Positions 1 through 64,000 of a DNA stretch of 64,000 bases are shown here, piece after piece (positions within the stretch are counted from its first letter, which is position 1; each line of letters begins with the position of its first letter). The stretch is from the IMG/VR virus record IMGVR_UViG_3300036901_000073, positions 2,539 to 66,538 of that record; one strand, written 5' to 3'. The notes under the pieces were generated by a model. It worked only from the letters and a program-made list of their open reading frames with translations, made no database searches and had not been told where the DNA came from. The position numbers and the translations under genes are program-made. The stretch comes from a virus.

Positions 1-703
1 TCGCCGTGTTGAACACCACGATCATTTCATCGACGCTCGCCGTCAGCCATTCCTCTGTGGCCTTATACATGCCGCCCCAGGTTTCGATGTCATAAACATT
101 CAGACCGGTCGTCGGATCGGGCGCGTAACCAACGATCAGAAATTCATGACCGCCGACCACGGGTCCGGTTGGATTGTTCCAAAGTTCCTGGGTCATCACC
201 GATTCGGTCATCGTGGCACCGGTCATCACCGCCTGAAACAGATCAATCGCCGTCCTGACCTGAACCATGTCATTGAAGTTGACCGTCACGTACGGGCCAA
301 CCTTGTTGAGCACCCGACCAATGCTGATGCCGTTCTTGGCCCAGTATTCCAGCATCCCGCCAGGACCCTGCATGACGGTGCCTTGATCCGAGCTTGGAAC
401 GGCGGCATTGAACCCAGTCACATCCGAATAGGTCTGCAAACACTGCGCGGTGGTCGCGCCAATGTTGACGCCCTTCATGTACTGGTAGTCCTTGGCGACG
501 AGGTGATAGGTCGCCGCCTCTACACAGCAACCGTACTGATCGTTCCCCAACATCTGAATGGTCGTGAGTTCTGAGAACCAATTGCAGGATGTTGGCGGTG
601 GTGGCAGCACTTCCAGTGTCATGCGATCACTTAGCGCGGGGATGCGAGGATCATGTACGGCGGGAAGTTTGCCGAATTTGCGTGCTGTGCTTAATTTGTC
701 CAT
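1..703 (-). CDS. papain-like (C1A-type) cysteine peptidase, 3' end outside window
   Basis: Hand translation from ATG 703 (absent from the ORF track because truncated): MDKLSTARKFGKLPAVHDPR...MLGNDQYGCCVEAA...VVGGHEFLIVGY...IETWG; Cys, His and xWG motifs in papain order. Confidence 0.7.
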   Translation of the reverse strand, partial: MDKLSTARKFGKLPAVHDPRIPALSDRMTLEVLPPPPTSCNWFSELTTIQMLGNDQYGCCVEAATYHLVAKDYQYMKGVNIGATTAQCLQTYSDVTGFNAAVPSSDQGTVMQGPGGMLEYWAKNGISIGRVLNKVGPYVTVNFNDMVQVRTAIDLFQAVMTGATMTESVMTQELWNNPTGPVVGGHEFLIVGYAPDPTTGLNVYDIETWGGMYKATEEWLTASVDEMIVVFNTA

Positions 704-723
704 TTTGAAAAATCCTAAAGTAA

Positions 724-1224
724 TCAGGCTATCGTAACGGGCAGGCTGGGCAATATCCCAACTTCACCGTTGGTCGCCAAGTATGTTCCAAGCGCGAGAT
801 TGAAATCGTAGATATAACTCATCAATCCTGCGGAGACCTCGATGAATAATTGAGGAGTAAATTCGATAGCGTTGTACAGGAAGGTTGGCCCACCCCCCGG
901 AATTTTCCCAGCGGTGATGCCGGTTGAAATTCCCGTCATGTAGGCTTGCGAAATCGGATCGAGCGGATAGGTCGCGTTGAGTTGCGGCATGGTGACCGAG
1001 ATCAGAGGAATACCCGCAGCCAGGACGACCGGAATGACCTGTTGCGCGAGCACGGCGTAGAGATTCACGCCAGTATCGATCTGAGTAGGAGAGTTGGCCG
1101 CCGCGAGCCATGCCAGATAGTTTGTGTCAACAGGTGACACGAAAGTGAAAGTAGCAGAACTAAAGACTTGTGCGGTGGATGCTCCGATGCACCAGTACCA
1201 ATTGGACAATGTGTAAATGGGCAT
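724..1224 (-). CDS. hypothetical protein, possibly tail fibre assembly/associated
   Basis: 166-aa ORF directly downstream of a tail fibre gene; TAAATA box at 1243-1248. Confidence 0.6.
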   Translation of the reverse strand: MPIYTLSNWYWCIGASTAQVFSSATFTFVSPVDTNYLAWLAAANSPTQIDTGVNLYAVLAQQVIPVVLAAGIPLISVTMPQLNATYPLDPISQAYMTGISTGITAGKIPGGGPTFLYNAIEFTPQLFIEVSAGLMSYIYDFNLALGTYLATNGEVGILPSLPVTIA

Positions 1225-1261
1225 CTCAGGAATCCTCGTTTCTATTTATCGCTCTTGGGAA

Positions 1262-2755
1262 TCACGTGTATTGGCCGCCACTGCTCGTTGCACCGGCAAC
1301 GGTTCCGACGAAGTAATTGGCTCCTCCGCCATTGGTGAGAATCACGCCATTCGTGCTCGCCGAGTAACGAGTTCCGGTCGAATTGTTGCCCGTCCACGCG
1401 AGGCCAATGGCTTCGATGACGCCGCATTCATTGACGTTGGCGGTGACACCCAACGAGACGCCGGTTCCGATGTTGATCGTTGTATTGCTGGCCGAGATCA
1501 CACCACAGGCATGCGCGTAGAAGAGCCCGTTCGCGGTGACGCCATTGGTGACTGAAATATTGGAACCGACTGCGATCTGCCCGCCCGTGGAAGAAATCAT
1601 GGCGAAATTCGTGTACAGACCAAAGGTGATGTTTTGAATGCTGATGACCGCCCCGCCACCAGTGTTTATGACGGTGCCATAATTGGTCGTGTTGGAAACG
1701 TTCGCCGAAAGGGTGAAACCATTGAACAGCACATTCACGTTCCCGCTGGCGGCGACCGTATCATTCACCGAGGTGATGGAAATCGTGCACGAGGAGGGTG
1801 AGCCTGGATTTCCGACGATCTGGACGGTGCCAGCCCCATTCGGCATCCTTCCAAGGGCGACGGCGGAGTTATAGGTGCCATTCGCGACCTGGATGGTTAC
1901 CCCATAGCTGTTGACATTGTAGGTCTGAAGCAAATATTGCCACGCCCCGTTGATCGACGCGAAGGGAGCGGCGGATGTGCCATTGCCGGTGGTGTCATTG
2001 CCGCTGGTGGCGACATTGATCGTCAAGGGCGCGGCCAGAAACACCAGACCCGGAGAACCGGACGATATCAGTTGGAAATGCGTGCCGTCATAGATGACGG
2101 AAATGATGGAACCCGCCGTGATGAGCCCAGGTGGAATGGCGATTGTGTTGTTGCCGGTGACTAAAGTGACCGCGCCGAAGGAATTGAGATTGAGCGTTGT
2201 CGTGCCGGTATTAGTATTAGCCACCTTCACGTTGATCGGAATGCCGAGCAATGAGGCCAATGTCCCCGGCGCGGGCGATAGCGCAGCGACCATGGTGTTG
2301 ACGGTGCCACTGTCAACCGCGTACTTCTTCACATAGGACGGATAGTAGTACCAGTTGCTGCCCAGTCGGCTGGCCAGCGCGGGCAGGCCATCGTCGCTGT
2401 TGTAGGCATCCACCAGATACAACGCCGTGGCGGCGCTCGTGGGGGCTGGCAACGCGCCATCCGTGGCGACCTCGGTGATGCCGGTGCCGCGAATGTCGGA
2501 GGTGTTCCACGCGCTACCATTCCAGATTTCCAGAATGGACAGGGTCGTGTTGTACCAAAGCTGACCGACCAAAGGATTCGGTGGTGGCGTGGTGTAGGCG
2601 AAATTCTCCAGCAAATGCACCAGGTCATTCGCGATGTATCCGCCATAGACACTGAAGTTACGTCCGAGCAACGTGAGTGATGACGTATTATCAACGGTCG
2701 TGTCCGCGACCGTGGTGAGAATCGTTCCGTCAGTTAAAGTGACAATATATGGCAA
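1262..2755 (-). CDS. tail fibre / receptor-binding protein A (beta-helix-like C terminus)
   Basis: N-terminal ...LVHLLENFA..PP.NPLVGQLWYNT attachment motif; Gly/Asn/Thr-rich C terminus; TTG start with AGGAG; late box 2772-2777. Confidence 0.8.
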   Translation of the reverse strand: MPYIVTLTDGTILTTVADTTVDNTSSLTLLGRNFSVYGGYIANDLVHLLENFAYTTPPPNPLVGQLWYNTTLSILEIWNGSAWNTSDIRGTGITEVATDGALPAPTSAATALYLVDAYNSDDGLPALASRLGSNWYYYPSYVKKYAVDSGTVNTMVAALSPAPGTLASLLGIPINVKVANTNTGTTTLNLNSFGAVTLVTGNNTIAIPPGLITAGSIISVIYDGTHFQLISSGSPGLVFLAAPLTINVATSGNDTTGNGTSAAPFASINGAWQYLLQTYNVNSYGVTIQVANGTYNSAVALGRMPNGAGTVQIVGNPGSPSSCTISITSVNDTVAASGNVNVLFNGFTLSANVSNTTNYGTVINTGGGAVISIQNITFGLYTNFAMISSTGGQIAVGSNISVTNGVTANGLFYAHACGVISASNTTINIGTGVSLGVTANVNECGVIEAIGLAWTGNNSTGTRYSASTNGVILTNGGGANYFVGTVAGATSSGGQYT

Positions 2756-2801
2756 GATAATCTCCTGGATTTATTTATCCAAGGAGCAAATCACGATAGA
2801 G

Positions 2802-4349
2802 TCAGAAGCCAATACTCCACCAATATATGGTATTGTTGTCGACCGTTGCGATCAAGCCGATAGCGATATTACTGTTACCATCTGGCGCAGCACCCACGTA
2901 ATTGTTGGCCGTTGGAGCGGCTCCAAAGGATGCGAATGCCGCGAGATGGGCGTTCGGATAAGCATAATTGAGGCCGACCGACTGATTAGCGCCAGTGGTT
3001 GGTACGACAAGGCTTCCCCAATTGATGATCAGACCATTTGGGAAAATCTGATAGCCGTTTTGGGCTGCGCTCCAACCAAGAAAGTCGTTCAGAATGGTAC
3101 CGATGGCTGGATTTCCGGTTCCAGCCGCGCCATGAGCGGCCACCAAATATCCAGTTGAGGCAGTGATATTTCCGGTATTGGCGGTTATAGCCCCCGCTGC
3201 TGTGACGGTTGAGTTCGAAACGACCGTATTACCAGCGATCTGGGCAGTCGCGGTGATGTTGGGAGCCTGAATGTAGTTGGCGAGGACATCGGCGGCGGCG
3301 ACCACGTTGGTACCAGCTATGACTTCGCCTGCTGCGGAGATGTTTGAACCGGTTGAGACGATTTGTCCGGTGGCTGTTATCTGGCCAGGTACGGCAAGAT
3401 TTCCATAACCGGTGATATTCCCAACATCATCTATTTGGAGAATTTGTTCCGTATACGCACTGTTAACGAGACTGAATACGCCGTTTAAAACTCGAATGTA
3501 TTTGTTCGGCGTGGTCGAGCCATTGCCAATCAGTTTGATATTGGCACCAACGTTGTTATTAACCGACGAGATTGTTAAACTTGATTCAGAACTGGTGCTC
3601 GCATCCGTTATGGTCGGTTCGCCCGTGAAATGTGGCGAATTCAGCCAGTTGGCTCCGCCAACCAATTGGAAATTGGAGCCATCATAAACGACGGTTATCA
3701 CGCTACCAGCAGATATTTCGCCCGGTGTAAGAGCCACCCCGGTTGTATTGATGAGGTTGACCGCGCCAAAAGAATTCAGATTGAGCGTTGTCGCCCCTGT
3801 ATTGGTGTTCGCCACGTTTATGTTGAACGATATTCCGACCATCCACGCTAGTGAGTTTGGCGCTGGCTCGATGAACGCGCTGAGCGCGTTGGCGATGCCA
3901 ACATCAAGGGCGTATTTGTCCACATAGGATGGATAGTAGTACCATGAATTGCCGAGGCGATTGGCGAGCGCGGGCAAGCCATTGTAGCTGTTGTAGGCAT
4001 CGATCAGATAGACCGGAGAGGCGGCGAGACTGGCCGCTGGCAGCGCGGCATCGGTCGCGACCTCGGTGATGGCTCCCACGCCACGAATGTTTGACGTGGC
4101 CCACGCCGTGCCATTCCAGATTTCCAACTGGGCCAGGGTCGTGTTATACCAAAGCTGTCCCACCAACGGATTCGCCGGAGGGGTGGCATAGGAGAAATTC
4201 TCCAACAGATGAACGAAATCCTCCGCGATGTAATCACCGTAACCAGCGAAATTCCGCCCGACGAGCGTGAGTGATGACGTGTTGTCAACAGTCGTGTCGG
4301 CGACCGTGGTGAGAAGCGTTCCGTTAGTTAAAGTGACTGTATATGGCAA
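2802..4349 (-). CDS. tail fibre / receptor-binding protein B
   Basis: Same N-terminal ~230 aa as 1262..2755; C-terminal NGYQIFPNGLIINWG...IYWWSIGF typical of fibre tips. Confidence 0.8.
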   Translation of the reverse strand: MPYTVTLTNGTLLTTVADTTVDNTSSLTLVGRNFAGYGDYIAEDFVHLLENFSYATPPANPLVGQLWYNTTLAQLEIWNGTAWATSNIRGVGAITEVATDAALPAASLAASPVYLIDAYNSYNGLPALANRLGNSWYYYPSYVDKYALDVGIANALSAFIEPAPNSLAWMVGISFNINVANTNTGATTLNLNSFGAVNLINTTGVALTPGEISAGSVITVVYDGSNFQLVGGANWLNSPHFTGEPTITDASTSSESSLTISSVNNNVGANIKLIGNGSTTPNKYIRVLNGVFSLVNSAYTEQILQIDDVGNITGYGNLAVPGQITATGQIVSTGSNISAAGEVIAGTNVVAAADVLANYIQAPNITATAQIAGNTVVSNSTVTAAGAITANTGNITASTGYLVAAHGAAGTGNPAIGTILNDFLGWSAAQNGYQIFPNGLIINWGSLVVPTTGANQSVGLNYAYPNAHLAAFASFGAAPTANNYVGAAPDGNSNIAIGLIATVDNNTIYWWSIGF

Positions 4350-4362
4350 GATAATCTCCTGT

Positions 4363-4968
4363 TCAGGCCATGATGATTCGAAGTGTGTAGATTATCTCGA
4401 TTCTTCTATTGAGAGATTTCTGCACAGGATGGAAAATGACATGACACAATAAAATGGAAGTCAAACTGACTGGGTCATAGGTCGTCAGTCCAATCTCATC
4501 GAAAATGAACGTTCCAGCCACGTCGGAAGCATCGTCAAACGCTTCCTGGCCGGATGGTTCATTGTAGTCCAGCAAGCAAGTGACCACGACATCGGAATAA
4601 GTATTGCCCAGTGTGTGATTGACCCGGATGAAATTGTCGGTCGGATCAGTATTCAGTGGACTCAGATCATCGACGAACTGCGCGTAGGTCTGATTGTACA
4701 AGGTCGCGTCCAGACCAACGACGTTCGGCGGCAGATACGTGATCGTGCCAACGGCGGAAACCGCTGACGCGCCATTGCCAAACACCATCTGCATGATATT
4801 GCCGTTCGGACGATTTGCTAAGGATAGCGCCAGAGCATACGAGAGACTTTCAAAATTGACCGCGTTGGTCGTATCAAGGAGGATTTCCTTGCTATCAAAA
4901 TCCTGAACCTTCACAAGACCAATGATTTTCGGGTACGATGCGTCGATCAGATCAGTCTTTGTTGTCAT
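4363..4968 (-). CDS. baseplate/tail structural protein
   Basis: 201 aa with FIFDEIGL...HVIFHPVQKSLNRRIEIIYTLRI motif of large myovirus baseplate genes; lies between wedge and fibre genes. Confidence 0.7.
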   Translation of the reverse strand: MTTKTDLIDASYPKIIGLVKVQDFDSKEILLDTTNAVNFESLSYALALSLANRPNGNIMQMVFGNGASAVSAVGTITYLPPNVVGLDATLYNQTYAQFVDDLSPLNTDPTDNFIRVNHTLGNTYSDVVVTCLLDYNEPSGQEAFDDASDVAGTFIFDEIGLTTYDPVSLTSILLCHVIFHPVQKSLNRRIEIIYTLRIIMA

Positions 4969-5092
4969 TATTCTTCTTACTTTCTTTATCTCTTTGACGT
5001 AAAATCACTTTCCCGGTATCAGGATCACGGATAATAAGATGACCGATCACGTTTACATTCGAAGGGTCAAGAAGCTCATCATTTTTACTCAT
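4952..5092 (-). CDS. small 46-aa structural-cluster protein
   Basis: MSKNDELLDPSNVNVIGHLIIRDPDTGKVILRQR...; ATG 5 nt downstream of TAAATA (5098-5103); resembles the start of the next gene (IIGLVKVQDFDSKEILL). Confidence 0.6.
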   Translation of the reverse strand: MSKNDELLDPSNVNVIGHLIIRDPDTGKVILRQRDKESKKNNDNKD

Positions 5093-5125
5093 GACTTTAT
5101 TTATGCTCGAATTAAATCTACACTT

Positions 5126-8100
5126 TTAGTTACCGATGATCTGGTGCATTGGTTCCGCTTCACGGTCACCCGCGATCATTCCCACCGGTACCGGAAGGGT
5201 GAACTGCTCTGAGCCATTGAACACTTGAGTACCAATCGGATAGATGAACCCATTGGTCATCGCCACGGTGACGAACGCGCCAGCCGCAGCCGTCAACACG
5301 ACCAGAATGCTATCATCCACCGTGGTGGCGATGAAATCAGTATACGGAATGCCATTGACGGCCACCTCAAGCACTCCAACACCGTTCGCCGTGCTAATGG
5401 TGTAGGTCTGCGCGCTGCCGTTCGCCGTGCCACCGTTGACGCTACGCTGCTCAGCTATCGTGGTACCATGCGTGCCGCGTCGTAATCCGCTGAGCGTGGC
5501 GACGCCATCCGATGCCGCGTAGGCGAAATATTCGATCCGTTCGCCACCAATCCAGACCACGCCTGGCTGACCCACGATGGGATCGAAAAACAAATTTGGT
5601 TCCTGTAACTTGGGAGCCAGTTGCTTGAGGAACAACGACACCACGATTTGCGTGTCAGTCGGCGCGAGCGTGTTCACCAGTGAACCGGCCATGTACGGCG
5701 TCTGTCGGCAATACTCGAAACTGGCGTTGAACAATGGCAACGGCACGGTAGGCGCGTTGGTCGATAATCCGGTTTCCTGTTGACCGTTCGCCAGTAGCAC
5801 CGGAGTCATGCGATAGAACGCCGGAGTATTGGTCGACACCACCCAGGACAACGATTCGCGCTCCGCCTGAGCGGTGGCGATGGTGGCGACAATCGGTCCA
5901 TTCACGGTAGGATTGAAAATGTTCATAATGGAGTCGTTGATGCCATAATCCCACGGATTACTGTTCAACAACGTCGCATCCCATCCGATGTCGGTGCCAC
6001 CAATTTGGTAATTGATGTCAGGTGCCAGGGCGAGACCGTTCATCGTCACCAAAGCATAACTTTTCTCAAATGGCACGGGAACGAAATAGCATCCCACGTA
6101 GCCGGTCGGATAGGTGACGGTCTGAAGCCCCATCGATGAGGCGTTTTCAAAGATGGTCGCCTCGATACGGTTCAGATAACTTAACGGTCGGTTGATGGTG
6201 AGGACGCCGGAACTGATCGTGTAATCCGGTGTCGTGCCAACAAACTCAAGCACGACCGCGACCTCACCCGTGAAGTCTGCCTCAAGCGACACCATTAAAC
6301 TGTCGAAAAACACAAATTGTCCGGTGATGTCGGTTGGCGGCGGCGAAGGCACGATCATCCCATAGGGATAATCGCCATAGGTTTCCAGGATCGTCACCGG
6401 TTGGATCGATGAACCAACGGTTTGTGAAATAGAGACAGTGTACGTTCCAAGACCGCCTGTCGTGCCGGTTAGCTGCTCGACGATTGTCGTGCCAGTCGCG
6501 ACACCGCTTTGTGAAAGGACACCACCATTGACGGCGAGGAAATTAGGACTTTCCAGATTCATGATGGTAAGAACCGTGCCAGCGATCCAGCCATTGAAAG
6601 GGCCAGCATTGAACGCGAAGGGAACGGAGTTGCCATACAATTCGCCATTGACGTAAATCGTGACGGTGGTCGTGTTAATTGGCGGAACGGGCAGGAACAT
6701 CGAAGGATTTTCAATCGTGAACGTACCATACCAGGTCATCGGCGGAGCCAGTCTTTCGCCATCGACCTCGACGATGGTTCCGGCATGTTCCGGGACAGTC
6801 TGTGAATCACGCGGACTCAAGGTCCAACTCTGAGCATAGAAATCAAGAACCTGAAGCTGGGTCATCGTGAAGTAGTTGCCCGACAAAGCTTCCCATGTGC
6901 CGCCGATCAAAACATGACCAATAGTGGTATAAGTCGAATCGGTGATGACGATGGCGGTTGAAGGAAGACTGATCCACGATCCCACCGAGGTCAGCCAGGT
7001 GCCGTCCTCCGACCTCTGTACAGCCACCGAGATGGTGGACCCCACCATGGTCATGATCACCGTGTAAAACCCGCTGGAGAGCGTTCCAAGCTCCACCACG
7101 GTGGGAATACCGCTTGGCATGACCATAAGTTGCACGAACATGTCCGTGCCATTCGACGTGATCGCCGCCTGATAGCCGTTATTCGAGCCATTGGCCCGCC
7201 CGACCGCGTAGATGATCGAACTATTGAGCGGCACCTCGCCGTAGCTCGTCAGATTGACATTGAAAGTGACGATGTAATCCGAGATGGCGGGCACCGTGGT
7301 CGCCTGATATTCAATCGCGCCCACCGACGCGGGGACCAGGGCGTCGCTTTCGATCTCGCCATTGATCGTGCTTATCTTGGTGAAGCTCGCGCTGATGTCA
7401 CTGCCGTTTGAATAGCTTTGCAGCAACGTGTTATTAGCGGCGGTGAAGCTGCAAAGGATGACCTCGGGTGGCGTGAGATAACTCAGCGTTTGGGTGACCA
7501 TCGTGGTGGCGGTCGATGCGCCGCCATCATAAACGATCACCGCCACATCGGTGCCGGAACTCGGTGGCGACGCCAAGGTGACCTCACTGCCACTCACCGT
7601 GTAGCCACTGGCCAACAGAACTCCGTCTTGCACGACCGCGACGTTGGCCGTGGTCGAAGCCATGTCCAGGGTGATTGGATTGCTTGAAAATGACACATAG
7701 TTTCGGTCGTCGATGACTGATGTGCCACCGAAACCAAAAACATGAATTTGCACCAGGTTCACGCCAGTGATGTTGACGGTGACGGTACGATCAAAATAAT
7801 CCAGCGTGTAATCGGTTCCCAGCACGCCGCGCACGCCGTCCATGAAAACCATGACGGCGACCGATGATTGCGCTATCAGATCATAATATAGTGTCGCGGT
7901 AGCGGTCGTGTAAGCACTAACATCATAGACCTTGATGATTTGTGACGGACCACCAACGTCCTCATCAGCCGAGACGGTGATCTGTATATTATCATCACCA
8001 ATGAACGGAATCCGTTCCTCCGGATGATTGGCCGAGTAATACGGCGAACGCAAATCGAAGCCGCCCGGACGACTGGTCAACGGAGGATTGATGCTGTAAT

Positions 8101-11100
8101 CGATGGCTGGTGATGCCAACGTGGAGCCATCATAAGTCGAATCATAAATGGTGGTGACGATATCGAGCGGGTCCGTGTCGAACGGAGCCATGTCGAACTC
8201 TGACACGGGAGCGGTGTAGTTCTGAAGCTCATAGCCATCGACCCAATCCGGCAGATCGATGGTGACATAGGTTCCCGCCCCAATGACGCCAACGGTCGGG
8301 CCACTCAACGTCACCGTCGTGTCGTCCATCGCCAGCACCGTGGTGCCTTGAAGGATGTTGGGGCCAAGCACCGGCTGACCGACCAGGATACCCGTGGTGT
8401 CGGAGAAGGTCAGCACGGTCGCGCCGGATGGCGCATCTGCCGTGAGGACGAAATTCAGTGATTCACTCTTCATTCCACGATCCATGAGCGCGTCAGGATC
8501 GTTCGGATTCATGTTGGCGGTCGGTGTGTAACTTTGCGCGATTCGCGATGATGCCGATGGCATGTTGATGACGGCCTCGACCACGTTGCCAGCTACGCCA
8601 TCGGACATGTAAATATGGCCGCTCACGGTGGTCAAAGTGCCACTGACGCCATACTGAGTGGTTGATACGTTCACCGCGTCGGGCACGATGGCGGCGATTT
8701 GATAACTATGCGTTCCGATATTGATGGTCAGTGGCAGCGTCTCGCTGACCGGTGTCAGACCACCATAGACATATTGCAGGAAGCGAATATCATCCACTTC
8801 GATGGTTGCACTATTAACCAGCAGAGACGTGGTGACCGTGGTGTGGACATAGACCGAGGTGAACGGACTGTCGGTGGCATCCCAGGGGCCGGAATCCCAT
8901 GGCGAGGTATCCCAACTGTCATCGACATCGTAACGATCAAAGATGATCGTTATGTCGAAGCCGCGCACCAGATTCGGCGCGGACTGATAATTGTCGTACC
9001 AATAGCTCCATGGCAGTGTCTGCAAAATGGCGATGTCGTTGACGAGATCGAGCGGGCGATACAAATTTGTTGAAGGATCAAGATAAACCGGATTGTCGAA
9101 ATCGGTGATCGTGCCACTGGCGTCATCCATGTTGAGACTGTACTGCGTGGAATATTCACGTATCTTCACATGGTAGGGTTTGACCTCGTTGATGTAATCG
9201 ATCAGATCATCCGTAGGATCGGGGATCAGATAAGGTGTCTGTTCGAGCGGTATGTTGTATCCGGCGATGGTCATGAAGGAAGTCTTGAACGCCCATGCCA
9301 CGTCAGCCTGTTGCGCGTGACAGAAATTCACGATATCGAACCAGTTCTGGTTGATTTCGCTGTCCAGCAACAAGCCGCCATATCTCAGCGCCTGCGCGAG
9401 GATGTAGATTTCCCATGTGCCATCACGGTTCGCGATGTCGGTTACACTGAGCGAATTGATGCCATGAATTGGCAGCAATGGATTATAGAAACTGCTGCTC
9501 AACGCGATGGTGCCATTTTCAAGCGCGACGGTGTTCCAGGTCGTCCCATCGAACATCGTCCAAATCCAGGAATGATCCGGCGTGCCGTCATCACTCACCA
9601 CCACGAACAGATTGTTGGGCGATGTGCCTTCAGTGCTATTGCGAGCGGCTGTTGTCGCGTAGGTGACGATGGGCGGGTTGGATGCTGAATAGCCACTGGC
9701 GTACCAGTTCACGAACGAAAAGAAATCTGTGGTCCGATAGGTTTGCACGCGCCATAAAACGAAGCCCAGAGCATTCGCCTGTGAATTGCCCGGTTCCCAT
9801 TTCCAGATCGCCCAGAAGCCGCTGTTATCGGCTTCCACCAGTACCCGATCTCCGACATTGATGGTCGGGGTGGGGATGTTGACCAAAGCGTCGAGCGCCG
9901 TCTCATTGGCCACTGACCATTCATATGAGGTTCTTAGCGTGAACACGGTGTCCGCGTTCTGCAAAATCGCCGACAGCCCGTCATACTTGGCCGCGATGGT
10001 TGGATTATAGTTCCAGATGCTCCAACCCTGATACGGCGACGGGTTGCCACGCCGATCAATCAACACCCGAATGATGCCGGTGGCGTTGATGAAATCCGAT
10101 CTCGCGATGAGATTATTGCGTTGATCCAAACTATAAACCATGACATCCCATTCATTCGTGGGGGCTGGTTCATACGGATACGATTCATCAATCTGGGTCC
10201 AGATCAGATTTGGATCGATGGACGTGCTGCGTTCTATCGTGCTGATATAGGTCTGACGTTGGGTGGAAATCGCGGTCTCCGCCAGAATGTTGTTGATGCT
10301 TTCAACGAAGGTCTCTCTGGCGTCCATCAGGCCGGAACGTGTACCATCGGAATCGTCCACCTGGAACATGTTTTGCAACAAACCGATACCGGTGCCACGG
10401 GTGGGAGCCAGCGATGGATCGGGCAACTTACTGAAATTGTTCAGCACGTTGAAACCCATCAGACTGTCGCGCAACTTGAACCATAACTGATCCGGAGGCA
10501 GTGATGTCTCGTCGGTCGGACGCATCAATATCCATTCATCATGCGTGCCTGGGTTATTGCCCGTGTCCAGCGTCAATCTCACTTTCATCACGGAATCGAC
10601 ATCGTTCAGAAACTGAATGACGCCACTGACGATGAGCGCGTCCGCGTTGATCGGTGACATAAAGGAGAGATCGAGACTCGATGGGTTGGTGATGCCAGCC
10701 GCGATGGTGGTAATGTCGGTGTTGCGAAATGGCAGCATGGGAACCGTGGTCAGTCCCGATACCCAGTAGTAATAGGTGGTCGTGGTGAGACCTGAGACCG
10801 GATCGTACGCGATTTCCTCGACCCAGTTATATCCAGCGTCGGGATCGGTTGGATCGACGATGTTAGGATTACCATTCGGTACCACGTAAACTGTTCCTGC
10901 ACCGGAATAAGACCCTGGATCATCGCTGCTTTGTGTCCATTCATAAATGTCCACCGATGTGTTGGGCGCGATCTGCGCCCAGTTATTGGCACGATAGTAA
11001 AGCTCAGCCAAATCCCTGGTTTGAGATGCACCGATAATATCCGTGTAAGGATCAAGGAATTTCACGGTGGACAAATTCCACCATACGCGGCCAACCTGCT

Positions 11101-14100
11101 TCGCGCCCCAGGTGTCAGGAGTCGATGAGACGTAGCCACTGTTGTATCGGGCCGGATCATAATCTGTCCGGAAGTCGATGTCTCGCTCGGAAATCCCGGC
11201 GATCAGACCACTGATCGGATCGATCACGTCGACCACATTTACCAAAGGCGAATGAGCGATGATCTGTTGATTGGTGATGGTCACGTTCTCGGCGTAGATG
11301 CAGGTATCGGATATCGTTGTCGTATCCACTCGTAAGGGTTGATTTCTGATAGCGGTCCATGTATCTCCGTTCCATTGCAGAACCGCCCATTGACCATTCG
11401 AATAGTCATCGATCCATGCCATGTCGCCAATGTTGAACAGATAGGTCACGGCGTTCAGCGCCGCGACGGTCGGGAAACGTACCTCGCGAAGTATCCGCAC
11501 GAATGGCGCGAGTGTGGGGGTCGGCGTGAAATCATAACCCATCGTTCCAGGTACATTCACCTCGACGTAATTCAGCAAGATATTGACCGAGGTTATCGTG
11601 TTCACGCCCTGAAGATCGGCAGTTGACAGGCTGGTGCCATCGACCACCAACAGCGCGCCAATATCGGTTTCCGTCATATCGATGGGCAGTTGAAAGAAAA
11701 TCCGACTGACATTGGGATCGATGGTCGAGTCCTCGTTCTCGGTTTCCACCATGAGAATCAGATTTGGTTGAATTTGGCCATCAGTCACGCCGGTCTCATA
11801 ACTTTCCAGCACCGTGTAGGTGCCGTCTGCCCGTTCATAAATCCAGGTCAGGGTTCCAGCGAGAAACGCCGTCTCCCCATTTCCGAACAGCGTGTTGTAA
11901 AGGTCGGGGACCGTACTGATGTAAAACTGTGTGTAGGTCGCGTCGGTGAGCCGCACGGGACCGGCGATCGGATAGGACGAGTTGCCATAGCTGGTGTTCA
12001 ACGGGAAGAACGCCGCCGAAGCCGGTTTATCGAACCACAGGGAATCGGACAATGGCATGATGATCCAGTCCAGTGGCGCGGACGGAGTGTTAACGAAACG
12101 AACGATTTGTGGATCATCCCTGGTATCGGTCTGGGTGATCTGAAAGGTGATGAACGGATCAATCGGTGCGCCATAGATACCAAGCAGGAACGCCCATTCT
12201 TCGAGGAACTGAATGTCACTGTCACTCGACGCGACATTGCTCCGCATCAGTTTCTGGAACACGCCCAGCGCGCCCTTTTGCTGAATCATTCCCTGATAAA
12301 ATTCAAATTGTTCCGAGTCAGCTATGACAAGATCATTCATGTATGATCTCTCCTGGAACCCGATGTTATGCCGCGCGTACGTCCACAACGTTTTTTGCGT
12401 TGCTTCCTCGATACCAAACATGTATCTCACGTCGTTGGCGGCTTTATCGAAATTCGAATTCAGGATATTGCCGTTGATGTAAAATCCTGGCGCGTCGAGA
12501 CGCCCCGCCCATGCTGTGGAGCAATACGCCCAGAGCTTCAGTCGCTCCTGTCGCATGTTGAAAATTGGCAGATAAATGTCATCATCAAAAATCGAAACAT
12601 TGCTGAATACCAGCGCATGCTCGATGGATGCGATCTCAAGCCTGGTACAGAATATATCGCTGTCCATCGCGGTGACGGTGAGTTGACCGTCCAGCCGGTC
12701 GATGATCACGTTCTTCTGTGGGATCGGGTTTCCGGCGCGATCCAGCAGGCCAAAGAAACCGGTGACGTTGTCCTCGACATTGAGAATCGTTCCAGTCGCC
12801 GTGATGAAGGTCAGGCCCTGTTGTCCTGGCGACATCGCGATGAAATTACCGGGTGCCCATTGCGTCTGCGCCCACACCAGGAATTCCCTGACCGACAGGG
12901 ACCAGTCGAGGATCGTGCCGGACGCGTTGGTGTTGTTGAACACCCAGCCACGACTCACCAGCCAGCTTTGCCAGCCCAACAGGAAATTGGCGACATCCTG
13001 ATAAGTGGTGAATTGCGTGCCATAAGGCACCTGTTGAACCGTGTTGAGATTTCGTCCATAAGTGATGACACTTGGCGCGCGTATCATCGAGGTCGATAAA
13101 TCCGGACGCGCCATCCAGAAGTTATTCTCGAATTGCGGCCCACTGGTGTGACTCTTCGTGCACTGATACACCGAGTTCAGATAACTGGCCAGGATGCTGG
13201 TTGGATAATAAGTGTTCGGACGCCATGTGACGATGGTCGGCTCGCTCGCCGTGGCCAACGAAATCAGACCCTTTGGGCCACTTGGATCGGGTGGGATGAT
13301 ATTGAAATAGGAATTGCGCGCGTCATAACCAATCGCCCGCCATCCACTGCCCGTCCACTCCATGATGACGCCGCTGTAGACCTCGACATCACTGCTCGGT
13401 GAGGTGTACAGCACGACATTGACATCTTCTTCTGGCAGCAGACCGAAATTATCAGCCGTCGCCTTGATGTTGTCGGTGGATACGAATGTCGCCATCTGAT
13501 GGATCAGACGCACGTCGAGCCCGCGTATCGCGTTGCCAAACCCGCTCGATGACACGCCGGTAGATAACAGGTAATCCGCCACCCATTGTTGCACGCCAGT
13601 GACCACGGCGGTGGTCCCACTTGGCGTGGTCTCGCCATGCACGTATTGCAGACTGTTCAACGGTCCTGACAGCAGCGGAATTTCCACCCACTGCGTTCCC
13701 ACGTAGCCGATGTTCAGACTGTCCCAGCATTCTTCCATGAAACGCGCTGGTTTCATCAGGAACGCCGCGATGGCCACGGCATAGCGATACGATGGTGAAT
13801 TGGTCCAGATGTACTCCACCGGTCCCAGATCACCCACCACCCATGAACGGCTCGCCACCGATCCCGGCAGATCGATGATGACGATACCAATGTTGTACGG
13901 ATCAAGCAGGTTGCCGAGAATGTTCACCGGCAGCAGATTGGACAGCCCAGGACGCGCGTACAATGGATCGACGCCAGCGCGCACGCCCGCCGCGATGTTG
14001 CCATTCTCCAGGTCCGTCCACAGCGCCGTGTTGGCGGAGGTGTACGGAGCGCTGCCATAAGTGCCAACCCACCAGGTCGGCTGACTGACGAAGCCAAGCA

Positions 14101-16663
14101 TCTCCCATGGTCTGGTATGCGGCGCATCCGTTCCGTAGTAAAAATGGTATATCGCGCGCCAGTTGCCAGGCAACGTGTTGCCCAGGATGTCGACCACGCC
14201 ATTGAAATTCCAGGTGAAGGAATTGTTCGCGTCATAACCGACATTTGTGCGATAATCCAGTTGATTGCTCTGCGCCCAGTACTGGAACAACGGAGCCATG
14301 ATGGCGGTGAATTCAAAATACGTGTAGCCATTGAGTGGCGTGCCGAACGCGTTGCCGATCCACTGATAGATATCGAACACCGGTCGCGCGTCGGTCTGAA
14401 ACTGCGCCGGAAGATTCTGATAAATCTGCGTCTCCAACGCCAACAGCACATCATCCCGCCAGTCATTGAACGCGGGTGTCAGGCTGCCGTCATGGCCTTG
14501 AATCATCAGGATCGGCGTGGCGTACGTGTAATCCACCACCATCGCCGGAATGACCGCCGCCAACACGCCGAGCGCGGCTGGCGTCGCCGGAATGAAATAT
14601 TGCCCACCCCCAATTGTATTGAGCGCGAAAGGAAAACTGAGACTTTTGTCGCGAGTGATGTTGGCCAGCGCCGCCGCCACCCAGGTGCTCGGATAGACGG
14701 TTGGATCAACCTGCGACAGCGAGCCATTGTTGTTGATGACGGTGAGGGCTCTGATGAATTTGTTTCTGAATCTGTTGTATTCCTGATCCACGTAGCGGAT
14801 CGCCTGCGGCATGTCGAAACTCTCATCGGAGGCGATCAACATGGCTTTCAACAATGGCGCTCTGTGCTTGAGGATGGACGTGCCGACACTCAGATCACGC
14901 GCGGTATCGCGATAGTTGTTTACCCCCAACGTTTGGCCAACGAAACCAGTCTGATTGGCCAGCAGCGACTGAAAATGATCGATCCATGTGCTCTCTGAGA
15001 TCAGCGTGACATCATCCGACGATGGGTTGCCTTGCAGATTGGACGGAATGTTGTAAAATCCATTGGTCACGCTCTGGGTCGTGGTGCCGTCCGCCAGATA
15101 CCACAGCGCCGAGAAATTCATCACCGAGCCGGTCATTTGTTCGGTACCGACGCTCTGCGAGGTATTGATGCCATAGATGCCGACGCCGCCCGACCCGGTC
15201 AGGATAGTGGTGCCGGATGGCACGCCCGTTCCGCTGATCGTCTGGCCGCTGAGCATGGTGCCTTCTTGCAATCCTGACACGGTGAGCGAGGTGCCGGTGA
15301 TCGCCCCGGTGAATTCCGCCGTGGTTTCGGTCGCGTAATTGGCCATGCTGGTGATCGTGTTCAAACCATACTGATAGGTGACGGCGTACGCGTCGTTCTG
15401 GAATACCGGATAGCCGTTGGCGTCAAACGCAATCAGACGATCCCCCAGCAGAGGGTCCGCATACGTTCCAAGTTCATAACCAAAAATTCTGTTGCCCGCG
15501 AAATTACTTCCCGGATAGGTCAACGGATCGTTCAGGGCGACGTTATCCAAGTCATAAAGCATGAATAATGGATCGGTGCTCTCCTGCCACACGATGCCCG
15601 GATACATCACCAGGTCACGGATGAATTCTATGATTGGCCGCTCGCCTTTGCGCGAGGTGAAATCCAGTCCCGTCCAGGCGAAGCTACTGACATGAACCCA
15701 TGAATTATGATTGGACCAACCGTTCTCCTGGGTGGATGATCGATCAATCGTCACATACTGCGCTTCCAGTCCGCGCACGATGTCGGTATCCAATGTCAGT
15801 CTGATGCTCTGACCGACGCCGTCCACCATCAGCACGTTGGTGCCGCTGTAATCCCACAGGTTGTAATCCCACGGCTGCGCATCCCAGCCACCGATCAGGA
15901 ACGTCGGATCGATGATTTGAATTCGCATGCTCGATGTCAGAAACTCGACACCTTCGGAATTGATGTCGGAAATATTGACCGTGGTCTGACCGTTGATGAC
16001 CGATACCAGATCGGGCGTGCGACAAACCAACACCGTGGTGCCGTTCGCTGGCGCGGTGGCGCAAATCATGTTGGAGCCAGATACGCTGGCGGAGACCAGG
16101 ATGTTGTTGACGAAAACCGTTGGATTTTCATTCGCCGATGGCACTGAAAGCATGGTGACCGGCAACGCGAAACTCGTGGTCGTGCCATCGCCCGTGTAGT
16201 TACTCATTGGCACCGTGAGCACCAAGGTTGGCAGATCAGCCGACCCTGAATCATCCCCGAACCAGTAATAGTCAGTGTAATTGACGATCATGTCGATGTT
16301 GATCGGGGGAGCCCAACTATAGTATTCGGTCTCGAACAGACGTTGATGATTGGTGACATTCGCGCCCGATGTCATCAGATAGTTGATCAGATCGGGATAG
16401 GTCAGCGTATTGGTGATCACCGACGCGGCGTTCGTGCTGATCATTCCGGCTTCGAGTTGATAGAACGCGCGGCTCGCGGTCGGCTCGCCAATGTAGAAAT
16501 CCGTGATGGGATTGTAGAATGGTGGCACCCGTCCAATATAGCCACTGATCTGGAGTGTCTCACCGGGTTGAAACACCTCGTCGATGGTCGACGAGAAAAA
16601 ATTGGCCAAATCCGTGGTTTGATTGAACAAAGGAAGTAGGGATACAAAGCGAAATTTCGCCAT
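5126..16663 (-). CDS. very large virion structural protein, baseplate wedge-like (3845 aa)
   Basis: Uninterrupted 11.5-kb ORF; YINEVKPYHVKIRE motif, repeated WD..PWD motifs, CBM-like WRPNTYY...YQCTKSHTS segment; late box 16692-16697. Confidence 0.8.
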   Translation of the reverse strand: MAKFRFVSLLPLFNQTTDLANFFSSTIDEVFQPGETLQISGYIGRVPPFYNPITDFYIGEPTASRAFYQLEAGMISTNAASVITNTLTYPDLINYLMTSGANVTNHQRLFETEYYSWAPPINIDMIVNYTDYYWFGDDSGSADLPTLVLTVPMSNYTGDGTTTSFALPVTMLSVPSANENPTVFVNNILVSASVSGSNMICATAPANGTTVLVCRTPDLVSVINGQTTVNISDINSEGVEFLTSSMRIQIIDPTFLIGGWDAQPWDYNLWDYSGTNVLMVDGVGQSIRLTLDTDIVRGLEAQYVTIDRSSTQENGWSNHNSWVHVSSFAWTGLDFTSRKGERPIIEFIRDLVMYPGIVWQESTDPLFMLYDLDNVALNDPLTYPGSNFAGNRIFGYELGTYADPLLGDRLIAFDANGYPVFQNDAYAVTYQYGLNTITSMANYATETTAEFTGAITGTSLTVSGLQEGTMLSGQTISGTGVPSGTTILTGSGGVGIYGINTSQSVGTEQMTGSVMNFSALWYLADGTTTQSVTNGFYNIPSNLQGNPSSDDVTLISESTWIDHFQSLLANQTGFVGQTLGVNNYRDTARDLSVGTSILKHRAPLLKAMLIASDESFDMPQAIRYVDQEYNRFRNKFIRALTVINNNGSLSQVDPTVYPSTWVAAALANITRDKSLSFPFALNTIGGGQYFIPATPAALGVLAAVIPAMVVDYTYATPILMIQGHDGSLTPAFNDWRDDVLLALETQIYQNLPAQFQTDARPVFDIYQWIGNAFGTPLNGYTYFEFTAIMAPLFQYWAQSNQLDYRTNVGYDANNSFTWNFNGVVDILGNTLPGNWRAIYHFYYGTDAPHTRPWEMLGFVSQPTWWVGTYGSAPYTSANTALWTDLENGNIAAGVRAGVDPLYARPGLSNLLPVNILGNLLDPYNIGIVIIDLPGSVASRSWVVGDLGPVEYIWTNSPSYRYAVAIAAFLMKPARFMEECWDSLNIGYVGTQWVEIPLLSGPLNSLQYVHGETTPSGTTAVVTGVQQWVADYLLSTGVSSSGFGNAIRGLDVRLIHQMATFVSTDNIKATADNFGLLPEEDVNVVLYTSPSSDVEVYSGVIMEWTGSGWRAIGYDARNSYFNIIPPDPSGPKGLISLATASEPTIVTWRPNTYYPTSILASYLNSVYQCTKSHTSGPQFENNFWMARPDLSTSMIRAPSVITYGRNLNTVQQVPYGTQFTTYQDVANFLLGWQSWLVSRGWVFNNTNASGTILDWSLSVREFLVWAQTQWAPGNFIAMSPGQQGLTFITATGTILNVEDNVTGFFGLLDRAGNPIPQKNVIIDRLDGQLTVTAMDSDIFCTRLEIASIEHALVFSNVSIFDDDIYLPIFNMRQERLKLWAYCSTAWAGRLDAPGFYINGNILNSNFDKAANDVRYMFGIEEATQKTLWTYARHNIGFQERSYMNDLVIADSEQFEFYQGMIQQKGALGVFQKLMRSNVASSDSDIQFLEEWAFLLGIYGAPIDPFITFQITQTDTRDDPQIVRFVNTPSAPLDWIIMPLSDSLWFDKPASAAFFPLNTSYGNSSYPIAGPVRLTDATYTQFYISTVPDLYNTLFGNGETAFLAGTLTWIYERADGTYTVLESYETGVTDGQIQPNLILMVETENEDSTIDPNVSRIFFQLPIDMTETDIGALLVVDGTSLSTADLQGVNTITSVNILLNYVEVNVPGTMGYDFTPTPTLAPFVRILREVRFPTVAALNAVTYLFNIGDMAWIDDYSNGQWAVLQWNGDTWTAIRNQPLRVDTTTISDTCIYAENVTITNQQIIAHSPLVNVVDVIDPISGLIAGISERDIDFRTDYDPARYNSGYVSSTPDTWGAKQVGRVWWNLSTVKFLDPYTDIIGASQTRDLAELYYRANNWAQIAPNTSVDIYEWTQSSDDPGSYSGAGTVYVVPNGNPNIVDPTDPDAGYNWVEEIAYDPVSGLTTTTYYYWVSGLTTVPMLPFRNTDITTIAAGITNPSSLDLSFMSPINADALIVSGVIQFLNDVDSVMKVRLTLDTGNNPGTHDEWILMRPTDETSLPPDQLWFKLRDSLMGFNVLNNFSKLPDPSLAPTRGTGIGLLQNMFQVDDSDGTRSGLMDARETFVESINNILAETAISTQRQTYISTIERSTSIDPNLIWTQIDESYPYEPAPTNEWDVMVYSLDQRNNLIARSDFINATGIIRVLIDRRGNPSPYQGWSIWNYNPTIAAKYDGLSAILQNADTVFTLRTSYEWSVANETALDALVNIPTPTINVGDRVLVEADNSGFWAIWKWEPGNSQANALGFVLWRVQTYRTTDFFSFVNWYASGYSASNPPIVTYATTAARNSTEGTSPNNLFVVVSDDGTPDHSWIWTMFDGTTWNTVALENGTIALSSSFYNPLLPIHGINSLSVTDIANRDGTWEIYILAQALRYGGLLLDSEINQNWFDIVNFCHAQQADVAWAFKTSFMTIAGYNIPLEQTPYLIPDPTDDLIDYINEVKPYHVKIREYSTQYSLNMDDASGTITDFDNPVYLDPSTNLYRPLDLVNDIAILQTLPWSYWYDNYQSAPNLVRGFDITIIFDRYDVDDSWDTSPWDSGPWDATDSPFTSVYVHTTVTTSLLVNSATIEVDDIRFLQYVYGGLTPVSETLPLTINIGTHSYQIAAIVPDAVNVSTTQYGVSGTLTTVSGHIYMSDGVAGNVVEAVINMPSASSRIAQSYTPTANMNPNDPDALMDRGMKSESLNFVLTADAPSGATVLTFSDTTGILVGQPVLGPNILQGTTVLAMDDTTVTLSGPTVGVIGAGTYVTIDLPDWVDGYELQNYTAPVSEFDMAPFDTDPLDIVTTIYDSTYDGSTLASPAIDYSINPPLTSRPGGFDLRSPYYSANHPEERIPFIGDDNIQITVSADEDVGGPSQIIKVYDVSAYTTATATLYYDLIAQSSVAVMVFMDGVRGVLGTDYTLDYFDRTVTVNITGVNLVQIHVFGFGGTSVIDDRNYVSFSSNPITLDMASTTANVAVVQDGVLLASGYTVSGSEVTLASPPSSGTDVAVIVYDGGASTATTMVTQTLSYLTPPEVILCSFTAANNTLLQSYSNGSDISASFTKISTINGEIESDALVPASVGAIEYQATTVPAISDYIVTFNVNLTSYGEVPLNSSIIYAVGRANGSNNGYQAAITSNGTDMFVQLMVMPSGIPTVVELGTLSSGFYTVIMTMVGSTISVAVQRSEDGTWLTSVGSWISLPSTAIVITDSTYTTIGHVLIGGTWEALSGNYFTMTQLQVLDFYAQSWTLSPRDSQTVPEHAGTIVEVDGERLAPPMTWYGTFTIENPSMFLPVPPINTTTVTIYVNGELYGNSVPFAFNAGPFNGWIAGTVLTIMNLESPNFLAVNGGVLSQSGVATGTTIVEQLTGTTGGLGTYTVSISQTVGSSIQPVTILETYGDYPYGMIVPSPPPTDITGQFVFFDSLMVSLEADFTGEVAVVLEFVGTTPDYTISSGVLTINRPLSYLNRIEATIFENASSMGLQTVTYPTGYVGCYFVPVPFEKSYALVTMNGLALAPDINYQIGGTDIGWDATLLNSNPWDYGINDSIMNIFNPTVNGPIVATIATAQAERESLSWVVSTNTPAFYRMTPVLLANGQQETGLSTNAPTVPLPLFNASFEYCRQTPYMAGSLVNTLAPTDTQIVVSLFLKQLAPKLQEPNLFFDPIVGQPGVVWIGGERIEYFAYAASDGVATLSGLRRGTHGTTIAEQRSVNGGTANGSAQTYTISTANGVGVLEVAVNGIPYTDFIATTVDDSILVVLTAAAGAFVTVAMTNGFIYPIGTQVFNGSEQFTLPVPVGMIAGDREAEPMHQIIGN

Positions 16664-16755
16664 GAGGAGACCATTCTGTTGATTATGGTAGTATTTAGGT
16701 CGCTATAATATCCCAAGTTATCGACAAGGTCGTGAGTTCACTCATAAATATTATG

Positions 16756-17157
16756 ATGGACGACACACCCGCGAAAATGTTGATACATCAGGCATATTCA
16801 TTGCCTGCGATACTGGCATTGCTCGTGCGCGACGATCACACCGTGGAAATCCGCTCGTTCTATATTCAGGATCGCGGCCAGGGCGGTGGGTCCAAGGTTC
16901 TGCGCGCCATCACCGATCTGGCGGATGACCTGGACGTGACCCTGGAAGTTTGTCCACTCTCAGCGGTCGAACATGGTTGGTGGAATAACGAGGAGGATGT
17001 CTCCGACTCGCTCAATCAGAATGATCTCGTGGCGTGGTACATTCGCAATGGCTTTCTGCACGTCCCACATCATGATCGGTGGAGCGTGCAGAAATATGAT
17101 GACTACATGGTCAGACGACCACGATCAGATCAATCGGTCGCTCCACGAGCGTCATGA
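16756..17157 (+). CDS. GNAT-family acetyltransferase
   Basis: RGQGGGSKVLRAI acetyl-CoA motif A and LVAWYIRNGF motif; TAAATA at 16745-16750 (start 16753 or 16756). Confidence 0.75.
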   Translation: MDDTPAKMLIHQAYSLPAILALLVRDDHTVEIRSFYIQDRGQGGGSKVLRAITDLADDLDVTLEVCPLSAVEHGWWNNEEDVSDSLNQNDLVAWYIRNGFLHVPHHDRWSVQKYDDYMVRRPRSDQSVAPRAS

Positions 17158-17426
17158 TTGCGTAACAACTCTGGAAGCTCCATTGAATCGGTGGATACCT
17201 TGCGGGTGGGCGTTTTGGCGGCATGATAGCCAGCGACAACGCCACGCAAGAAGATGCTGGCGACCTCGGGTAGCTTCGGACTTCAATAGGTGTCGTACAA
17301 AATCGGCTTTCCCGCCGCGATGGATAGTTCGAGCACTACCTCTGAGAAATCGTTGATGATCGCATAGCCCGTCTTGGTACTGACCATGTGTAACTGGCGA
17401 GCCTCGCCGCGAGTGATCTCTGGCAT
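17130..17426 (-). pseudogene. small gene with an internal TGA (47 aa, stop, then 50 more codons)
   Basis: SD AGAGGA then ATG 17426; in-frame TGA at 17283-17285; frame stays open to TGA at 17130; TTGCAC-N17-TATCAT upstream. Confidence 0.4.
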
Positions 17427-17482
17427 TGTCTTATCCTCTTGACCATGGATGATGATACACGACGGTTAAATTTCGTGCAATC

Positions 17483-18232
17483 TCATGCGGCTCGTCCCCA
17501 TGAACGGTCGATTTCCGCCTGTCGCTCCACCTTGGCCGAACGTACCTGATTTTTGTCGAACACCACGATGGTCTCCGGCGCGAAGCGATTGCCAAACAAC
17601 CCACCACCCTTGTCAGCTTTCATCCACAATCCATCATGCCCGTGCGCCTTGAGTACCTCGGTGGCCCGTTGGCGAGCGATGGCGGCGACCTTGTTGAGAT
17701 AGCGAGTGCATTGAAAATTGAGTTTTTGCGAGGCGATGTCATAATGTTCTGCTGATGCGAATGGTCTGGCGCTTGTTGGGTTTGGTTCACGCTTGCTGAT
17801 GTAGGAGCGATCCATCAATTTCTCATAGGCTTGCGCCAGGCGATGATCGGCATCCTTCACTTTCCGAGCGAACTCTTGATAGCTCGCGTCCCGAGAGAGG
17901 AACGCATGAAGATCGTCACGATCATTCACGTAGAGAGGTTTCTGAATGGACAGGAAGAAGGGCATTTGCGCCTTCTTGGCGTCCCTGCCGCCAACCCCGA
18001 TATCCTCGGTCGTCCTCTTGAAGAATATGCCATTCGGCATCTGCTCATCGGAAGCTCGCGCGCCCAGTCGCTCGATGTCGAAGCCATTGGCTTCGATGGA
18101 TTCGACGTTATCGACGCTGGTTTGATGATACACGATGATCGGTATGCCTGCGGCGTTGACGACCTTGCTGTTACCAAACCATGATTTAAACTCAGGGTCT
18201 TCGATGCCCTCGATGATTTGATGATACCGCAT
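17483..18232 (-). CDS. ADP-ribosyltransferase-like (ART-PolyVal-like) protein with capsid-targeting-like leader
   Basis: FKSWFGNSKVV...PIIVYHQT...GIFF...FLSIQKPL...GHDGL...ETIVVFDKNQVRS pattern; leader MRYHQIIE. Confidence 0.7.
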   Translation of the reverse strand: MRYHQIIEGIEDPEFKSWFGNSKVVNAAGIPIIVYHQTSVDNVESIEANGFDIERLGARASDEQMPNGIFFKRTTEDIGVGGRDAKKAQMPFFLSIQKPLYVNDRDDLHAFLSRDASYQEFARKVKDADHRLAQAYEKLMDRSYISKREPNPTSARPFASAEHYDIASQKLNFQCTRYLNKVAAIARQRATEVLKAHGHDGLWMKADKGGGLFGNRFAPETIVVFDKNQVRSAKVERQAEIDRSWGRAA

Positions 18233-18236
18233 CGAC

Positions 18237-18249
18237 TATTTAATAAATA
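18237..18249. promoter_or_regulatory. back-to-back T4-like late promoter boxes (TATTTA/TAAATA)
   Basis: tatttaataaata between divergent genes starting at 18232(-) and 18269(+). Confidence 0.7.
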
Positions 18250-18268
18250 TCCCATTGGGGGAATTACC

Positions 18269-19066
18269 GTGCGGAACTTTATAGACATCGTGAGTGGACA
18301 TCTGTTCGAGGCCAGGAAAAAATCTCCCGAGGACAAAGGTAGCAAAACCGACACGAAAACCAAACCCACGTACGATCTCTTCCCCGATCTGGAAGCCGGT
18401 AGCAAAGGCGTGGCGAAGGCCGATGGCCCTGCGGGTGCGCCCGCGTTGCCGGGGAAGAAAACGACCCGTAAGGTGCCTCGGACGGCTGGCGTTGACATGA
18501 ACGATCCAGGAATGGCCGCTGCCATGCACGGGATACTGAACCATGGTATGGAAGACGAAATCAGCGATGAGGAAGCCAGGGCGAACAGCAACTGGGGCGA
18601 CGACGTGGGCGAGCATCCGATCATTCCAACCAACGAAAATCTACCAGCGATCATCAGCCGCGAGATTTCTCTTGACGGTGGACGCATCATTCCGGAATGG
18701 ACTCAGGTGAAGGATTTGCCTGGCTACATGCTGAACGCCATTCGCGCTGTGGGTCGCGCCCTATTTCGCGAGTACACCAATACCAGGATCGAGGATATTC
18801 AGATGCTCGCCACGGTCCCTGGCATGAATTCGGAGACCGAGGTCAAGGCGATGATGGCGTGGGTCATGAAGAATGGCGTGCCTGGGCAGAAAGCCAAGAT
18901 AACATTGTATGGTAAGGAGATCGAGGTCAGTCCGTGGAAGACCGACGATTTCTCGTTTCTTCTGGGTCATGATGACATGGGGTACTATGTCTACGCTTGG
19001 GTGCAGAAAAATGGCATAAGAGTTGGTGGCAACGATGATCACAAGCGGTTAGCATCACCGGAATGA
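18269..19066 (+). CDS. hypothetical protein with capsid-targeting-like leader
   Basis: GTG start downstream of late box; MRNFIDIVSGHLFE-ARK; ATGA overlap with next gene. Confidence 0.7.
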   Translation: MRNFIDIVSGHLFEARKKSPEDKGSKTDTKTKPTYDLFPDLEAGSKGVAKADGPAGAPALPGKKTTRKVPRTAGVDMNDPGMAAAMHGILNHGMEDEISDEEARANSNWGDDVGEHPIIPTNENLPAIISREISLDGGRIIPEWTQVKDLPGYMLNAIRAVGRALFREYTNTRIEDIQMLATVPGMNSETEVKAMMAWVMKNGVPGQKAKITLYGKEIEVSPWKTDDFSFLLGHDDMGYYVYAWVQKNGIRVGGNDDHKRLASPE

Positions 19067-21498
19067 GCATGCGTCGTCATATGATGCTGGTTGAGGCGTT
19101 GCGTCTTCAGACGCTCATCCTCGAAAACCGCATGGAATTCCTGACGAAGACCTTCTTGCCCAAGCTCGAAGCGATGATTCATGAACCACACAGGGATCAT
19201 TTGATCCGGCTTCCTGATATGATCGCGCAACACATTCCCGCTTTTCGCGCATTTCACGATCTGTGGATAGCGCAACTCAGCAGGCCATTATATGCTCAGC
19301 CCACCAACGTGGAAAATCCAAAGGCCACCGGACCCAACGCCAAATTCAAGGCGCTGCTGCAACAGGTCGCCACCGAGTTTCTGACCTACATCGTCCAACT
19401 TGATCCCGATCCCCTGAAAAAGAACGTGCAGTGGCTGCTCACGTTGATCACACGTAAGCAACAGCCAATGCCGGTCGAAGACCTCATCTACGCAGGGGAA
19501 TCGCTCACCAAATTCATGCAGATGAAAAAAGAGCGACTAATCCCCAAAGAGAAATCCGACATCAACAAGTACAAGTCCCTGTCCGATCTGAACCATGCCC
19601 TGCGTGGCGAACAGGATAATCGACAGGCCGTGGCGACGACCAAAGACGCGGAGATGCGCGCCCAGTCCAACATCATCTATGATGGGCCGGATTACAGCGT
19701 CATCTCACCGCAGACCAAGGCGGCGGCGGGGTATTTTGGTCGGAACACCGAATGGTGCACCGCCTGGGGCTGTCCGGAAGGTCGTCATCCCACCAGAGGC
19801 GACAATTATTTCGACCAATACAATAAGCAAGGACCGTTGTACATCATCACCGACAAATCCACTGGCGAGCTTTGGCAATTCAGTTTCGCCAGTGGTCAGT
19901 TCATGGATGTCGATGATCGATCAGTCAACTTGGATGCGTTTTTCAAGCAACACCCGAAGGTCGAACAAGTATTCGAGAACATGGATGGTGAGCCGATAGC
20001 CACGATCTCGATGGGCGACGATACTCGGGTGTCGGTGCCTGTCTATGCTCTCGGCAAAGGTTTCGTGATTAAAAGCAAAAAAGGACCAAGAGGTGCCATA
20101 TTGCTGCAAGCGAATGTCGCGCCTGATGGCAGCCTGATGTCGGACATGACCGGATTCTGGATTCTCAATGCACAGCCGGGCCAGCCGAAAGAAATCGCCA
20201 GCCTCATGAACAAGCTTCATATCACGGGCGACGAAGACGGAGTGGCGCAACTGGGTCTCTACTATCGCGATGGCAAATGGGGCACGCTGAGCGAGGTCGC
20301 CAAGCCATTCCTGCGAGTGGGTTATCTGGAATGGCGACAGGTGAATACCAAGCAAGGCCGTGAATTGGTGCTGGGCGTTTCACATGATGATATGCTACGC
20401 GATGTTGCCGATGATTTCGGTGAAGGACTACTGACCGGCACGCTGTTCGATGGTGCCATGGGTCTCTATCCCACCGATGCTCTCTCGTCTTACGAGAACA
20501 AAGAAGAAAACCGCACTTTTCGCAGTCGCGTGGACGAGCTTGGAGCATCATTGAGCCGTGCTGTGGCCGATATGTTGTTGAAGGAACCAGACGCGAAGAA
20601 ATGGGACGATGACTCAAAGATCAAATCATCCTCGCTGACCGATGAAGACGCCAAGCGACTGATCCTCGTCAAACCGGGATTTGGTGATCTGGTGTCAGCA
20701 TACAAAATCCACGGTAACACCAAAATCGTGAAATCCATGGTCGAGGATTGGTGCGAGGGCATGGACCTGAGCATTGGCAAAGGTATGAACAAGGAGCGGG
20801 CACCTTGGATTGGTGATGATCTGATCATCGAGTGGTTTAAAGATGCTCAGGAACTCGTGGAAGAACTCGGCAATGATACCGCGAAATGGGTCAACAAACT
20901 GGTCAATGGGGAAGATAATATTGAACATTATGACGTGACCGCCGACCATCATCAGGTCAGCGATTTGGTTGATTCATTGGAACCTGACGTGCTGACCCGA
21001 CTTGGAGAATTTCTCCAGGCGGAGCACCCCGACGAAGCGGAAGAGATCGAGGATTACGATCCATCGGATGCTGGTTCGATTATGGATTTGTTCAGAGACA
21101 CGAATGACAATGATCTGCAACAGGCGGCGAATTGGGCGGTGCAGGACGGACTACAAATCGGCGCGGAGAACGAAGCATCGGAAATTTACGCGAAAACTCT
21201 GGAAAATAATGACTACGTAGTGTTCCTCGACGATAAGGGCCAGCCAGCGAACAAGATGACATACGATTCGCCTTGCTGTTTTGTCGTCCCGCTGAAGAAA
21301 TTCATCGAATATGTCAAATCCGAAGGCGAGGAACAGGCGGCATACAATCTCAGCGATGGCTGGACCGAAGTATTCGATGATGCGAAAATCGACATCGATC
21401 AAGGCCGCTATGGCTTCGATGGCTATGACGATGATGCGGCGCAGGAAAGGTTCAATGACTCAGTGCATGAGTTCTTACCAGAAGACGCGACGGCATGA
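19063..21498 (+). CDS. large acidic protein with PcfJ-like domain (paralogue 1)
   Basis: DPDP.KK..QWLL, AAGYFGRNTEWCTA, YFDQYNKQGPLYII, QFMDVDD motifs; paralogous to next ORF. Confidence 0.65.
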   Translation: MSMRRHMMLVEALRLQTLILENRMEFLTKTFLPKLEAMIHEPHRDHLIRLPDMIAQHIPAFRAFHDLWIAQLSRPLYAQPTNVENPKATGPNAKFKALLQQVATEFLTYIVQLDPDPLKKNVQWLLTLITRKQQPMPVEDLIYAGESLTKFMQMKKERLIPKEKSDINKYKSLSDLNHALRGEQDNRQAVATTKDAEMRAQSNIIYDGPDYSVISPQTKAAAGYFGRNTEWCTAWGCPEGRHPTRGDNYFDQYNKQGPLYIITDKSTGELWQFSFASGQFMDVDDRSVNLDAFFKQHPKVEQVFENMDGEPIATISMGDDTRVSVPVYALGKGFVIKSKKGPRGAILLQANVAPDGSLMSDMTGFWILNAQPGQPKEIASLMNKLHITGDEDGVAQLGLYYRDGKWGTLSEVAKPFLRVGYLEWRQVNTKQGRELVLGVSHDDMLRDVADDFGEGLLTGTLFDGAMGLYPTDALSSYENKEENRTFRSRVDELGASLSRAVADMLLKEPDAKKWDDDSKIKSSSLTDEDAKRLILVKPGFGDLVSAYKIHGNTKIVKSMVEDWCEGMDLSIGKGMNKERAPWIGDDLIIEWFKDAQELVEELGNDTAKWVNKLVNGEDNIEHYDVTADHHQVSDLVDSLEPDVLTRLGEFLQAEHPDEAEEIEDYDPSDAGSIMDLFRDTNDNDLQQAANWAVQDGLQIGAENEASEIYAKTLENNDYVVFLDDKGQPANKMTYDSPCCFVVPLKKFIEYVKSEGEEQAAYNLSDGWTEVFDDAKIDIDQGRYGFDGYDDDAAQERFNDSVHEFLPEDATA

Positions 21499-23105
21499 CG
21501 ACACGATCTTTACGTCGCTGGATGCTGTTGTGCGAAATCGCCCAGCTTCTCGAATCACGGCTTGACGCGCTCAAAACAAAATACCTGCCGCAGTTGGTGC
21601 AGGCACTGAAATGGCTCAAGGTCCGGAATCTTCCACCAGGAATACCAGACGGCGTGCTGCATTCTGGCGTGGATGACGGGGAGGCATCACCGCTTCATTT
21701 CGTCGGTGACACGGCCCAGGAGCAAACCGCGTCGGCCATCTTCGACATGATCGCCCAGGCTGATCCCGATCCGCAAAAGAAATACACCCAATGGCTGCTC
21801 ACGCTGACCCTCAAGGGTCAGATGCCGCTTGAGGATTTGTACAAGGCGACCGAGTATCTGACCACGTTCATGCGACTAAAGGCTGCCATTCCGGTCGAGC
21901 AACGGAATATCATGGCCTACAAATCGTTGCAAGACCTGTTTGATGTCGTCAAACTCGCGATGGACGATCCAAGCCTGTTACCGGTCTCCAAGGGCGCGGG
22001 GAAACGCGACATCAAAGCCGAGATGATGAAACAGGCCCGCGTCGTGATGGACACACCAGAGTATCTGATCGTGGTGCCGCTCACCCAGGAAGCTTCCTGT
22101 TATTTTGGTGTCAACACGCAATGGTGCACCGCTTCGACCACGTCCTCCAACTATTTTGATTCATACAACAAAGATGGTCCAATCTACATCATCCTGGAGA
22201 AGAAAACCAACACACGTTGGCAATTTCATTTCAGTAGCGCCCAGTTCATGGACGAGAACGACCGTTCGATAGATGTGACGGATTTCGCCAACAGTCATCC
22301 ACAAGTCGCGATGGTGCTGGCCGAGGAAATCGTCAAGGAAAACCCAGACCAATTTTCGAAGCTGGGCGAGGACAAGTTCATCGTGAAAAAATGGACGGAC
22401 GTGGACGATTGCATCGACGACATCGGTACCACGGATGGCAAGAGCTTTTACAAGTTCTATATCAAGGATGATAACTGGGTATACAGCGCCGATTTCTTTC
22501 CGAATTACGATGACGATAACGCGCGAGACCTGATGGCTTCACTGGAACCGGAATTGCTGACCAAACTGGGTCAATGGTTTTATGACATCCAAAAAAATCA
22601 CATTGACATCACGGAGATTGTTGAGAACTACGATCCATCGAGCATCGACGACATCATTGATCTGGACAATGAGGTGGAGGATGAAGATTTCCGTCATGTC
22701 GTGCAATCGGCCATCGCGTCGGGCCTGGAAGCGGGCGCTCAGAACGCGGCTTACAAGGTCTTCGAGACCGCGATGGAACGAAGTGACTATCTGATGTTCA
22801 AGACCGAGAAAACACCGGACCTCCCCGCCATGGCGAGACCCGGCAGATATCAGCACCTCGCGAGTGACACGGAACAATGGACGGGAGAATTCCAGTTTGA
22901 TACCGAGATCGCGTTCGTCATCACCAAGGAGCAACTGGCGCACAGTCTGGATGGCTTCCTGGATAGTGACATCTCGAACATAGCGGAGAGTCTGAACGCG
23001 CAGATCGACATGCAGGAACCGCGTTATGGTTTCGATGAATGGGATCAGGGCGTCTCCAAGGAACGGTTCGCTGATGATATCAGTGAACTCATCGAAAAAG
23101 GTTAG
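21495..23105 (+). CDS. large acidic protein with PcfJ-like domain (paralogue 2)
   Basis: ADPDPQKKYTQWLL, ASCYFGVNTQWCTA, QFMDEND; C terminus PRYGFD..D shared with paralogue 1; ends in TAG. Confidence 0.65.
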   Translation: MTTRSLRRWMLLCEIAQLLESRLDALKTKYLPQLVQALKWLKVRNLPPGIPDGVLHSGVDDGEASPLHFVGDTAQEQTASAIFDMIAQADPDPQKKYTQWLLTLTLKGQMPLEDLYKATEYLTTFMRLKAAIPVEQRNIMAYKSLQDLFDVVKLAMDDPSLLPVSKGAGKRDIKAEMMKQARVVMDTPEYLIVVPLTQEASCYFGVNTQWCTASTTSSNYFDSYNKDGPIYIILEKKTNTRWQFHFSSAQFMDENDRSIDVTDFANSHPQVAMVLAEEIVKENPDQFSKLGEDKFIVKKWTDVDDCIDDIGTTDGKSFYKFYIKDDNWVYSADFFPNYDDDNARDLMASLEPELLTKLGQWFYDIQKNHIDITEIVENYDPSSIDDIIDLDNEVEDEDFRHVVQSAIASGLEAGAQNAAYKVFETAMERSDYLMFKTEKTPDLPAMARPGRYQHLASDTEQWTGEFQFDTEIAFVITKEQLAHSLDGFLDSDISNIAESLNAQIDMQEPRYGFDEWDQGVSKERFADDISELIEKG

Positions 23106-23169
23106 TTCGGTAAGTCATTGATTTGACTCTTTATATTGATCTCCGAACGTAACATGTGCTATTTATCGT

Positions 23170-23570
23170 GATGGCTTTTCCCATGTGCCTTGTGACATGT
23201 GGTTAGATGGCTCTGGCATAATTGACTCCAGCATTTAACCGCACCGATCAAACATGGGACTTTTCAATCTGTATCGTAATGGCTATGCCGTCTAACAGAT
23301 AAACTTGGCCGATGTTATGCGGTCGCTGTACTTGCCTCAATCGGGGGTACGGATAACTTGAACACTTTAAACCTATACGCCCTCAATGGTTGTGGTCAAA
23401 TCTTCGGATTAGTAAATCCACAGGTAGCGCTCTGGTCTGGTGCGAAATCTCAGACAGTTCAAGCGATAGTCAAGTTGAAAGATTGCTTTCTACCCGTGGA
23501 TCGTTTCGGTTCACCACCATCAGTGGTAGGTAGGAAGACGCATTAAGTCGAAGTACGTCCGATTGACTTA
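23170..23570 (+). ncRNA. candidate ~400-nt structured non-coding RNA (strand tentative)
   Basis: No convincing ORF between convergent genes; many 7-10 bp helices, a C(UUCG)G tetraloop at 23402-23407, possible sigma70-like promoter just upstream. Confidence 0.55.
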
Positions 23571-24692
23571 AACGAATGAAGTGATGTCCTTGAATCCAAC
23601 CAGTCCGAGATAATCCTTGGTGCCAGCGACATAGTCGCCCTTCTCATAAGTCAACAGACCATAGTTGGTAAGGAACGACACCACCGGCTCGAAGGTGCTT
23701 GGATCGATGACCACGCCAGAGGATGTAAGTGGCTGATACAATCCAAGGATAGCCGCCGCGTCCGTCTCATCGCCTTTGTAGCCAATCAGCACGGGTGTGT
23801 CAGCCTTGCAATATTGGTCACAATAGACGTTGATGCCGTTGAAGGTTCCGGTGAATTTCGTGCCACCGGTCCAGTATGGATCATCTTTCGCCGGGGTGAA
23901 CCCAACCACTGATCTTAGCACCAGCAGCGAGGAGGGACCAACGATGCACCAGTTGCCTGGACCACGCTTGGTTCTCACCGCGATATTCGCCGCCTCTGTC
24001 TCGATCATCTGACCGAAGGCTTTGTACAGGTCATAAACATAATCCGGCTGTCTTATCGTGTGATCGTAAGTGGAGACCGGTGGTTCGGCGAGACCGCGCA
24101 GCATGTGCACAAGCTCACAATCGTATTCGGCCATGACTTCCTGCGCCAGCGCCGCCATGATCTCGGCCTCGATGTCAACGCCCATTGCCGCCTTCGCGTC
24201 CCCAGCGGCTTCGAAGGTCCATCGCGCGGACAGTTTGCGCACCTTCGCCGTCATCGGTTCTTCTTCGGTCAGAAATTGTGCCCAACCCGCAGGCGTCATC
24301 TTGCCGCGCATGATCTGCGCTTTGCTTTCCATCGTGTTCATCGGCTGCACGCCGATGATGTCGTTGGCGAGCAGGTTTGGGATCACCCGACGCATGACCG
24401 GCAGCAGCACCTTATTGAGGGCGGCGAAATTGCCAGCCGCAGAATATTTCGCGTTCTCCAACGTCATCTGATGGAAATTTTCCAGCATGGTGTCCATCAG
24501 GTTCAGCTTGGTTGGATTCTCCGAGCCATCCTTGTTGTGGGTAAGATCGGAACCTTCCAGCAACGCCTGCTTGGTTCTCGCCCACATGTCTTGTTTGTGC
24601 AGGGACGGGATCGGTTTCTCGGTGTCGGGCTTGGGCTTCTCTGTGCGTAATGTTGTCATTGTGCCAACGATGGATTTTAAAATCGGATGCAT
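23568..24692 (-). CDS. major capsid protein (gp23/gp24-like) paralogue, 374 aa
   Basis: LLPVMRRVIPNLLANDIIGVQPM, AKVRKLSARWTFEAAGDA...EIMAALAQE, IAVRTKRGPGNW, VLIGYKG, DPSTFEPVVSFLTNYG are gp23-family motifs. Confidence 0.85.
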   Translation of the reverse strand: MHPILKSIVGTMTTLRTEKPKPDTEKPIPSLHKQDMWARTKQALLEGSDLTHNKDGSENPTKLNLMDTMLENFHQMTLENAKYSAAGNFAALNKVLLPVMRRVIPNLLANDIIGVQPMNTMESKAQIMRGKMTPAGWAQFLTEEEPMTAKVRKLSARWTFEAAGDAKAAMGVDIEAEIMAALAQEVMAEYDCELVHMLRGLAEPPVSTYDHTIRQPDYVYDLYKAFGQMIETEAANIAVRTKRGPGNWCIVGPSSLLVLRSVVGFTPAKDDPYWTGGTKFTGTFNGINVYCDQYCKADTPVLIGYKGDETDAAAILGLYQPLTSSGVVIDPSTFEPVVSFLTNYGLLTYEKGDYVAGTKDYLGLVGFKDITSFV

Positions 24693-24947
24693 GAAATATC
24701 TTTCTGATTAAGTATGTATAATTTATGCATAGTAGTCTGAGTTCGCATTGGATGGTATCTTTTTTGATACCATGTATCAAAATCATCCACGTTGCGAGAT
24801 CGCGAAATCGTGGTATGGTTATTGCCATGGATACATCATCGTGGCTCGCACAATTATGTGGCTGACCCTCGTGGTGGGGATTGCCTCGCTGTCCGAGATC
24901 GGGCGAAGAAGGGCTATGGATGAGGTTCGATCCAAGGAAAAATCCCC

Positions 24948-25157
24948 GTGCGTGATGACCGTGTATGGTGTCCTCCAGGCGTGGATGACCCGACCGAACG
25001 TGGTGAGATATTGCGCGAATGGGAATTGGAGATTCCGCGAAAAACACTGTGGACAAGGTTCAAGGAGAATTTCATCGAAGGGCTGGCCAGAAGTCTTGGT
25101 TGGGGCATCGGCATCGTGATTATCGTGCTGTTCTATCGCTGTTTCTTGGCCCAGTGA
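24948..25157 (+). CDS. small membrane protein
   Basis: AAGGA upstream, C-terminal hydrophobic helix, GTGA overlap with next ORF. Confidence 0.5.
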   Translation: MRDDRVWCPPGVDDPTERGEILREWELEIPRKTLWTRFKENFIEGLARSLGWGIGIVIIVLFYRCFLAQ

Positions 25158-25450
25158 CTCCCGCAGCCCGCGCCTCATTCAAGGTCACGGAATTAGGGGT
25201 TGACAACGACTCTGATGAGGTGAGCCTCTTCTTCACCGACGTTAAGTATGGCGATGGAAAGGTCTTGCGGGCGAAGGTTCCAAAGCGTCAATTTCAGGAA
25301 ATGCTGTCGCAGATGGCTCCCGACCGACCGGCGACCATCATGTTTCATCCCGATGCCAATTCTACCCTCGGTGACATGGAATTGATGATCAGCGCCGAGG
25401 ATGTCAAAACGATGAAAGAGACCCTGTCGCCACTGCTGCGCGATTCTTAG
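25154..25450 (+). CDS. hypothetical protein
   Basis: GTG start overlapping upstream stop; 98 aa; ends in TAG. Confidence 0.55.
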   Translation: MTPAARASFKVTELGVDNDSDEVSLFFTDVKYGDGKVLRAKVPKRQFQEMLSQMAPDRPATIMFHPDANSTLGDMELMISAEDVKTMKETLSPLLRDS

Positions 25451-25460
25451 GAGAACGGCC

Positions 25461-25649
25461 CTGACTGATTTCAACGTGATCGACGGGATGCGCCACGCCG
25501 TCAGATGTCCCTATCTGCGGACGCCGCGCGAACCGTGCGACTGCCATCCGCTGGACGAATCCAGGGCGATGCGAGGCGCGGATGTGCTGCGCATTTTCAA
25601 GCCGCTTCCCCAGGATGAGGCCGACGCGCTGCGCGAGTACCTTCCGTAA
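25461..25649 (+). CDS. 62-aa putative metal-binding protein with CTG start
   Basis: AGGAG 7 nt before CTG; ...RHAVRCPYLRTPREPCDCHPL...; fills the gap to the convergent gene. Confidence 0.5.
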   Translation: MTDFNVIDGMRHAVRCPYLRTPREPCDCHPLDESRAMRGADVLRIFKPLPQDEADALREYLP

Positions 25650-25650
25650 C

Positions 25651-28600
25651 TTACGGCAGCCTCGCGCCGCCTTTTCTGGTCACCTGATTGCGAACGCCTG
25701 GCGTGCCCACGGACAGATAGCCATCGTTCTTCTTATTTCTGAGGGTCTGGATATGACGGAACATCGCCAGGGTGATCTTGAGCGCGTCGCCCTTTCGGCG
25801 CATGGCCTCGGCCTTGGCCAATCGTTCGGCGACCGGATTGGCCTTATACTTGAACCAATAACTGTTTTCCGAGTTGAACCAGCGCGCGAAAATCTTACTG
25901 AAGTGATAATCGACCTGACCTTTGTCTCTTCCATTTTGGTTGATCTTGCCATAGGTATCGTAGGTCACTTCCACGACATGCGGCGTAGGCATGCGGAAAT
26001 GATCCAGGCTATCTGGCTTATGATCGGCCACCCAATCCTTCATCTCGTCATCCATGCTGTCATCGATGAGAGTACTAACGTCCTTGCTACCGCTTGATAA
26101 CAGGACCTGCATTACTTCGTTGCTGATCTTGTGGCCATCGCGTCTGATTTCCCCCACCATCTCCAACAGCTTATCGTATTTGTGCTCAGCGAGTTCGACC
26201 AGCCATTCATCGATCTTGTAGCTTCCGATTGTCTTGAAAAATCCCTTCGGCAACATCTGACCATTAGAACTTTCCCAGCTATGCCGATGGCCAATGACAC
26301 CGTTGAGGAAGATGAGCGCCATTTTCTCTGCGGAGAAATTGTCGAAGTATGTCTTGATCACCTCTGGCTTATCGTGACCAATCGTGACCAACGTTTTGAT
26401 GCCAAAATCATTCAGGTGTTGGCCGAGCAAGGCTGCTCTCTGATCATCTTCGGTGTCGGTGACCAGTTCATCCAACTGACCGTTGCGGATGATTTTATTG
26501 AAGATGGCCTCTTTGCCAGCGGCTTGCGCGGCGGCTTCGTATTTCTTGTACTGGTCCGACTCAGGATCAGTTCGTGACTGGAATACCGGATTATTCCATT
26601 TGCTTCTCTTGTCCACCAGACCATAGCCTCTGATGTCACGGTTCATCAGGGCCTGAATGAGCCTCAGATCATCGTCGCTGAACAGCCGCTCGATGATCGG
26701 CTGTGGAATATTTGGCACCTCGACCAGCAGATCGGGAAATTCCTCGTACACGAAACTCAACAGTTCAACCGAGGGATTCTTGGTTTTCTTGAGCACGTAG
26801 CGGGTGGCCTCCTCGTTGTTGGCCTCCTTGAGCATGTTCATCAGCGTGTCTTTACCGGGCTTGAACCGTTTGAACGCCTTGACGGTGAAATCATTCTTGT
26901 AGCCTGATGGGACCCGCTTGCTCGCCCAGACATTGCGCAGCGCCTCGAACACTTTCTCCTTGTCCAGCTTGCCCTTGAGGTCGCCCCAGAGATAAGTTTC
27001 CCTATGATGATACTTGGTCGGTATGGCGGATGCCGCCATGACATCGGGAACAAGCTCTGGCGCGTTGTTGACGAGCAAACTGAAATAATCACCGCGATAA
27101 GTATTGCGGATGAGACCGACGATGTCATTGACCCGCAGCTTGTGAAGGTTCCTGACGAATTCCTCGCTGCCGCGTGGCCCTTGATCATTGTTCCTGTACG
27201 GATTGTAATCACTCCTGTCAGTCGAACGCGCCCGCATGGCATCTTTATCGATATGACTGACCGCGACTTCGAACGCGCGACTCTTGCCGAGTTTGGTGAA
27301 GGCTTGTTGCGCGGCCACGAATTTCGGGCTCGTCGGATCAAGGTGCGCGACATCGGATGTATTGGGTTCGCGGATCACGGCTTCGACGTTCTTGAGAAAA
27401 CGTTCAATCGCTTCACGCGCGTGTGCATGCTTGGCTTCGATCTGTTCCTTATCGGTCAGCTTCCTGTTGTAGTGGATTTGCTTTTTTGGCACATGAGTGG
27501 CAGTTGAGTTCTTCTTGTCCGTCACCATGCGGTAGTCTTTTTTGATCGTCGGAATGGCTTCTGGTCTCAGCGTTTCCATCACCAATGGAAAAATCTCTGG
27601 AGCGATGACCTGTACGGGTTTTAGACGGTCGCCGAAGTGTCGATTACCATCGCGGCCTGTGTTATCCTTGTCAAACAAATATTTCTGAAACTCGAAGCTT
27701 GGATTCGGTTCTTCCGCCAGGTAGAGATTGGTGAATTCATCATTATTGACCGATTCAAGCGCTCGTTCCGTGGTTGGTTGCGACAACGACGCCGGTACTT
27801 CTTTTCTGATCGCGAGGATGAGAAACATCTTCAGCGTGACATTGCTGATCGTGTCGAGCAACTCATCCACGGTGCCCGCGTCCGGTTTGGCGTAGCCGAT
27901 GATGAAATCGGTGATCTTCTTGGTCTTCTCCTTGTCGGCGTAGTAGCTGCGCCCCAGACCCTCGCAGGCGCTGATCAGGTCTTCGCCGGACATCTTGTAG
28001 CCCAGCTTGATCAGGTGCCGCATGGCTTCTTCCGGCAACCAATAGAACGCTTCGCGGATCATTTGTTGGTTGAGATCACCGAAGTCGCCATTCTGCCCGA
28101 CGAACAGGAAGAACGGACCCGCCGCGCGTTGGTTTTCCGAATTGAGTTCGCGCTCGATGGCTTCCTCGCCGCCTTGCAACAGCATGTCGCTATAGATGTT
28201 CGGCATGGCCTGAGACAGCGCCGTGACGAACGCCGCGTCCTTGGGTTGCTGATGACGACCGGAGCCACTATTTGTTTCGAGGTGCTGGATGATGGCGGCG
28301 CAGACCGAGGCATCCGGTTTGGTAATGATCAACAACGGTTTATAGAGATTGGCGGCTGTTTCTGGCATGGCCTGGAACGCCTTCACCAATTGCGCGCTGG
28401 TGAATTTGTTGCCATAGTGTTCAACAACCGGGACCGCGTGTTCTGGCATGTTGGCGAACACATATTCGATCACCTTGTCGGACAATCGGGAAGTGCCGTA
28501 GAGCGAGGTGAACAATCCAAGCGACATATCCGCCTGGGCTTCTTCCTCATGCCAGGAGCGTCTTTGTCCGGTCCCTTCATAATTCTGAAGGAGCTTCTCG

Positions 28601-29412
28601 CCTTCCGCGTTGTCCGGATCGAGGATCATGTCCTTGAACTGATCCTGCGTCATGGTGACGGACTCGTCACCATTCCAGATACGCAGCAACCCGACATTGC
28701 GATGATCGCCTTCGACCGTCACGCCGTAGTCCGCGAAGAACTCCCTCAGCATCGGCCAGTAGCGGCGCACGGGAGCGCGGTTGCCCTTCCCCTTGATCTG
28801 CGCCGTTTTTTTGTCCGAATTCATCTGGATGGTCGCGTGAGGCTCGTTGTTGGCGTCACGCAGGCTGAAGATATGGCCTTGACCGTTGCCCACGAAACTC
28901 GCGTAGGAGCCGCCGCCCACGCAGTGACCCATCCCCGCGCCTTCCTTGGCGAGGGCGTTCTGTCCCAACAGATCGACCATCCGGTAGCCACCTGGAAATT
29001 CCATGAGCGTTTTGACCTGTTTGGGATCGTCCGGCAGCTTCTTCGCCTGGGCGTTCATTTGCTTGACCCAGAGGTCAGCCGCCTGCACGACGTTCTGGAC
29101 GCTCATGCGCTCAAGCCGGGGTATCTCCGGCTTGCTGTCGAAGAAGTCCATGATGTGTTCTAATTCGCCCTCGGTTCTGGGATTGAGGCGAATGTCGTAT
29201 AAATCCTGGAACGAAAAGGCTTTCTTCTGCTTCTCGGTCGCGTTGACCGGCAGATAGGGCAGCTTGTGGAGATTTTCCTGTGATTTGGTCAGCCAGTTGG
29301 CGTAGTTCGTGCGCAGCCATTGCTTCGCCGCGTCATTCGGCGCGCGAGCGATCCACGGGGCTAATACGACATCGACGGGCGAATGGAGCACGACTTCTAA
29401 CAGACTAACCAT
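25651..29412 (-). CDS. large protein with N-terminal PcfJ-like domain
   Basis: ALAKEGAGMGHCVGG...IFSLRD..NEPHATI...QIKGKGN motif; start placed at ATG 29412 (MVSLLEV) downstream of late box. Confidence 0.75.
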   Translation of the reverse strand: MVSLLEVVLHSPVDVVLAPWIARAPNDAAKQWLRTNYANWLTKSQENLHKLPYLPVNATEKQKKAFSFQDLYDIRLNPRTEGELEHIMDFFDSKPEIPRLERMSVQNVVQAADLWVKQMNAQAKKLPDDPKQVKTLMEFPGGYRMVDLLGQNALAKEGAGMGHCVGGGSYASFVGNGQGHIFSLRDANNEPHATIQMNSDKKTAQIKGKGNRAPVRRYWPMLREFFADYGVTVEGDHRNVGLLRIWNGDESVTMTQDQFKDMILDPDNAEGEKLLQNYEGTGQRRSWHEEEAQADMSLGLFTSLYGTSRLSDKVIEYVFANMPEHAVPVVEHYGNKFTSAQLVKAFQAMPETAANLYKPLLIITKPDASVCAAIIQHLETNSGSGRHQQPKDAAFVTALSQAMPNIYSDMLLQGGEEAIERELNSENQRAAGPFFLFVGQNGDFGDLNQQMIREAFYWLPEEAMRHLIKLGYKMSGEDLISACEGLGRSYYADKEKTKKITDFIIGYAKPDAGTVDELLDTISNVTLKMFLILAIRKEVPASLSQPTTERALESVNNDEFTNLYLAEEPNPSFEFQKYLFDKDNTGRDGNRHFGDRLKPVQVIAPEIFPLVMETLRPEAIPTIKKDYRMVTDKKNSTATHVPKKQIHYNRKLTDKEQIEAKHAHAREAIERFLKNVEAVIREPNTSDVAHLDPTSPKFVAAQQAFTKLGKSRAFEVAVSHIDKDAMRARSTDRSDYNPYRNNDQGPRGSEEFVRNLHKLRVNDIVGLIRNTYRGDYFSLLVNNAPELVPDVMAASAIPTKYHHRETYLWGDLKGKLDKEKVFEALRNVWASKRVPSGYKNDFTVKAFKRFKPGKDTLMNMLKEANNEEATRYVLKKTKNPSVELLSFVYEEFPDLLVEVPNIPQPIIERLFSDDDLRLIQALMNRDIRGYGLVDKRSKWNNPVFQSRTDPESDQYKKYEAAAQAAGKEAIFNKIIRNGQLDELVTDTEDDQRAALLGQHLNDFGIKTLVTIGHDKPEVIKTYFDNFSAEKMALIFLNGVIGHRHSWESSNGQMLPKGFFKTIGSYKIDEWLVELAEHKYDKLLEMVGEIRRDGHKISNEVMQVLLSSGSKDVSTLIDDSMDDEMKDWVADHKPDSLDHFRMPTPHVVEVTYDTYGKINQNGRDKGQVDYHFSKIFARWFNSENSYWFKYKANPVAERLAKAEAMRRKGDALKITLAMFRHIQTLRNKKNDGYLSVGTPGVRNQVTRKGGARLP

Positions 29413-29443
29413 ATGGGAATCCAAGAGTGTTTTCCCATATTTA
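29411..29443 (-). promoter_or_regulatory. late promoter overlapping a start-codon-sequestering hairpin
   Basis: TAAATA 29443-29438; 9-bp perfect stem ATATGGGAA/TTCCCATAT covering the AT of the ATG. Confidence 0.6.
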
Positions 29444-29450
29444 TGGAAAG

Positions 29451-29897
29451 TCAATCAGGATCGGTGCTTTCCAATCGCTCCGGTTTCGGAAACGCCGTCT
29501 CCATCCATTCGTCGCGAAACTTGATGGCTTCCTCACGCGTGGCGAACGGCGTCACGCCATCGGGGAGGAACCGGTGGTCACTCGGATCATGCTCGAAATT
29601 GTAGGAGATTTTGATTTTGTCGGGATAACGTTTGTCCATCCAGATGGAGATGGTCTCAACGATCACTTTGACCGGTTCGCGTCCATAGGTCATCCACCAG
29701 ACCCAGACCTCGGAGCCAACCGGAAACGGAACGTGGATGCGCATCGGAGCCGGAGTTTCGTCCAGAATTTCGGCCAACTGTTCATGATGAACCGAAAACT
29801 CGGCATCATCCCCGATGTCGGTGCTGACCCGCCAATAATCGCCATCCTGTCTCAGGAGACGCACCGGCATTAGCGCCGTGTCATTGGGTTTGAACAT
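29451..29897 (-). CDS. hypothetical protein
   Basis: 148-aa ORF in a tightly packed early operon. Confidence 0.65.
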   Translation of the reverse strand: MFKPNDTALMPVRLLRQDGDYWRVSTDIGDDAEFSVHHEQLAEILDETPAPMRIHVPFPVGSEVWVWWMTYGREPVKVIVETISIWMDKRYPDKIKISYNFEHDPSDHRFLPDGVTPFATREEAIKFRDEWMETAFPKPERLESTDPD

Positions 29898-30300
29898 TTT
29901 TCGCCTCTTCTACTCGTTTCGCGTCGCGTCGTTCTCGCTTCCGTTGCCTGCTGATCTCCATCCGGTTTTTCTTGCTGATCATGATACCGACGATGATGGC
30001 GGCGGCTTTCTTGTCCATGTTGCGCCGTTCACCTTCAATGATCGCCATCATCAGCAGACCGGTGCAATGCCCAAAGTAGCCTCGCAGTCTATTGCAGTCA
30101 ACGCAGCACGGCCTCTTGTTGAAGCGGTCCATGTCCAGACGAGGCGAGAATCTGCCAATGGATTTCGGCAGGATGTGATCGATGGTGCGTGCCCGTCGAT
30201 CTCCCGAATCATGAGAGCCTTGCATGAACGTGCCGCAGTAGTAGCAGAAATCAAGCTCCGCCCGCGAGACGGGGACACGCTCCAGATATTGACTTTTCAT
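29881..30300 (-). CDS. HNH endonuclease (paralogue 1)
   Basis: CYYC...TIDHILP...N..PCCVDCN zinc-binding HNH pattern. Confidence 0.8.
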   Translation of the reverse strand: MKSQYLERVPVSRAELDFCYYCGTFMQGSHDSGDRRARTIDHILPKSIGRFSPRLDMDRFNKRPCCVDCNRLRGYFGHCTGLLMMAIIEGERRNMDKKAAAIIVGIMISKKNRMEISRQRKRERRDAKRVEEAKNVQTQ

Positions 30301-30337
30301 CGCCCAATCTGCGCTGCCGCCTCCGCGCCCCACGTTA

Positions 30338-30727
30338 TCAGTCGACGTTGTAGAAGCGCAGGATGGCGCGCACCTTGTCCTCGATTTCGCCGACCAGCGG
30401 ACCCACCAGCCTCAGACACAGGCTGTGCTGACCGTCCAACAAGGCGCGGATCGCCACCGTCGCCGAAATCGCGTCGGGATTGCGTAGAGAATTCAAGACG
30501 GTCTCGTCATGGTCTTCGGTTGGTTCATACTCGATACGGTACCAATCACCGTCGCGAGTACGATGGTCGCTGACCACGACCTTGCATCCCGCCTCCTTGT
30601 AGGCTGGTGACATGTGTCGTTCGCCGTGACGTTGCGCTTCATCGCGCGTCATCCGGTGATTCATCCATTCGTGGCCGATCTTGACGAGCAGACGTTCAGT
30701 CATTGATCCGACCACCGGTTTTGACAT
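30338..30727 (-). CDS. hypothetical protein
   Basis: 129-aa ORF in operon context. Confidence 0.6.
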   Translation of the reverse strand: MSKPVVGSMTERLLVKIGHEWMNHRMTRDEAQRHGERHMSPAYKEAGCKVVVSDHRTRDGDWYRIEYEPTEDHDETVLNSLRNPDAISATVAIRALLDGQHSLCLRLVGPLVGEIEDKVRAILRFYNVD

Positions 30728-31130
30728 ACTCTAGGAAACTGGTCTCGCCGTCCACGATTTCCTCGCCGAGTCCTTCGCCTTGATCAACGTCGAACAGTTT
30801 TCGCACCTCGGCGTACCGTGGATTGTCCGAGAAGATGGCTGGTTCAGCCTCGAATTGCATGGTGCCCTGCATCACCGAGATGTGTCCGTACATGGTCAAC
30901 TCGATGAAATAGAGGCGTCCATCATCGCCATCGACGATGCGCACCTGGTTCGCGTAGGTGAGCACCTTGGGGGTGGTGTGCCTGCCGGATTTCGGATCAA
31001 TGGTGACCCGCGTGCCGCGCTGCTTGCCACGGGCGTTGGTCTCCACCCGAAACGTCGCCGTCGCCCGCTGCGACCCAAACGGCCAGTTGGGGATCACGGC
31101 TTCCATGCGAGGATTGCTATAGACCGTCAT
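30696..31130 (-). CDS. hypothetical protein
   Basis: GGAGG SD before ATG 31130. Confidence 0.65.
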   Translation of the reverse strand: MTVYSNPRMEAVIPNWPFGSQRATATFRVETNARGKQRGTRVTIDPKSGRHTTPKVLTYANQVRIVDGDDGRLYFIELTMYGHISVMQGTMQFEAEPAIFSDNPRYAEVRKLFDVDQGEGLGEEIVDGETSFLEYVKTGGRIND

Positions 31131-31131
31131 G

Positions 31132-31482
31132 TTATTCCTCCACCCTGCGGGAAACGTACCGATGCGACGGAGCCTGTGCCTGCCACTTTTGCGCGGCGGC
31201 AATCGCCCCTTCCAGGGTTCCGTCAACTTCCCGGTTCCTGGAGCTAAAGATCAGCCCGAAATTCTGCAAGCCGCTGGCGTAACGAACGCTGTAGCCATAG
31301 CTGCTCTCGACGATCTCGGCCTCGATATAACCCAGACCCGACATCCTGATCTGAAAAGCGACAAGGGTTTGGCTGTCGAAGCACCCCGGCATCTTCAGGG
31401 ACGGCAGGACTTGTTCCGCCTTCAGCGTGGCGATCTTGTCCGCAACGTCCTGGCCAGCAACGAAGATACGCTTGGAAGCCAT
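31132..31482 (-). CDS. hypothetical protein
   Basis: GGAG SD; downstream of sigma70-type promoter. Confidence 0.65.
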   Translation of the reverse strand: MASKRIFVAGQDVADKIATLKAEQVLPSLKMPGCFDSQTLVAFQIRMSGLGYIEAEIVESSYGYSVRYASGLQNFGLIFSSRNREVDGTLEGAIAAAQKWQAQAPSHRYVSRRVEE

Positions 31483-31513
31483 TGGAATACTCCGTGGTTC
31501 GATTTGGTCACGA

Positions 31514-31541
31514 TACCACGGATTTGAGTTCTGTCAAGAAA
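31514..31541 (-). promoter_or_regulatory. early sigma70-type promoter, 28-bp repeat copy 1
   Basis: tttcTTGACAgaactcaaatccgtggTA on minus strand; identical to 31899-31926. Confidence 0.7.
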
Positions 31542-31542
31542 G

Positions 31543-31866
31543 TCAGAGGTCGATTCCACCTTTTTTCAAATCATGCCCCCTCGCGCTAAATTCAGCACGG
31601 ACGATGGAACGAACCAATTCCTCGACAAGCAGTTTGTCCAAGATAGTATCCAGCACGGTAATGACGTTCTCATGATCATTCATTCTGGCGATCATCTTGC
31701 CCAATCGAGATTCCATGGCGTAATGATAGCCGCATCCCATGTAGCTTTTGCCTCTCAGTGCGAACACCCGAGTCGCAAGGCGTGGCACATGTTTGTTGAT
31801 CCGACGCCGCCAATCGTAATGTTTTTTGGCTTTCTCTGGATCAATGGTCTCCGACATGTAACCCAT
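31543..31866 (-). CDS. hypothetical protein
   Basis: 107-aa ORF between the two repeated promoters. Confidence 0.6.
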   Translation of the reverse strand: MGYMSETIDPEKAKKHYDWRRRINKHVPRLATRVFALRGKSYMGCGYHYAMESRLGKMIARMNDHENVITVLDTILDKLLVEELVRSIVRAEFSARGHDLKKGGIDL

Positions 31867-31898
31867 CTGAGTAATGCGCTCCGTTGGTGTTTCGAAGT

Positions 31899-31926
31899 TA
31901 CCACGGATTTGAGTTCTGTCAAGAAA
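31899..31926 (-). promoter_or_regulatory. early sigma70-type promoter, 28-bp repeat copy 2
   Basis: Exact copy of 31514-31541. Confidence 0.7.
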
Positions 31927-31928
31927 TC

Positions 31929-32255
31929 TCAGGCTTCGGCGACGAAGATAATTCGACCTTTGATTTCTGGCCCATCATAGAAATATTCACCGGGGTTGTG
32001 GGCTTCATAGACATCTTTTGCCAACACCATTACACGCAATACGTGCGCGTTCTCTCCCTCGACGACAGCGACATGTTGGGCGTGGCCTATCGCCCAGTTT
32101 TGGTTGCGGGTCACGTAATCCATCGAATGAAGCATCATCTCGGTCGTCACCACGGCGCGATAGATGACGACGTATTTTTCTTTATAGCCGGTTTCCGGCA
32201 GGCATTTGCCCCTCTCACTTCGGCGATCTTCATTGAGGATTTCGTTGATTAGCAT
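31929..32255 (-). CDS. small ART-fold-like protein with capsid-targeting-like leader
   Basis: MLINEILNE-D leader; VVIYRAV...DYVT.N..WA..HA...V.AKDV...GEYFY. Confidence 0.6.
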   Translation of the reverse strand: MLINEILNEDRRSERGKCLPETGYKEKYVVIYRAVVTTEMMLHSMDYVTRNQNWAIGHAQHVAVVEGENAHVLRVMVLAKDVYEAHNPGEYFYDGPEIKGRIIFVAEA

Positions 32256-32263
32256 CGTGATAC

Positions 32264-34555
32264 TCAGTAGTTGTTGACAACTGATTTGCTGGCTCCGCTG
32301 CCACCATCGCTGATCGCGCCACTGCCATTGATGTTATTCAGGGTAATGACATAGCGGTTGCTCGCGCCGGTCGCCACCGTGACACTGCCGGTATTGAACC
32401 CCCAGACCTCCGAGGTTCCAAGAGCATTACCGATGATGCTGAAATCAGTGACGTTGGCGGATATCTGGATCGCCGAACCACTTGAACCATAAATCTGGTT
32501 CTCGGTGATGATCGTGTTGACCCCGGCGTCGATCTGAATGCCATAGGGAACATTGGCGATCTGGCAACCACGAATGGTCGCGTCACCCGAGAAACCGGTG
32601 GTCAGATTGATGCCATCGGATACCGCCTCGCAGGAATTCGCGTAGGTCAGGTTCTCGATCAACAGGCCAGCACCCGAAGTGGCTCTCAGACCAAATTCGA
32701 GATAACTGTCGCAATCGGAATCGGTGATGGTGTTCTTCTGGGGTCCGGTTCCGGCCAGTGTATTGGTCAGATAGATGCCGCCACGATAGGCACCCGACAT
32801 GTCGCAATGATGGAAATAGTTGACATTCGCGCCGGTATCGAGATTGACCGCCACCGTTCCGGTGCCGCAGGCGGTTTGCCAGGTCACGCCATTATCGATG
32901 ATATTGGAACCAAACTGTAATGGTGTTGGCGCGGTGCTTCCCGAAGTGCCACCCGAGACGCATTGCAGATAATAGCCGCCCGTCGAGCAAACTTGATTCT
33001 GACTATAAGAATGTGACGCGACCCAGGCTCCGGTCAGTTGTGAGGCGACGGGTGCGACATTGGTTGGCCAGACCTGATCGATCTTGACTCGCTCGAAGAA
33101 ACATGCTCCGGCGTTCTGCACCACCACTGAAGCGGTGCCACTGGAGTTGTAGATTTTATCGCGGGTGAAACAATTATCCGCCGCGCCACCGTTCACCAAC
33201 AGCGGAATGTAGCCACCCGTGATGTTGCAATCGGTGATTTTACTTTCGACGCATCCGTTGAATTGCATGGTTGGCATCGTGTTGATCGCGAGATGTGGAT
33301 CATCGATCCACATGTTCTCAAAGGCGATGGCACCGCCAATGACTTCGAACATGCCGACGCCAGCCGTCAGCGCCTGAAGCAGAGTATTCTGCGTACTATG
33401 TCCGGCGAGCCGGAGGCCGGTGGTGTCGATGACCAGTTTTGTTCCGGTACGATAATATCCGGTTGGAAAAATCAGCGGGCTGATGCCAACTGCTGTGCAA
33501 TAAGTTATCGCGTTCTGAAGCGCCGTGTAGTCATTCGTCGTACCGTCACCCTTGGCACCGAACCATTTCACAGATATTCCATCTTTGATACTAAAACGAT
33601 ACCAACTTCTGCTCGACGCGTCATTGAAGATCGTGCCACCATTATCGGTCGTGCTGCTGCCGATGAAGAGCAATCCTTCACCGCCATCCTGCGCGCCGTA
33701 ATATCCTTCGAGGTACACGAGACCTTCTGGATTGGTGCTGCTGGTGATCGCGCGCAGCGCGGTGACATTGGCGACCACTCCGCGTCCCGCCAGGGCTTGC
33801 GCGATCTCCGTCGTGCTGGCCGCGATCACGGGTGTCATCGCCGAGGAAACCGCGACGCTGGGACCTGTTGGGCCGGTGGGTCCGACGACCGTGGAGGCCG
33901 CGCCAACGGCTCCCGTGGGTCCGACCGGTCCCGTGGGTCCCGTGGGTCCGATGACCGTGGAGGCCGCCCCCGTGGGTCCGGTGACCGATGGGCCAGTGGC
34001 ACCTGTTGGTCCGGTTGGGCCTGGTACCGTTGAATTCGCGCCGGTCATGCCAATGGGGCCGCGTGATCCGGTCGGGCCTGTCCATCCCGTGGGTCCGGTG
34101 ATGGTTGAAACCGCTCCGGTGGGTCCAAGGGCTCCGGTTGGTCCCGTGGGTCCGGTGTAGCCCGTCGCTCCGGTCGATGAGGCGTTGCCTGGTAAACCCG
34201 TGGGTCCGGTTGGTCCCGTGGGTCCGGTATGACCCGTCGCCCCGGTCGATGAGGCGATGCCCGGTGCGCCCGCCGCCCCGGTTGGGCCGGTGGGTCCGAC
34301 CACCGTGCCATCCGACGAAATCGTGATGTTCCCGTTATTAAGATTGAACAGGATGCCGGGACCGTTGAGAATATTTCTCAGGGTCACGATGACACTGCCA
34401 GAATTTTGCGACACCGAACTGAATAACTGGAGTCCGGTCGACGGCGTCTGGATCACGAAGCTCGAAAGCGTTTGCGAAATACCGCTCGCCTGCGTCGGTG
34501 ACGTGGACGTGAACGTTACATTTCCGCTGAAATTCCCAGAACCAACCGTGGGCAT
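32264..34555 (-). CDS. collagen-like fibre with pectate-lyase-type beta-helix (tailspike/depolymerase)
   Basis: GPT collagen repeats, [23 protein letters not shown] motif, beta-helix repeats; late box 34585-34590. Confidence 0.8.
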
Positions 34556-34617
34556 TGCTTAAAATCCAAAAATATTCTAAGCAATATTTAGTTGGATCAG
34601 TGCAGTCGTCTTAAATC

Positions 34618-37600
34618 TTACCGAGGTCCCTGGTTTTGCCCGATTTGCTTCCAACCGTTCGAGATTATCGTGGCACCAGCGCCAGAGTTGATTACCTGAT
34701 AACCCGCCGCCGTTCCCGCCGCCGCGTTCACGAATGGATTGCCGCTCAACAATACACCGGATGAATCATAAAGCCCGAGGGCACTCGACCCGTTGGACCA
34801 GCCAAACGGAGAAAACGGAAACGAACCGGTCGCCGTGTAGTACCAGTTCAGCCCTAGGGTGGGGAAAGTGCTATCGCCCGAGCCGCCAAACATCAGACCT
34901 TGCGGGGTCGGAGCGGTGCCGCTTGCGTTATAGGTAATGTTTCCACCAGTGGTGACACCGTTGACGGTGCCAGGGCCGAATGTGATGTTATCGCCGGTTC
35001 CGGCACCGCCGCCTGGCATATACCATGAGTAGACGTTTTGATTGCCATCGGTCACCTGACTCGGGCACGCAGTTGAATCGAAAATGTTGTTGGTGATGAG
35101 GTTGTTCTGGCCACCATCATTGACCGTGATGCCATTCGTCCAGATGCCGAACGCGATATTTCCCGCGACTTTCGCCGCCGAAGTGCTATTGTCGAGATAG
35201 AGTGCTTCATCCCCATTGCCGCAACCTCCATTGGTCACATTACTGACCATGTTCTCCGTGGCGTTGAGGGTGCCAATGGGCAAACCGGAAATGTTGTTGG
35301 TGTCATACCATCCGAGATAGATCGCCCCGCAATCTGAGTTACCGGTGCAGATGGTGTTGACGACATTGAGATCATAACTGAATGTCATCGAATAACCGCC
35401 GAGGCCAGACGCCCCGGAAGCCCCGGTGATGCCAAACCCAGCCAGGCGCTGAACGAAATTGTGACTGACATCATAGTTCGTCCACCAATCCCATACGGAT
35501 GTGCCACCGCCCGCGCCATTGCATGTCGGATCATCGCCGTTGCTCGCGGCCCCGCAGGTATTGTAGAGGTCCTGAAATGTGTTGTCGGTTTCAGTGAGAT
35601 TGGTTGGATTGTAATCGTAATAACCACCACCATAGAAATGCTGAAGGGTCAGTCCTTGCCGAGTCATCCCCGTCACATAAGAACCACCGGAATTCGCATA
35701 ACCGCTCTCGAATGCCACGAACACGCAACCGGCAATATCAGGCACGGGAACGTTGCCAGACGAAGAAGGACAGCCGCCGTCAATGACGGGTGTATCTCCC
35801 GGCCATGCCGCCCAAACTTCTCCGTTGTCGGAAGCGGTCTGACAGATCAAGGCATTCGGAATAAGACCGTCACTTCCGCCGCCGTTATGCGTCGTAAAAT
35901 TGCAGGTTGCCGGATTGTTGGTTGTCGTGAAATTTCCGCCCGTGCTTCTCAAGAAAATCGTCTTGTTGGAACCACCTTGCGCGGCTGTCTGGGCTTTCGG
36001 TAATGTGGCGAAGCACGATGAAGTGGGAGAACCAGTGCTGGCGATCCCGGAATTGCTGTCGCTGCCGCCAACGTCCACGCAATAAGCATTTCCTGGAGAA
36101 TAGGTCAGGCCAGCGATACTTTGCAAATTCGCGCCAGTCAGAGTGGCGTTCACATTGGATGAGTTCTGAATCGTCGCGCCATTCAGGTTGATCGCTGATG
36201 ATGAGGTGCTGACGGTGGCTTCCGCCTGACCGCCCCATACAGTATGTCCAAAATACAGCGTGCTCGTTCCGCTTCCGCTTCCCTTTCCTCCACAATGTTG
36301 GGCATAAGTGGGCTTCGTTCGTACGCCATCAACATCATCACAGAGATAAGCAATGCTTGGGACTGGAGACGTGGCGAGATTCAGGCGAGGATGCCATGAT
36401 CCACCCACCGTCACTGCGGTATTGAAATTAACAGAATATACACATACAGTACCAACGCCGGATACGGTTCCGGAACAAGACGACGTGATCGATGAGACCG
36501 TTGGGCCACTACCACCGCCATTGCCGCCGCCGCAATTTTCCGAGCAATACGAATATTTGAAGGCGACGAAGCCGTAGCCGCCATTGCCTCCGGCTTGTGC
36601 CGAGCCAGCGACTGTTGCACTTCCACCACCGCCGCCGCATGCGCCGTTTCCAGGAATCGCCGTGATGAATCCCGTGGCTCCGCCACCACCGCCGCCGGAA
36701 CCATGGATCGAATCCCAATTTCCTCCACATCCACCATTGCCAGCGTTTCCCGTGGTGCCAGAACCAGCACCGCCACCACCGAGGGTTCCGTTGCCGCCTG
36801 ATGCAGTTGTCCCGACTCCTGCACCACTGCCCAGGAAGTCCTCGCCGCCGTTGCCGCCCGTCGATGACGTGCCGACTGAGCCAGCGGTGCCACCATTGGC
36901 CCCGCCACCGCCTGATCCCGGTGATGGTGATATGTTGCTGCCATAGCCGTTACCGCCATTGGCTCCGGCTCCGTTTGGTCCGGCTGCGCCGCCACCACCT
37001 GGTGCTCCGGCTTGTGGCATCGTGCCCGAGGAACCGCCATTGTATGTCAACGCACCGATGGAATTGGCTGCCAATCCTCCGGTGCCACCGGTCGTGTTGC
37101 CACCAACGCCAAAGTCGGCACATAAGGGCGCGCTGACAGCAGCCGCTGCTGAACAGGTGCCATAGGTGCTGGCGGTTCCACCAAATATCGCGGCTTGAGC
37201 ACTGGTGCCGGGATTGAATGACGCACTCGCGGCACCACCAACACCAGGAAGGCCCGCTGAAAATGGGACGACCGTCCCAGGTGACGTTGAGAATGTGGTG
37301 ATTTTCGCATATGCGCCACCACCACCAGCGGCCAAATCTCCGGAATAATCGATGGTATTGGTCGATCCATTCGAACCACCGCCGCCGCCAGCGACTGCTT
37401 CAACTGAGAGTGTCGCGACATAGTTGGCGGGCACGATGAACTGTGAGCCGCCCATCACGTAATTCCACGAACACGTGCCGTCGACTATTCCGGTGCCAGT
37501 ACCACTCGGACCTGACCCGGTCGCCGCTGACACACATGATGCGACAGTCTCGACATACGTGCTGTTGGCTGAAGAGTAGGTATAAACATAATCTGTGCCG

Positions 37601-37773
37601 TTCGTTCCGGCTTCATACGGATAGTTGTTCTGCCATGTGGAAAAATAATCGGTGGTCGTGCTAAGAACGACACCTCCGCCAAGTTGCGTGAAACCAGCGG
37701 GGAGACCAATCTGGGCGGTTGCTGATGTGATGACGAATAAGCAGGAAAGCAGGAAGAATATTGACTTTTTCAT
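34618..37773 (-). CDS. Gly-rich, beta-helix protein with Sec-type signal peptide
   Basis: MKKSIFFLLSCLFVITSATA-Q; GGGGG repeats; Cys-rich; C-terminal beta-helix; full TATAAATA at 37799-37806. Confidence 0.7.
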   Translation of the reverse strand: MKKSIFFLLSCLFVITSATAQIGLPAGFTQLGGGVVLSTTTDYFSTWQNNYPYEAGTNGTDYVYTYSSANSTYVETVASCVSAATGSGPSGTGTGIVDGTCSWNYVMGGSQFIVPANYVATLSVEAVAGGGGGSNGSTNTIDYSGDLAAGGGGAYAKITTFSTSPGTVVPFSAGLPGVGGAASASFNPGTSAQAAIFGGTASTYGTCSAAAAVSAPLCADFGVGGNTTGGTGGLAANSIGALTYNGGSSGTMPQAGAPGGGGAAGPNGAGANGGNGYGSNISPSPGSGGGGANGGTAGSVGTSSTGGNGGEDFLGSGAGVGTTASGGNGTLGGGGAGSGTTGNAGNGGCGGNWDSIHGSGGGGGGATGFITAIPGNGACGGGGGSATVAGSAQAGGNGGYGFVAFKYSYCSENCGGGNGGGSGPTVSSITSSCSGTVSGVGTVCVYSVNFNTAVTVGGSWHPRLNLATSPVPSIAYLCDDVDGVRTKPTYAQHCGGKGSGSGTSTLYFGHTVWGGQAEATVSTSSSAINLNGATIQNSSNVNATLTGANLQSIAGLTYSPGNAYCVDVGGSDSNSGIASTGSPTSSCFATLPKAQTAAQGGSNKTIFLRSTGGNFTTTNNPATCNFTTHNGGGSDGLIPNALICQTASDNGEVWAAWPGDTPVIDGGCPSSSGNVPVPDIAGCVFVAFESGYANSGGSYVTGMTRQGLTLQHFYGGGYYDYNPTNLTETDNTFQDLYNTCGAASNGDDPTCNGAGGGTSVWDWWTNYDVSHNFVQRLAGFGITGASGASGLGGYSMTFSYDLNVVNTICTGNSDCGAIYLGWYDTNNISGLPIGTLNATENMVSNVTNGGCGNGDEALYLDNSTSAAKVAGNIAFGIWTNGITVNDGGQNNLITNNIFDSTACPSQVTDGNQNVYSWYMPGGGAGTGDNITFGPGTVNGVTTGGNITYNASGTAPTPQGLMFGGSGDSTFPTLGLNWYYTATGSFPFSPFGWSNGSSALGLYDSSGVLLSGNPFVNAAAGTAAGYQVINSGAGATIISNGWKQIGQNQGPR

Positions 37774-37808
37774 GAACCATTCTTAAACCGGAATGGTCTA
37801 TTTATATC

Positions 37809-38423
37809 TCAATATATCAGAGCATCTATGCGCTTGTATTTTATGTTGAAGGCATTCATCACGATCTCGACTTCTCGCAGACACTGATCGCGGCCACCGC
37901 CAACCAGATAAGCACCGCTGAATTTCTTCAGTTGAGCGATGGAGATGTCTGGTGTGATCAAAGGGTCGTACAAGACAAAGTCTTGAAAATCGTTCCCGAG
38001 AAAGTCGCGGAAACCCTGTTCGTAGGTGTCTGAATTCTCGCCACCAAACAACCGACGACTATCGTTGATTCTGCTCTGATACATGAGACGCAAGGTCTTG
38101 ATGATACCTGCCGGAGAAATCCCCTCGTCCATCCATGCTCTCAGGAAGGCGTAGCCCTTATCGACGATCTGCACGCGTGACCAGTTCTCTTCGTCGAATC
38201 CATAATCGTCCCAGAACATTTGGATGTCCTGAACGGTATCTCCGGAAAGTTGCTGTGCCTCGGCGTTCACGAACATCAGCACGGGGCCGGTCTGACTGTT
38301 CACGAACCGTATTATCCTTTCAAACACCGGACTTTCATCGCCATACTTGTAATATTCCGGTTGTACGTCGACCACGATACAAGGATGCGCCGAGCCTTCC
38401 CATATTTCCTCGAACCGCATCAA
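37809..38423 (-). CDS. cysteine hydrolase (isochorismatase/nicotinamidase-like) with capsid-targeting-like leader
   Basis: IVVDVQP (Asp), VDKGY (Lys), VGGGRDQCL (Cys) triad pattern; leader MRFEEIWE-G. Confidence 0.65.
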   Translation of the reverse strand: MMRFEEIWEGSAHPCIVVDVQPEYYKYGDESPVFERIIRFVNSQTGPVLMFVNAEAQQLSGDTVQDIQMFWDDYGFDEENWSRVQIVDKGYAFLRAWMDEGISPAGIIKTLRLMYQSRINDSRRLFGGENSDTYEQGFRDFLGNDFQDFVLYDPLITPDISIAQLKKFSGAYLVGGGRDQCLREVEIVMNAFNIKYKRIDALIY

Positions 38424-38896
38424 CCTTCCTTCTTGATCTGTTCCCGCAACCGTTTCAGAAGCTCGTTGCGATCCTCGACCACGATGGTATGACCATCGGT
38501 GGTGCTGGCTGCCTGCTCCGCGCCAATGACGTGATTGGTGCGTTTCTCTTCCAACACCAGTTTCAATGCCTTAAGCTGAGCGTCGCGTTTTGAATTCTTG
38601 GCGCTCATGGCGTGGCCATACATGATGGCGGCGATCTCGAAGATGCCGCGTTGACGTGGAATGTCGATGTTGTAGGCATAGGACATCAAGTCCCTGGCAT
38701 GACCAACGATTTCATCATGCAGGACATCCATGGCTGCGTCGTGATCGCTGCCATCCAACATGGTGGCGCGTGATGTCAGTTCACGCACACCAGAAACGGC
38801 TTTCTCGACCTCTTCTTGTTCGACATCGACGCCTTGTTCAGCGAGAACCTCATCGAGCGGTCGCAGATTGAGGAAATCTTCCAGTCCCTTCGTCAT
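38420..38896 (-). CDS. helical protein, possibly terminase small subunit-like
   Basis: MTKGLEDFLNL...DRNELLKRL; coupled to gp4-like gene; function is inference. Confidence 0.45.
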   Translation of the reverse strand: MTKGLEDFLNLRPLDEVLAEQGVDVEQEEVEKAVSGVRELTSRATMLDGSDHDAAMDVLHDEIVGHARDLMSYAYNIDIPRQRGIFEIAAIMYGHAMSAKNSKRDAQLKALKLVLEEKRTNHVIGAEQAASTTDGHTIVVEDRNELLKRLREQIKKEG

Positions 38897-39369
38897 CGTT
38901 TGTATCCGAACAACTGGTTCTCGGTGACAAATTTGAACTGCCATCCACGTTCGACGCAGTATTTCATACCAGCGGCGAACTTCGCGGCATTGACGATTTG
39001 TTTCGCTTGCTTCACGGATGACACCTTGCCGGTGAATCCACTCAACGCCACTGGCACTTCATCCAATGGCTTGACCTCGATGACCTCGACGTGTTGCTTG
39101 CCATGCCGGTCGATGTACTGCACCCAGAAATCCGGCACGTAGATCGTCCAACTGCCAGGTCTGAGAGGATTCTGATACGGGATGCCGCTAATGCCATTGT
39201 GGACATGATTGGTTGGCAACGATTCATTCATCCAGTGTAGCACGTCAGGACCTTGATCGAAACGCATCATCACCGACCATTCCCAGGAGGATCGGGCGAT
39301 GATGTTGTTGATGTTATTGCCAAGATATTTCTTGGGATTTCTTGGTGTGAAGATGCCTTTGTCAGCCAT
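38893..39369 (-). CDS. head completion nuclease (T4 gp4-like, TnsA-type PD-(D/E)xK)
   Basis: GIFTPRNPKKYLG...RSSWE...YVPDF...IEVKP...F.FVTE. Confidence 0.88.
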   Translation of the reverse strand: MADKGIFTPRNPKKYLGNNINNIIARSSWEWSVMMRFDQGPDVLHWMNESLPTNHVHNGISGIPYQNPLRPGSWTIYVPDFWVQYIDRHGKQHVEVIEVKPLDEVPVALSGFTGKVSSVKQAKQIVNAAKFAAGMKYCVERGWQFKFVTENQLFGYKR

Positions 39370-39387
39370 GACACTATTTAGTGTTGG

Positions 39388-40797
39388 TCAGCACCAACTG
39401 TCATCGGCGGCGGGTGTTGGCGGATTGCTGGCCTGGCTCTGTTGCTGCGCCGAGAAACCGGAACTCGGTCCTGCCGCTGGTGCCGGGTCCCATGTTCCGT
39501 TGTCAACGCTGCCAGCGTTGAACCCGATCTGCGACGTTCCGGTTTGTTGCGAATTGAAGACACCCATGGCAGCCGGGGAAAGTGAGATACCAGCCGAGGT
39601 CGAAAACGCGCCTCCACCACCGATTGCGATGCCAGCGAGTGCCGCCTTGGTGACGCCCACGGAATTGCTGAAAGCACCCATAGCCCCAGCCGTCACGGCG
39701 GCTGTGGCTTGGAACGTCGCGCCACTGACACCGAGCCCCACGCCAATCCCGCCATAAACCCCGATACCGCCGCCAATGCCCGCCGAAACGCCGATGTTGA
39801 GGGAGGCGGATAACGCTGGATTGCCAAGCGACATGTTCGACAGATTGAGTGAGGCTCCGGCGTAGCCGCCGATGGTCAGGGGTCCGAAGGAGAAACTGCC
39901 AAACGTGCCCAACGCTCCCAGTGAGAGTGAACCACCAAAGCGGAAGCCATACGATCCCGAATAATTCGCCGCGTAAGCACCCGAGGAATACGAGGCCAGC
40001 AGTGATTGCACCGAGGGATTGGCGGGCAGCAGGCTGGGGATCGTCGCGAACGGCGAAATCGGAACATATCCCCCAGGGACATTCACTGGATTGCCGTTGA
40101 ACGCGTAGCTGAATTCCGGGAAGATCGCGGTGGAGACCAGTTGTTGAGGAAAATACTGGATGTTCTCATAGGCGATGGTGGTGTTGATCGTGGAAATCTC
40201 GGAATTCGAGTAGTCCAGATCGTCGGCCTCCCAACCGGAGATTCTTGGGTTGCCGAGATTGTATTGATCGAAATATCCATCGTAGAAGTGAAAAATTTCC
40301 AGCCGATTGAAAAAGAACATGGCGTCGGAATATTCACTGCCCCCGTTATTGGCGGTGAATCCGAAGCCCGTTCCGGCGAAATCCTTGAAATTCGCGTAGG
40401 TCGCGTCGTATGAATAAGAGCGATTGCTGCCGGATGGACTGGACGAATTGTTGAAGTCGCCGAAGTAGTATCTAGAATAGATCGTCCACATGTTTTGCGC
40501 GCAACCATCCGCGCTGTCATAAAATTGAAGTTTCAGTGGTTCAATTTTGAAACCGGTATGGATTTGGCGTTTCTTGTTGTACTGGTTCAGTTCTTCGAGT
40601 TTCGGATTCACGTGCGGACGATCCACCGACTTCACGGCGAAGGTCAGGTTCCCGGTGAACACCGAAGCCAGATAGGAACCAGGCACAAACCGCACGATGA
40701 ATACATTGCGTTGCCTCGGAAAGCCGCCCTGTTGTGAAAAAGTAAGGGCGGCTTGCGTCGGCGTTTGTAATGTAGGACCAGAGTAAGACCCACTCAT
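39388..40797 (-). CDS. tail tube-like / baseplate-tube initiator (gp54-like)
   Basis: VKSVDRP...LNQYNKKRQ...I..P....FYD, LDYS...I.YE tube-fold pattern; directly downstream of tube gene. Confidence 0.7.
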   Translation of the reverse strand: MSGSYSGPTLQTPTQAALTFSQQGGFPRQRNVFIVRFVPGSYLASVFTGNLTFAVKSVDRPHVNPKLEELNQYNKKRQIHTGFKIEPLKLQFYDSADGCAQNMWTIYSRYYFGDFNNSSSPSGSNRSYSYDATYANFKDFAGTGFGFTANNGGSEYSDAMFFFNRLEIFHFYDGYFDQYNLGNPRISGWEADDLDYSNSEISTINTTIAYENIQYFPQQLVSTAIFPEFSYAFNGNPVNVPGGYVPISPFATIPSLLPANPSVQSLLASYSSGAYAANYSGSYGFRFGGSLSLGALGTFGSFSFGPLTIGGYAGASLNLSNMSLGNPALSASLNIGVSAGIGGGIGVYGGIGVGLGVSGATFQATAAVTAGAMGAFSNSVGVTKAALAGIAIGGGGAFSTSAGISLSPAAMGVFNSQQTGTSQIGFNAGSVDNGTWDPAPAAGPSSGFSAQQQSQASNPPTPAADDSWC

Positions 40798-42101
40798 CCA
40801 ATGAACGAACTTGACAGCAAGATTGGTATCGTTGGCATGAGACCACCAGACTGCGTGGCGTTGTCGAACCGAATCGACATTTCGATGGTCATCGCGTCAG
40901 CGGTTGAATAGTCGAATGTCTCATAATTGCACTCGGCCAGGAAGCAACCTTCGAATACCCATTGCTCAAGAATGGTGTCATCGCCGCCATCGAGCGTATT
41001 GATCAGCATGCCGAATTTATAATCAGCGGCGGAAGCCGGAACCGTCTGATCGAAGAAATTCATCTGCTTCTGAAGCTGAGCGCCAACCAATGACGACACG
41101 GAATTCGTGATGTCATCACGGACGGTGAGCGAGAGCGCCTGCCATTCCGCCTTACCAGCGTAGTAAGCGATGCTGTTGTATGAATGAACCGTGACCGGAT
41201 TGAAGTTGACGTTCGGGCGACCAACCGTGGTGACCTGTTGCGTCAACGCGATGGAACCCGAAGGAATGCCAAAATTGGTCACAACGACGTTGAAACGATT
41301 TTTGACCTTGGGCATGAGCATTCCACCCCTCCCACCCGGTCCCGGTACCAAAGGTACACCAAAATTTTGCCCTTTATTTTCAATAGAGGTCGTTAGACTC
41401 TATCCGCTTTCGCTGCTATACATTACTGTATAGAGAAGACTATATCACCATCCTTTAGTAAGGACGCTACCCGCTTCGACCCACTTGGGTCTACTCCCTT
41501 TCGGGATAGTCGTTGAACCTTGATTAAAGTTTTGATATATTCAAGTAAATGGAACACGAAATATTTCTAGCATACGTGGCTGGCATTATGGACGGTGAGG
41601 GTTGTTTTAGGATTGAGAAAAAACGTCCTAATGCCGCTCAAAAGTCCATCAAGTACACGATGATGATTACCCTTCAGATGGGAGAGAAGGCAGTGATGGA
41701 TCACATCGCCTCTCATCTTGAGATTACCCCTCTGTTCATAAATCTACAACAGTGGAAATACAAAGATAATCAACCTCGTCGTCCAGCTTATCGGATTCAG
41801 CTTTTTTCAAAGCGTGCTGCCGATTTTATCCGCCTGATACTTCCTTATCTTGTCGGCAAGAAAGAGCAGGCGAGGTTATGCCTTGAATTCAACGATCTCA
41901 TAAGCAGCCAAGTAAAACTCAAACGAAAATTCACGGAAAGTGAACTTGCTATTCGAGATGACTATTATGAGCGTGTTACATTACTTAAGCATATCTAATT
42001 TTAACCCTTGGCTGCTGATTGTCCTTTTCGAGGAGTTTCCAGCAATTCGAGTAGTTCTCAATAATCATTGCTGATTATTGCCCCAAATTTAGGGTTGTTA
42101 T
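40794..42101 (-). CDS. tail tube protein (gp19-like), split by a group I intron; exons 42091-42101 and 40794-41370
   Basis: Spliced N terminus (I/M)TTLQNFGVPL...GMLMPKVKNRF.V; YYAGKAEWQ, EQWVFEGCF, IRFDNA; SD AAGGAG and late box 42150-42155 upstream; start codon uncertain. Confidence 0.8.
41371..42090 (-). mobile_element. group I self-splicing intron
   Basis: Core elements on minus strand: P AATTGCTGGAAA, Q AATCAGCAG, R GTTCAACGACTA, S GATATAGTCT; P1 CCCU/GGGG with U-G at the 5' splice site; terminal G; splicing joins a plausible N terminus. Confidence 0.85.
41549..41998 (+). CDS. single-motif LAGLIDADG homing endonuclease, antisense within the intron
   Basis: LAYVAGIMDGEGCF motif; ILPYLVGKKEQA. 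Confidence 0.9.
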   Translation: MEHEIFLAYVAGIMDGEGCFRIEKKRPNAAQKSIKYTMMITLQMGEKAVMDHIASHLEITPLFINLQQWKYKDNQPRRPAYRIQLFSKRAADFIRLILPYLVGKKEQARLCLEFNDLISSQVKLKRKFTESELAIRDDYYERVTLLKHI

Positions 42102-42180
42102 GGCACATACTCCTTAAAAAAATGTTTCGAGAGCCATTCTCGTTGCAGATATTTAGCTAAAAGAGTAATATACGCAGTTA

Positions 42181-42888
42181 ATGAACAATAGCTATTATGT
42201 TTACAACCTGCTGGACCCACGCTACGAACACCATCCGCCCTTTTACACCGGAAAAGGCAGCGGGAATCGGGCAAACATGCACATGCACGAATCAAAGCGA
42301 AGACATGAGAATCCACGCAAGTATGCCAAAATTCAAAAGATTAGGGCTGCTGGTCTTGAGCCTATCATTGAATATTACGCTACTGATTTGTCAGAGGAAG
42401 ATGCATACAAATTGGAAGCCGAACTAATCATAAAATTTGGAAGAGCGGGGATTGATGAGGGAGGCATCCTTACAAATCTACTCTTGGATGGTCGCCCTCC
42501 CCTTAGGTCAGGTCCGATGTCAGATGAACAGAAAGAGGCGATCAGAAAAGGAAATTCCGGCAAGATACGCACATTAGAACAGTGTGCAGAACTTTCACGG
42601 AATAGAAAAGGAAGGCCCCGTGCGTCTCCGACCGAAGAAACCAAGGAACTCATACGTCTGGGAAACATCGCCGCCAAGGTTGACATCAGGCTATCGGATG
42701 ATTTGACAGGGAGGACATTTGGCTCCTACACTGTGGCAGAAAAAAGTCGAGATGAGCGTCCCAGGATACGTGGTGCCAACGGCATATACTGGAAGTGCCT
42801 ATGTTCATCATGCGATAAGGAAAAAGAAGTTCAGCAATCACAATTGATGAAGGGAACATTCAGGATTTGTTGTCCAACCGCATCCTAA
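42181..42888 (+). CDS. free-standing GIY-YIG-type homing endonuclease with NUMOD3-like repeats
   Basis: YYVYNLLDPR...FYTGKG.GNR...H...E.ELI..FGR...GILTN; MSDEQKEAIR and TEETKELIR repeats; AT-richer than flanks. Confidence 0.8.
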   Translation: MNNSYYVYNLLDPRYEHHPPFYTGKGSGNRANMHMHESKRRHENPRKYAKIQKIRAAGLEPIIEYYATDLSEEDAYKLEAELIIKFGRAGIDEGGILTNLLLDGRPPLRSGPMSDEQKEAIRKGNSGKIRTLEQCAELSRNRKGRPRASPTEETKELIRLGNIAAKVDIRLSDDLTGRTFGSYTVAEKSRDERPRIRGANGIYWKCLCSSCDKEKEVQQSQLMKGTFRICCPTAS

Positions 42889-42902
42889 CAAAGGAACTTA
42901 AC

Positions 42903-43235
42903 ATGAAACCTGTTATCAAAATACCAGCCGATGTCAGGAATGACTCTGGGCTGTCGCCGCCGGAAATCGAAGAAATGTTCAATAGCCATGATATGATCGA
43001 ATTGTCATATGGCGACATCGTGATGATGACGCATAAGAGCGCACTCGCAGACGCTTTAGAATCCGTCAGCAAATACGATGCGGGCCAACTCGCACGCATC
43101 AAAGAGTCGGTGGACATCGCGCTGCGCGCAAATTTAACGAAATTGGCCAACCCTGACACCCTTGTGAAATCGGACGCGGACGACTTCTTCGGTGACTTGC
43201 TGTTGTGGGAGGCGTTGAAAGGGATGTCGTCCTGA
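42903..43235 (+). CDS. hypothetical protein
   Basis: AAGGA SD before ATG 42903. Confidence 0.6.
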   Translation: MKPVIKIPADVRNDSGLSPPEIEEMFNSHDMIELSYGDIVMMTHKSALADALESVSKYDAGQLARIKESVDIALRANLTKLANPDTLVKSDADDFFGDLLLWEALKGMSS

Positions 43236-43243
43236 GGTGGAAC

Positions 43244-44521
43244 TCACAAATCCCTGCCTCGTTTATCGACCCATCCTATGGTGGTGAAACCGATCAGATC
43301 GGATGAGTTGACGGTTCTGAAACGCGCCTGCGCGGAGGTGTTCGTGAACACGCGAAGCACATCGGAAGAATTGATCGCTGGTGATCCAATGAGACTGAAC
43401 GCGCTGACGCTGGGAACGGAATCGCCCACGGCGATAGGCGAGACATACAGGATTGGCACCTCACTACTGGAGTTTTGCAGCAGCACACTGAGAATGGCCT
43501 CGGTAACGACATTGACCGGCGTGCTCGTCGAGAAAATTTGCGCGCTGGTCGATCCGGATGTCGTTCCAGGTGTTACGTCAACGATTGGAACATTCCAGAT
43601 GAAGGTGTCACCACTTTGATAGAACGCGAGGATTGATCCCGAACCACCCGTGGCGAATGAGCCGATGCGTCGAAACGCCGTGGTGCCAGAGGGTTTGTTG
43701 GCCGCTGTCACCGATGTATCGAAGAAGATGTCCGCTGAACTGCTGATGATCGCGGCGAACACATGATACCATGTGCTGTCGGCAATCGCCAGGCCATTGC
43801 CCATGCCATCGTTGCCTGATCCGGCCACCCATCCGCCCGCCGTGGATTTGAACATCGCCGGAATGGTCATCATCACGCTGTTGGTGCTGTCCATGCACTG
43901 GCCAGCCGCCACGTCGATGATGCTGGTCGGCGTGCCGACATCGTTGGACAGGGTCAGACCCGCCAGATAGCTGCGCAGGATCGTCGGACCTGTCGGCCCG
44001 GTTGGTCCGGTCACCGTTGAAGCAGCGCCTGCCGGACCCGTGGGACCGGTCACGGACGCGCCAGTGGGTCCGGTCACCGTTGAGGCGGCTCCGGTCGGCC
44101 CAGTGGGACCGGCTGGCCCGGTTGGACCCACCGTCGCGCCGCTGGCGATCTTGTTCCAGACGGTGCCGCTGTAGATCGCGATGTCGCCGACGTTCCAGGC
44201 GAAAATGCCGTTGAGGTTGGTTGTGCCCTCGACCGAGGTCACATAGTAATTGCCCTTCGTTCCGGTACTGGACGCGAGGGTTGGTGTGTTGGTGCTGGCG
44301 TTCCATGGTCCTTGATAAACGATGCCGCCGAGCAACGAGGTCGGCACCAATGGAGTCCAGGTGCCGTTTGTGTAGATATCAAGACTTTCGTTGATGCTGT
44401 TGAACCTGATGGCACCTTGCGATGGGGAAGGCGACAGGTAGGTTGATACCGGCAGGGACAAGGAACCCCCGAGCAGAACCAGTTCCCCTCCAGAATTTCT
44501 CGTGTCGATTACTTTTGTCAT
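43244..44521 (-). CDS. collagen-like fibre/structural protein
   Basis: YQGPWNASTNTPTL..GTKG.YY motif and GPT repeats; ATG 5 nt after TAAATA. Confidence 0.75.
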   Translation of the reverse strand: MTKVIDTRNSGGELVLLGGSLSLPVSTYLSPSPSQGAIRFNSINESLDIYTNGTWTPLVPTSLLGGIVYQGPWNASTNTPTLASSTGTKGNYYVTSVEGTTNLNGIFAWNVGDIAIYSGTVWNKIASGATVGPTGPAGPTGPTGAASTVTGPTGASVTGPTGPAGAASTVTGPTGPTGPTILRSYLAGLTLSNDVGTPTSIIDVAAGQCMDSTNSVMMTIPAMFKSTAGGWVAGSGNDGMGNGLAIADSTWYHVFAAIISSSADIFFDTSVTAANKPSGTTAFRRIGSFATGGSGSILAFYQSGDTFIWNVPIVDVTPGTTSGSTSAQIFSTSTPVNVVTEAILSVLLQNSSSEVPILYVSPIAVGDSVPSVSAFSLIGSPAINSSDVLRVFTNTSAQARFRTVNSSDLIGFTTIGWVDKRGRDL

Positions 44522-44532
44522 GCCATTATTTA

Positions 44533-44799
44533 TTAGAACCCGACAGGAGCCCCACCCATGCCACCGCCGCCCATCGGATCGGGTTCATCGGGAATTCCGT
44601 ACATGATGCCGAGCAAGTCCTGCCGCTTGAGATTTTCCAGTTTGCGTAAGGCTCTTATGCGTTTTAGGCGATTTAGGTGGCGCAAACTGAGAACTGGACG
44701 ACGCGTCTGATTCATCGTGACAACGTTAGCCTCGTCGGTTGACGGGTCATAGTAGGCGGTCTGATAATCTTCTTGGTCTAACATTTCAAGCAGCTTCAT
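44533..44799 (-). CDS. small portal-region protein
   Basis: MKLLEML...TRRPVLSLRHLNRLKRIR...MYG; late box 44817-44822. Confidence 0.7.
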   Translation of the reverse strand: MKLLEMLDQEDYQTAYYDPSTDEANVVTMNQTRRPVLSLRHLNRLKRIRALRKLENLKRQDLLGIMYGIPDEPDPMGGGGMGGAPVGF

Positions 44800-44808
44800 C
44801 GGTTTCTC

Positions 44809-45300
44809 CTAGACCATATTTAGCAATGGATGATCAAGGAGGATCGACAATTGGTTGGTGTCGGTGACGGCCTGTTGGTAGCTCTTGAGGAATTTACTGT
44901 CCACGTTGATCGACAAGATGTAGCGATCAGCCTTGGTGATCGATCCCACGACAAACTCTTCCGCTTCCGCGTATTTGCCCTTCTTTTTTTGACTCTCCGG
45001 TCCCATCGAGATTTCGTTGCTATGACCCCAGTAGTCAATCGGCATGATTTTGTAGTTATGCCGGAGCTTCGTCTGATCCAACACGAAGACCACCGGCCCG
45101 AACGTCCTGGCGAAGCGCGGATCACGAGACATGGAAACACCACGTAATGCTTCATCCGCGTTCAAGACAAAAGCTGATCCACTACTTTGGGTCGTTCTGG
45201 CATCGAATGTGTTGGTCGCGAGAATTCGTGTCGCGTTGTAAAACGCCGTGCCATGATACAGTGGGGCGTCGCGTGCTTCAAAAAGTTCGTACATCAACAT
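44809..45300 (-). CDS. ADP-ribosyltransferase-like protein with capsid-targeting-like leader
   Basis: MLMYELFE-ARD; LYHGT...GVSMSRD...EAEE; ends in TAG. Confidence 0.65.
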   Translation of the reverse strand: MLMYELFEARDAPLYHGTAFYNATRILATNTFDARTTQSSGSAFVLNADEALRGVSMSRDPRFARTFGPVVFVLDQTKLRHNYKIMPIDYWGHSNEISMGPESQKKKGKYAEAEEFVVGSITKADRYILSINVDSKFLKSYQQAVTDTNQLSILLDHPLLNMV

Positions 45301-45321
45301 GAAGCTATTTAAGGATTCCGG

Positions 45322-45891
45322 TCAGCGACGCAATTTACTGGCGGCGACCCACGTCTTGCCATTCCAAACCTCTACTTGATCGACCGGCACAGACCTGTTG
45401 ACGAAGTAGTTGCCTTCATCTTCTTTCGGGTCTGGTTGGATGTCAGGCAAGAACTCTCTACGCACTCTCGTCAATGCCGATTGAGTGCGAGACGCTACAC
45501 CGGCATAGAATAACGCCTTCTTCACGGTATCCGTGAAGAAGATGCGACCCGTGGCATGTAACGTATATCCAGACTTCGCCCAACGAGTCCTATCTTGTGG
45601 CACAAGCCCTTGATGCTTGATGTGATTGATCCTCTCCTTGGAAGTACCATGATACAGGTAATCAGGATCGGTGGTCGGGATAGGATAGAGATTTCGATTA
45701 CTCAAAGCCTCGGCTTGTAGTCGTTCCCAATCTTCCACGCTAAATTCATTCCGTGCCGATTGATCGAAACGGTGCTTTTTCAGATGGGCGTTGAGAATAC
45801 GCCGATCCTCATCGTCGGTATCCCAATCGAAGCGAGACCAATTCTTTTTGTCGGGGTCACGGGCTTCGTTCATGATCTCAGCGTATCGCAT
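45322..45891 (-). CDS. ART/KptA-fold-like protein with capsid-targeting-like leader
   Basis: MRYAEIMNE-ARD; YLYHGTS...I...GLVP...IFFT....A..YA. Confidence 0.65.
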   Translation of the reverse strand: MRYAEIMNEARDPDKKNWSRFDWDTDDEDRRILNAHLKKHRFDQSARNEFSVEDWERLQAEALSNRNLYPIPTTDPDYLYHGTSKERINHIKHQGLVPQDRTRWAKSGYTLHATGRIFFTDTVKKALFYAGVASRTQSALTRVRREFLPDIQPDPKEDEGNYFVNRSVPVDQVEVWNGKTWVAASKLRR

Positions 45892-45914
45892 CAACTATTT
45901 AGGGACATTAGGGA

Positions 45915-48900
45915 TTATTGGGCTGGTGGTGCTCCCTGGCCGCCCATCGGTGCCGATGGCGTCTGGCCACCTTCCATGGGTACGCCATCCGGTCCCAGGT
46001 CTCCCTCGGGCATGTCAGGCGGCATATCGCTCATGTCATCCCCCATCGGGCGCACGCCGACCGACGACAATCCATCGGTCATCTCGCCCTCGGCTGGGGT
46101 TGAACCAGTCTTCTTCTTGAGCTTGGTGGAATTCTCTTCACTCCACAACTTCTCGTTCTCAAGCATTTCGTCCTCAGTAAGGCCCAAGAACCGCTTCAAC
46201 TTGAAACGCTCGGCCAGCTTCTTGTTCTCCGACACACCCTGATACACCTGGACGCGCTGGGCGTCCAGTTCGATCTGGCGGTATCGGGTGAACGATTGCG
46301 GTGGGGTGAACTGAAGCTCGAACAGGCCCCAGTCCATCTCGATGCCGTTCTTGACCAGATAGCGTTTGAAATCCTTGTCGAAAACCGGGGCGAGGAGACT
46401 CTGCCAACGCATGCAATATTTCGTGAAGCGGAATTCCTGAATCATCGCGGCACCAAGCTTGCCATCATTGAAGGCGATGCCGGTGCCCGCGTCATCCTCG
46501 CCGAGGTTCAGATAGGAGACTGGCACTCTTAAGCCTCGTGCCAGTTTGCGTGAGAAGAACATCAGATCGGTGATCTCGCCGGTCTGCTCTCCACCTGGCA
46601 AAGTCTCGACTTTCGAGCCTCTCCCGTCCGAGTTATGAACATAGACACCAGCAGCCAAGGCAAAGATATGACTGCCCGATGGACTTTCGATGGTGATGTC
46701 GCCGGTATCGGCTCTCTCTGTGAGTAATTGGACAGAAACTACTTTGTGATTGTGACTTTCTTTTAGTTCTGCCCAGCTATAATAGCCGCCAAACTGTGAG
46801 ATGGCATCCAACCTTCTGATGTCGACCTTGTCGATTGCGTGACCGAAGGAATTAGTTTTTGATTGGTTAAGTCGGAGGAACTCCCCCATGAATTCACCAT
46901 CATTGGACAGTATTTGTGCGACCTTCGCTTTCGCGAAAAGATTGGCTGACGCGATTGTTACCATCATTTCGAATAATTTCTCAGAATACTCAAAGGCTAC
47001 ACGTTTGACATATTTCTTGTTACCTCCAGCGCCATTAACTCGGTTACGATCACCAAGCCTCTTATAAAATTCCTCATCACCGTTATCGTAGAGACGCCGC
47101 ATACCTTGTTTCAGTTTTTCTCTGGCTTCTGGATCGTTCCATTGACGGTTCAGCGAATAAGTTCCGACCTCTTTATGCAGATTTTCGTGATCATCCCACG
47201 TCATAATCTCAAGATTATCTGGATTGTTGTTTTCACTGTCGAAATCTTTGTGATGAACAACCCAATCTCGTCCCACAGGTTTAGGACACATCGTTGAATG
47301 AACGAACTTAGTTTTTGTCCCTTTTGCGTTGCTGACGTAACGCATATACCCAGCATTTTTCTGTTTCGGGCCTGTCCTGCCTTCTTTGAGATAAAGCGGC
47401 ATTAAAGAGTCCATCGGCTTCAAATTACCGGCTTCTTTCTCCGTTCCATCCCTTAGAATGAACCGATGATCCGGTGTGACATCAACATATTCATCATTGT
47501 CCAACGTCACACGAACCATCTCAGCATCGCGACGAGTGATGCCAGCCCATGTTATGCGACCGGCTTCGAGGTCATGGGTCTCTCGACTTTGCGAATAGAC
47601 ATAGTTCTGCTTACCCTGTTCATGTTCATCGATAATTTCACTTAATGTAAGAGTTCTGCCATCCAATAAATGCATAGCAGTATTGAGCCGGAGACATGAC
47701 TGAGCGAAAAAATAATCGTCATTTATGCTGTTTTGGAGAAAAATATTCTCTGAAATGGCGAAATTATGGAACGCATTATGGATTTCTTCTTTATCAACGG
47801 TGATCGTGCCAACGTCTATTTTGTCTTGCATTTCAATCACGCTCAAAGCATGAACGATCATGTGCTCGGGACCATGTCCGGTCTTACGAAGCACGCCATT
47901 TTTGTCGGTTCGAGCGAAGCGTTCTCTCGCGATAAGTTCATGTTCTGGCAGGAGATCACGAGCCTGCACCAATTTTCCGCCGAGCGTTGGAAATTTATGG
48001 TCAGGCGTGACCATCACCGCGCCACCATTATCCAACATCACGCAGACGACTTCTGCTTCCTGACGGGTCACGCCCGCCCATGTGATCGGACCTTTGGTGA
48101 TTTCTCCCGTTTTAGGATCGCAACTATAGACCCAGTTTTCCTTGCCATCGTTGTATTCGGTGATGAGATCACTCAGCGACAAATTGCGTCCATCAGTTAA
48201 GGGAATGATGGTCGATAGAGAGATACACAGAGGATTATAAGCCGCATCTAGGATGTTGCCTCCGGTGCCGGTTCGGTTCGGAATTCGTCTCTGATGGATG
48301 TCATTTTTAATCATCTCAATGTGTCGTTTGGCTCGTTCCGGTGGCATCGTTCCGACATCAATATAGAAAATCCGTCGTTCTGGAGCGCGTTGTACGCGAT
48401 AAATGATGATCGAGTCTTCCAGAAGCTCCTTCTGTTTGAAGACTTTGAAGATTGGTTCTAAAATGGAAGTTCCGAACGGCCAGTTGACATCGTTTCCTAT
48501 GGAAAGGCTCAAATGCACTACATGTTCGGCGTCCACCACCGAGACTTCCTGCGAGAACGGCCCGAGCATGTGGCGTTGTCTGGGATCGGACGCGGCACCG
48601 GCCAATGAGAAGGCGGCGGGTCCTGACGAGGCTGACACCGATGAGACGCGGGACGCGCCGATGTTGGATGTGCCGTAGGGGGTGCGGTACTGATTGGGGT
48701 CGGCCTGTTTCGAGCCGAACTGGGTTTGCTTGTTGTAATCGAGACCTCGGATGAGATACTCATCGGGTTTCTTGCCCTTGGTATCATCGACCTTGACCAT
48801 CTCGACCATGAAGTGATCGAGCCACAGCCATTCGTTGGTTTCGGGATCACGCAGGAAGAAGGCGTCGCCATTTTTCAGCACGTCGCGGAACATGTACCAC

Positions 48901-49253
48901 AGCCGTGAGCGGAACTGGTTCAATTTGACCCATTTCGTCATCATCTGCTTGAGGATTTTCACCTCGGATTCGTTGGGTTCTCCGGAGTATTTGAACTCGA
49001 AGGGTTCATCGGCATGTTCTTCTGAGAGTGTACTGAAATCCGCGATGGTATCGAGCGCGGCGTTGATGTCCGAATCTCTGTCCATGTCATCGAACTGGTA
49101 GTACCTTTGGATTCTGTTGGGATGGCCCGCGTAGACCAGTGGCAGGTAGCTGGCGAAATTCGCGCTGGTGCCTGCACCACTGAATCTGTCGGTGGTGGCT
49201 TGCATATTGGGTTGCGCTGTTTTAATAACGCGGAAGTGTCTTTTCCAACTCAC
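45915..49253 (-). CDS. portal protein (T4 gp20-like) containing two inteins
   Basis: LLEDSIIIYRVQRAPERRIFYIDVG, DDYFF, GRGSKVETLPGG, LARGLRVPVSYL; ~591 aa after intein removal. Confidence 0.92.
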   Translation of the reverse strand: MSWKRHFRVIKTAQPNMQATTDRFSGAGTSANFASYLPLVYAGHPNRIQRYYQFDDMDRDSDINAALDTIADFSTLSEEHADEPFEFKYSGEPNESEVKILKQMMTKWVKLNQFRSRLWYMFRDVLKNGDAFFLRDPETNEWLWLDHFMVEMVKVDDTKGKKPDEYLIRGLDYNKQTQFGSKQADPNQYRTPYGTSNIGASRVSSVSASSGPAAFSLAGAASDPRQRHMLGPFSQEVSVVDAEHVVHLSLSIGNDVNWPFGTSILEPIFKVFKQKELLEDSIIIYRVQRAPERRIFYIDVGTMPPERAKRHIEMIKNDIHQRRIPNRTGTGGNILDAAYNPLCISLSTIIPLTDGRNLSLSDLITEYNDGKENWVYSCDPKTGEITKGPITWAGVTRQEAEVVCVMLDNGGAVMVTPDHKFPTLGGKLVQARDLLPEHELIARERFARTDKNGVLRKTGHGPEHMIVHALSVIEMQDKIDVGTITVDKEEIHNAFHNFAISENIFLQNSINDDYFFAQSCLRLNTAMHLLDGRTLTLSEIIDEHEQGKQNYVYSQSRETHDLEAGRITWAGITRRDAEMVRVTLDNDEYVDVTPDHRFILRDGTEKEAGNLKPMDSLMPLYLKEGRTGPKQKNAGYMRYVSNAKGTKTKFVHSTMCPKPVGRDWVVHHKDFDSENNNPDNLEIMTWDDHENLHKEVGTYSLNRQWNDPEAREKLKQGMRRLYDNGDEEFYKRLGDRNRVNGAGGNKKYVKRVAFEYSEKLFEMMVTIASANLFAKAKVAQILSNDGEFMGEFLRLNQSKTNSFGHAIDKVDIRRLDAISQFGGYYSWAELKESHNHKVVSVQLLTERADTGDITIESPSGSHIFALAAGVYVHNSDGRGSKVETLPGGEQTGEITDLMFFSRKLARGLRVPVSYLNLGEDDAGTGIAFNDGKLGAAMIQEFRFTKYCMRWQSLLAPVFDKDFKRYLVKNGIEMDWGLFELQFTPPQSFTRYRQIELDAQRVQVYQGVSENKKLAERFKLKRFLGLTEDEMLENEKLWSEENSTKLKKKTGSTPAEGEMTDGLSSVGVRPMGDDMSDMPPDMPEGDLGPDGVPMEGGQTPSAPMGGQGAPPAQ
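46632..47696 (-). mobile_element. intein 2 (355 aa) with HNH endonuclease domain
   Basis: CLRLNT start, VTPDHRF block B, VHHKDFDSENNNPDNL HNH, GVYVHN/S end. Confidence 0.9.
47730..48227 (-). mobile_element. intein 1 (166-aa mini-intein)
   Basis: CISLST start, VTPDHKF block B, HNFAISENIFLQN/S end. Confidence 0.88.
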
Positions 49254-49323
49254 TGTAGTGTTCCGTAATTAAAGTCTGACTTTATTTAGCGTACTCTCTG
49301 AAATCTCCTATTATAACGAGTGC

Positions 49324-51717
49324 TTAGCCGCACGCGCCGTAGGATCGGGACAACACCTTGGTTTGTTTCTCGACTAGGTCGTTGCCTTGCTTCGCTTGTG
49401 CTCCAGCGAAAGCAGCGGCGGCGGCTTGCTGGTCGGTTAAAGCCTTCATCGCGTCGGTAAGTTTTTGCAATAACACAGTGTTCGGATCAACCGAGACCGG
49501 TGTACCATCATCATTCAATTTTGGCGTCCCATCGGATTTCTTCTCTTTGGATTTGTCATCAGCATTCTTGTCATCGAGATAATGAAATGGACTGGAGAAA
49601 GGGTTCAACATTTCCCATATACTTGGACTGCCGCTGGGCGCACCGCCAGGAAGACCGCTGGAGAGTTTGTCTAGGACTTTATCTCCAAAATAAGCGGCTG
49701 CGGCACCGATCAACACGCCAGCAATCGCTCCATATGGCCCCCCTCCTTCCGCGCCCACGCCGCCACCTCTGGCAGCGCCGCCCAGAACTCTCGTCATCAA
49801 CGGCATTTCCATTTGAGCGGTTTCCAGCGCAGTCGCAGCCGTCTGGGCCACAGGCGCAGTCCTGAACATCTTGCTCGCTGCCCGCCCAGTGGCTTTCAGG
49901 GTACGCCAAGTTGTTTTAGGAAACAGTAAACCCAGTATTCCCGCATCTTCCGCGTAATCTTTCATTTTTTCTCCCGTCTCTGTTGACACACCAGGAATGT
50001 GTCTGGATAAAAATGTGAGAAGGTCGTCTATTTTTCCGAGCAAGAATCCTAAGGCGTTGCCTACCCCGATGATCACCGTCGCCAATGCCGACACAGCATT
50101 CAGAAACGCTTGACTTGTGAGCACATTGAACGCATCATAGATGGTACACCCTATTTTGTGAAATATGGTTTTTAAGTTCACTATGAACTCGGGCAGTGCT
50201 TTTCCTTGGGAGAGGCTGGTGATCCATGCGGTCAAGTTCTTCACGCCTTCTTGAAACGATCCTGCACCGAAGGCAATGCCGATCAAATTCATGAAATTAC
50301 CGAGCAGGGTTCCAACGGCGGTCCCCAGCGCCTTCATCATCTTGGTGAATTCTTCCATCCCTTCCTTGGTTTCATCCTTAGGGAAGAAGGCATCGGTAAT
50401 ACTGGCGAGAGCACTGTAAAATCCGTCGAGAAAAGTTCCAGTGATCATTTTGAAACGATGTTCGAGTGTCAGCAGATTCGTTGTTAATCCTTTGGTTACC
50501 TCTTCCTCCGCCTGGAGGCGTTTCTGTTGTATAATATATTTCGCCATGTCGCCTTTGCCCATGGACGCCAGATCAAGGTATACTTGCATCATCGCTCTCG
50601 CATCAGCATTGGTTGGAGCTACCGCTTCTAGCCAAGTCTTTTGCCGCTCAATCGACCTCATGATTTGGAGACGAGCCTTTTCTCCATCTTCTGCCATGTC
50701 GACATTACCAGACAGCATTTTACGTTTAAGGTCGTCGGCCATGCCGACAACATCGCCTAATCCGGTTGCCAGGGCCGCTTTACCAAATTCCGTCATGAAA
50801 GCTCCGCGTGAGGAACCAACGGTCGCGGCGAAAAATTTCGACAATACCGACCCCGTCGAGCCAGGCAACGCGGAAAAATACAGGGTCAACGCATCGAGCG
50901 ACTTCTTTTGCGCAGGCCCGATTTGACCACTGGTCTTGATGAAAAACTGTTCCGTCACGTCGGCAAAGGCGGCGTTCATGTTTTTCATGATTTCGTCACG
51001 AGTTTTTCCGGTGACATCCGACAACACGGCGACATTCTTGATCATCTCGCTGACCGCGTCGCCCTGCTCCTTGTCGGTCATCTGCCCCATGAGTCCGGTT
51101 TGTTTCAGGTTATCGGTATAATCTGCCGTGGCGTCCGACAACTGATCAACGGTCATACCGAGGAAGCCCAACGGCTTCAGATTGTTTCTCACCGCCAACT
51201 GGAGGGCACCCAGGGAATTGGCCGAGGTACCGGTTTGTCGGTCGAGGTATTTTTCGGTCTCGCTGTGCTTCTCGATCATCTTGGTGAATTCGTCGAGCGA
51301 CAGACCTGATGCACCGGCTTGCGCCGCCATGGTGAACATGGAGCCGCCAAACATCTGACCGGCGTTGGCCATCCTGGAGTATGACTTGGTGAGACTTTCG
51401 GCACCCTTGATCAGCCCGTCGATAATGCCACCACCAACGATGGCGGGTATCAATCTCGCGAGCCCGCGCAGGCTATAGACGAAATCATCCATGCCCCCGT
51501 GCATGAGCTTGAGACCGCCGGTCGCGCTCTCAATCGCCCTGGTATGTAGGTTTAACGCGGCGGTGCCAAGTTTCTGGCCGGTGGTCCGCGCCGAGTCGTT
51601 AAAGGATGCCGACGAGGACTTGGTTTGACCACTGAAACCTTTTTTGTGGCCGTTACCTAATCTGACACCTTCTGCCGTCCACTCTATGAACTCGCGTTTA
51701 GTTGGAAAATCAGCCAT
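49324..51717 (-). CDS. tape-measure-like / baseplate hub protein
   Basis: 797 aa, Ala/Gly/Met-rich helical, divergent from gp26-like gene; late box 51742-51747. Confidence 0.6.
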   Translation of the reverse strand: MADFPTKREFIEWTAEGVRLGNGHKKGFSGQTKSSSASFNDSARTTGQKLGTAALNLHTRAIESATGGLKLMHGGMDDFVYSLRGLARLIPAIVGGGIIDGLIKGAESLTKSYSRMANAGQMFGGSMFTMAAQAGASGLSLDEFTKMIEKHSETEKYLDRQTGTSANSLGALQLAVRNNLKPLGFLGMTVDQLSDATADYTDNLKQTGLMGQMTDKEQGDAVSEMIKNVAVLSDVTGKTRDEIMKNMNAAFADVTEQFFIKTSGQIGPAQKKSLDALTLYFSALPGSTGSVLSKFFAATVGSSRGAFMTEFGKAALATGLGDVVGMADDLKRKMLSGNVDMAEDGEKARLQIMRSIERQKTWLEAVAPTNADARAMMQVYLDLASMGKGDMAKYIIQQKRLQAEEEVTKGLTTNLLTLEHRFKMITGTFLDGFYSALASITDAFFPKDETKEGMEEFTKMMKALGTAVGTLLGNFMNLIGIAFGAGSFQEGVKNLTAWITSLSQGKALPEFIVNLKTIFHKIGCTIYDAFNVLTSQAFLNAVSALATVIIGVGNALGFLLGKIDDLLTFLSRHIPGVSTETGEKMKDYAEDAGILGLLFPKTTWRTLKATGRAASKMFRTAPVAQTAATALETAQMEMPLMTRVLGGAARGGGVGAEGGGPYGAIAGVLIGAAAAYFGDKVLDKLSSGLPGGAPSGSPSIWEMLNPFSSPFHYLDDKNADDKSKEKKSDGTPKLNDDGTPVSVDPNTVLLQKLTDAMKALTDQQAAAAAFAGAQAKQGNDLVEKQTKVLSRSYGACG

Positions 51718-51811
51718 AATATATCCATGTGATTATCCCAATATTTATTGGTTGTATAAACTGCGGATATTATCGAGAGATAAATATGGGTATTATTCAA
51801 AGGTCGTTATA

Positions 51812-52660
51812 ATGACAAATCCCATCAAAAATCCGCTCTCGCAGTATTTCAGAAAACCCGGTGTTCACATCAAGTTGCCGACGAATGGCGCGTTCATGCC
51901 AAAAGACAGCGTTGACTTCACCATGAAGGGGGAGGTGCCGGTGTTTCCGATGCGCAGTGCCGACGAGCTTCTGCTGAAGAGCGCGGACGCTCTCATGAAC
52001 GGTTACGCGATGGAAAAGCTCCTGGAAAGCTGCGTGCCAGCCATCGAGTTCCCAAGGCTAATCAGCAGCCCTGACATCGATGCTCTCATGCTGGCCATCC
52101 GAGCCGCCACCTATGGCGAGATCATCGATTTGTCGGTGGAGTGCCCAAGCTGCAAGGAGACCAATGAGGTCAAGCGAAATCTGTCATATCTGATATCCAC
52201 CATGACTTTCGTTGATCCAGAGAATCCGGTGCGTCTGACGGACGAGATCATCCTTTACGTGAAGCCATATAACATGGCCAATGCCGTGGCGTTGGGCATC
52301 ATGTCGTTCGAGGAGACCCGCGCCCTTCAGGCGGTGGAAATGGCATCGCAGGAAGACCGATCAACCCAGATGAACAGCAGCATGCAGCGGCTCGCCGACC
52401 TGACCACGAGCATCATGGCGGATTGCGTCATCAAGGTGGTCGTTCCGAACGATGAGGTATCGGATAAGGAAATGATCCTGCAATTCGTCCAGAACGTCAG
52501 CAAGGAATGGACGGATCGGATACAGGCCAAACTCGATGAGATCAACAAAAAAGGCATCGAGAAGGGCTTTGACATCACATGCGCGTCGTGTGGGCATGAA
52601 TGGAAGTCACTGATCGAATTCGACCCAACAACTTTTTTCGATTCAAGCTCATCACTTTGA
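51812..52660 (+). CDS. baseplate hub subunit (T4 gp26-like)
   Basis: NPLSQYFRKP..IKLPT.G, MRSADELLLK, AIRAATYGE, CPSC...CASCGH, FDPTTFF; late box 51781-51786. Confidence 0.85.
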   Translation: MTNPIKNPLSQYFRKPGVHIKLPTNGAFMPKDSVDFTMKGEVPVFPMRSADELLLKSADALMNGYAMEKLLESCVPAIEFPRLISSPDIDALMLAIRAATYGEIIDLSVECPSCKETNEVKRNLSYLISTMTFVDPENPVRLTDEIILYVKPYNMANAVALGIMSFEETRALQAVEMASQEDRSTQMNSSMQRLADLTTSIMADCVIKVVVPNDEVSDKEMILQFVQNVSKEWTDRIQAKLDEINKKGIEKGFDITCASCGHEWKSLIEFDPTTFFDSSSSL

Positions 52661-52872
52661 CCGACAATGATGAGCTAGTTGAAATGCTCCGTCAGATGAA
52701 ACAGGATCAGATCGACATCAGTTGGATGATGACTCAGATCATGTGGCACATGCGGGGCTCCCTCAGTCGGGAGGAAGCCTGGACCCTATGTCCGGAGGAA
52801 CGTGACGAAATCATGAAGCTGATCAAGGAACACAAGGATGTCAGCGAGAAAAGCGGAATCGCGATGTTCTAA
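52657..52872 (+). CDS. baseplate hub assembly protein (gp51-like)
   Basis: WHMRGSLSREEAW.L..EER motif; TTGA overlap with gp26-like gene. Confidence 0.7.
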   Translation: MTDNDELVEMLRQMKQDQIDISWMMTQIMWHMRGSLSREEAWTLCPEERDEIMKLIKEHKDVSEKSGIAMF

Positions 52873-53390
52873 CCGAACAGTTTCCTGAAGGAAGGCGCGA
52901 ACATGAACCAGATGAACCAAGTGCTGAGCACCATAATGGTCATCGCGACCATGAGCGGGAGTTGCTCCGACACAGAGGTGAGGCCATTGAGTTTCTCCGA
53001 CAGATACCCCGTGCCTTCGCCAATGTAATAGACAAAGAAGCAAATGACGACCATTCGGGCGAACCATTTAGCGCCTCGCGTGTGATCAGTCTCGTCAACT
53101 TCCTCATCGAATTTGGCGCGCTGAATCGCGAATGCCGCCGCGAAATACTTGTCCCAGCACTTTTTGACAATGAACACCATGGCCAAGGCGACGGCGACGG
53201 CGAGCACGAGAGGCATTGGGCTTTCAGGGTCTGCGAAGTATGGCTGGAAAATCTTACAGAGCATGCCCATCCACGCGAAGGGAAGAATGATCAGAAAGCG
53301 TCTGCAAAAGGTCATGATATAGTCGGGAAGTCTCGCGATGGCATGCGAACCCACCAACAGGACGCCAACGATGATGACGAAGCCAATCAT
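52869..53390 (-). CDS. multi-pass membrane protein
   Basis: About five hydrophobic segments; GGGAG SD; TTGACA upstream near 53445. Confidence 0.65.
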   Translation of the reverse strand: MIGFVIIVGVLLVGSHAIARLPDYIMTFCRRFLIILPFAWMGMLCKIFQPYFADPESPMPLVLAVAVALAMVFIVKKCWDKYFAAAFAIQRAKFDEEVDETDHTRGAKWFARMVVICFFVYYIGEGTGYLSEKLNGLTSVSEQLPLMVAMTIMVLSTWFIWFMFAPSFRKLFG

Positions 53391-53449
53391 GAAGCCATCT
53401 CCCTGAAATCGAAGTTCATCCTACCCCAGAACTGGATTTTGTCAAGCAA

Positions 53450-53866
53450 TTGGCCAAAGATATAAATAACGCCATTCACGATCCTCGTGTTATGGATGTT
53501 TGTATGCAGTGTCATATGGATCGCCCGTCTTTGTGGAAACGCTTCCTCAGGACGGTCTGTTGGAGGTTCGCCGCCGACACGAGGTCGCAATGGAATGACT
53601 GGGCGCACCAACTTCCCAGAAGCGCCTTCGTGGTATGGCTGGCCTCTCACGTCGCCGACAACCTGATCGCCAACCGAGGACTGCTGGTGAAGATGGAGGA
53701 CATGATCGAGGCGGTCGATCAGGCGCGTACCGGCATGATCCAGACAGACGCTGAACACTTCATCGAGCGATATTATTTTGGCTACCCATCGTTCGATCCC
53801 CACAAATGCCAGTTGATCGCCATCTTCCGTCGCATCGTGAAACGGAAACTTCGGAAGCACTTATAA
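53450..53866 (+). CDS. hypothetical protein (start uncertain)
   Basis: 138-aa ORF, protein-like C-terminal part. Confidence 0.5.
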   Translation: MAKDINNAIHDPRVMDVCMQCHMDRPSLWKRFLRTVCWRFAADTRSQWNDWAHQLPRSAFVVWLASHVADNLIANRGLLVKMEDMIEAVDQARTGMIQTDAEHFIERYYFGYPSFDPHKCQLIAIFRRIVKRKLRKHL

Positions 53867-54130
53867 CGCTTCCTCGAACTACTTAAGAGATGACCATACC
53901 AGACCAGATGTTCTTCTCTGGTCTTGCCTCATCTCGACACTCGACTTACAGAACTCAATCTCCAAATAGTAATCTTATGTACATCAGTAACCAGAAGAAC
54001 ATGTCTCAAGTAAAAAAATCTGCGTCTTATACTATAGTTTAAATCACATAGTTCTTGCAAATATTACAAAATATTGTACTATATCTGTGTCGATCACTAC
54101 TGCTCTTTGACATGGAAAAGGACGAATGAC

Positions 54131-54661
54131 ATGGAAATGGAAAGCCGCGAGGCGTCCACCGCCCAGCCGCGTCGGTACAAAGGGGTCAACGCGGTCTGGC
54201 CGGACACGTTGCCTCCCCTGACGGCACAGGAAGCGGTCAGCGCCGCGAAACGCCTCTATCGTGCTGGGAGAGGCAAAGCCTTCAAGGGACCGTTCAAGGT
54301 CACCTCGGGGCGGCGCTACACCACGGTCAATCGCAAGGGCGAGTTCCTCGTGAACGCATCTCGTGGCTGGCATGACCTGGTGCATGACATCTCCCACCTC
54401 GTGCATTATCGGATGTATCCCAACCTTGCGCCGCATCATCCCCGCCACATGGAGTTGGAACGAAAACTGGCCGAGATGGCGATCAAATGGCTCGATGGCT
54501 CGCTACGGCGCGAGAAGCCGAAGTCCGATCCCAGGGAGGTTCGCCATCAACGGGTGCTGCTTCGGATCAAAGCCTGGGAGAGCAAACTCAAGCGGGCCGA
54601 GAACGCCCTGAAGAAGCTGTATAAGACCCGCGCGTATTACGAAAAGACGCTTCAACTCTAA
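54131..54661 (+). CDS. hypothetical basic protein
   Basis: AAGGA SD; TTGCAA-N17-TACTAT upstream; HDLVHDISH...H motif, C-terminal coiled coil. Confidence 0.65.
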   Translation: MEMESREASTAQPRRYKGVNAVWPDTLPPLTAQEAVSAAKRLYRAGRGKAFKGPFKVTSGRRYTTVNRKGEFLVNASRGWHDLVHDISHLVHYRMYPNLAPHHPRHMELERKLAEMAIKWLDGSLRREKPKSDPREVRHQRVLLRIKAWESKLKRAENALKKLYKTRAYYEKTLQL

Positions 54662-54668
54662 ATTATGG

Positions 54669-54830
54669 TTGACATTCTCAGCCCACTGAGCCATCATAGC
54701 ATCATGACCTAGATACACCGTCACACTCCGAGCCTATCCAAACCTGCGGACGCAGTCGCTGCGCCCGTGGGATTTTTTGTGCCTATCACACGCCGCCCCA
54801 GGAGGTTCCTGGGGCGGCTTTTTTTGTTTT
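54669..54830 (+). promoter_or_regulatory. promoter plus leader with ATG-ACC-TAG and two terminator-like hairpins
   Basis: TTGACA 54669-54674, CATCAT 54692-54697, ATG 54704; hairpins ~54743-54771 and 54792-54818, each followed by a T run. Confidence 0.6.
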
Positions 54831-54844
54831 CAAGGAGAAAACCA

Positions 54845-55120
54845 ATGTCCAACAGCATGAACTTCGACTGTCTCGCCCGCTACATCGCCTGGCGCGACGA
54901 GAAGCGAATCGAATACAAAGAACTTTCAAAGAAACTGCGGATGCTCAAGCAAGAGATACGCGCGACCATGCGCGCTCACGGTCTGGCCGGTGAGATGCAG
55001 AATTCCCTGATTACTCTGAAATCCGACGCGACCGCGATCATGGAGGAACGTCTCGTCGCCAAGCAGATCGCCCGTGACTCATGGGAACAATGGCGGGGAG
55101 ATAAACGCCAGGCGGCATGA
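54845..55120 (+). CDS. small coiled-coil hypothetical protein
   Basis: AAGGAG SD, 91 aa. Confidence 0.65.
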   Translation: MSNSMNFDCLARYIAWRDEKRIEYKELSKKLRMLKQEIRATMRAHGLAGEMQNSLITLKSDATAIMEERLVAKQIARDSWEQWRGDKRQAA

Positions 55121-55242
55121 ACAGTTCGGAGAGATCGTATCTCTCCCGAACTAAAATCAAAATTTTTGACTTGTGTTCGTGTGGAGCGCGTTGATATATT
55201 GGTCCATCTGATTACGCACACTTAAGTTCAAAAGGAACACAG

Positions 55243-55740
55243 ATGGGATACCCTTTTATCATCGCCTATGATGGCGACGAATTCGCTCGGGTCAATCATG
55301 ACGGCAAATGGTCGGTGGATTGGACGAAGACGCTCAATTATCGGTTCGAGCCTTTGACCCCGCGCAACGCGGCGGTGGTGGCCTTCGCCGTGGCTCTGAT
55401 GGCGGCGAAGGACAATTTCTTCCTGACCCCATGGCAGGCTTCGGAAGACAGCAAGGACACGTGGCCGCACAAGTCACAGACGCTTGACGTGGAAGCTAAT
55501 GAACCAGAGGTGGGTTCCGTGCGCGGTAATTTCGCGTTGTCGTCGATGGGCGTCACCGCCGCGCGTGTGAACTATGATGGCTCATGGTCGGTTAACTGGC
55601 CAACCGTGGTCGAACTGGCGCGCGAGCCGCTGTCGAATTACAAGACTTTGGCGGTCATCGCGTTCTGTCAGATGATGATGGCGGCGAAGGATCGCTTTCG
55701 CACAGCCGCGTGGAATCTTCCGGTCATCGACGATGAATAA
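55243..55740 (+). CDS. hypothetical protein with an internal two-domain repeat
   Basis: ARVN.DG.WSV.W...AV.AF...MAAKD.F occurs twice. Confidence 0.65.
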   Translation: MGYPFIIAYDGDEFARVNHDGKWSVDWTKTLNYRFEPLTPRNAAVVAFAVALMAAKDNFFLTPWQASEDSKDTWPHKSQTLDVEANEPEVGSVRGNFALSSMGVTAARVNYDGSWSVNWPTVVELAREPLSNYKTLAVIAFCQMMMAAKDRFRTAAWNLPVIDDE

Positions 55741-56089
55741 TTTCGTTACCTGTAGAAAATGTGGCTGGGTCCATATGGGTCGGACCCGGCTGGAATCCGA
55801 GGAAGCGGTGGCGAGCTTCAACAAGTACTTTGACGGGTTGACCCGCGAGCAGCAGAACAACTACGCGCCGCTCATTTGGGTCGATGGCAAGTATGAATAT
55901 GGCGAACCACGTAAGGCATCCATCACGACCTACGAGCATTGCATGAGTTGTGGCGGTTCCTATGTGAATTTCCGCGCCACCGAAGAAGGCGATTGTCCTG
56001 ACGGCGTGACCATCAATCCGATCCTGCATTATGATGAACCTCTGAGGTTAAATGACATCAATGACGCCGGAACGAATCGCGATACTTGA
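55733..56089 (+). CDS. zinc-ribbon hypothetical protein
   Basis: CRKCGWVH...CMSCGG. Confidence 0.65.
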   Translation: MNNFVTCRKCGWVHMGRTRLESEEAVASFNKYFDGLTREQQNNYAPLIWVDGKYEYGEPRKASITTYEHCMSCGGSYVNFRATEEGDCPDGVTINPILHYDEPLRLNDINDAGTNRDT

Positions 56090-56193
56090 ATATTGTGTGG
56101 AAATCTTGAAGACGGTACAACAAACTGACGAAACAAGAAAATCGCTTCGTAGAGTCAGACGTAAAATTCGCAATTTGAAACGAAAAGTATTGC

Positions 56194-56457
56194 ATGAGGA
56201 TTCTGAACAAACACCGTGACATCATCCCCGCCGACGCGATCTACATCGGGAGAGGTTCTAAATGGGGCAATCCGTTCATCATCGGCAAGGATGGCGACCG
56301 GGCCGAGGTCATCGAGAAATATTGCCACTGGATTTGTGCCAACACGGAATTGTTGAGCCATCTGCACGAGTTGGTAGGCCATGATCTATGGTGTTTTTGC
56401 AGGCCCTTTTTGTGCCATGGAGATGCACTGATGATACTGTTGGAAACTGAACCCTAA
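56194..56457 (+). CDS. DUF4326-family protein
   Basis: IYIGRGSKWGNPF...L.G.DLWCFC.P..CHGD. Confidence 0.85.
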   Translation: MRILNKHRDIIPADAIYIGRGSKWGNPFIIGKDGDRAEVIEKYCHWICANTELLSHLHELVGHDLWCFCRPFLCHGDALMILLETEP

Positions 56458-56541
56458 AAATGGTAATATCATGACTGATACATACTGCGGGAGGAACCTA
56501 AAGGGCACCACTACACGGCATCTACTGACAGCCATTGCAAT

Positions 56542-56615
56542 GCTCGCGTAGTTTAGTGGCAAAACGCCTGATTCTAGATCAGGCTTCCTGGGTTCGATCC
56601 CCGGTGCGAGCGCCA
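56542..56615 (+). tRNA. amber suppressor tRNA, anticodon CTA
   Basis: Full cloverleaf: acceptor GCTCGCG/TGCGAGC, anticodon arm CCTGA-TTCTAGA-TCAGG, GGTTCGATCC T loop, G73, encoded CCA. Confidence 0.88.
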
Positions 56616-56647
56616 AACTCCCAGTACCCGCCATTAAAGGTGACATT

Positions 56648-57169
56648 ATGTTCGTCAAGTTCGCGACGCTCGTGCAGCTTCGAGCGTCGGCGGTCCTCGT
56701 GGTCTCAACATTCCAGACCGCGAGCAAGCCATGCCCCATAACCCCGCCCAGAAGCCAGTATCTGGATCGGGTGCCGATTTCCGGGGCGAAGGGTCGATAT
56801 TGCTACTACTGCAACACTTACATGCAGAAGAGCAACAAGTCAGGTGTCCAGAGCCCTACCACCAAGAGCATGGATCACATCCTGCCGCGATGCGTTGGCA
56901 CCATTCCGCGCAGCCTGGACATGGATCGCTTCAACAAGAGGCCGTGTTGCTCCGACTGCAATTCCTTTCGCAGTACCCTCGGCCATTGCGCCGGTCTGCT
57001 GATGATGACCATCATCGAAGGTCAACGACGCGGCATCGATAAGCGGGAAGCCGCCATCCTCCTCGGCATCCTTCGCAGTAAGGCGGAACGCAAGCGGCTC
57101 AAACGGCAGCGGTACTTATTGCGTCGAGGGTTTGGGATTCAACTGGAGTTTGAGTTTCAATCCTTGTAG
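56648..57169 (+). CDS. HNH endonuclease (paralogue 2)
   Basis: CYYC...DHILP...LDMDRFNKRPCCSDCN; paralogue of 29881..30300. Confidence 0.8.
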   Translation: MFVKFATLVQLRASAVLVVSTFQTASKPCPITPPRSQYLDRVPISGAKGRYCYYCNTYMQKSNKSGVQSPTTKSMDHILPRCVGTIPRSLDMDRFNKRPCCSDCNSFRSTLGHCAGLLMMTIIEGQRRGIDKREAAILLGILRSKAERKRLKRQRYLLRRGFGIQLEFEFQSL

Positions 57170-57531
57170 ATGTCGACACCGAATGCGATGACACTGGCGC
57201 GCAGGATCGCCGCCGTCTGATTGCTGAGTTCTTTTGAGCGTTGTGGTTTTTCGCGCGTCACTTCCCAGAAACAGAAGAAATCCATCAACGTCACGCCCGC
57301 CGCCTTGGCCTTGGCCGGAAGATCGAGACGCGGCAGTTTCAGAATGTCGATCAGTTCGAGAACATGCGGCTCAAGATCATCACTGATCGTGCTGGATTCG
57401 ATCCACCAGCAATCACCCCTTGGCCCGCTGTGGAATTCGGTGGGCTGGACACCAAAATACTCGGTCCACTCGGATTCGTTCAACGAACTTCCACCGATTC
57501 GAAATGACGCGAACGCGAGCCGATGCTCCAT
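57157..57531 (-). CDS. DUF4279-like protein
   Basis: ASFRIGG....EWTEYFGVQPT...WWIES...FGVDIY pattern. Confidence 0.6.
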   Translation of the reverse strand: MEHRLAFASFRIGGSSLNESEWTEYFGVQPTEFHSGPRGDCWWIESSTISDDLEPHVLELIDILKLPRLDLPAKAKAAGVTLMDFFCFWEVTREKPQRSKELSNQTAAILRASVIAFGVDIYKD

Positions 57532-57603
57532 CTTTAATCTCCGATCCGGCTTCCATCTCCGGTACACCCTATTATAACCGGTGCTCGTTTGAAAGGACAA
57601 AAA

Positions 57604-57873
57604 ATGGCACATCATCCAGGAACCGTCGAAGGCTGGAACGGCAGCCTGCACGAACTCGCTATGGCCATCGGCAACATGCGGTACGATACGCAAGCGGATT
57701 TCATCCAGTTACTGACCGAGGAATTCGAGCGGCAATCCAGAGCGGACCATGACAGTGGCAGAAACCAACTGTCGGCGCGACTGGATCACGTCGCGGCTCA
57801 CCTTGACTGGGCCAGGGTCGATCTGATGATGGCGTGGCGTATCTGCGAGCCCTTCATGGAAGACACCACGTGA
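57604..57873 (+). CDS. hypothetical protein
   Basis: AAGGA SD; ELA..IGNMRYD...AWRICEPFM. Confidence 0.65.
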   Translation: MAHHPGTVEGWNGSLHELAMAIGNMRYDTQADFIQLLTEEFERQSRADHDSGRNQLSARLDHVAAHLDWARVDLMMAWRICEPFMEDTT

Positions 57874-57967
57874 AGGCCATCGTCCCTCTCATCTGTTTGC
57901 TAGTTCATGATGTTATCGAACTAAATTTTAAATTTCAAGTCATTGACAATGCGTTCTGGCGTCCAAT

Positions 57968-57998
57968 GTTCCTATGACTTAACACAAGTCATAGGAAC
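57968..57998 (+). promoter_or_regulatory. 13-bp perfect hairpin sequestering the SD of the gene at 58004
   Basis: GTTCCTATGACTT-aacac-AAGTCATAGGAAC. Confidence 0.6.
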
Positions 57999-58003
57999 TA
58001 TAC

Positions 58004-59212
58004 ATGGACATCGTCTTTCGCCTTTTCTTAACTATCGTTTTATTCACAATCTCCGGCTTTCTAACGGTCTATACGAACGCCCTGACGACCATCAAGCTCG
58101 CTGGTGCCGCTGGTCAGCAGTTTCAGAACAGTGATGCCGCCGCCATCGAATCCGCGATGAGCATGAAATTCTTCATGGGTATTGGGGGTCTGATCACGTT
58201 GGTCACCATCGTTCTGTTGATCGTGATCTGGTTCTTCTACATCCGAAAAGCGGTCATCAATCTGGTGATGGGTTTCGTTCTGGTTCCGCTGTTTTTCGCG
58301 CATCCGGCCCTGGCGTATTTCAGCACCACCGAGAAGACCGAGGCCATCACCATCATGCCAAACGAATCGGCGTTCTGGATTCCGGATACTGCCGCGAACA
58401 AGGATACTCAGACCAGTCTCGACTCGGAGGCGTATTTCACCGCCAACAAGATCGCCGTCAAACGCTTCGTCATCCCTCATCAGAAGCTGGGTAATTCCGG
58501 TGGCTGGGCCTCGTTCGATTCGTATGTCCCGACCGGTCGCATGATCATCGTTGATCGAGCGATCTATGTTCGGGAATGGACCAAGGCAGCCGAGCGCGGC
58601 ACGACCGCGAAAGATGAAAGTTTCCCATGCCAAACGAATGATGGGCTGAACATCACGGCGGAAGTCACCATCGCCGCCTCCGTGACAGAAGAAAATTCTC
58701 CGAAATTTCTACACTTCTTCGGAGTGAACAATCCGCCTGGTGATCGCTCGGACCCGAATGTCATCTTCACCAGTGTCTATTATGGTCGGAGTCTGACCCA
58801 GGTGATGGATGGCATTGGTCGCGGCTTCGTGCAGGCCATCGTATGTCATGAAATTGGCGCGGTCGATTTCGACACTGCCAACAAAAACTACAACGCGATC
58901 ATGGACAGCGTGAAAATAGCGGCGACCAAGTCCCTCGGAGATCGCGGCATCACGGTCGACAATATCGGTTGGGCCGGAACCTGGACATTCGATCCAGATG
59001 TGCAACGCGCGGTGAATGATCGCTATACCGGTGTGAAGGTTCAGCCGGTGCTCGCCGCTCTCCAGCAGAAAGCCATCATCGATTCGATGGAAGGATGGGA
59101 CCATCATCTGCCGACCACACTCAGCCTGTCCATCTGGCCATCGGGATTGATCGATGCCATCGCTGGCATGTTCCATACATCGCCAGGCGCATCGGGGGGT
59201 GGCGCGAGATGA
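58004..59212 (+). CDS. membrane-anchored SPFH/band-7-like protein
   Basis: Three N-terminal hydrophobic helices; T.DGLNI...T...SV, GITVDNIG....FDPDVQRAVN. Confidence 0.6.
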   Translation: MDIVFRLFLTIVLFTISGFLTVYTNALTTIKLAGAAGQQFQNSDAAAIESAMSMKFFMGIGGLITLVTIVLLIVIWFFYIRKAVINLVMGFVLVPLFFAHPALAYFSTTEKTEAITIMPNESAFWIPDTAANKDTQTSLDSEAYFTANKIAVKRFVIPHQKLGNSGGWASFDSYVPTGRMIIVDRAIYVREWTKAAERGTTAKDESFPCQTNDGLNITAEVTIAASVTEENSPKFLHFFGVNNPPGDRSDPNVIFTSVYYGRSLTQVMDGIGRGFVQAIVCHEIGAVDFDTANKNYNAIMDSVKIAATKSLGDRGITVDNIGWAGTWTFDPDVQRAVNDRYTGVKVQPVLAALQQKAIIDSMEGWDHHLPTTLSLSIWPSGLIDAIAGMFHTSPGASGGGAR

Positions 59213-59403
59213 AGAAGCCCGCACAGGAGATTGAAGGTCAGGATGCCAAGATCACACAAGGCGAACTCTGGCTTCTCAGGCGAGACGCGTACAAGCTTCA
59301 GTGCCTGGAAAACGCTGGCGTTGACAACACCCAAGCCTACGAGGAAGGTATGAGGGAGTTTCACCAGAGCGACGATTACGGAGACCCTGATTATCGTCGA
59401 TGA
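59209..59403 (+). CDS. hypothetical protein
   Basis: ATGA overlaps at both ends; LQCLENAGVDN..AYEE. Confidence 0.6.
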   Translation: MKKPAQEIEGQDAKITQGELWLLRRDAYKLQCLENAGVDNTQAYEEGMREFHQSDDYGDPDYRR

Positions 59404-59747
59404 GGCGCTCGATGATCGTTGCCACGCTTGTGATAGCGGGACTATTGTACACCATTCAGGAGCCGCTTCGGCGGCTTCTGCGTGTCATTTCCACCGATCC
59501 TCCGGATGACCACCCACCCATACTGCTCGTCATGCGGCTCGATGAAATGCTGCGGGTTCACCCAGATCAGATCGAGGATGTTTGTGATCGCTGCGGTCAC
59601 GTCGTGGGGATTTTCCCATCAGGGCAAATGGTGATCAACCACTATGACGGGGATATCGAGATCGTCTGCTCGCATTGTCAGTCACCAGCCGGTTTCGTGG
59701 CGGCACCCGGTGCATGGATGGAGCAATTTCAGTCCGTGCGTCGCTGA
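59400..59747 (+). CDS. membrane-anchored zinc-finger protein
   Basis: N-terminal hydrophobic helix; CDRC...CSHC. Confidence 0.55.
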   Translation: MRRSMIVATLVIAGLLYTIQEPLRRLLRVISTDPPDDHPPILLVMRLDEMLRVHPDQIEDVCDRCGHVVGIFPSGQMVINHYDGDIEIVCSHCQSPAGFVAAPGAWMEQFQSVRR

Positions 59748-59903
59748 CCTGAGATTTTCATTTCAGTTTTTTCTTAATAGAAAGCGATTTTGGGTCGACT
59801 AGCAAAAAAGAAGGTGGAGTCCCGTGGGGGTGATGCTCCCCCTTCTTTGGTGTGAAAGACCAAGATTCTTACTAGCGTAAACTAACGGGACATAGAATAT
59901 GGA

Positions 59904-59981
59904 TGGTGACTCCTATCGGATTTGAACCGATGTCCTTTCCGTGAGAGGGAAAAATCCTGAACCTGACTAGACGAAGGAGTC
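59904..59981 (-). tRNA. tRNA-Glu (CTC)
   Basis: Cloverleaf with anticodon arm TTTCC-CTCTCAC-GGAAA, GGTTCAAATCC, encoded CCA. Confidence 0.88.
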
Positions 59982-59983
59982 GA

Positions 59984-60059
59984 TGGCGGGTGTGACGGGG
60001 CTCGAACCCGCGATCTCTGACGTGACAGGCCAGTGCTTTCGCCACTAAGCTACACACCC
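59984..60059 (-). tRNA. tRNA-Asp (GTC)
   Basis: Cloverleaf with anticodon arm CTGGC-CTGTCAC-GTCAG, GGTTCGAGCC, encoded CCA. Confidence 0.92.
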
Positions 60060-60067
60060 AAACCAGT

Positions 60068-60346
60068 TTAGAGGTTGAGAACGACAATCCCCGTCACCGA
60101 GACCGTCTCGCGCAAACTCTGCGCCAACGATTCTCGTTCCGTCTCAATATCAGGGAACACCGCGATCACATCCGGCCAGGTCTCCGCGTTCGCGCCATAG
60201 GCGAGCTTCGCCACCTTCGAAGCGAAGGTTTTGAAACCATCCGTGCGAGCCGCGAAATCCGTGGCGCATTCGACCTTGACCACGGCGGCACCCTTATTCT
60301 GAGTGACGCTGTCCGAGTGAATATATGACTCAATTCTTCCAACCAT
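60068..60346 (-). CDS. minimal EF-Ts-like protein (92 aa)
   Basis: GRIESYIH...KGAAVVKVECATDFAARTDGFKTFA mirrors EF-Ts G.I.SYIH...G.LVE.NCETDFVAR...F; GGAGAAGGA SD. Confidence 0.7.
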   Translation of the reverse strand: MVGRIESYIHSDSVTQNKGAAVVKVECATDFAARTDGFKTFASKVAKLAYGANAETWPDVIAVFPDIETERESLAQSLRETVSVTGIVVLNL

Positions 60347-60354
60347 TGTCCTTC

Positions 60355-60540
60355 TCCAAAACATAAAAACCGCCAAACTGGCGGTTCCTTGCATTCTCTT
60401 TTGGAGAGGATCAGGGTCGCGCCAACTGGCGGCGACCGTACACACGATCACCGCGAGAGAATATCCTCGCGTTCATCACGGATGCTGTGTGCAATTTTGA
60501 TCATCTGCTATTTATATCATGTGGCGATTTCGGCTGTCAA
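60355..60540 (-). promoter_or_regulatory. promoter (TTGACA / TATAAATA) plus structured leader ending in a terminator-like hairpin
   Basis: TTGACA 60540-60535, TATAAATA 60516-60509, several hairpins, AACCGCCA-GTT-TGGCGGTT followed by T-rich tract. Confidence 0.5.
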
Positions 60541-60550
60541 CGGGTTTTTC

Positions 60551-60589
60551 AACAAAATGGGCGGAGCCCCAAGATAGGGTTCCGCCCAT
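60551..60589 (-). terminator. intrinsic terminator
   Basis: 13-bp GC-rich stem (60557-60569 with 60577-60589) followed by a T-rich tract on the minus strand. Confidence 0.7.
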
Positions 60590-60711
60590 CGTTATCGGCT
60601 TTGGAGCCGATTGAGATACGGCTATCGCCGTTTATGTCGGCACAAATTGTCATTTGGGTCCGCTACGCCTTACGGGCTGTCGCGGGGAAGGTTCATGTGT
60701 CCCCTTCTCTG

Positions 60712-60795
60712 TTAGGAGATGCGATCAGGCGGTGCCAGCGCCCGTTTCTTCCACCAGATTTCAATTTTCTTAGGACCATCGCGGGCGAAATTCAT
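60712..60795 (-). CDS. 27-aa small peptide MNFARDGPKKIEIWWKKRALAPPDRIS
   Basis: Strong SD AAAGGAGGT 4 nt upstream; TTGACT-N16-TAGACT promoter at 60867-60840. Confidence 0.5.
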   Translation of the reverse strand: MNFARDGPKKIEIWWKKRALAPPDRIS

Positions 60796-61257
60796 CGCTA
60801 CCTCCTTTATCAAGAGGCTTTCGTCCTCTTGATGATCAGAGTCTACTCCGATCTCACGATCAGTCAAAGAATTTTATGAGAGGCGCTTTAAAGTTCGGTG
60901 CGTAGCCAAATGTATGGCCGGTCGCAGAGACGGTCTCAAATTGACCAACATTATTTTCGTAGCCATGATGGCCAAGGTTACAAGTACGAAAAGACTTTAA
61001 TGTTTTCGTGGCCATACCGAAAGGATAGCCTTACTAACGGTGGCCGATGCATCAACCTCGTCAATTTTTGGAAGCCATCCAAGGATAGCCAAGGCCGATC
61101 TCGGAATCGGCAGATGATGAGGCGATACACGCTGCGAAAGAGCGACCTTTCCCCGCGACCAGGCGCGAAGTCGCGGGGACTAGGTGGGAGACCTAGACGA
61201 TGCAGAACAAGACGAACTGCACCACCATTCCAAACTATGCCGACATCTTGACGAGTG

Positions 61258-61752
61258 TCAAGCGACGAGGCCGATCATCCGCACACAGTTGATATTGCCG
61301 ATGATCAGGTTGCTGCCCTCGGATTCGAAGCACCAGGCTCCGTCCCATCCCATGTCTTTCCACAGGCCGACATTCTCCCACATCGCATATTCACCCTTCG
61401 CGATCTTATCATGCAGCCTCTTGCTGGCGACCGCGAGTGATGCTTCCAGTGTCTCTGGTTTGAAACGCGGGATCAGCCATTCCTTATGCCTTGCCCAGCG
61501 CCAGTCAAACACCTTCTCGACATCTTCGGGCACCTGATAGTTGCCGAACGTACCATGTACTTCGGCCTCGTAGACGTGCGGACCATAAATCTTGGCGATG
61601 TCGATCTTGCTCGTGAATGACAGGGTGCCGGGGGTTCCGGTGCGATTGTGCAGTTCATGCAAACGAAAGTTCGCGATGTCATCGTAAGGCGAGCCATGAA
61701 AGACCCGGAAGGTCTCTTGTGATTCGGTTAATTCGTGAAGGCGAATCATCAT
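61258..61752 (-). CDS. ART-PolyVal-like protein with capsid-targeting-like leader
   Basis: MIRLHELTE-S; VFHGSP...LSFTS...AKIYG..VYEA.V...GWDG; TAAATA abuts start. Confidence 0.65.
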   Translation of the reverse strand: MMIRLHELTESQETFRVFHGSPYDDIANFRLHELHNRTGTPGTLSFTSKIDIAKIYGPHVYEAEVHGTFGNYQVPEDVEKVFDWRWARHKEWLIPRFKPETLEASLAVASKRLHDKIAKGEYAMWENVGLWKDMGWDGAWCFESEGSNLIIGNINCVRMIGLVA

Positions 61753-61797
61753 ATTTAGGTATCAAAGAACGTCACGAAGTTCCACCGCAAAAATAAC

Positions 61798-62058
61798 TTA
61801 ATGAACGTCGCTCGGCGCTTCATTCACCACGCTGGCAGCGAAATCCTCATGCGACATCTCCCACATCAATCCACGACTACCAAAGCCGATTAGTTTTTTT
61901 GTCTCCGGTGATAGGAGAACTTCCTGACCCCATGGCGAAACGCCAATATCACACCACGTTTCCTGACCGTCTTCACCAAACCCAGCGAAGATCGCGGCAT
62001 CCTCCTCATTGTCAGGATGAACTACCTTCTGACCAACTGAGTACATGATGTTCTCCAC
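61798..62058 (-). CDS. hypothetical acidic protein
   Basis: GGAG SD before ATG near 62046. Confidence 0.55.
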   Translation of the reverse strand: MENIMYSVGQKVVHPDNEEDAAIFAGFGEDGQETWCDIGVSPWGQEVLLSPETKKLIGFGSRGLMWEMSHEDFAASVVNEAPSDVH

Positions 62059-62098
62059 CCGATTGAGGGCAGGATACCACCCTGCCCTCGACGTGTCA

Positions 62099-62923
62099 TC
62101 AGGCGGCTTTCTTGCCCAGCAGGCGGTTCAATTTCTCCTGCGCGGTTTCAACGGGAGCCCCGCCACCAGACCCAGCCAATGTACGGGCCACGATGTCATC
62201 CGCGCTCGCGGTCGTTGATGTCGCCTGGCTTAGCGCGTCAGCGTTCAGAATGAAGGCGCGAGCTTTTTGTTTGGAAACCGCCGCCTGAGCTTCCATGGCC
62301 TCAAGTGCGACATTGTGACCACCATCCATGCTCGTCTTCAGACCGGCCATTTGTTCGGCCCGCGCTTCCCTCAACTTGGCGGACGCTTCTTCGCGGCTGG
62401 CTCGGTCCATGTCGGATTTGGCGTGTTGCAAACGTTGCTCGGCTGCGAGTAACGCGGCTGCGGCTCCCTTGTGAAGGATTTGCAAGTTATGCAAATCCTT
62501 TTCCGCGAGGGCATGATCCTGGCGAGCCTCGAACAAACGACCAGACACCGTGCCGTCAGCCGGATCGCCGCCAAGTTCTTCGATTTGTCCGGTCAGCGTG
62601 ATAAGCTGGGTCGAAAGGCTGGTCGCCAAATTCGTGTTGCCATCCGCCGTAGCCTTATCGATTTGACCACTCAGCATGCCCGCCGCCTGGATCGTGCGAG
62701 CGAGGTTGGCTTCAAGACCAGTCGCTATCTGATGCGTGCGTTCTTCCTCGGGCTCTTCCTTGGATACGAGATCGCCGAATTTGGCGAACTCCACTTTCAT
62801 GTTGTCGATGTCAACCTTACTGGCGGTTTCTGGGTCAAATTTAACCAGCATATTGGCAAAATGTGAGGCGACGCCACCAGCTTCGGCGACGCCCATCTTT
62901 CCGATAAACGCGAGAACACTCAT
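62099..62923 (-). CDS. PspA/IM30-like coiled-coil protein
   Basis: Long Ala/Glu-rich amphipathic helices; adjacent to a DUF2491-like gene. Confidence 0.5.
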   Translation of the reverse strand: MSVLAFIGKMGVAEAGGVASHFANMLVKFDPETASKVDIDNMKVEFAKFGDLVSKEEPEEERTHQIATGLEANLARTIQAAGMLSGQIDKATADGNTNLATSLSTQLITLTGQIEELGGDPADGTVSGRLFEARQDHALAEKDLHNLQILHKGAAAALLAAEQRLQHAKSDMDRASREEASAKLREARAEQMAGLKTSMDGGHNVALEAMEAQAAVSKQKARAFILNADALSQATSTTASADDIVARTLAGSGGGAPVETAQEKLNRLLGKKAA

Positions 62924-62948
62924 TTTGTACCTTTTTGTTGTTGGAAGC

Positions 62949-63737
62949 TTATGTGGCGCTTGGGTAGATCGTCAGGTCATCAAGTTTGACTTCCATTCCG
63001 AGCCACATATTGAGCGATTGGCTCGCGCCACCTTTCTCGCTGACCGCCGCGACCAGCAGATATTCATCGATCTCGGCATTCAGAGCGCGTCCATAATGCA
63101 TCATTTGATGTTGATGCACGGGAGTCCCGCCTTTACGGTCAAGGATGTATTCCGTGACGAAAACGGGAGGGATACGCATGTTGTTGGCTTCGGCGACCCA
63201 GGTTCGCGGATATCCGATGCTGCCATCCTCGACTTTTCCCGGCATGACGGGACAACCGATCAAGCCGCCAATAGCCGGGTCGTCATCATCCTTGAGCCAG
63301 AATTCCGCGCTCAGGTAGGATTGGTCGTCATCTGGTGCGCGGTGTCTGTTGGCCTGTTCGACGGTCTGGTACGGAAGGATGAGTTCCGAGTAAGGTTGGT
63401 AGATGCGACTTTCCAATATCGCGGTTGGATTGTCCTGCGCGACCGCGAGATGCAGATAGCTGTCCGGAGCATTTGACAGATACACACGATAGAAATCCAT
63501 GCCCGTGTGACTGATCTTACCGATGGCGATGACACTGTGCTGACCAGGAAAACTCTTGATCAATGAACCGGCACCAGTGGCGAGAATCAACGGCACCGGA
63601 TTGACCGCGAGCGCGGCGCGTTGGGACAGTCCGGACAATGGCGTGATCGTCCGTGGCAGTTTCTGCACGGGAGTTGTCAGGTCATCCCATTCTTTATCGA
63701 TGAGACCTTTGAAGTATGCCCAGGTTGACATGATCAA
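62949..63737 (-). CDS. DUF2491 (YjfK)-like protein
   Basis: V.AIG...FYRVYL...FWL....IG...YPRTW...H.MM.YGR....EYLLV...MWLG pattern. Confidence 0.6.
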   Translation of the reverse strand: MIMSTWAYFKGLIDKEWDDLTTPVQKLPRTITPLSGLSQRAALAVNPVPLILATGAGSLIKSFPGQHSVIAIGKISHTGMDFYRVYLSNAPDSYLHLAVAQDNPTAILESRIYQPYSELILPYQTVEQANRHRAPDDDQSYLSAEFWLKDDDDPAIGGLIGCPVMPGKVEDGSIGYPRTWVAEANNMRIPPVFVTEYILDRKGGTPVHQHQMMHYGRALNAEIDEYLLVAAVSEKGGASQSLNMWLGMEVKLDDLTIYPSAT

Positions 63738-64000
63738 TTATCCCACGAGGAATTGTCGCCGCCGGAGGCTGGGCCGGGATCATCCGTGGATGTTGCCATC
63801 AGCACGGTATCGGGTGCGACGACCAAGGATGGATCGACATCATTGGGCAACGCGTTTTCATCCACCGTGACGTTGGCCTGCACGTCCTGCTGAACCTGTG
63901 CGTCAAGCGCCGCCATGCGGGCACGGACCTCGGCGTCGTTTTCCGCCTGCGCCATCATGTCCGCGTGCCATTGCTGATATTCAACGGATTGCCGATGCGC
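63734..64000 (-). CDS. hypothetical protein, 5' part outside window
   Basis: Open frame to the window edge; ATGA overlap with the DUF2491-like gene. Confidence 0.55.
   Translation of the reverse strand, partial: AHRQSVEYQQWHADMMAQAENDAEVRARMAALDAQVQQDVQANVTVDENALPNDVDPSLVVAPDTVLMATSTDDPGPASGGDNSSWDN

Follow-up and report, generated by a model that had tools for sequence, protein, structure and literature searches.

The DNA analysed here, referred to below as the window, is a 64,000-nt stretch of the viral record IMGVR_UViG_3300036901_000073 (record positions 2,539-66,538), and its source is an uncultured jumbo phage from peat that is a relative of the phages Atu_ph07 and Phosso. On the minus strand of the window the gene for the tail tube protein (PHROG match, E 2.3e-48) is interrupted by a group I intron, which in turn carries, on the opposite strand, a gene for a LAGLIDADG homing endonuclease. 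The features of the locus, in window positions and in the order in which they are met along the minus strand, are as follows:

42181-42888, plus strand: free-standing GIY-YIG endonuclease gene, adjoining the intron site and antisense to the late operon (Pfam PF22945; PHROG 314, homing endonuclease).
42110-42115, minus strand: AAGGAG, the Shine-Dalgarno (SD) sequence belonging to the tail tube gene, 8 nt upstream of an ATA codon (read from the letters; spacing as in homologues).
42091-42101, minus strand: coding part of exon 1, ATA ACA ACC CT, 11 bases, with the 5' splice site after U 42091.
41371-42090, minus strand: group I intron, 720 nt, with its terminal G at 41371 (RF00028; junction set by homologues).
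42081-42094, minus strand: P1, exon CCCU (42094-42091) with intron GGGG (42084-42081), read from the letters and aligned here with the first helix of the Rfam model.
42059-42080, minus strand: P2 hairpin of 9 bp with a GCAA loop (letters and Rfam alignment).
42010-42047, minus strand: P element and 5' strand of P4 (42039-42047), a short P5, and the Q element (42010-42020), which forms the 3' strand of P4 and the start of P6 (Rfam alignment).
41522-42006, minus strand: P6a stem, pairing 42000-42006 with 41522-41528 at the base of the loop in which the endonuclease cassette lies (letters).
41549-41998, plus strand: gene for a 149-aa homing endonuclease with a single LAGLIDADG motif, on the strand opposite to the intron (Pfam, PHROG, PDB).
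41513-41541, plus strand: sigma-70-like site, TTGAAC (41513-41518), 17 nt, TATATT (41536-41541), with TG at 41533-41534 (promoter scan).
41506-41519, minus strand: R element GGUUCAACGACUAU, J6/7 and 5' strand of P7 (identity among relatives and P7 pairing).
Within 41438-41505, minus strand: P7.1 (41496-41505), P7.2 (41479-41490), 3' strand of P3 (41467-41473), P8 (41450-41465), and the S element with the 3' strand of P7 (41438-41446) (RNAalifold).
41372-41433, minus strand: P9 (41416-41433), further 3' hairpins and the tail to the terminal G (Rfam and RNAalifold).
40794-41370, minus strand: exon 2 of the tail tube gene, through the stop codon (ORF translation and PHROG).

The Rfam group I intron model RF00028 matches 41416-42100 of the minus strand with 51.6 bits against a gathering score of 50 (E-values of 1.6e-11 in a search of 3 kb and 3.4e-10 in the whole window), a margin of only 1.6 bits that reflects the 470-nt insert. 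This match, together with a junction fixed by homologues, bears out the proposal of the initial annotation that a group I intron occupies 41371-42090 of the tail tube gene. The last base of exon 1 is a U (42091) that forms a U.G pair in P1 (CCCU|AAAUUUGGGG), the last base of the intron is a G, and the AAAUUU of the P1 loop could, judging from the letters, pair with an AAAUUU of exon 2 as P10. The complement of the Q element, GCTGCTGATT, is common to all relatives. The Rfam alignment wrongly puts R inside the endonuclease ORF; its true position is set by identity among eight relatives (see below) and by the P7 pairing. Read as GTTCAACGACTA, it is identical in seven of these eight, with L008 showing GTTCAACGACCA, and the P7 pairs are retained in all of them with one compensatory change. 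Across the 3' half of the intron, to which the covariation analysis applies, RNAalifold on eight sequences identifies compensatory changes in 22 of 33 predicted pairs, including pairs of P7, P7.2, P8 and P9; the 5' half was assigned by eye and from the Rfam alignment. We take the P7.1 and P7.2 hairpins to be typical of subgroup IA.

Removal of the intron restores the reading frame of the tail tube gene, as comparison with intronless homologues indicates. Around the annotated junction, ACAACCCT/GCAAAAT, exon 1 reads in frame *GVCAITT followed by CT, and exon 2 past its first G reads QNFGVPLVPGPGGRGG, so that the joined exons give (I)TTLQNFGVPL, to be compared with MTTLQNFGVPL in the intronless loci L055 and L064 (70% identical). 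Further intronless N-termini are MSTTLQNFGVPL (L056), MATLNKFGVP (Atu_ph07) and MAETLSKFGVP (Phosso). The placement of the insertion within codon 4 (Leu, CT|G) was also correct, provided that the start lies at the ATA of 42101-42099. The codon at the start position of the tube gene is ATA, at which the homologues have ATG, and the spacing of the SD sequence agrees with that in Phosso (GGAG, 8 nt, ATG) and in Atu_ph07. Downstream of the TAA at 42116-42114, exon 1 holds no in-frame ATG, GTG or TTG, the nearby ATG (42106-42104) being out of frame. For a major structural protein ATA would be a poor initiation codon, implying either an assembly error at that point or unusual expression. If ATG 42106 were the start and the acceptor were shifted by one base in the 3' direction, the product would read MCHNNPQNFGVP; this arrangement was rejected because the conserved T-L is lost, because that ATG stands only 1 nt past the SD sequence and because the homologues align with the ATA. 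In routine annotation the 11 coding bases of exon 1 would be overlooked and the protein given a wrong start.

Exon 2 also contains the palindrome CAAAATTTTG and an internal SD-like sequence, GGGAGGGG, followed by an ATG at 41321. The combination of this strong internal start with an ancestral start codon that reads ATA instead of ATG would fit a non-functional intron, in which case the tube protein would begin at 41321 and the ribozyme-like leader would be a relic. However, the exons join to a conserved TTLQNFGVPL...GRGG that is kept in homologues, the ribozyme helices covary, and GGGAGGGG itself encodes the conserved G-R-G-G, all of which make a relic very improbable.

Contigs identical to the window are present in RNA libraries, both within the intron (X7, 41376-42052; X10, 41607-42078; X14, 41580-42057) and on exon 2. 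This is presence in RNA libraries rather than transcription; the contigs show neither strand nor transcript ends. No contig joining 42091 to 41370 was seen in three RNA libraries and one DNA run, a result that cannot show absence: Logan contigs break at core sequences common to other introns of the community, making gaps uninformative. Loose contig ends at 41472, 41491, 41521, 42006 and 42048 reflect such breaks, and the same reading applies to the exon-intron borders and to 42147-42965 (the GIY-YIG gene), which are uncovered by contigs of the three RNA libraries. One contig (runs X4 and X7) matches both flanks of the insert, but over no more than 20-32 nt on each side, and between them a 29-nt hairpin replaces 41523-42005; it probably represents a related ORF-less intron.

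The identification of the endonuclease rests on a match to Pfam PF00961 (LAGLIDADG_1, 26.9 bits against a cut-off of 23.1), a match to PHROG 5046 (E 2e-22), and weak alignments (E 1e-3 to 1e-5) of its residues 5-129 with PDB chains of I-CreI and I-MsoI (1u0d, 1m5x and others). Like these two enzymes, which are sense-encoded in introns of algal chloroplast 23S rRNA genes, it has a single LAGLIDADG motif and a length of about 150 aa, and it is I-CreI-like and presumably homodimeric. Its closest homologue, P0004, is 69% identical over the full length, and an alignment of five sequences, that of the window included, has the motif LAYVAGIMDGEG and 21 columns without variation. The ORF lies, as had been annotated, on the opposite strand between Q (42010-42020) and R (41506-41519), in the loop of P6. 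The gene lacks an SD sequence, and an in-frame TAA stands immediately 5' of its sole usable ATG, so that it needs a transcript of its own and an SD-independent, possibly leaderless, mode of translation.

This layout is not confined to the window. Of 40 endonuclease loci that were fetched, eight metagenomic ones (L007-L012, L018 and L019; endonucleases 30-42% identical to that of the window) have R on the strand opposite to the endonuclease gene and 6-27 nt upstream of its start. They are the closest relatives except for L016 and L017, which are similarly close but give no R match. They share with the window the R/P7.1 sequence, the endonuclease family, its orientation and its position in P6. 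Unlike the window intron, they sit at one site of the major capsid gene, with an exon 1 that ends in ...MKERNIPQ or a near variant; their ORFs extend into the complement of Q and end there in TGA, and in their 5' halves P5 carries a long extension and the P2 hairpin is missing. In L019 a weak Rfam match (29.7 bits) encloses the antisense ORF and the exons match the PHROG major head protein. At the gathering threshold, Rfam reports a single, ORF-less intron in the 40 loci (L019, 4074-4302), and as the ORF-bearing introns of the relatives fall below this cut-off, their recognition as introns depends on the R/S motifs and the covariation. In the remaining 32 loci a regular-expression search revealed no R before the endonuclease gene, with L013, L014 and L027 having a single S- or R-like match downstream on the same strand. 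The locus of P0004 is absent from the results of the metagenome scan and of the viral scan with P0004, and the annotation of the relatives among cultured phages (StenR_269, Cyanophage PP, CcrRogue, Faust, Samisti12 and Bacata), with co-oriented genes, gives no sign of an antisense intron.

A complementary view comes from 80 introns of IMG/VR that share the R/P7.1 16-mer. Inserts in P6 are found in 15 of these; the longest stop-free stretch on the sense strand spans 101-282 codons in 13 and 40-41 codons in the other two, and seven of ten sense stretches tested match homing-endonuclease Pfam families. An antisense LAGLIDADG gene occurs in none of the 80. The general statement that phage intron endonucleases are usually sense-encoded is hence upheld in this intron family, within which the layout of the window is rare. 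This rarity, along with the missing SD sequence, might be taken to mean that the endonuclease gene is silent, decaying cargo and that the intron persists only through splicing, and indeed, under the homing cycle, the endonuclease is expected to be lost once fixation is reached. Against such decay, the ORF is intact, with its catalytic motif and conserved Lys region present, and it has the full-length homologue described above, so that we regard silent cargo as improbable.

Full-text searches of the literature returned no bacterial or phage antisense case, and in a 2014 review of bacterial group I introns the words "antisense", "opposite" and "orientation" are absent and the layout goes unmentioned. 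An antisense LAGLIDADG gene in a phage intron has nonetheless been published (PMC3706429, 2013), which reduces the novelty implied by the initial annotation. Pope et al. (2013, PMC3706429) used RT-PCR and N-terminal sequencing to demonstrate splicing of an intron in the major capsid gene of the mycobacteriophage LittleE; as in the window, an intron of group I type interrupts a gene for a virion structural protein and has an I-CreI-like LAGLIDADG gene (gp14) on its opposite strand. The Rfam-matched core of the LittleE intron (JF937101, 1859-2062) lies wholly 5' of gp14 (2065-2598), placing the gene after P9, whereas that of the window is in the P6 loop; the interrupted gene encodes the capsid rather than the tail tube protein, and the host of LittleE is a high-GC actinobacterium. 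As gp14 is absent from the tblastn matches (E <= 1e-3) of the endonucleases of both the window and L019, it appears to belong to a different lineage. The two systems thus have in common an opposite-strand LAGLIDADG gene in the intron of a virion gene, but neither the insertion point in the ribozyme nor a related endonuclease.

As regards expression of the endonuclease, the promoter-like arrangement proposed upstream of it is exact: TTGAAC, the complement of part of R, is followed after 17 nt by TATATT and then, with 7 nt between, by the ATG at 41549, and the TG provides an extended minus-10. The two hexamers, a spacer within 16-18 nt and a start 5-9 nt past the minus-10 make up a sigma-70 layout. 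Nine of the 12 hexamer bases fit the sigma-70 consensus, the minus-35 contributing only four of six. A scan of 2.4 kb gave seven promoter-like sites, against 3.4 +/- 2.1 in shuffled sequences. When the 30-nt spacer is shuffled, a minus-10 of at least 5/6 arises 16-18 nt from TTGAAC in 8.4% of cases, and in 0.57% if the TG is also required; the corresponding counts in the family introns are 4/79 and 0/79, while a 4/6 minus-10 turns up at that distance by chance in 12 of 79 family introns that have no antisense gene. The extended minus-10 of the window thus appears modestly above chance, yet it is a single case. In none of the eight antisense relatives, the set over which conservation was counted, does the scan place a minus-10 15-19 nt downstream of TTGAAC. 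A start codon follows TTGAAC in these relatives within 6-27 nt, preceded in seven of the eight, by eye, by an SD sequence, so that TTGAAC is conserved as part of the ribozyme core and not for RNA polymerase. The idea that R doubles as a promoter accordingly falls as a conserved design. A hybrid promoter particular to the window, with its minus-35 in the complement of R and P6 and its minus-10 in the cassette, is plausible, and we propose it tentatively.

A somewhat less likely, though still serious, possibility is that transcription comes from elsewhere, either from an upstream plus-strand promoter, giving RNA antisense to exon 2 and the 3' half of the intron, or from a promoter of a phage-specific type, and that poor SD-less translation keeps a potentially harmful nuclease low. 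The SD sequences that directly follow R in the relatives mean that transcripts there must begin upstream of or within R, and the RNA-library contig X7 extends 170 nt upstream of the start proposed in the window, although it equally fits minus-strand intron RNA or library DNA. A published precedent is T4 segD, which encodes a homing endonuclease antisense to the structural operon around it and for which no promoter of its own was identified (PMC2988022). Among the nine antisense loci, however, no upstream promoter-like site occurs at a shared position.

The initial annotation had gone further, proposing early, leaderless expression of the nuclease independent of splicing, with an antisense RNA that might also time splicing of the tube gene. 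In its full form this model makes the R complement a working minus-35, and the RNA, complementary to the intron and, where transcription reads through, also to the ribosome-binding site of the tube gene, would delay or time tube splicing and translation. In its favour are the hexamers with their spacing, TG and ATG, the absence of an SD sequence, the superiority of the site over all 79 family introns at that position and over 99.4% of shuffles, and the result of a promoter and terminator scan, which from the ORF to exon 1 detected nothing resembling a terminator on the plus strand, so that read-through across the tube start is conceivable. The site is nevertheless unconserved in the eight relatives, seven of which have SD leaders by eye, the RNA contigs are blind to strand and ends, and the sequence holds nothing that bears on timing. 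We therefore consider the complete model unlikely. The four statements made about the sequence (intron, junction, endonuclease ORF and promoter-like spacing) all proved accurate on checking; of the interpretation, the intron and the antisense LAGLIDADG gene in its P6 loop are upheld, whereas a conserved promoter role, early expression and a timing of tube splicing find no support.

I-DirII is a His-Cys box enzyme. The Dir.S956-2 intron of Didymium iridis that encodes it offers a parallel for an endonuclease gene antisense to a group I ribozyme and under its own promoter (Johansen et al. 2006, as cited in PMC3073962 and PMC3679873), but the setting is a eukaryotic nuclear rDNA intron, the promoter is of the Pol II type, and expression further involves a spliceosomal intron and polyadenylation. 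[quoted passage not shown] 2010, PMC2988022); these differ from the window in being sense-encoded GIY-YIG or HNH genes with consensus SD sequences hidden by hairpins and with middle or late promoters.

Taken together, the best explanation of the locus, to which we assign a probability of roughly 80%, is a mobile group I intron with an antisense nuclease gene and a candidate promoter for it. The intron lies inside codon 4 of the tail tube gene, and splicing of the late minus-strand transcript would restore the tube frame; on unspliced RNA ribosomes would halt after five intron codons. By analogy with other homing endonucleases, the nuclease would cut intronless tube alleles, and repair would spread the intron. 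As the gene is antisense, the tube transcript cannot express the nuclease and plus-strand transcription is needed, for which TTGAAC-17-TGnTATATT is the best candidate promoter and would produce a leaderless or near-leaderless mRNA. A bolder extension, which we offer as speculation and consider quite unlikely in full, is that R, J6/7 and the 3' strand of P6 were recruited on the other strand as minus-35 and spacer, with the minus-10 brought by the cassette. The leaderless mRNA would then run head-on to the late tube transcript and be complementary to the 5' half of the intron and, on read-through, to the ribosome-binding site of the tube gene. Expression of the nuclease would work against splicing or translation of the tube RNA and vice versa, and together with the ATA start the tube gene would be a regulated switch.

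Few phage structural genes are known to contain a group I intron whose LAGLIDADG gene faces backwards; with this locus a major tail tube gene, from a jumbo phage, joins them, and the eight further loci found here make the layout a recurrent family in uncultured phages. The antisense position forces the nuclease to bring or borrow a promoter, and hence makes such elements well suited to testing in what way selfish genes connect to the transcription of a phage. Should the hybrid promoter be functional, one segment of DNA would serve as ribozyme core on one strand and as RNA polymerase site on the other. Elsewhere in the window, the portal gene contains an HNH intein.

The tail tube gene is interrupted by a group I intron at 41371-42090 on the minus strand, with the borders that the initial annotation had assigned to it. 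The Rfam group I model matches 41416-42100 (minus strand) at 51.6 bits (gathering score 50), and is the sole non-tRNA Rfam family in the 64 kb. The conserved ribozyme elements and helices read from the sequence, and the two genes concerned, are as follows.

Features of the tube gene, the intron and its inserted gene
40794-41351, minus strand: tail tube protein ORF, 185 codons; PHROG 4542, E 2.3e-48
41549-41998, plus strand: LAGLIDADG gene; Pfam LAGLIDADG_1 above cut-off; PHROG 5046, E 2e-22
Minus strand: P1, CCCU at the exon 1 end pairing with GGGG seven bases into the intron, U.G at the splice site
Minus strand: 5' half after P1, with P2 (9 bp, GCAA cap), then P3, P4, a short P5 and Q
Minus strand: R element, GGUUCAACGACUAU, 3' of the insert
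Minus strand: 3' half after R, with P7.1 and P7.2 (small hairpins), the P3 3' strand and P8
Minus strand: S element, GAUAUAGUC, then P9 and further hairpins
41371, minus strand: intron 3' end, G

The R position printed by Rfam, an unrelated stretch within the ORF, was rejected, because R is identical in eight related introns and the P7 pairing places it elsewhere. When the 3' halves of eight related introns were aligned, 22 of the 33 pairs predicted by RNAalifold showed compensatory changes, including some in P7.2, P8 and P9.

The splice junction is settled by intronless homologues. Exon 1 reads in frame stop-G-V-C-A-I-T-T followed by CT, exon 2 past its first G reads QNFGVPLVPGPGGRGGMLMPK, and the join gives (I)TTLQNFGVPL. 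Of 15 tube loci fetched from IMG/VR, 13 were inspected (L058 and L069 being without the N-terminus), and none of these carries an insert at the intron site. The closest two (L055 and L064, 70% identity) begin ATG ACC ACT TTG CAG AAT TTC GGC GTT CCG, i.e. MTTLQNFGVP, and the N-terminus of a third, L056, is MSTTLQNFGVPL. The intron thus splits codon 4, as had been proposed, and unspliced RNA would meet a stop in frame after five intron codons. One point at the gene start needs correction: the position of the homologues' ATG is occupied by ATA (42101-42099), 8 nt after AAGGAG; a nearby ATG (42106-42104, minus strand) is one base out of frame, and exon 1 contains no in-frame ATG, GTG or TTG downstream of the upstream TAA. 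The ATA is either a rare start codon on a major virion protein or an assembly base error or variant.

Several further signals surround this junction. Within 41321-41338 (minus strand), the conserved G-R-G-G codons of the tube gene form GGGAGGGG, with an in-frame ATG 4 nt on; from this strong look-alike of an internal ribosome-binding site, a tube protein with a truncated N-terminus could be made independently of splicing. Upstream of the tube Shine-Dalgarno sequence (region 42119-42160) lies a hairpin with a T-run (42142-42128, minus strand), preceded by TAAATATCT, a motif also found upstream of the tube gene of phage Phosso; the motif may resemble a late promoter, followed by a 5' leader with secondary structure. 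Exon 2 starts with G and CAAAATTTTG (41360-41369, minus strand), a perfect 10-bp palindrome 1 nt past the insertion site, which could pair with the first six bases of the intron as P10, and might be the centre of the target of the presumably homodimeric nuclease.

The endonuclease gene lies, on the opposite strand, entirely between R (to 41519) and Q (from 42010), and is enclosed by a 7-bp P6a stem (41522-41528 with 42000-42006); the observation in the initial annotation, as a whole, is right in all its details. Residues 5-129 can be aligned with chains of I-CreI and I-MsoI, and the protein is a single-motif, presumably homodimeric enzyme. Close relatives are scarce: at E <= 1e-3, only 5 proteins of a large collection matched, the query among them, and the best of the others showed 69% identity. 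One contig, found both in a DNA run and in an RNA library, agrees with the two flanks over only 20-32 nt each and has a 29-nt hairpin replacing 41523-42005; we interpret this contig as a related intron from the same community that has no ORF, and that would show P6 without the cassette.

Among 40 loci with relatives of the endonuclease (39 retrieved from metagenomes with the alignment of endonucleases, and one more from a viral scan), eight (L007-L012, L018 and L019) carry GTTCAACGAC(T/C)A on the strand opposite the endonuclease. Together with L016 and L017, which are similarly close and have no R match, they are its nearest relatives. Judged by these loci, the antisense layout is not a one-off. 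In L019 a weak Rfam match (29.7 bits) encloses the antisense ORF, and a second, ORF-less group I intron (4074-4302, minus strand, 59.5 bits) lies about 600 nt away in the same gene; the exons match a major head protein, and their sequence is common to the other seven. In these capsid introns the antisense ORF spans the R complement to the Q complement and ends ...RC-stop, with the TGA within GCTGCTGATTG (e.g. L019 3315-3335); therefore, both ends of the gene are ribozyme core sequence. In Gordonia phage Lennon, the annotation has a single uninterrupted CDS for a 1036-aa MuF-like protein, and within it, on the opposite strand, is a LAGLIDADG-like tblastn match (2501-2860, E 4e-5). The pattern recurs in five related Gordonia phages; it may reflect an intron missed in annotation or, in such GC-rich DNA, a frame that is open by chance.

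More than 115 IMG/VR contigs contain the 16-mer that runs across R and P7.1. In a sample of 80 such loci (26 unclassed by regular expression), 39 introns have a short P6 and 15 have P6 inserts of 392-993 nt. In 13 of these 15, the sense strand has an open stretch of 101-282 codons at its longest, and ten sense ORFs checked comprise five HNH, one GIY-YIG, one NUMOD3 and three without a match. An HMM of nine antisense proteins matched the antisense strand in 0/80 and the sense strand in one (L072). In this sample, then, the antisense layout is rare within the wider intron family.

The initial annotation further proposed that the R element, read on the opposite strand, doubles as a promoter for the endonuclease. 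The site is exactly as described (TTGAAC 41513-41518, 17 nt, TATATT 41536-41541, 7 nt, ATG 41549), and the TG of an extended minus-10 is also present. The gene has no Shine-Dalgarno sequence, and a TAA directly precedes its sole usable ATG; therefore an SD-independent start is needed. Promoter-like sites number 7 in 2.4 kb against 3.4 +/- 2.1 in shuffles; when the 30-nt spacer (80% AT) was shuffled, 8.4% of trials produced a minus-10 matching at least 5/6 at a distance of 16-18 nt, and 0.57% produced one that also had the TG. Among 79 introns of the family that lack antisense genes, a minus-10 at this position matches at least 4/6 in 12/79 and at least 5/6 in 4/79, the latter with TG in 0/79. 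TTGAAC is present in all eight antisense relatives, ending 6-27 nt 5' of the chosen start codon; its conservation follows from that of R, of which it is the complement. Scans found in these relatives neither a minus-10 at the 17-nt position, which holds a Shine-Dalgarno sequence (7/8, by eye) and start codon, nor a promoter-like site at a shared upstream position. The proposed mechanism is possible for this phage, but by comparison with the relatives it is not the family's design; if the site works, it would be a local acquisition that arrived with the AT-rich 5' end of the cassette.

Three peat metatranscriptome libraries contain contigs with full identity to the window, both within the intron (41376-42052, 41607-42078 and 41580-42057) and on exon 2; such contigs carry neither strand nor true ends, and DNA is possible in these libraries.

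The words "antisense", "opposite" and "orientation" do not occur in a 2014 review of bacterial group I introns. Passages of PMC3073962 and PMC3679873 describe antisense endonuclease genes in nuclear rDNA introns, I-DirII having its own Pol II promoter, and a section of PMC2988022 describes T4 intron endonucleases with their own promoters within introns. The record of mycobacteriophage LittleE (Pope et al. 2013, PMC3706429) has gene 14 antisense within a two-piece capsid CDS; it lies 3' of the whole Rfam-matched core, whereas the present gene is in P6, and no kinship between the two proteins was detectable. The kind is known, if rare; new relative to LittleE are the host gene, a tail tube gene, and the ribozyme loop.

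The source virus record in IMG/VR is 66.5 kb (estimated completeness 14%), and runs containing the window sequence are peat and permafrost metagenomes. Virion genes form a single long minus-strand block (38-52 kb), whose products include a T4-type portal, two tube-like proteins and a collagen-like tail protein, and which is broken up by three plus-strand ORFs (41549-43235). Among cultured phages, two jumbo phages have the nearest relatives of the tube protein, with 55% (Phosso) and 49% (Atu_ph07) identity. In the portal gene (45915-49253, minus strand; Pfam Portal_T4, E 4e-82) an intein (Intein_splicing, residues 529-874) is inserted in frame; it bears an HNH endonuclease motif and is the third selfish element inside 8 kb. 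Antisense to the late genes on either side, and 80 nt away from tube exon 1, are a free-standing GIY-YIG gene and, overlapping it, a 122-codon ORF without a known family (42181-43235, plus strand). This placement resembles that of T4 segD, a free-standing antisense endonuclease gene among structural genes (PMC2988022). The GIY-YIG gene is also without a Shine-Dalgarno sequence, and TTGCAG-17-TAATAT (by eye) ends 9 nt 5' of its ATG.
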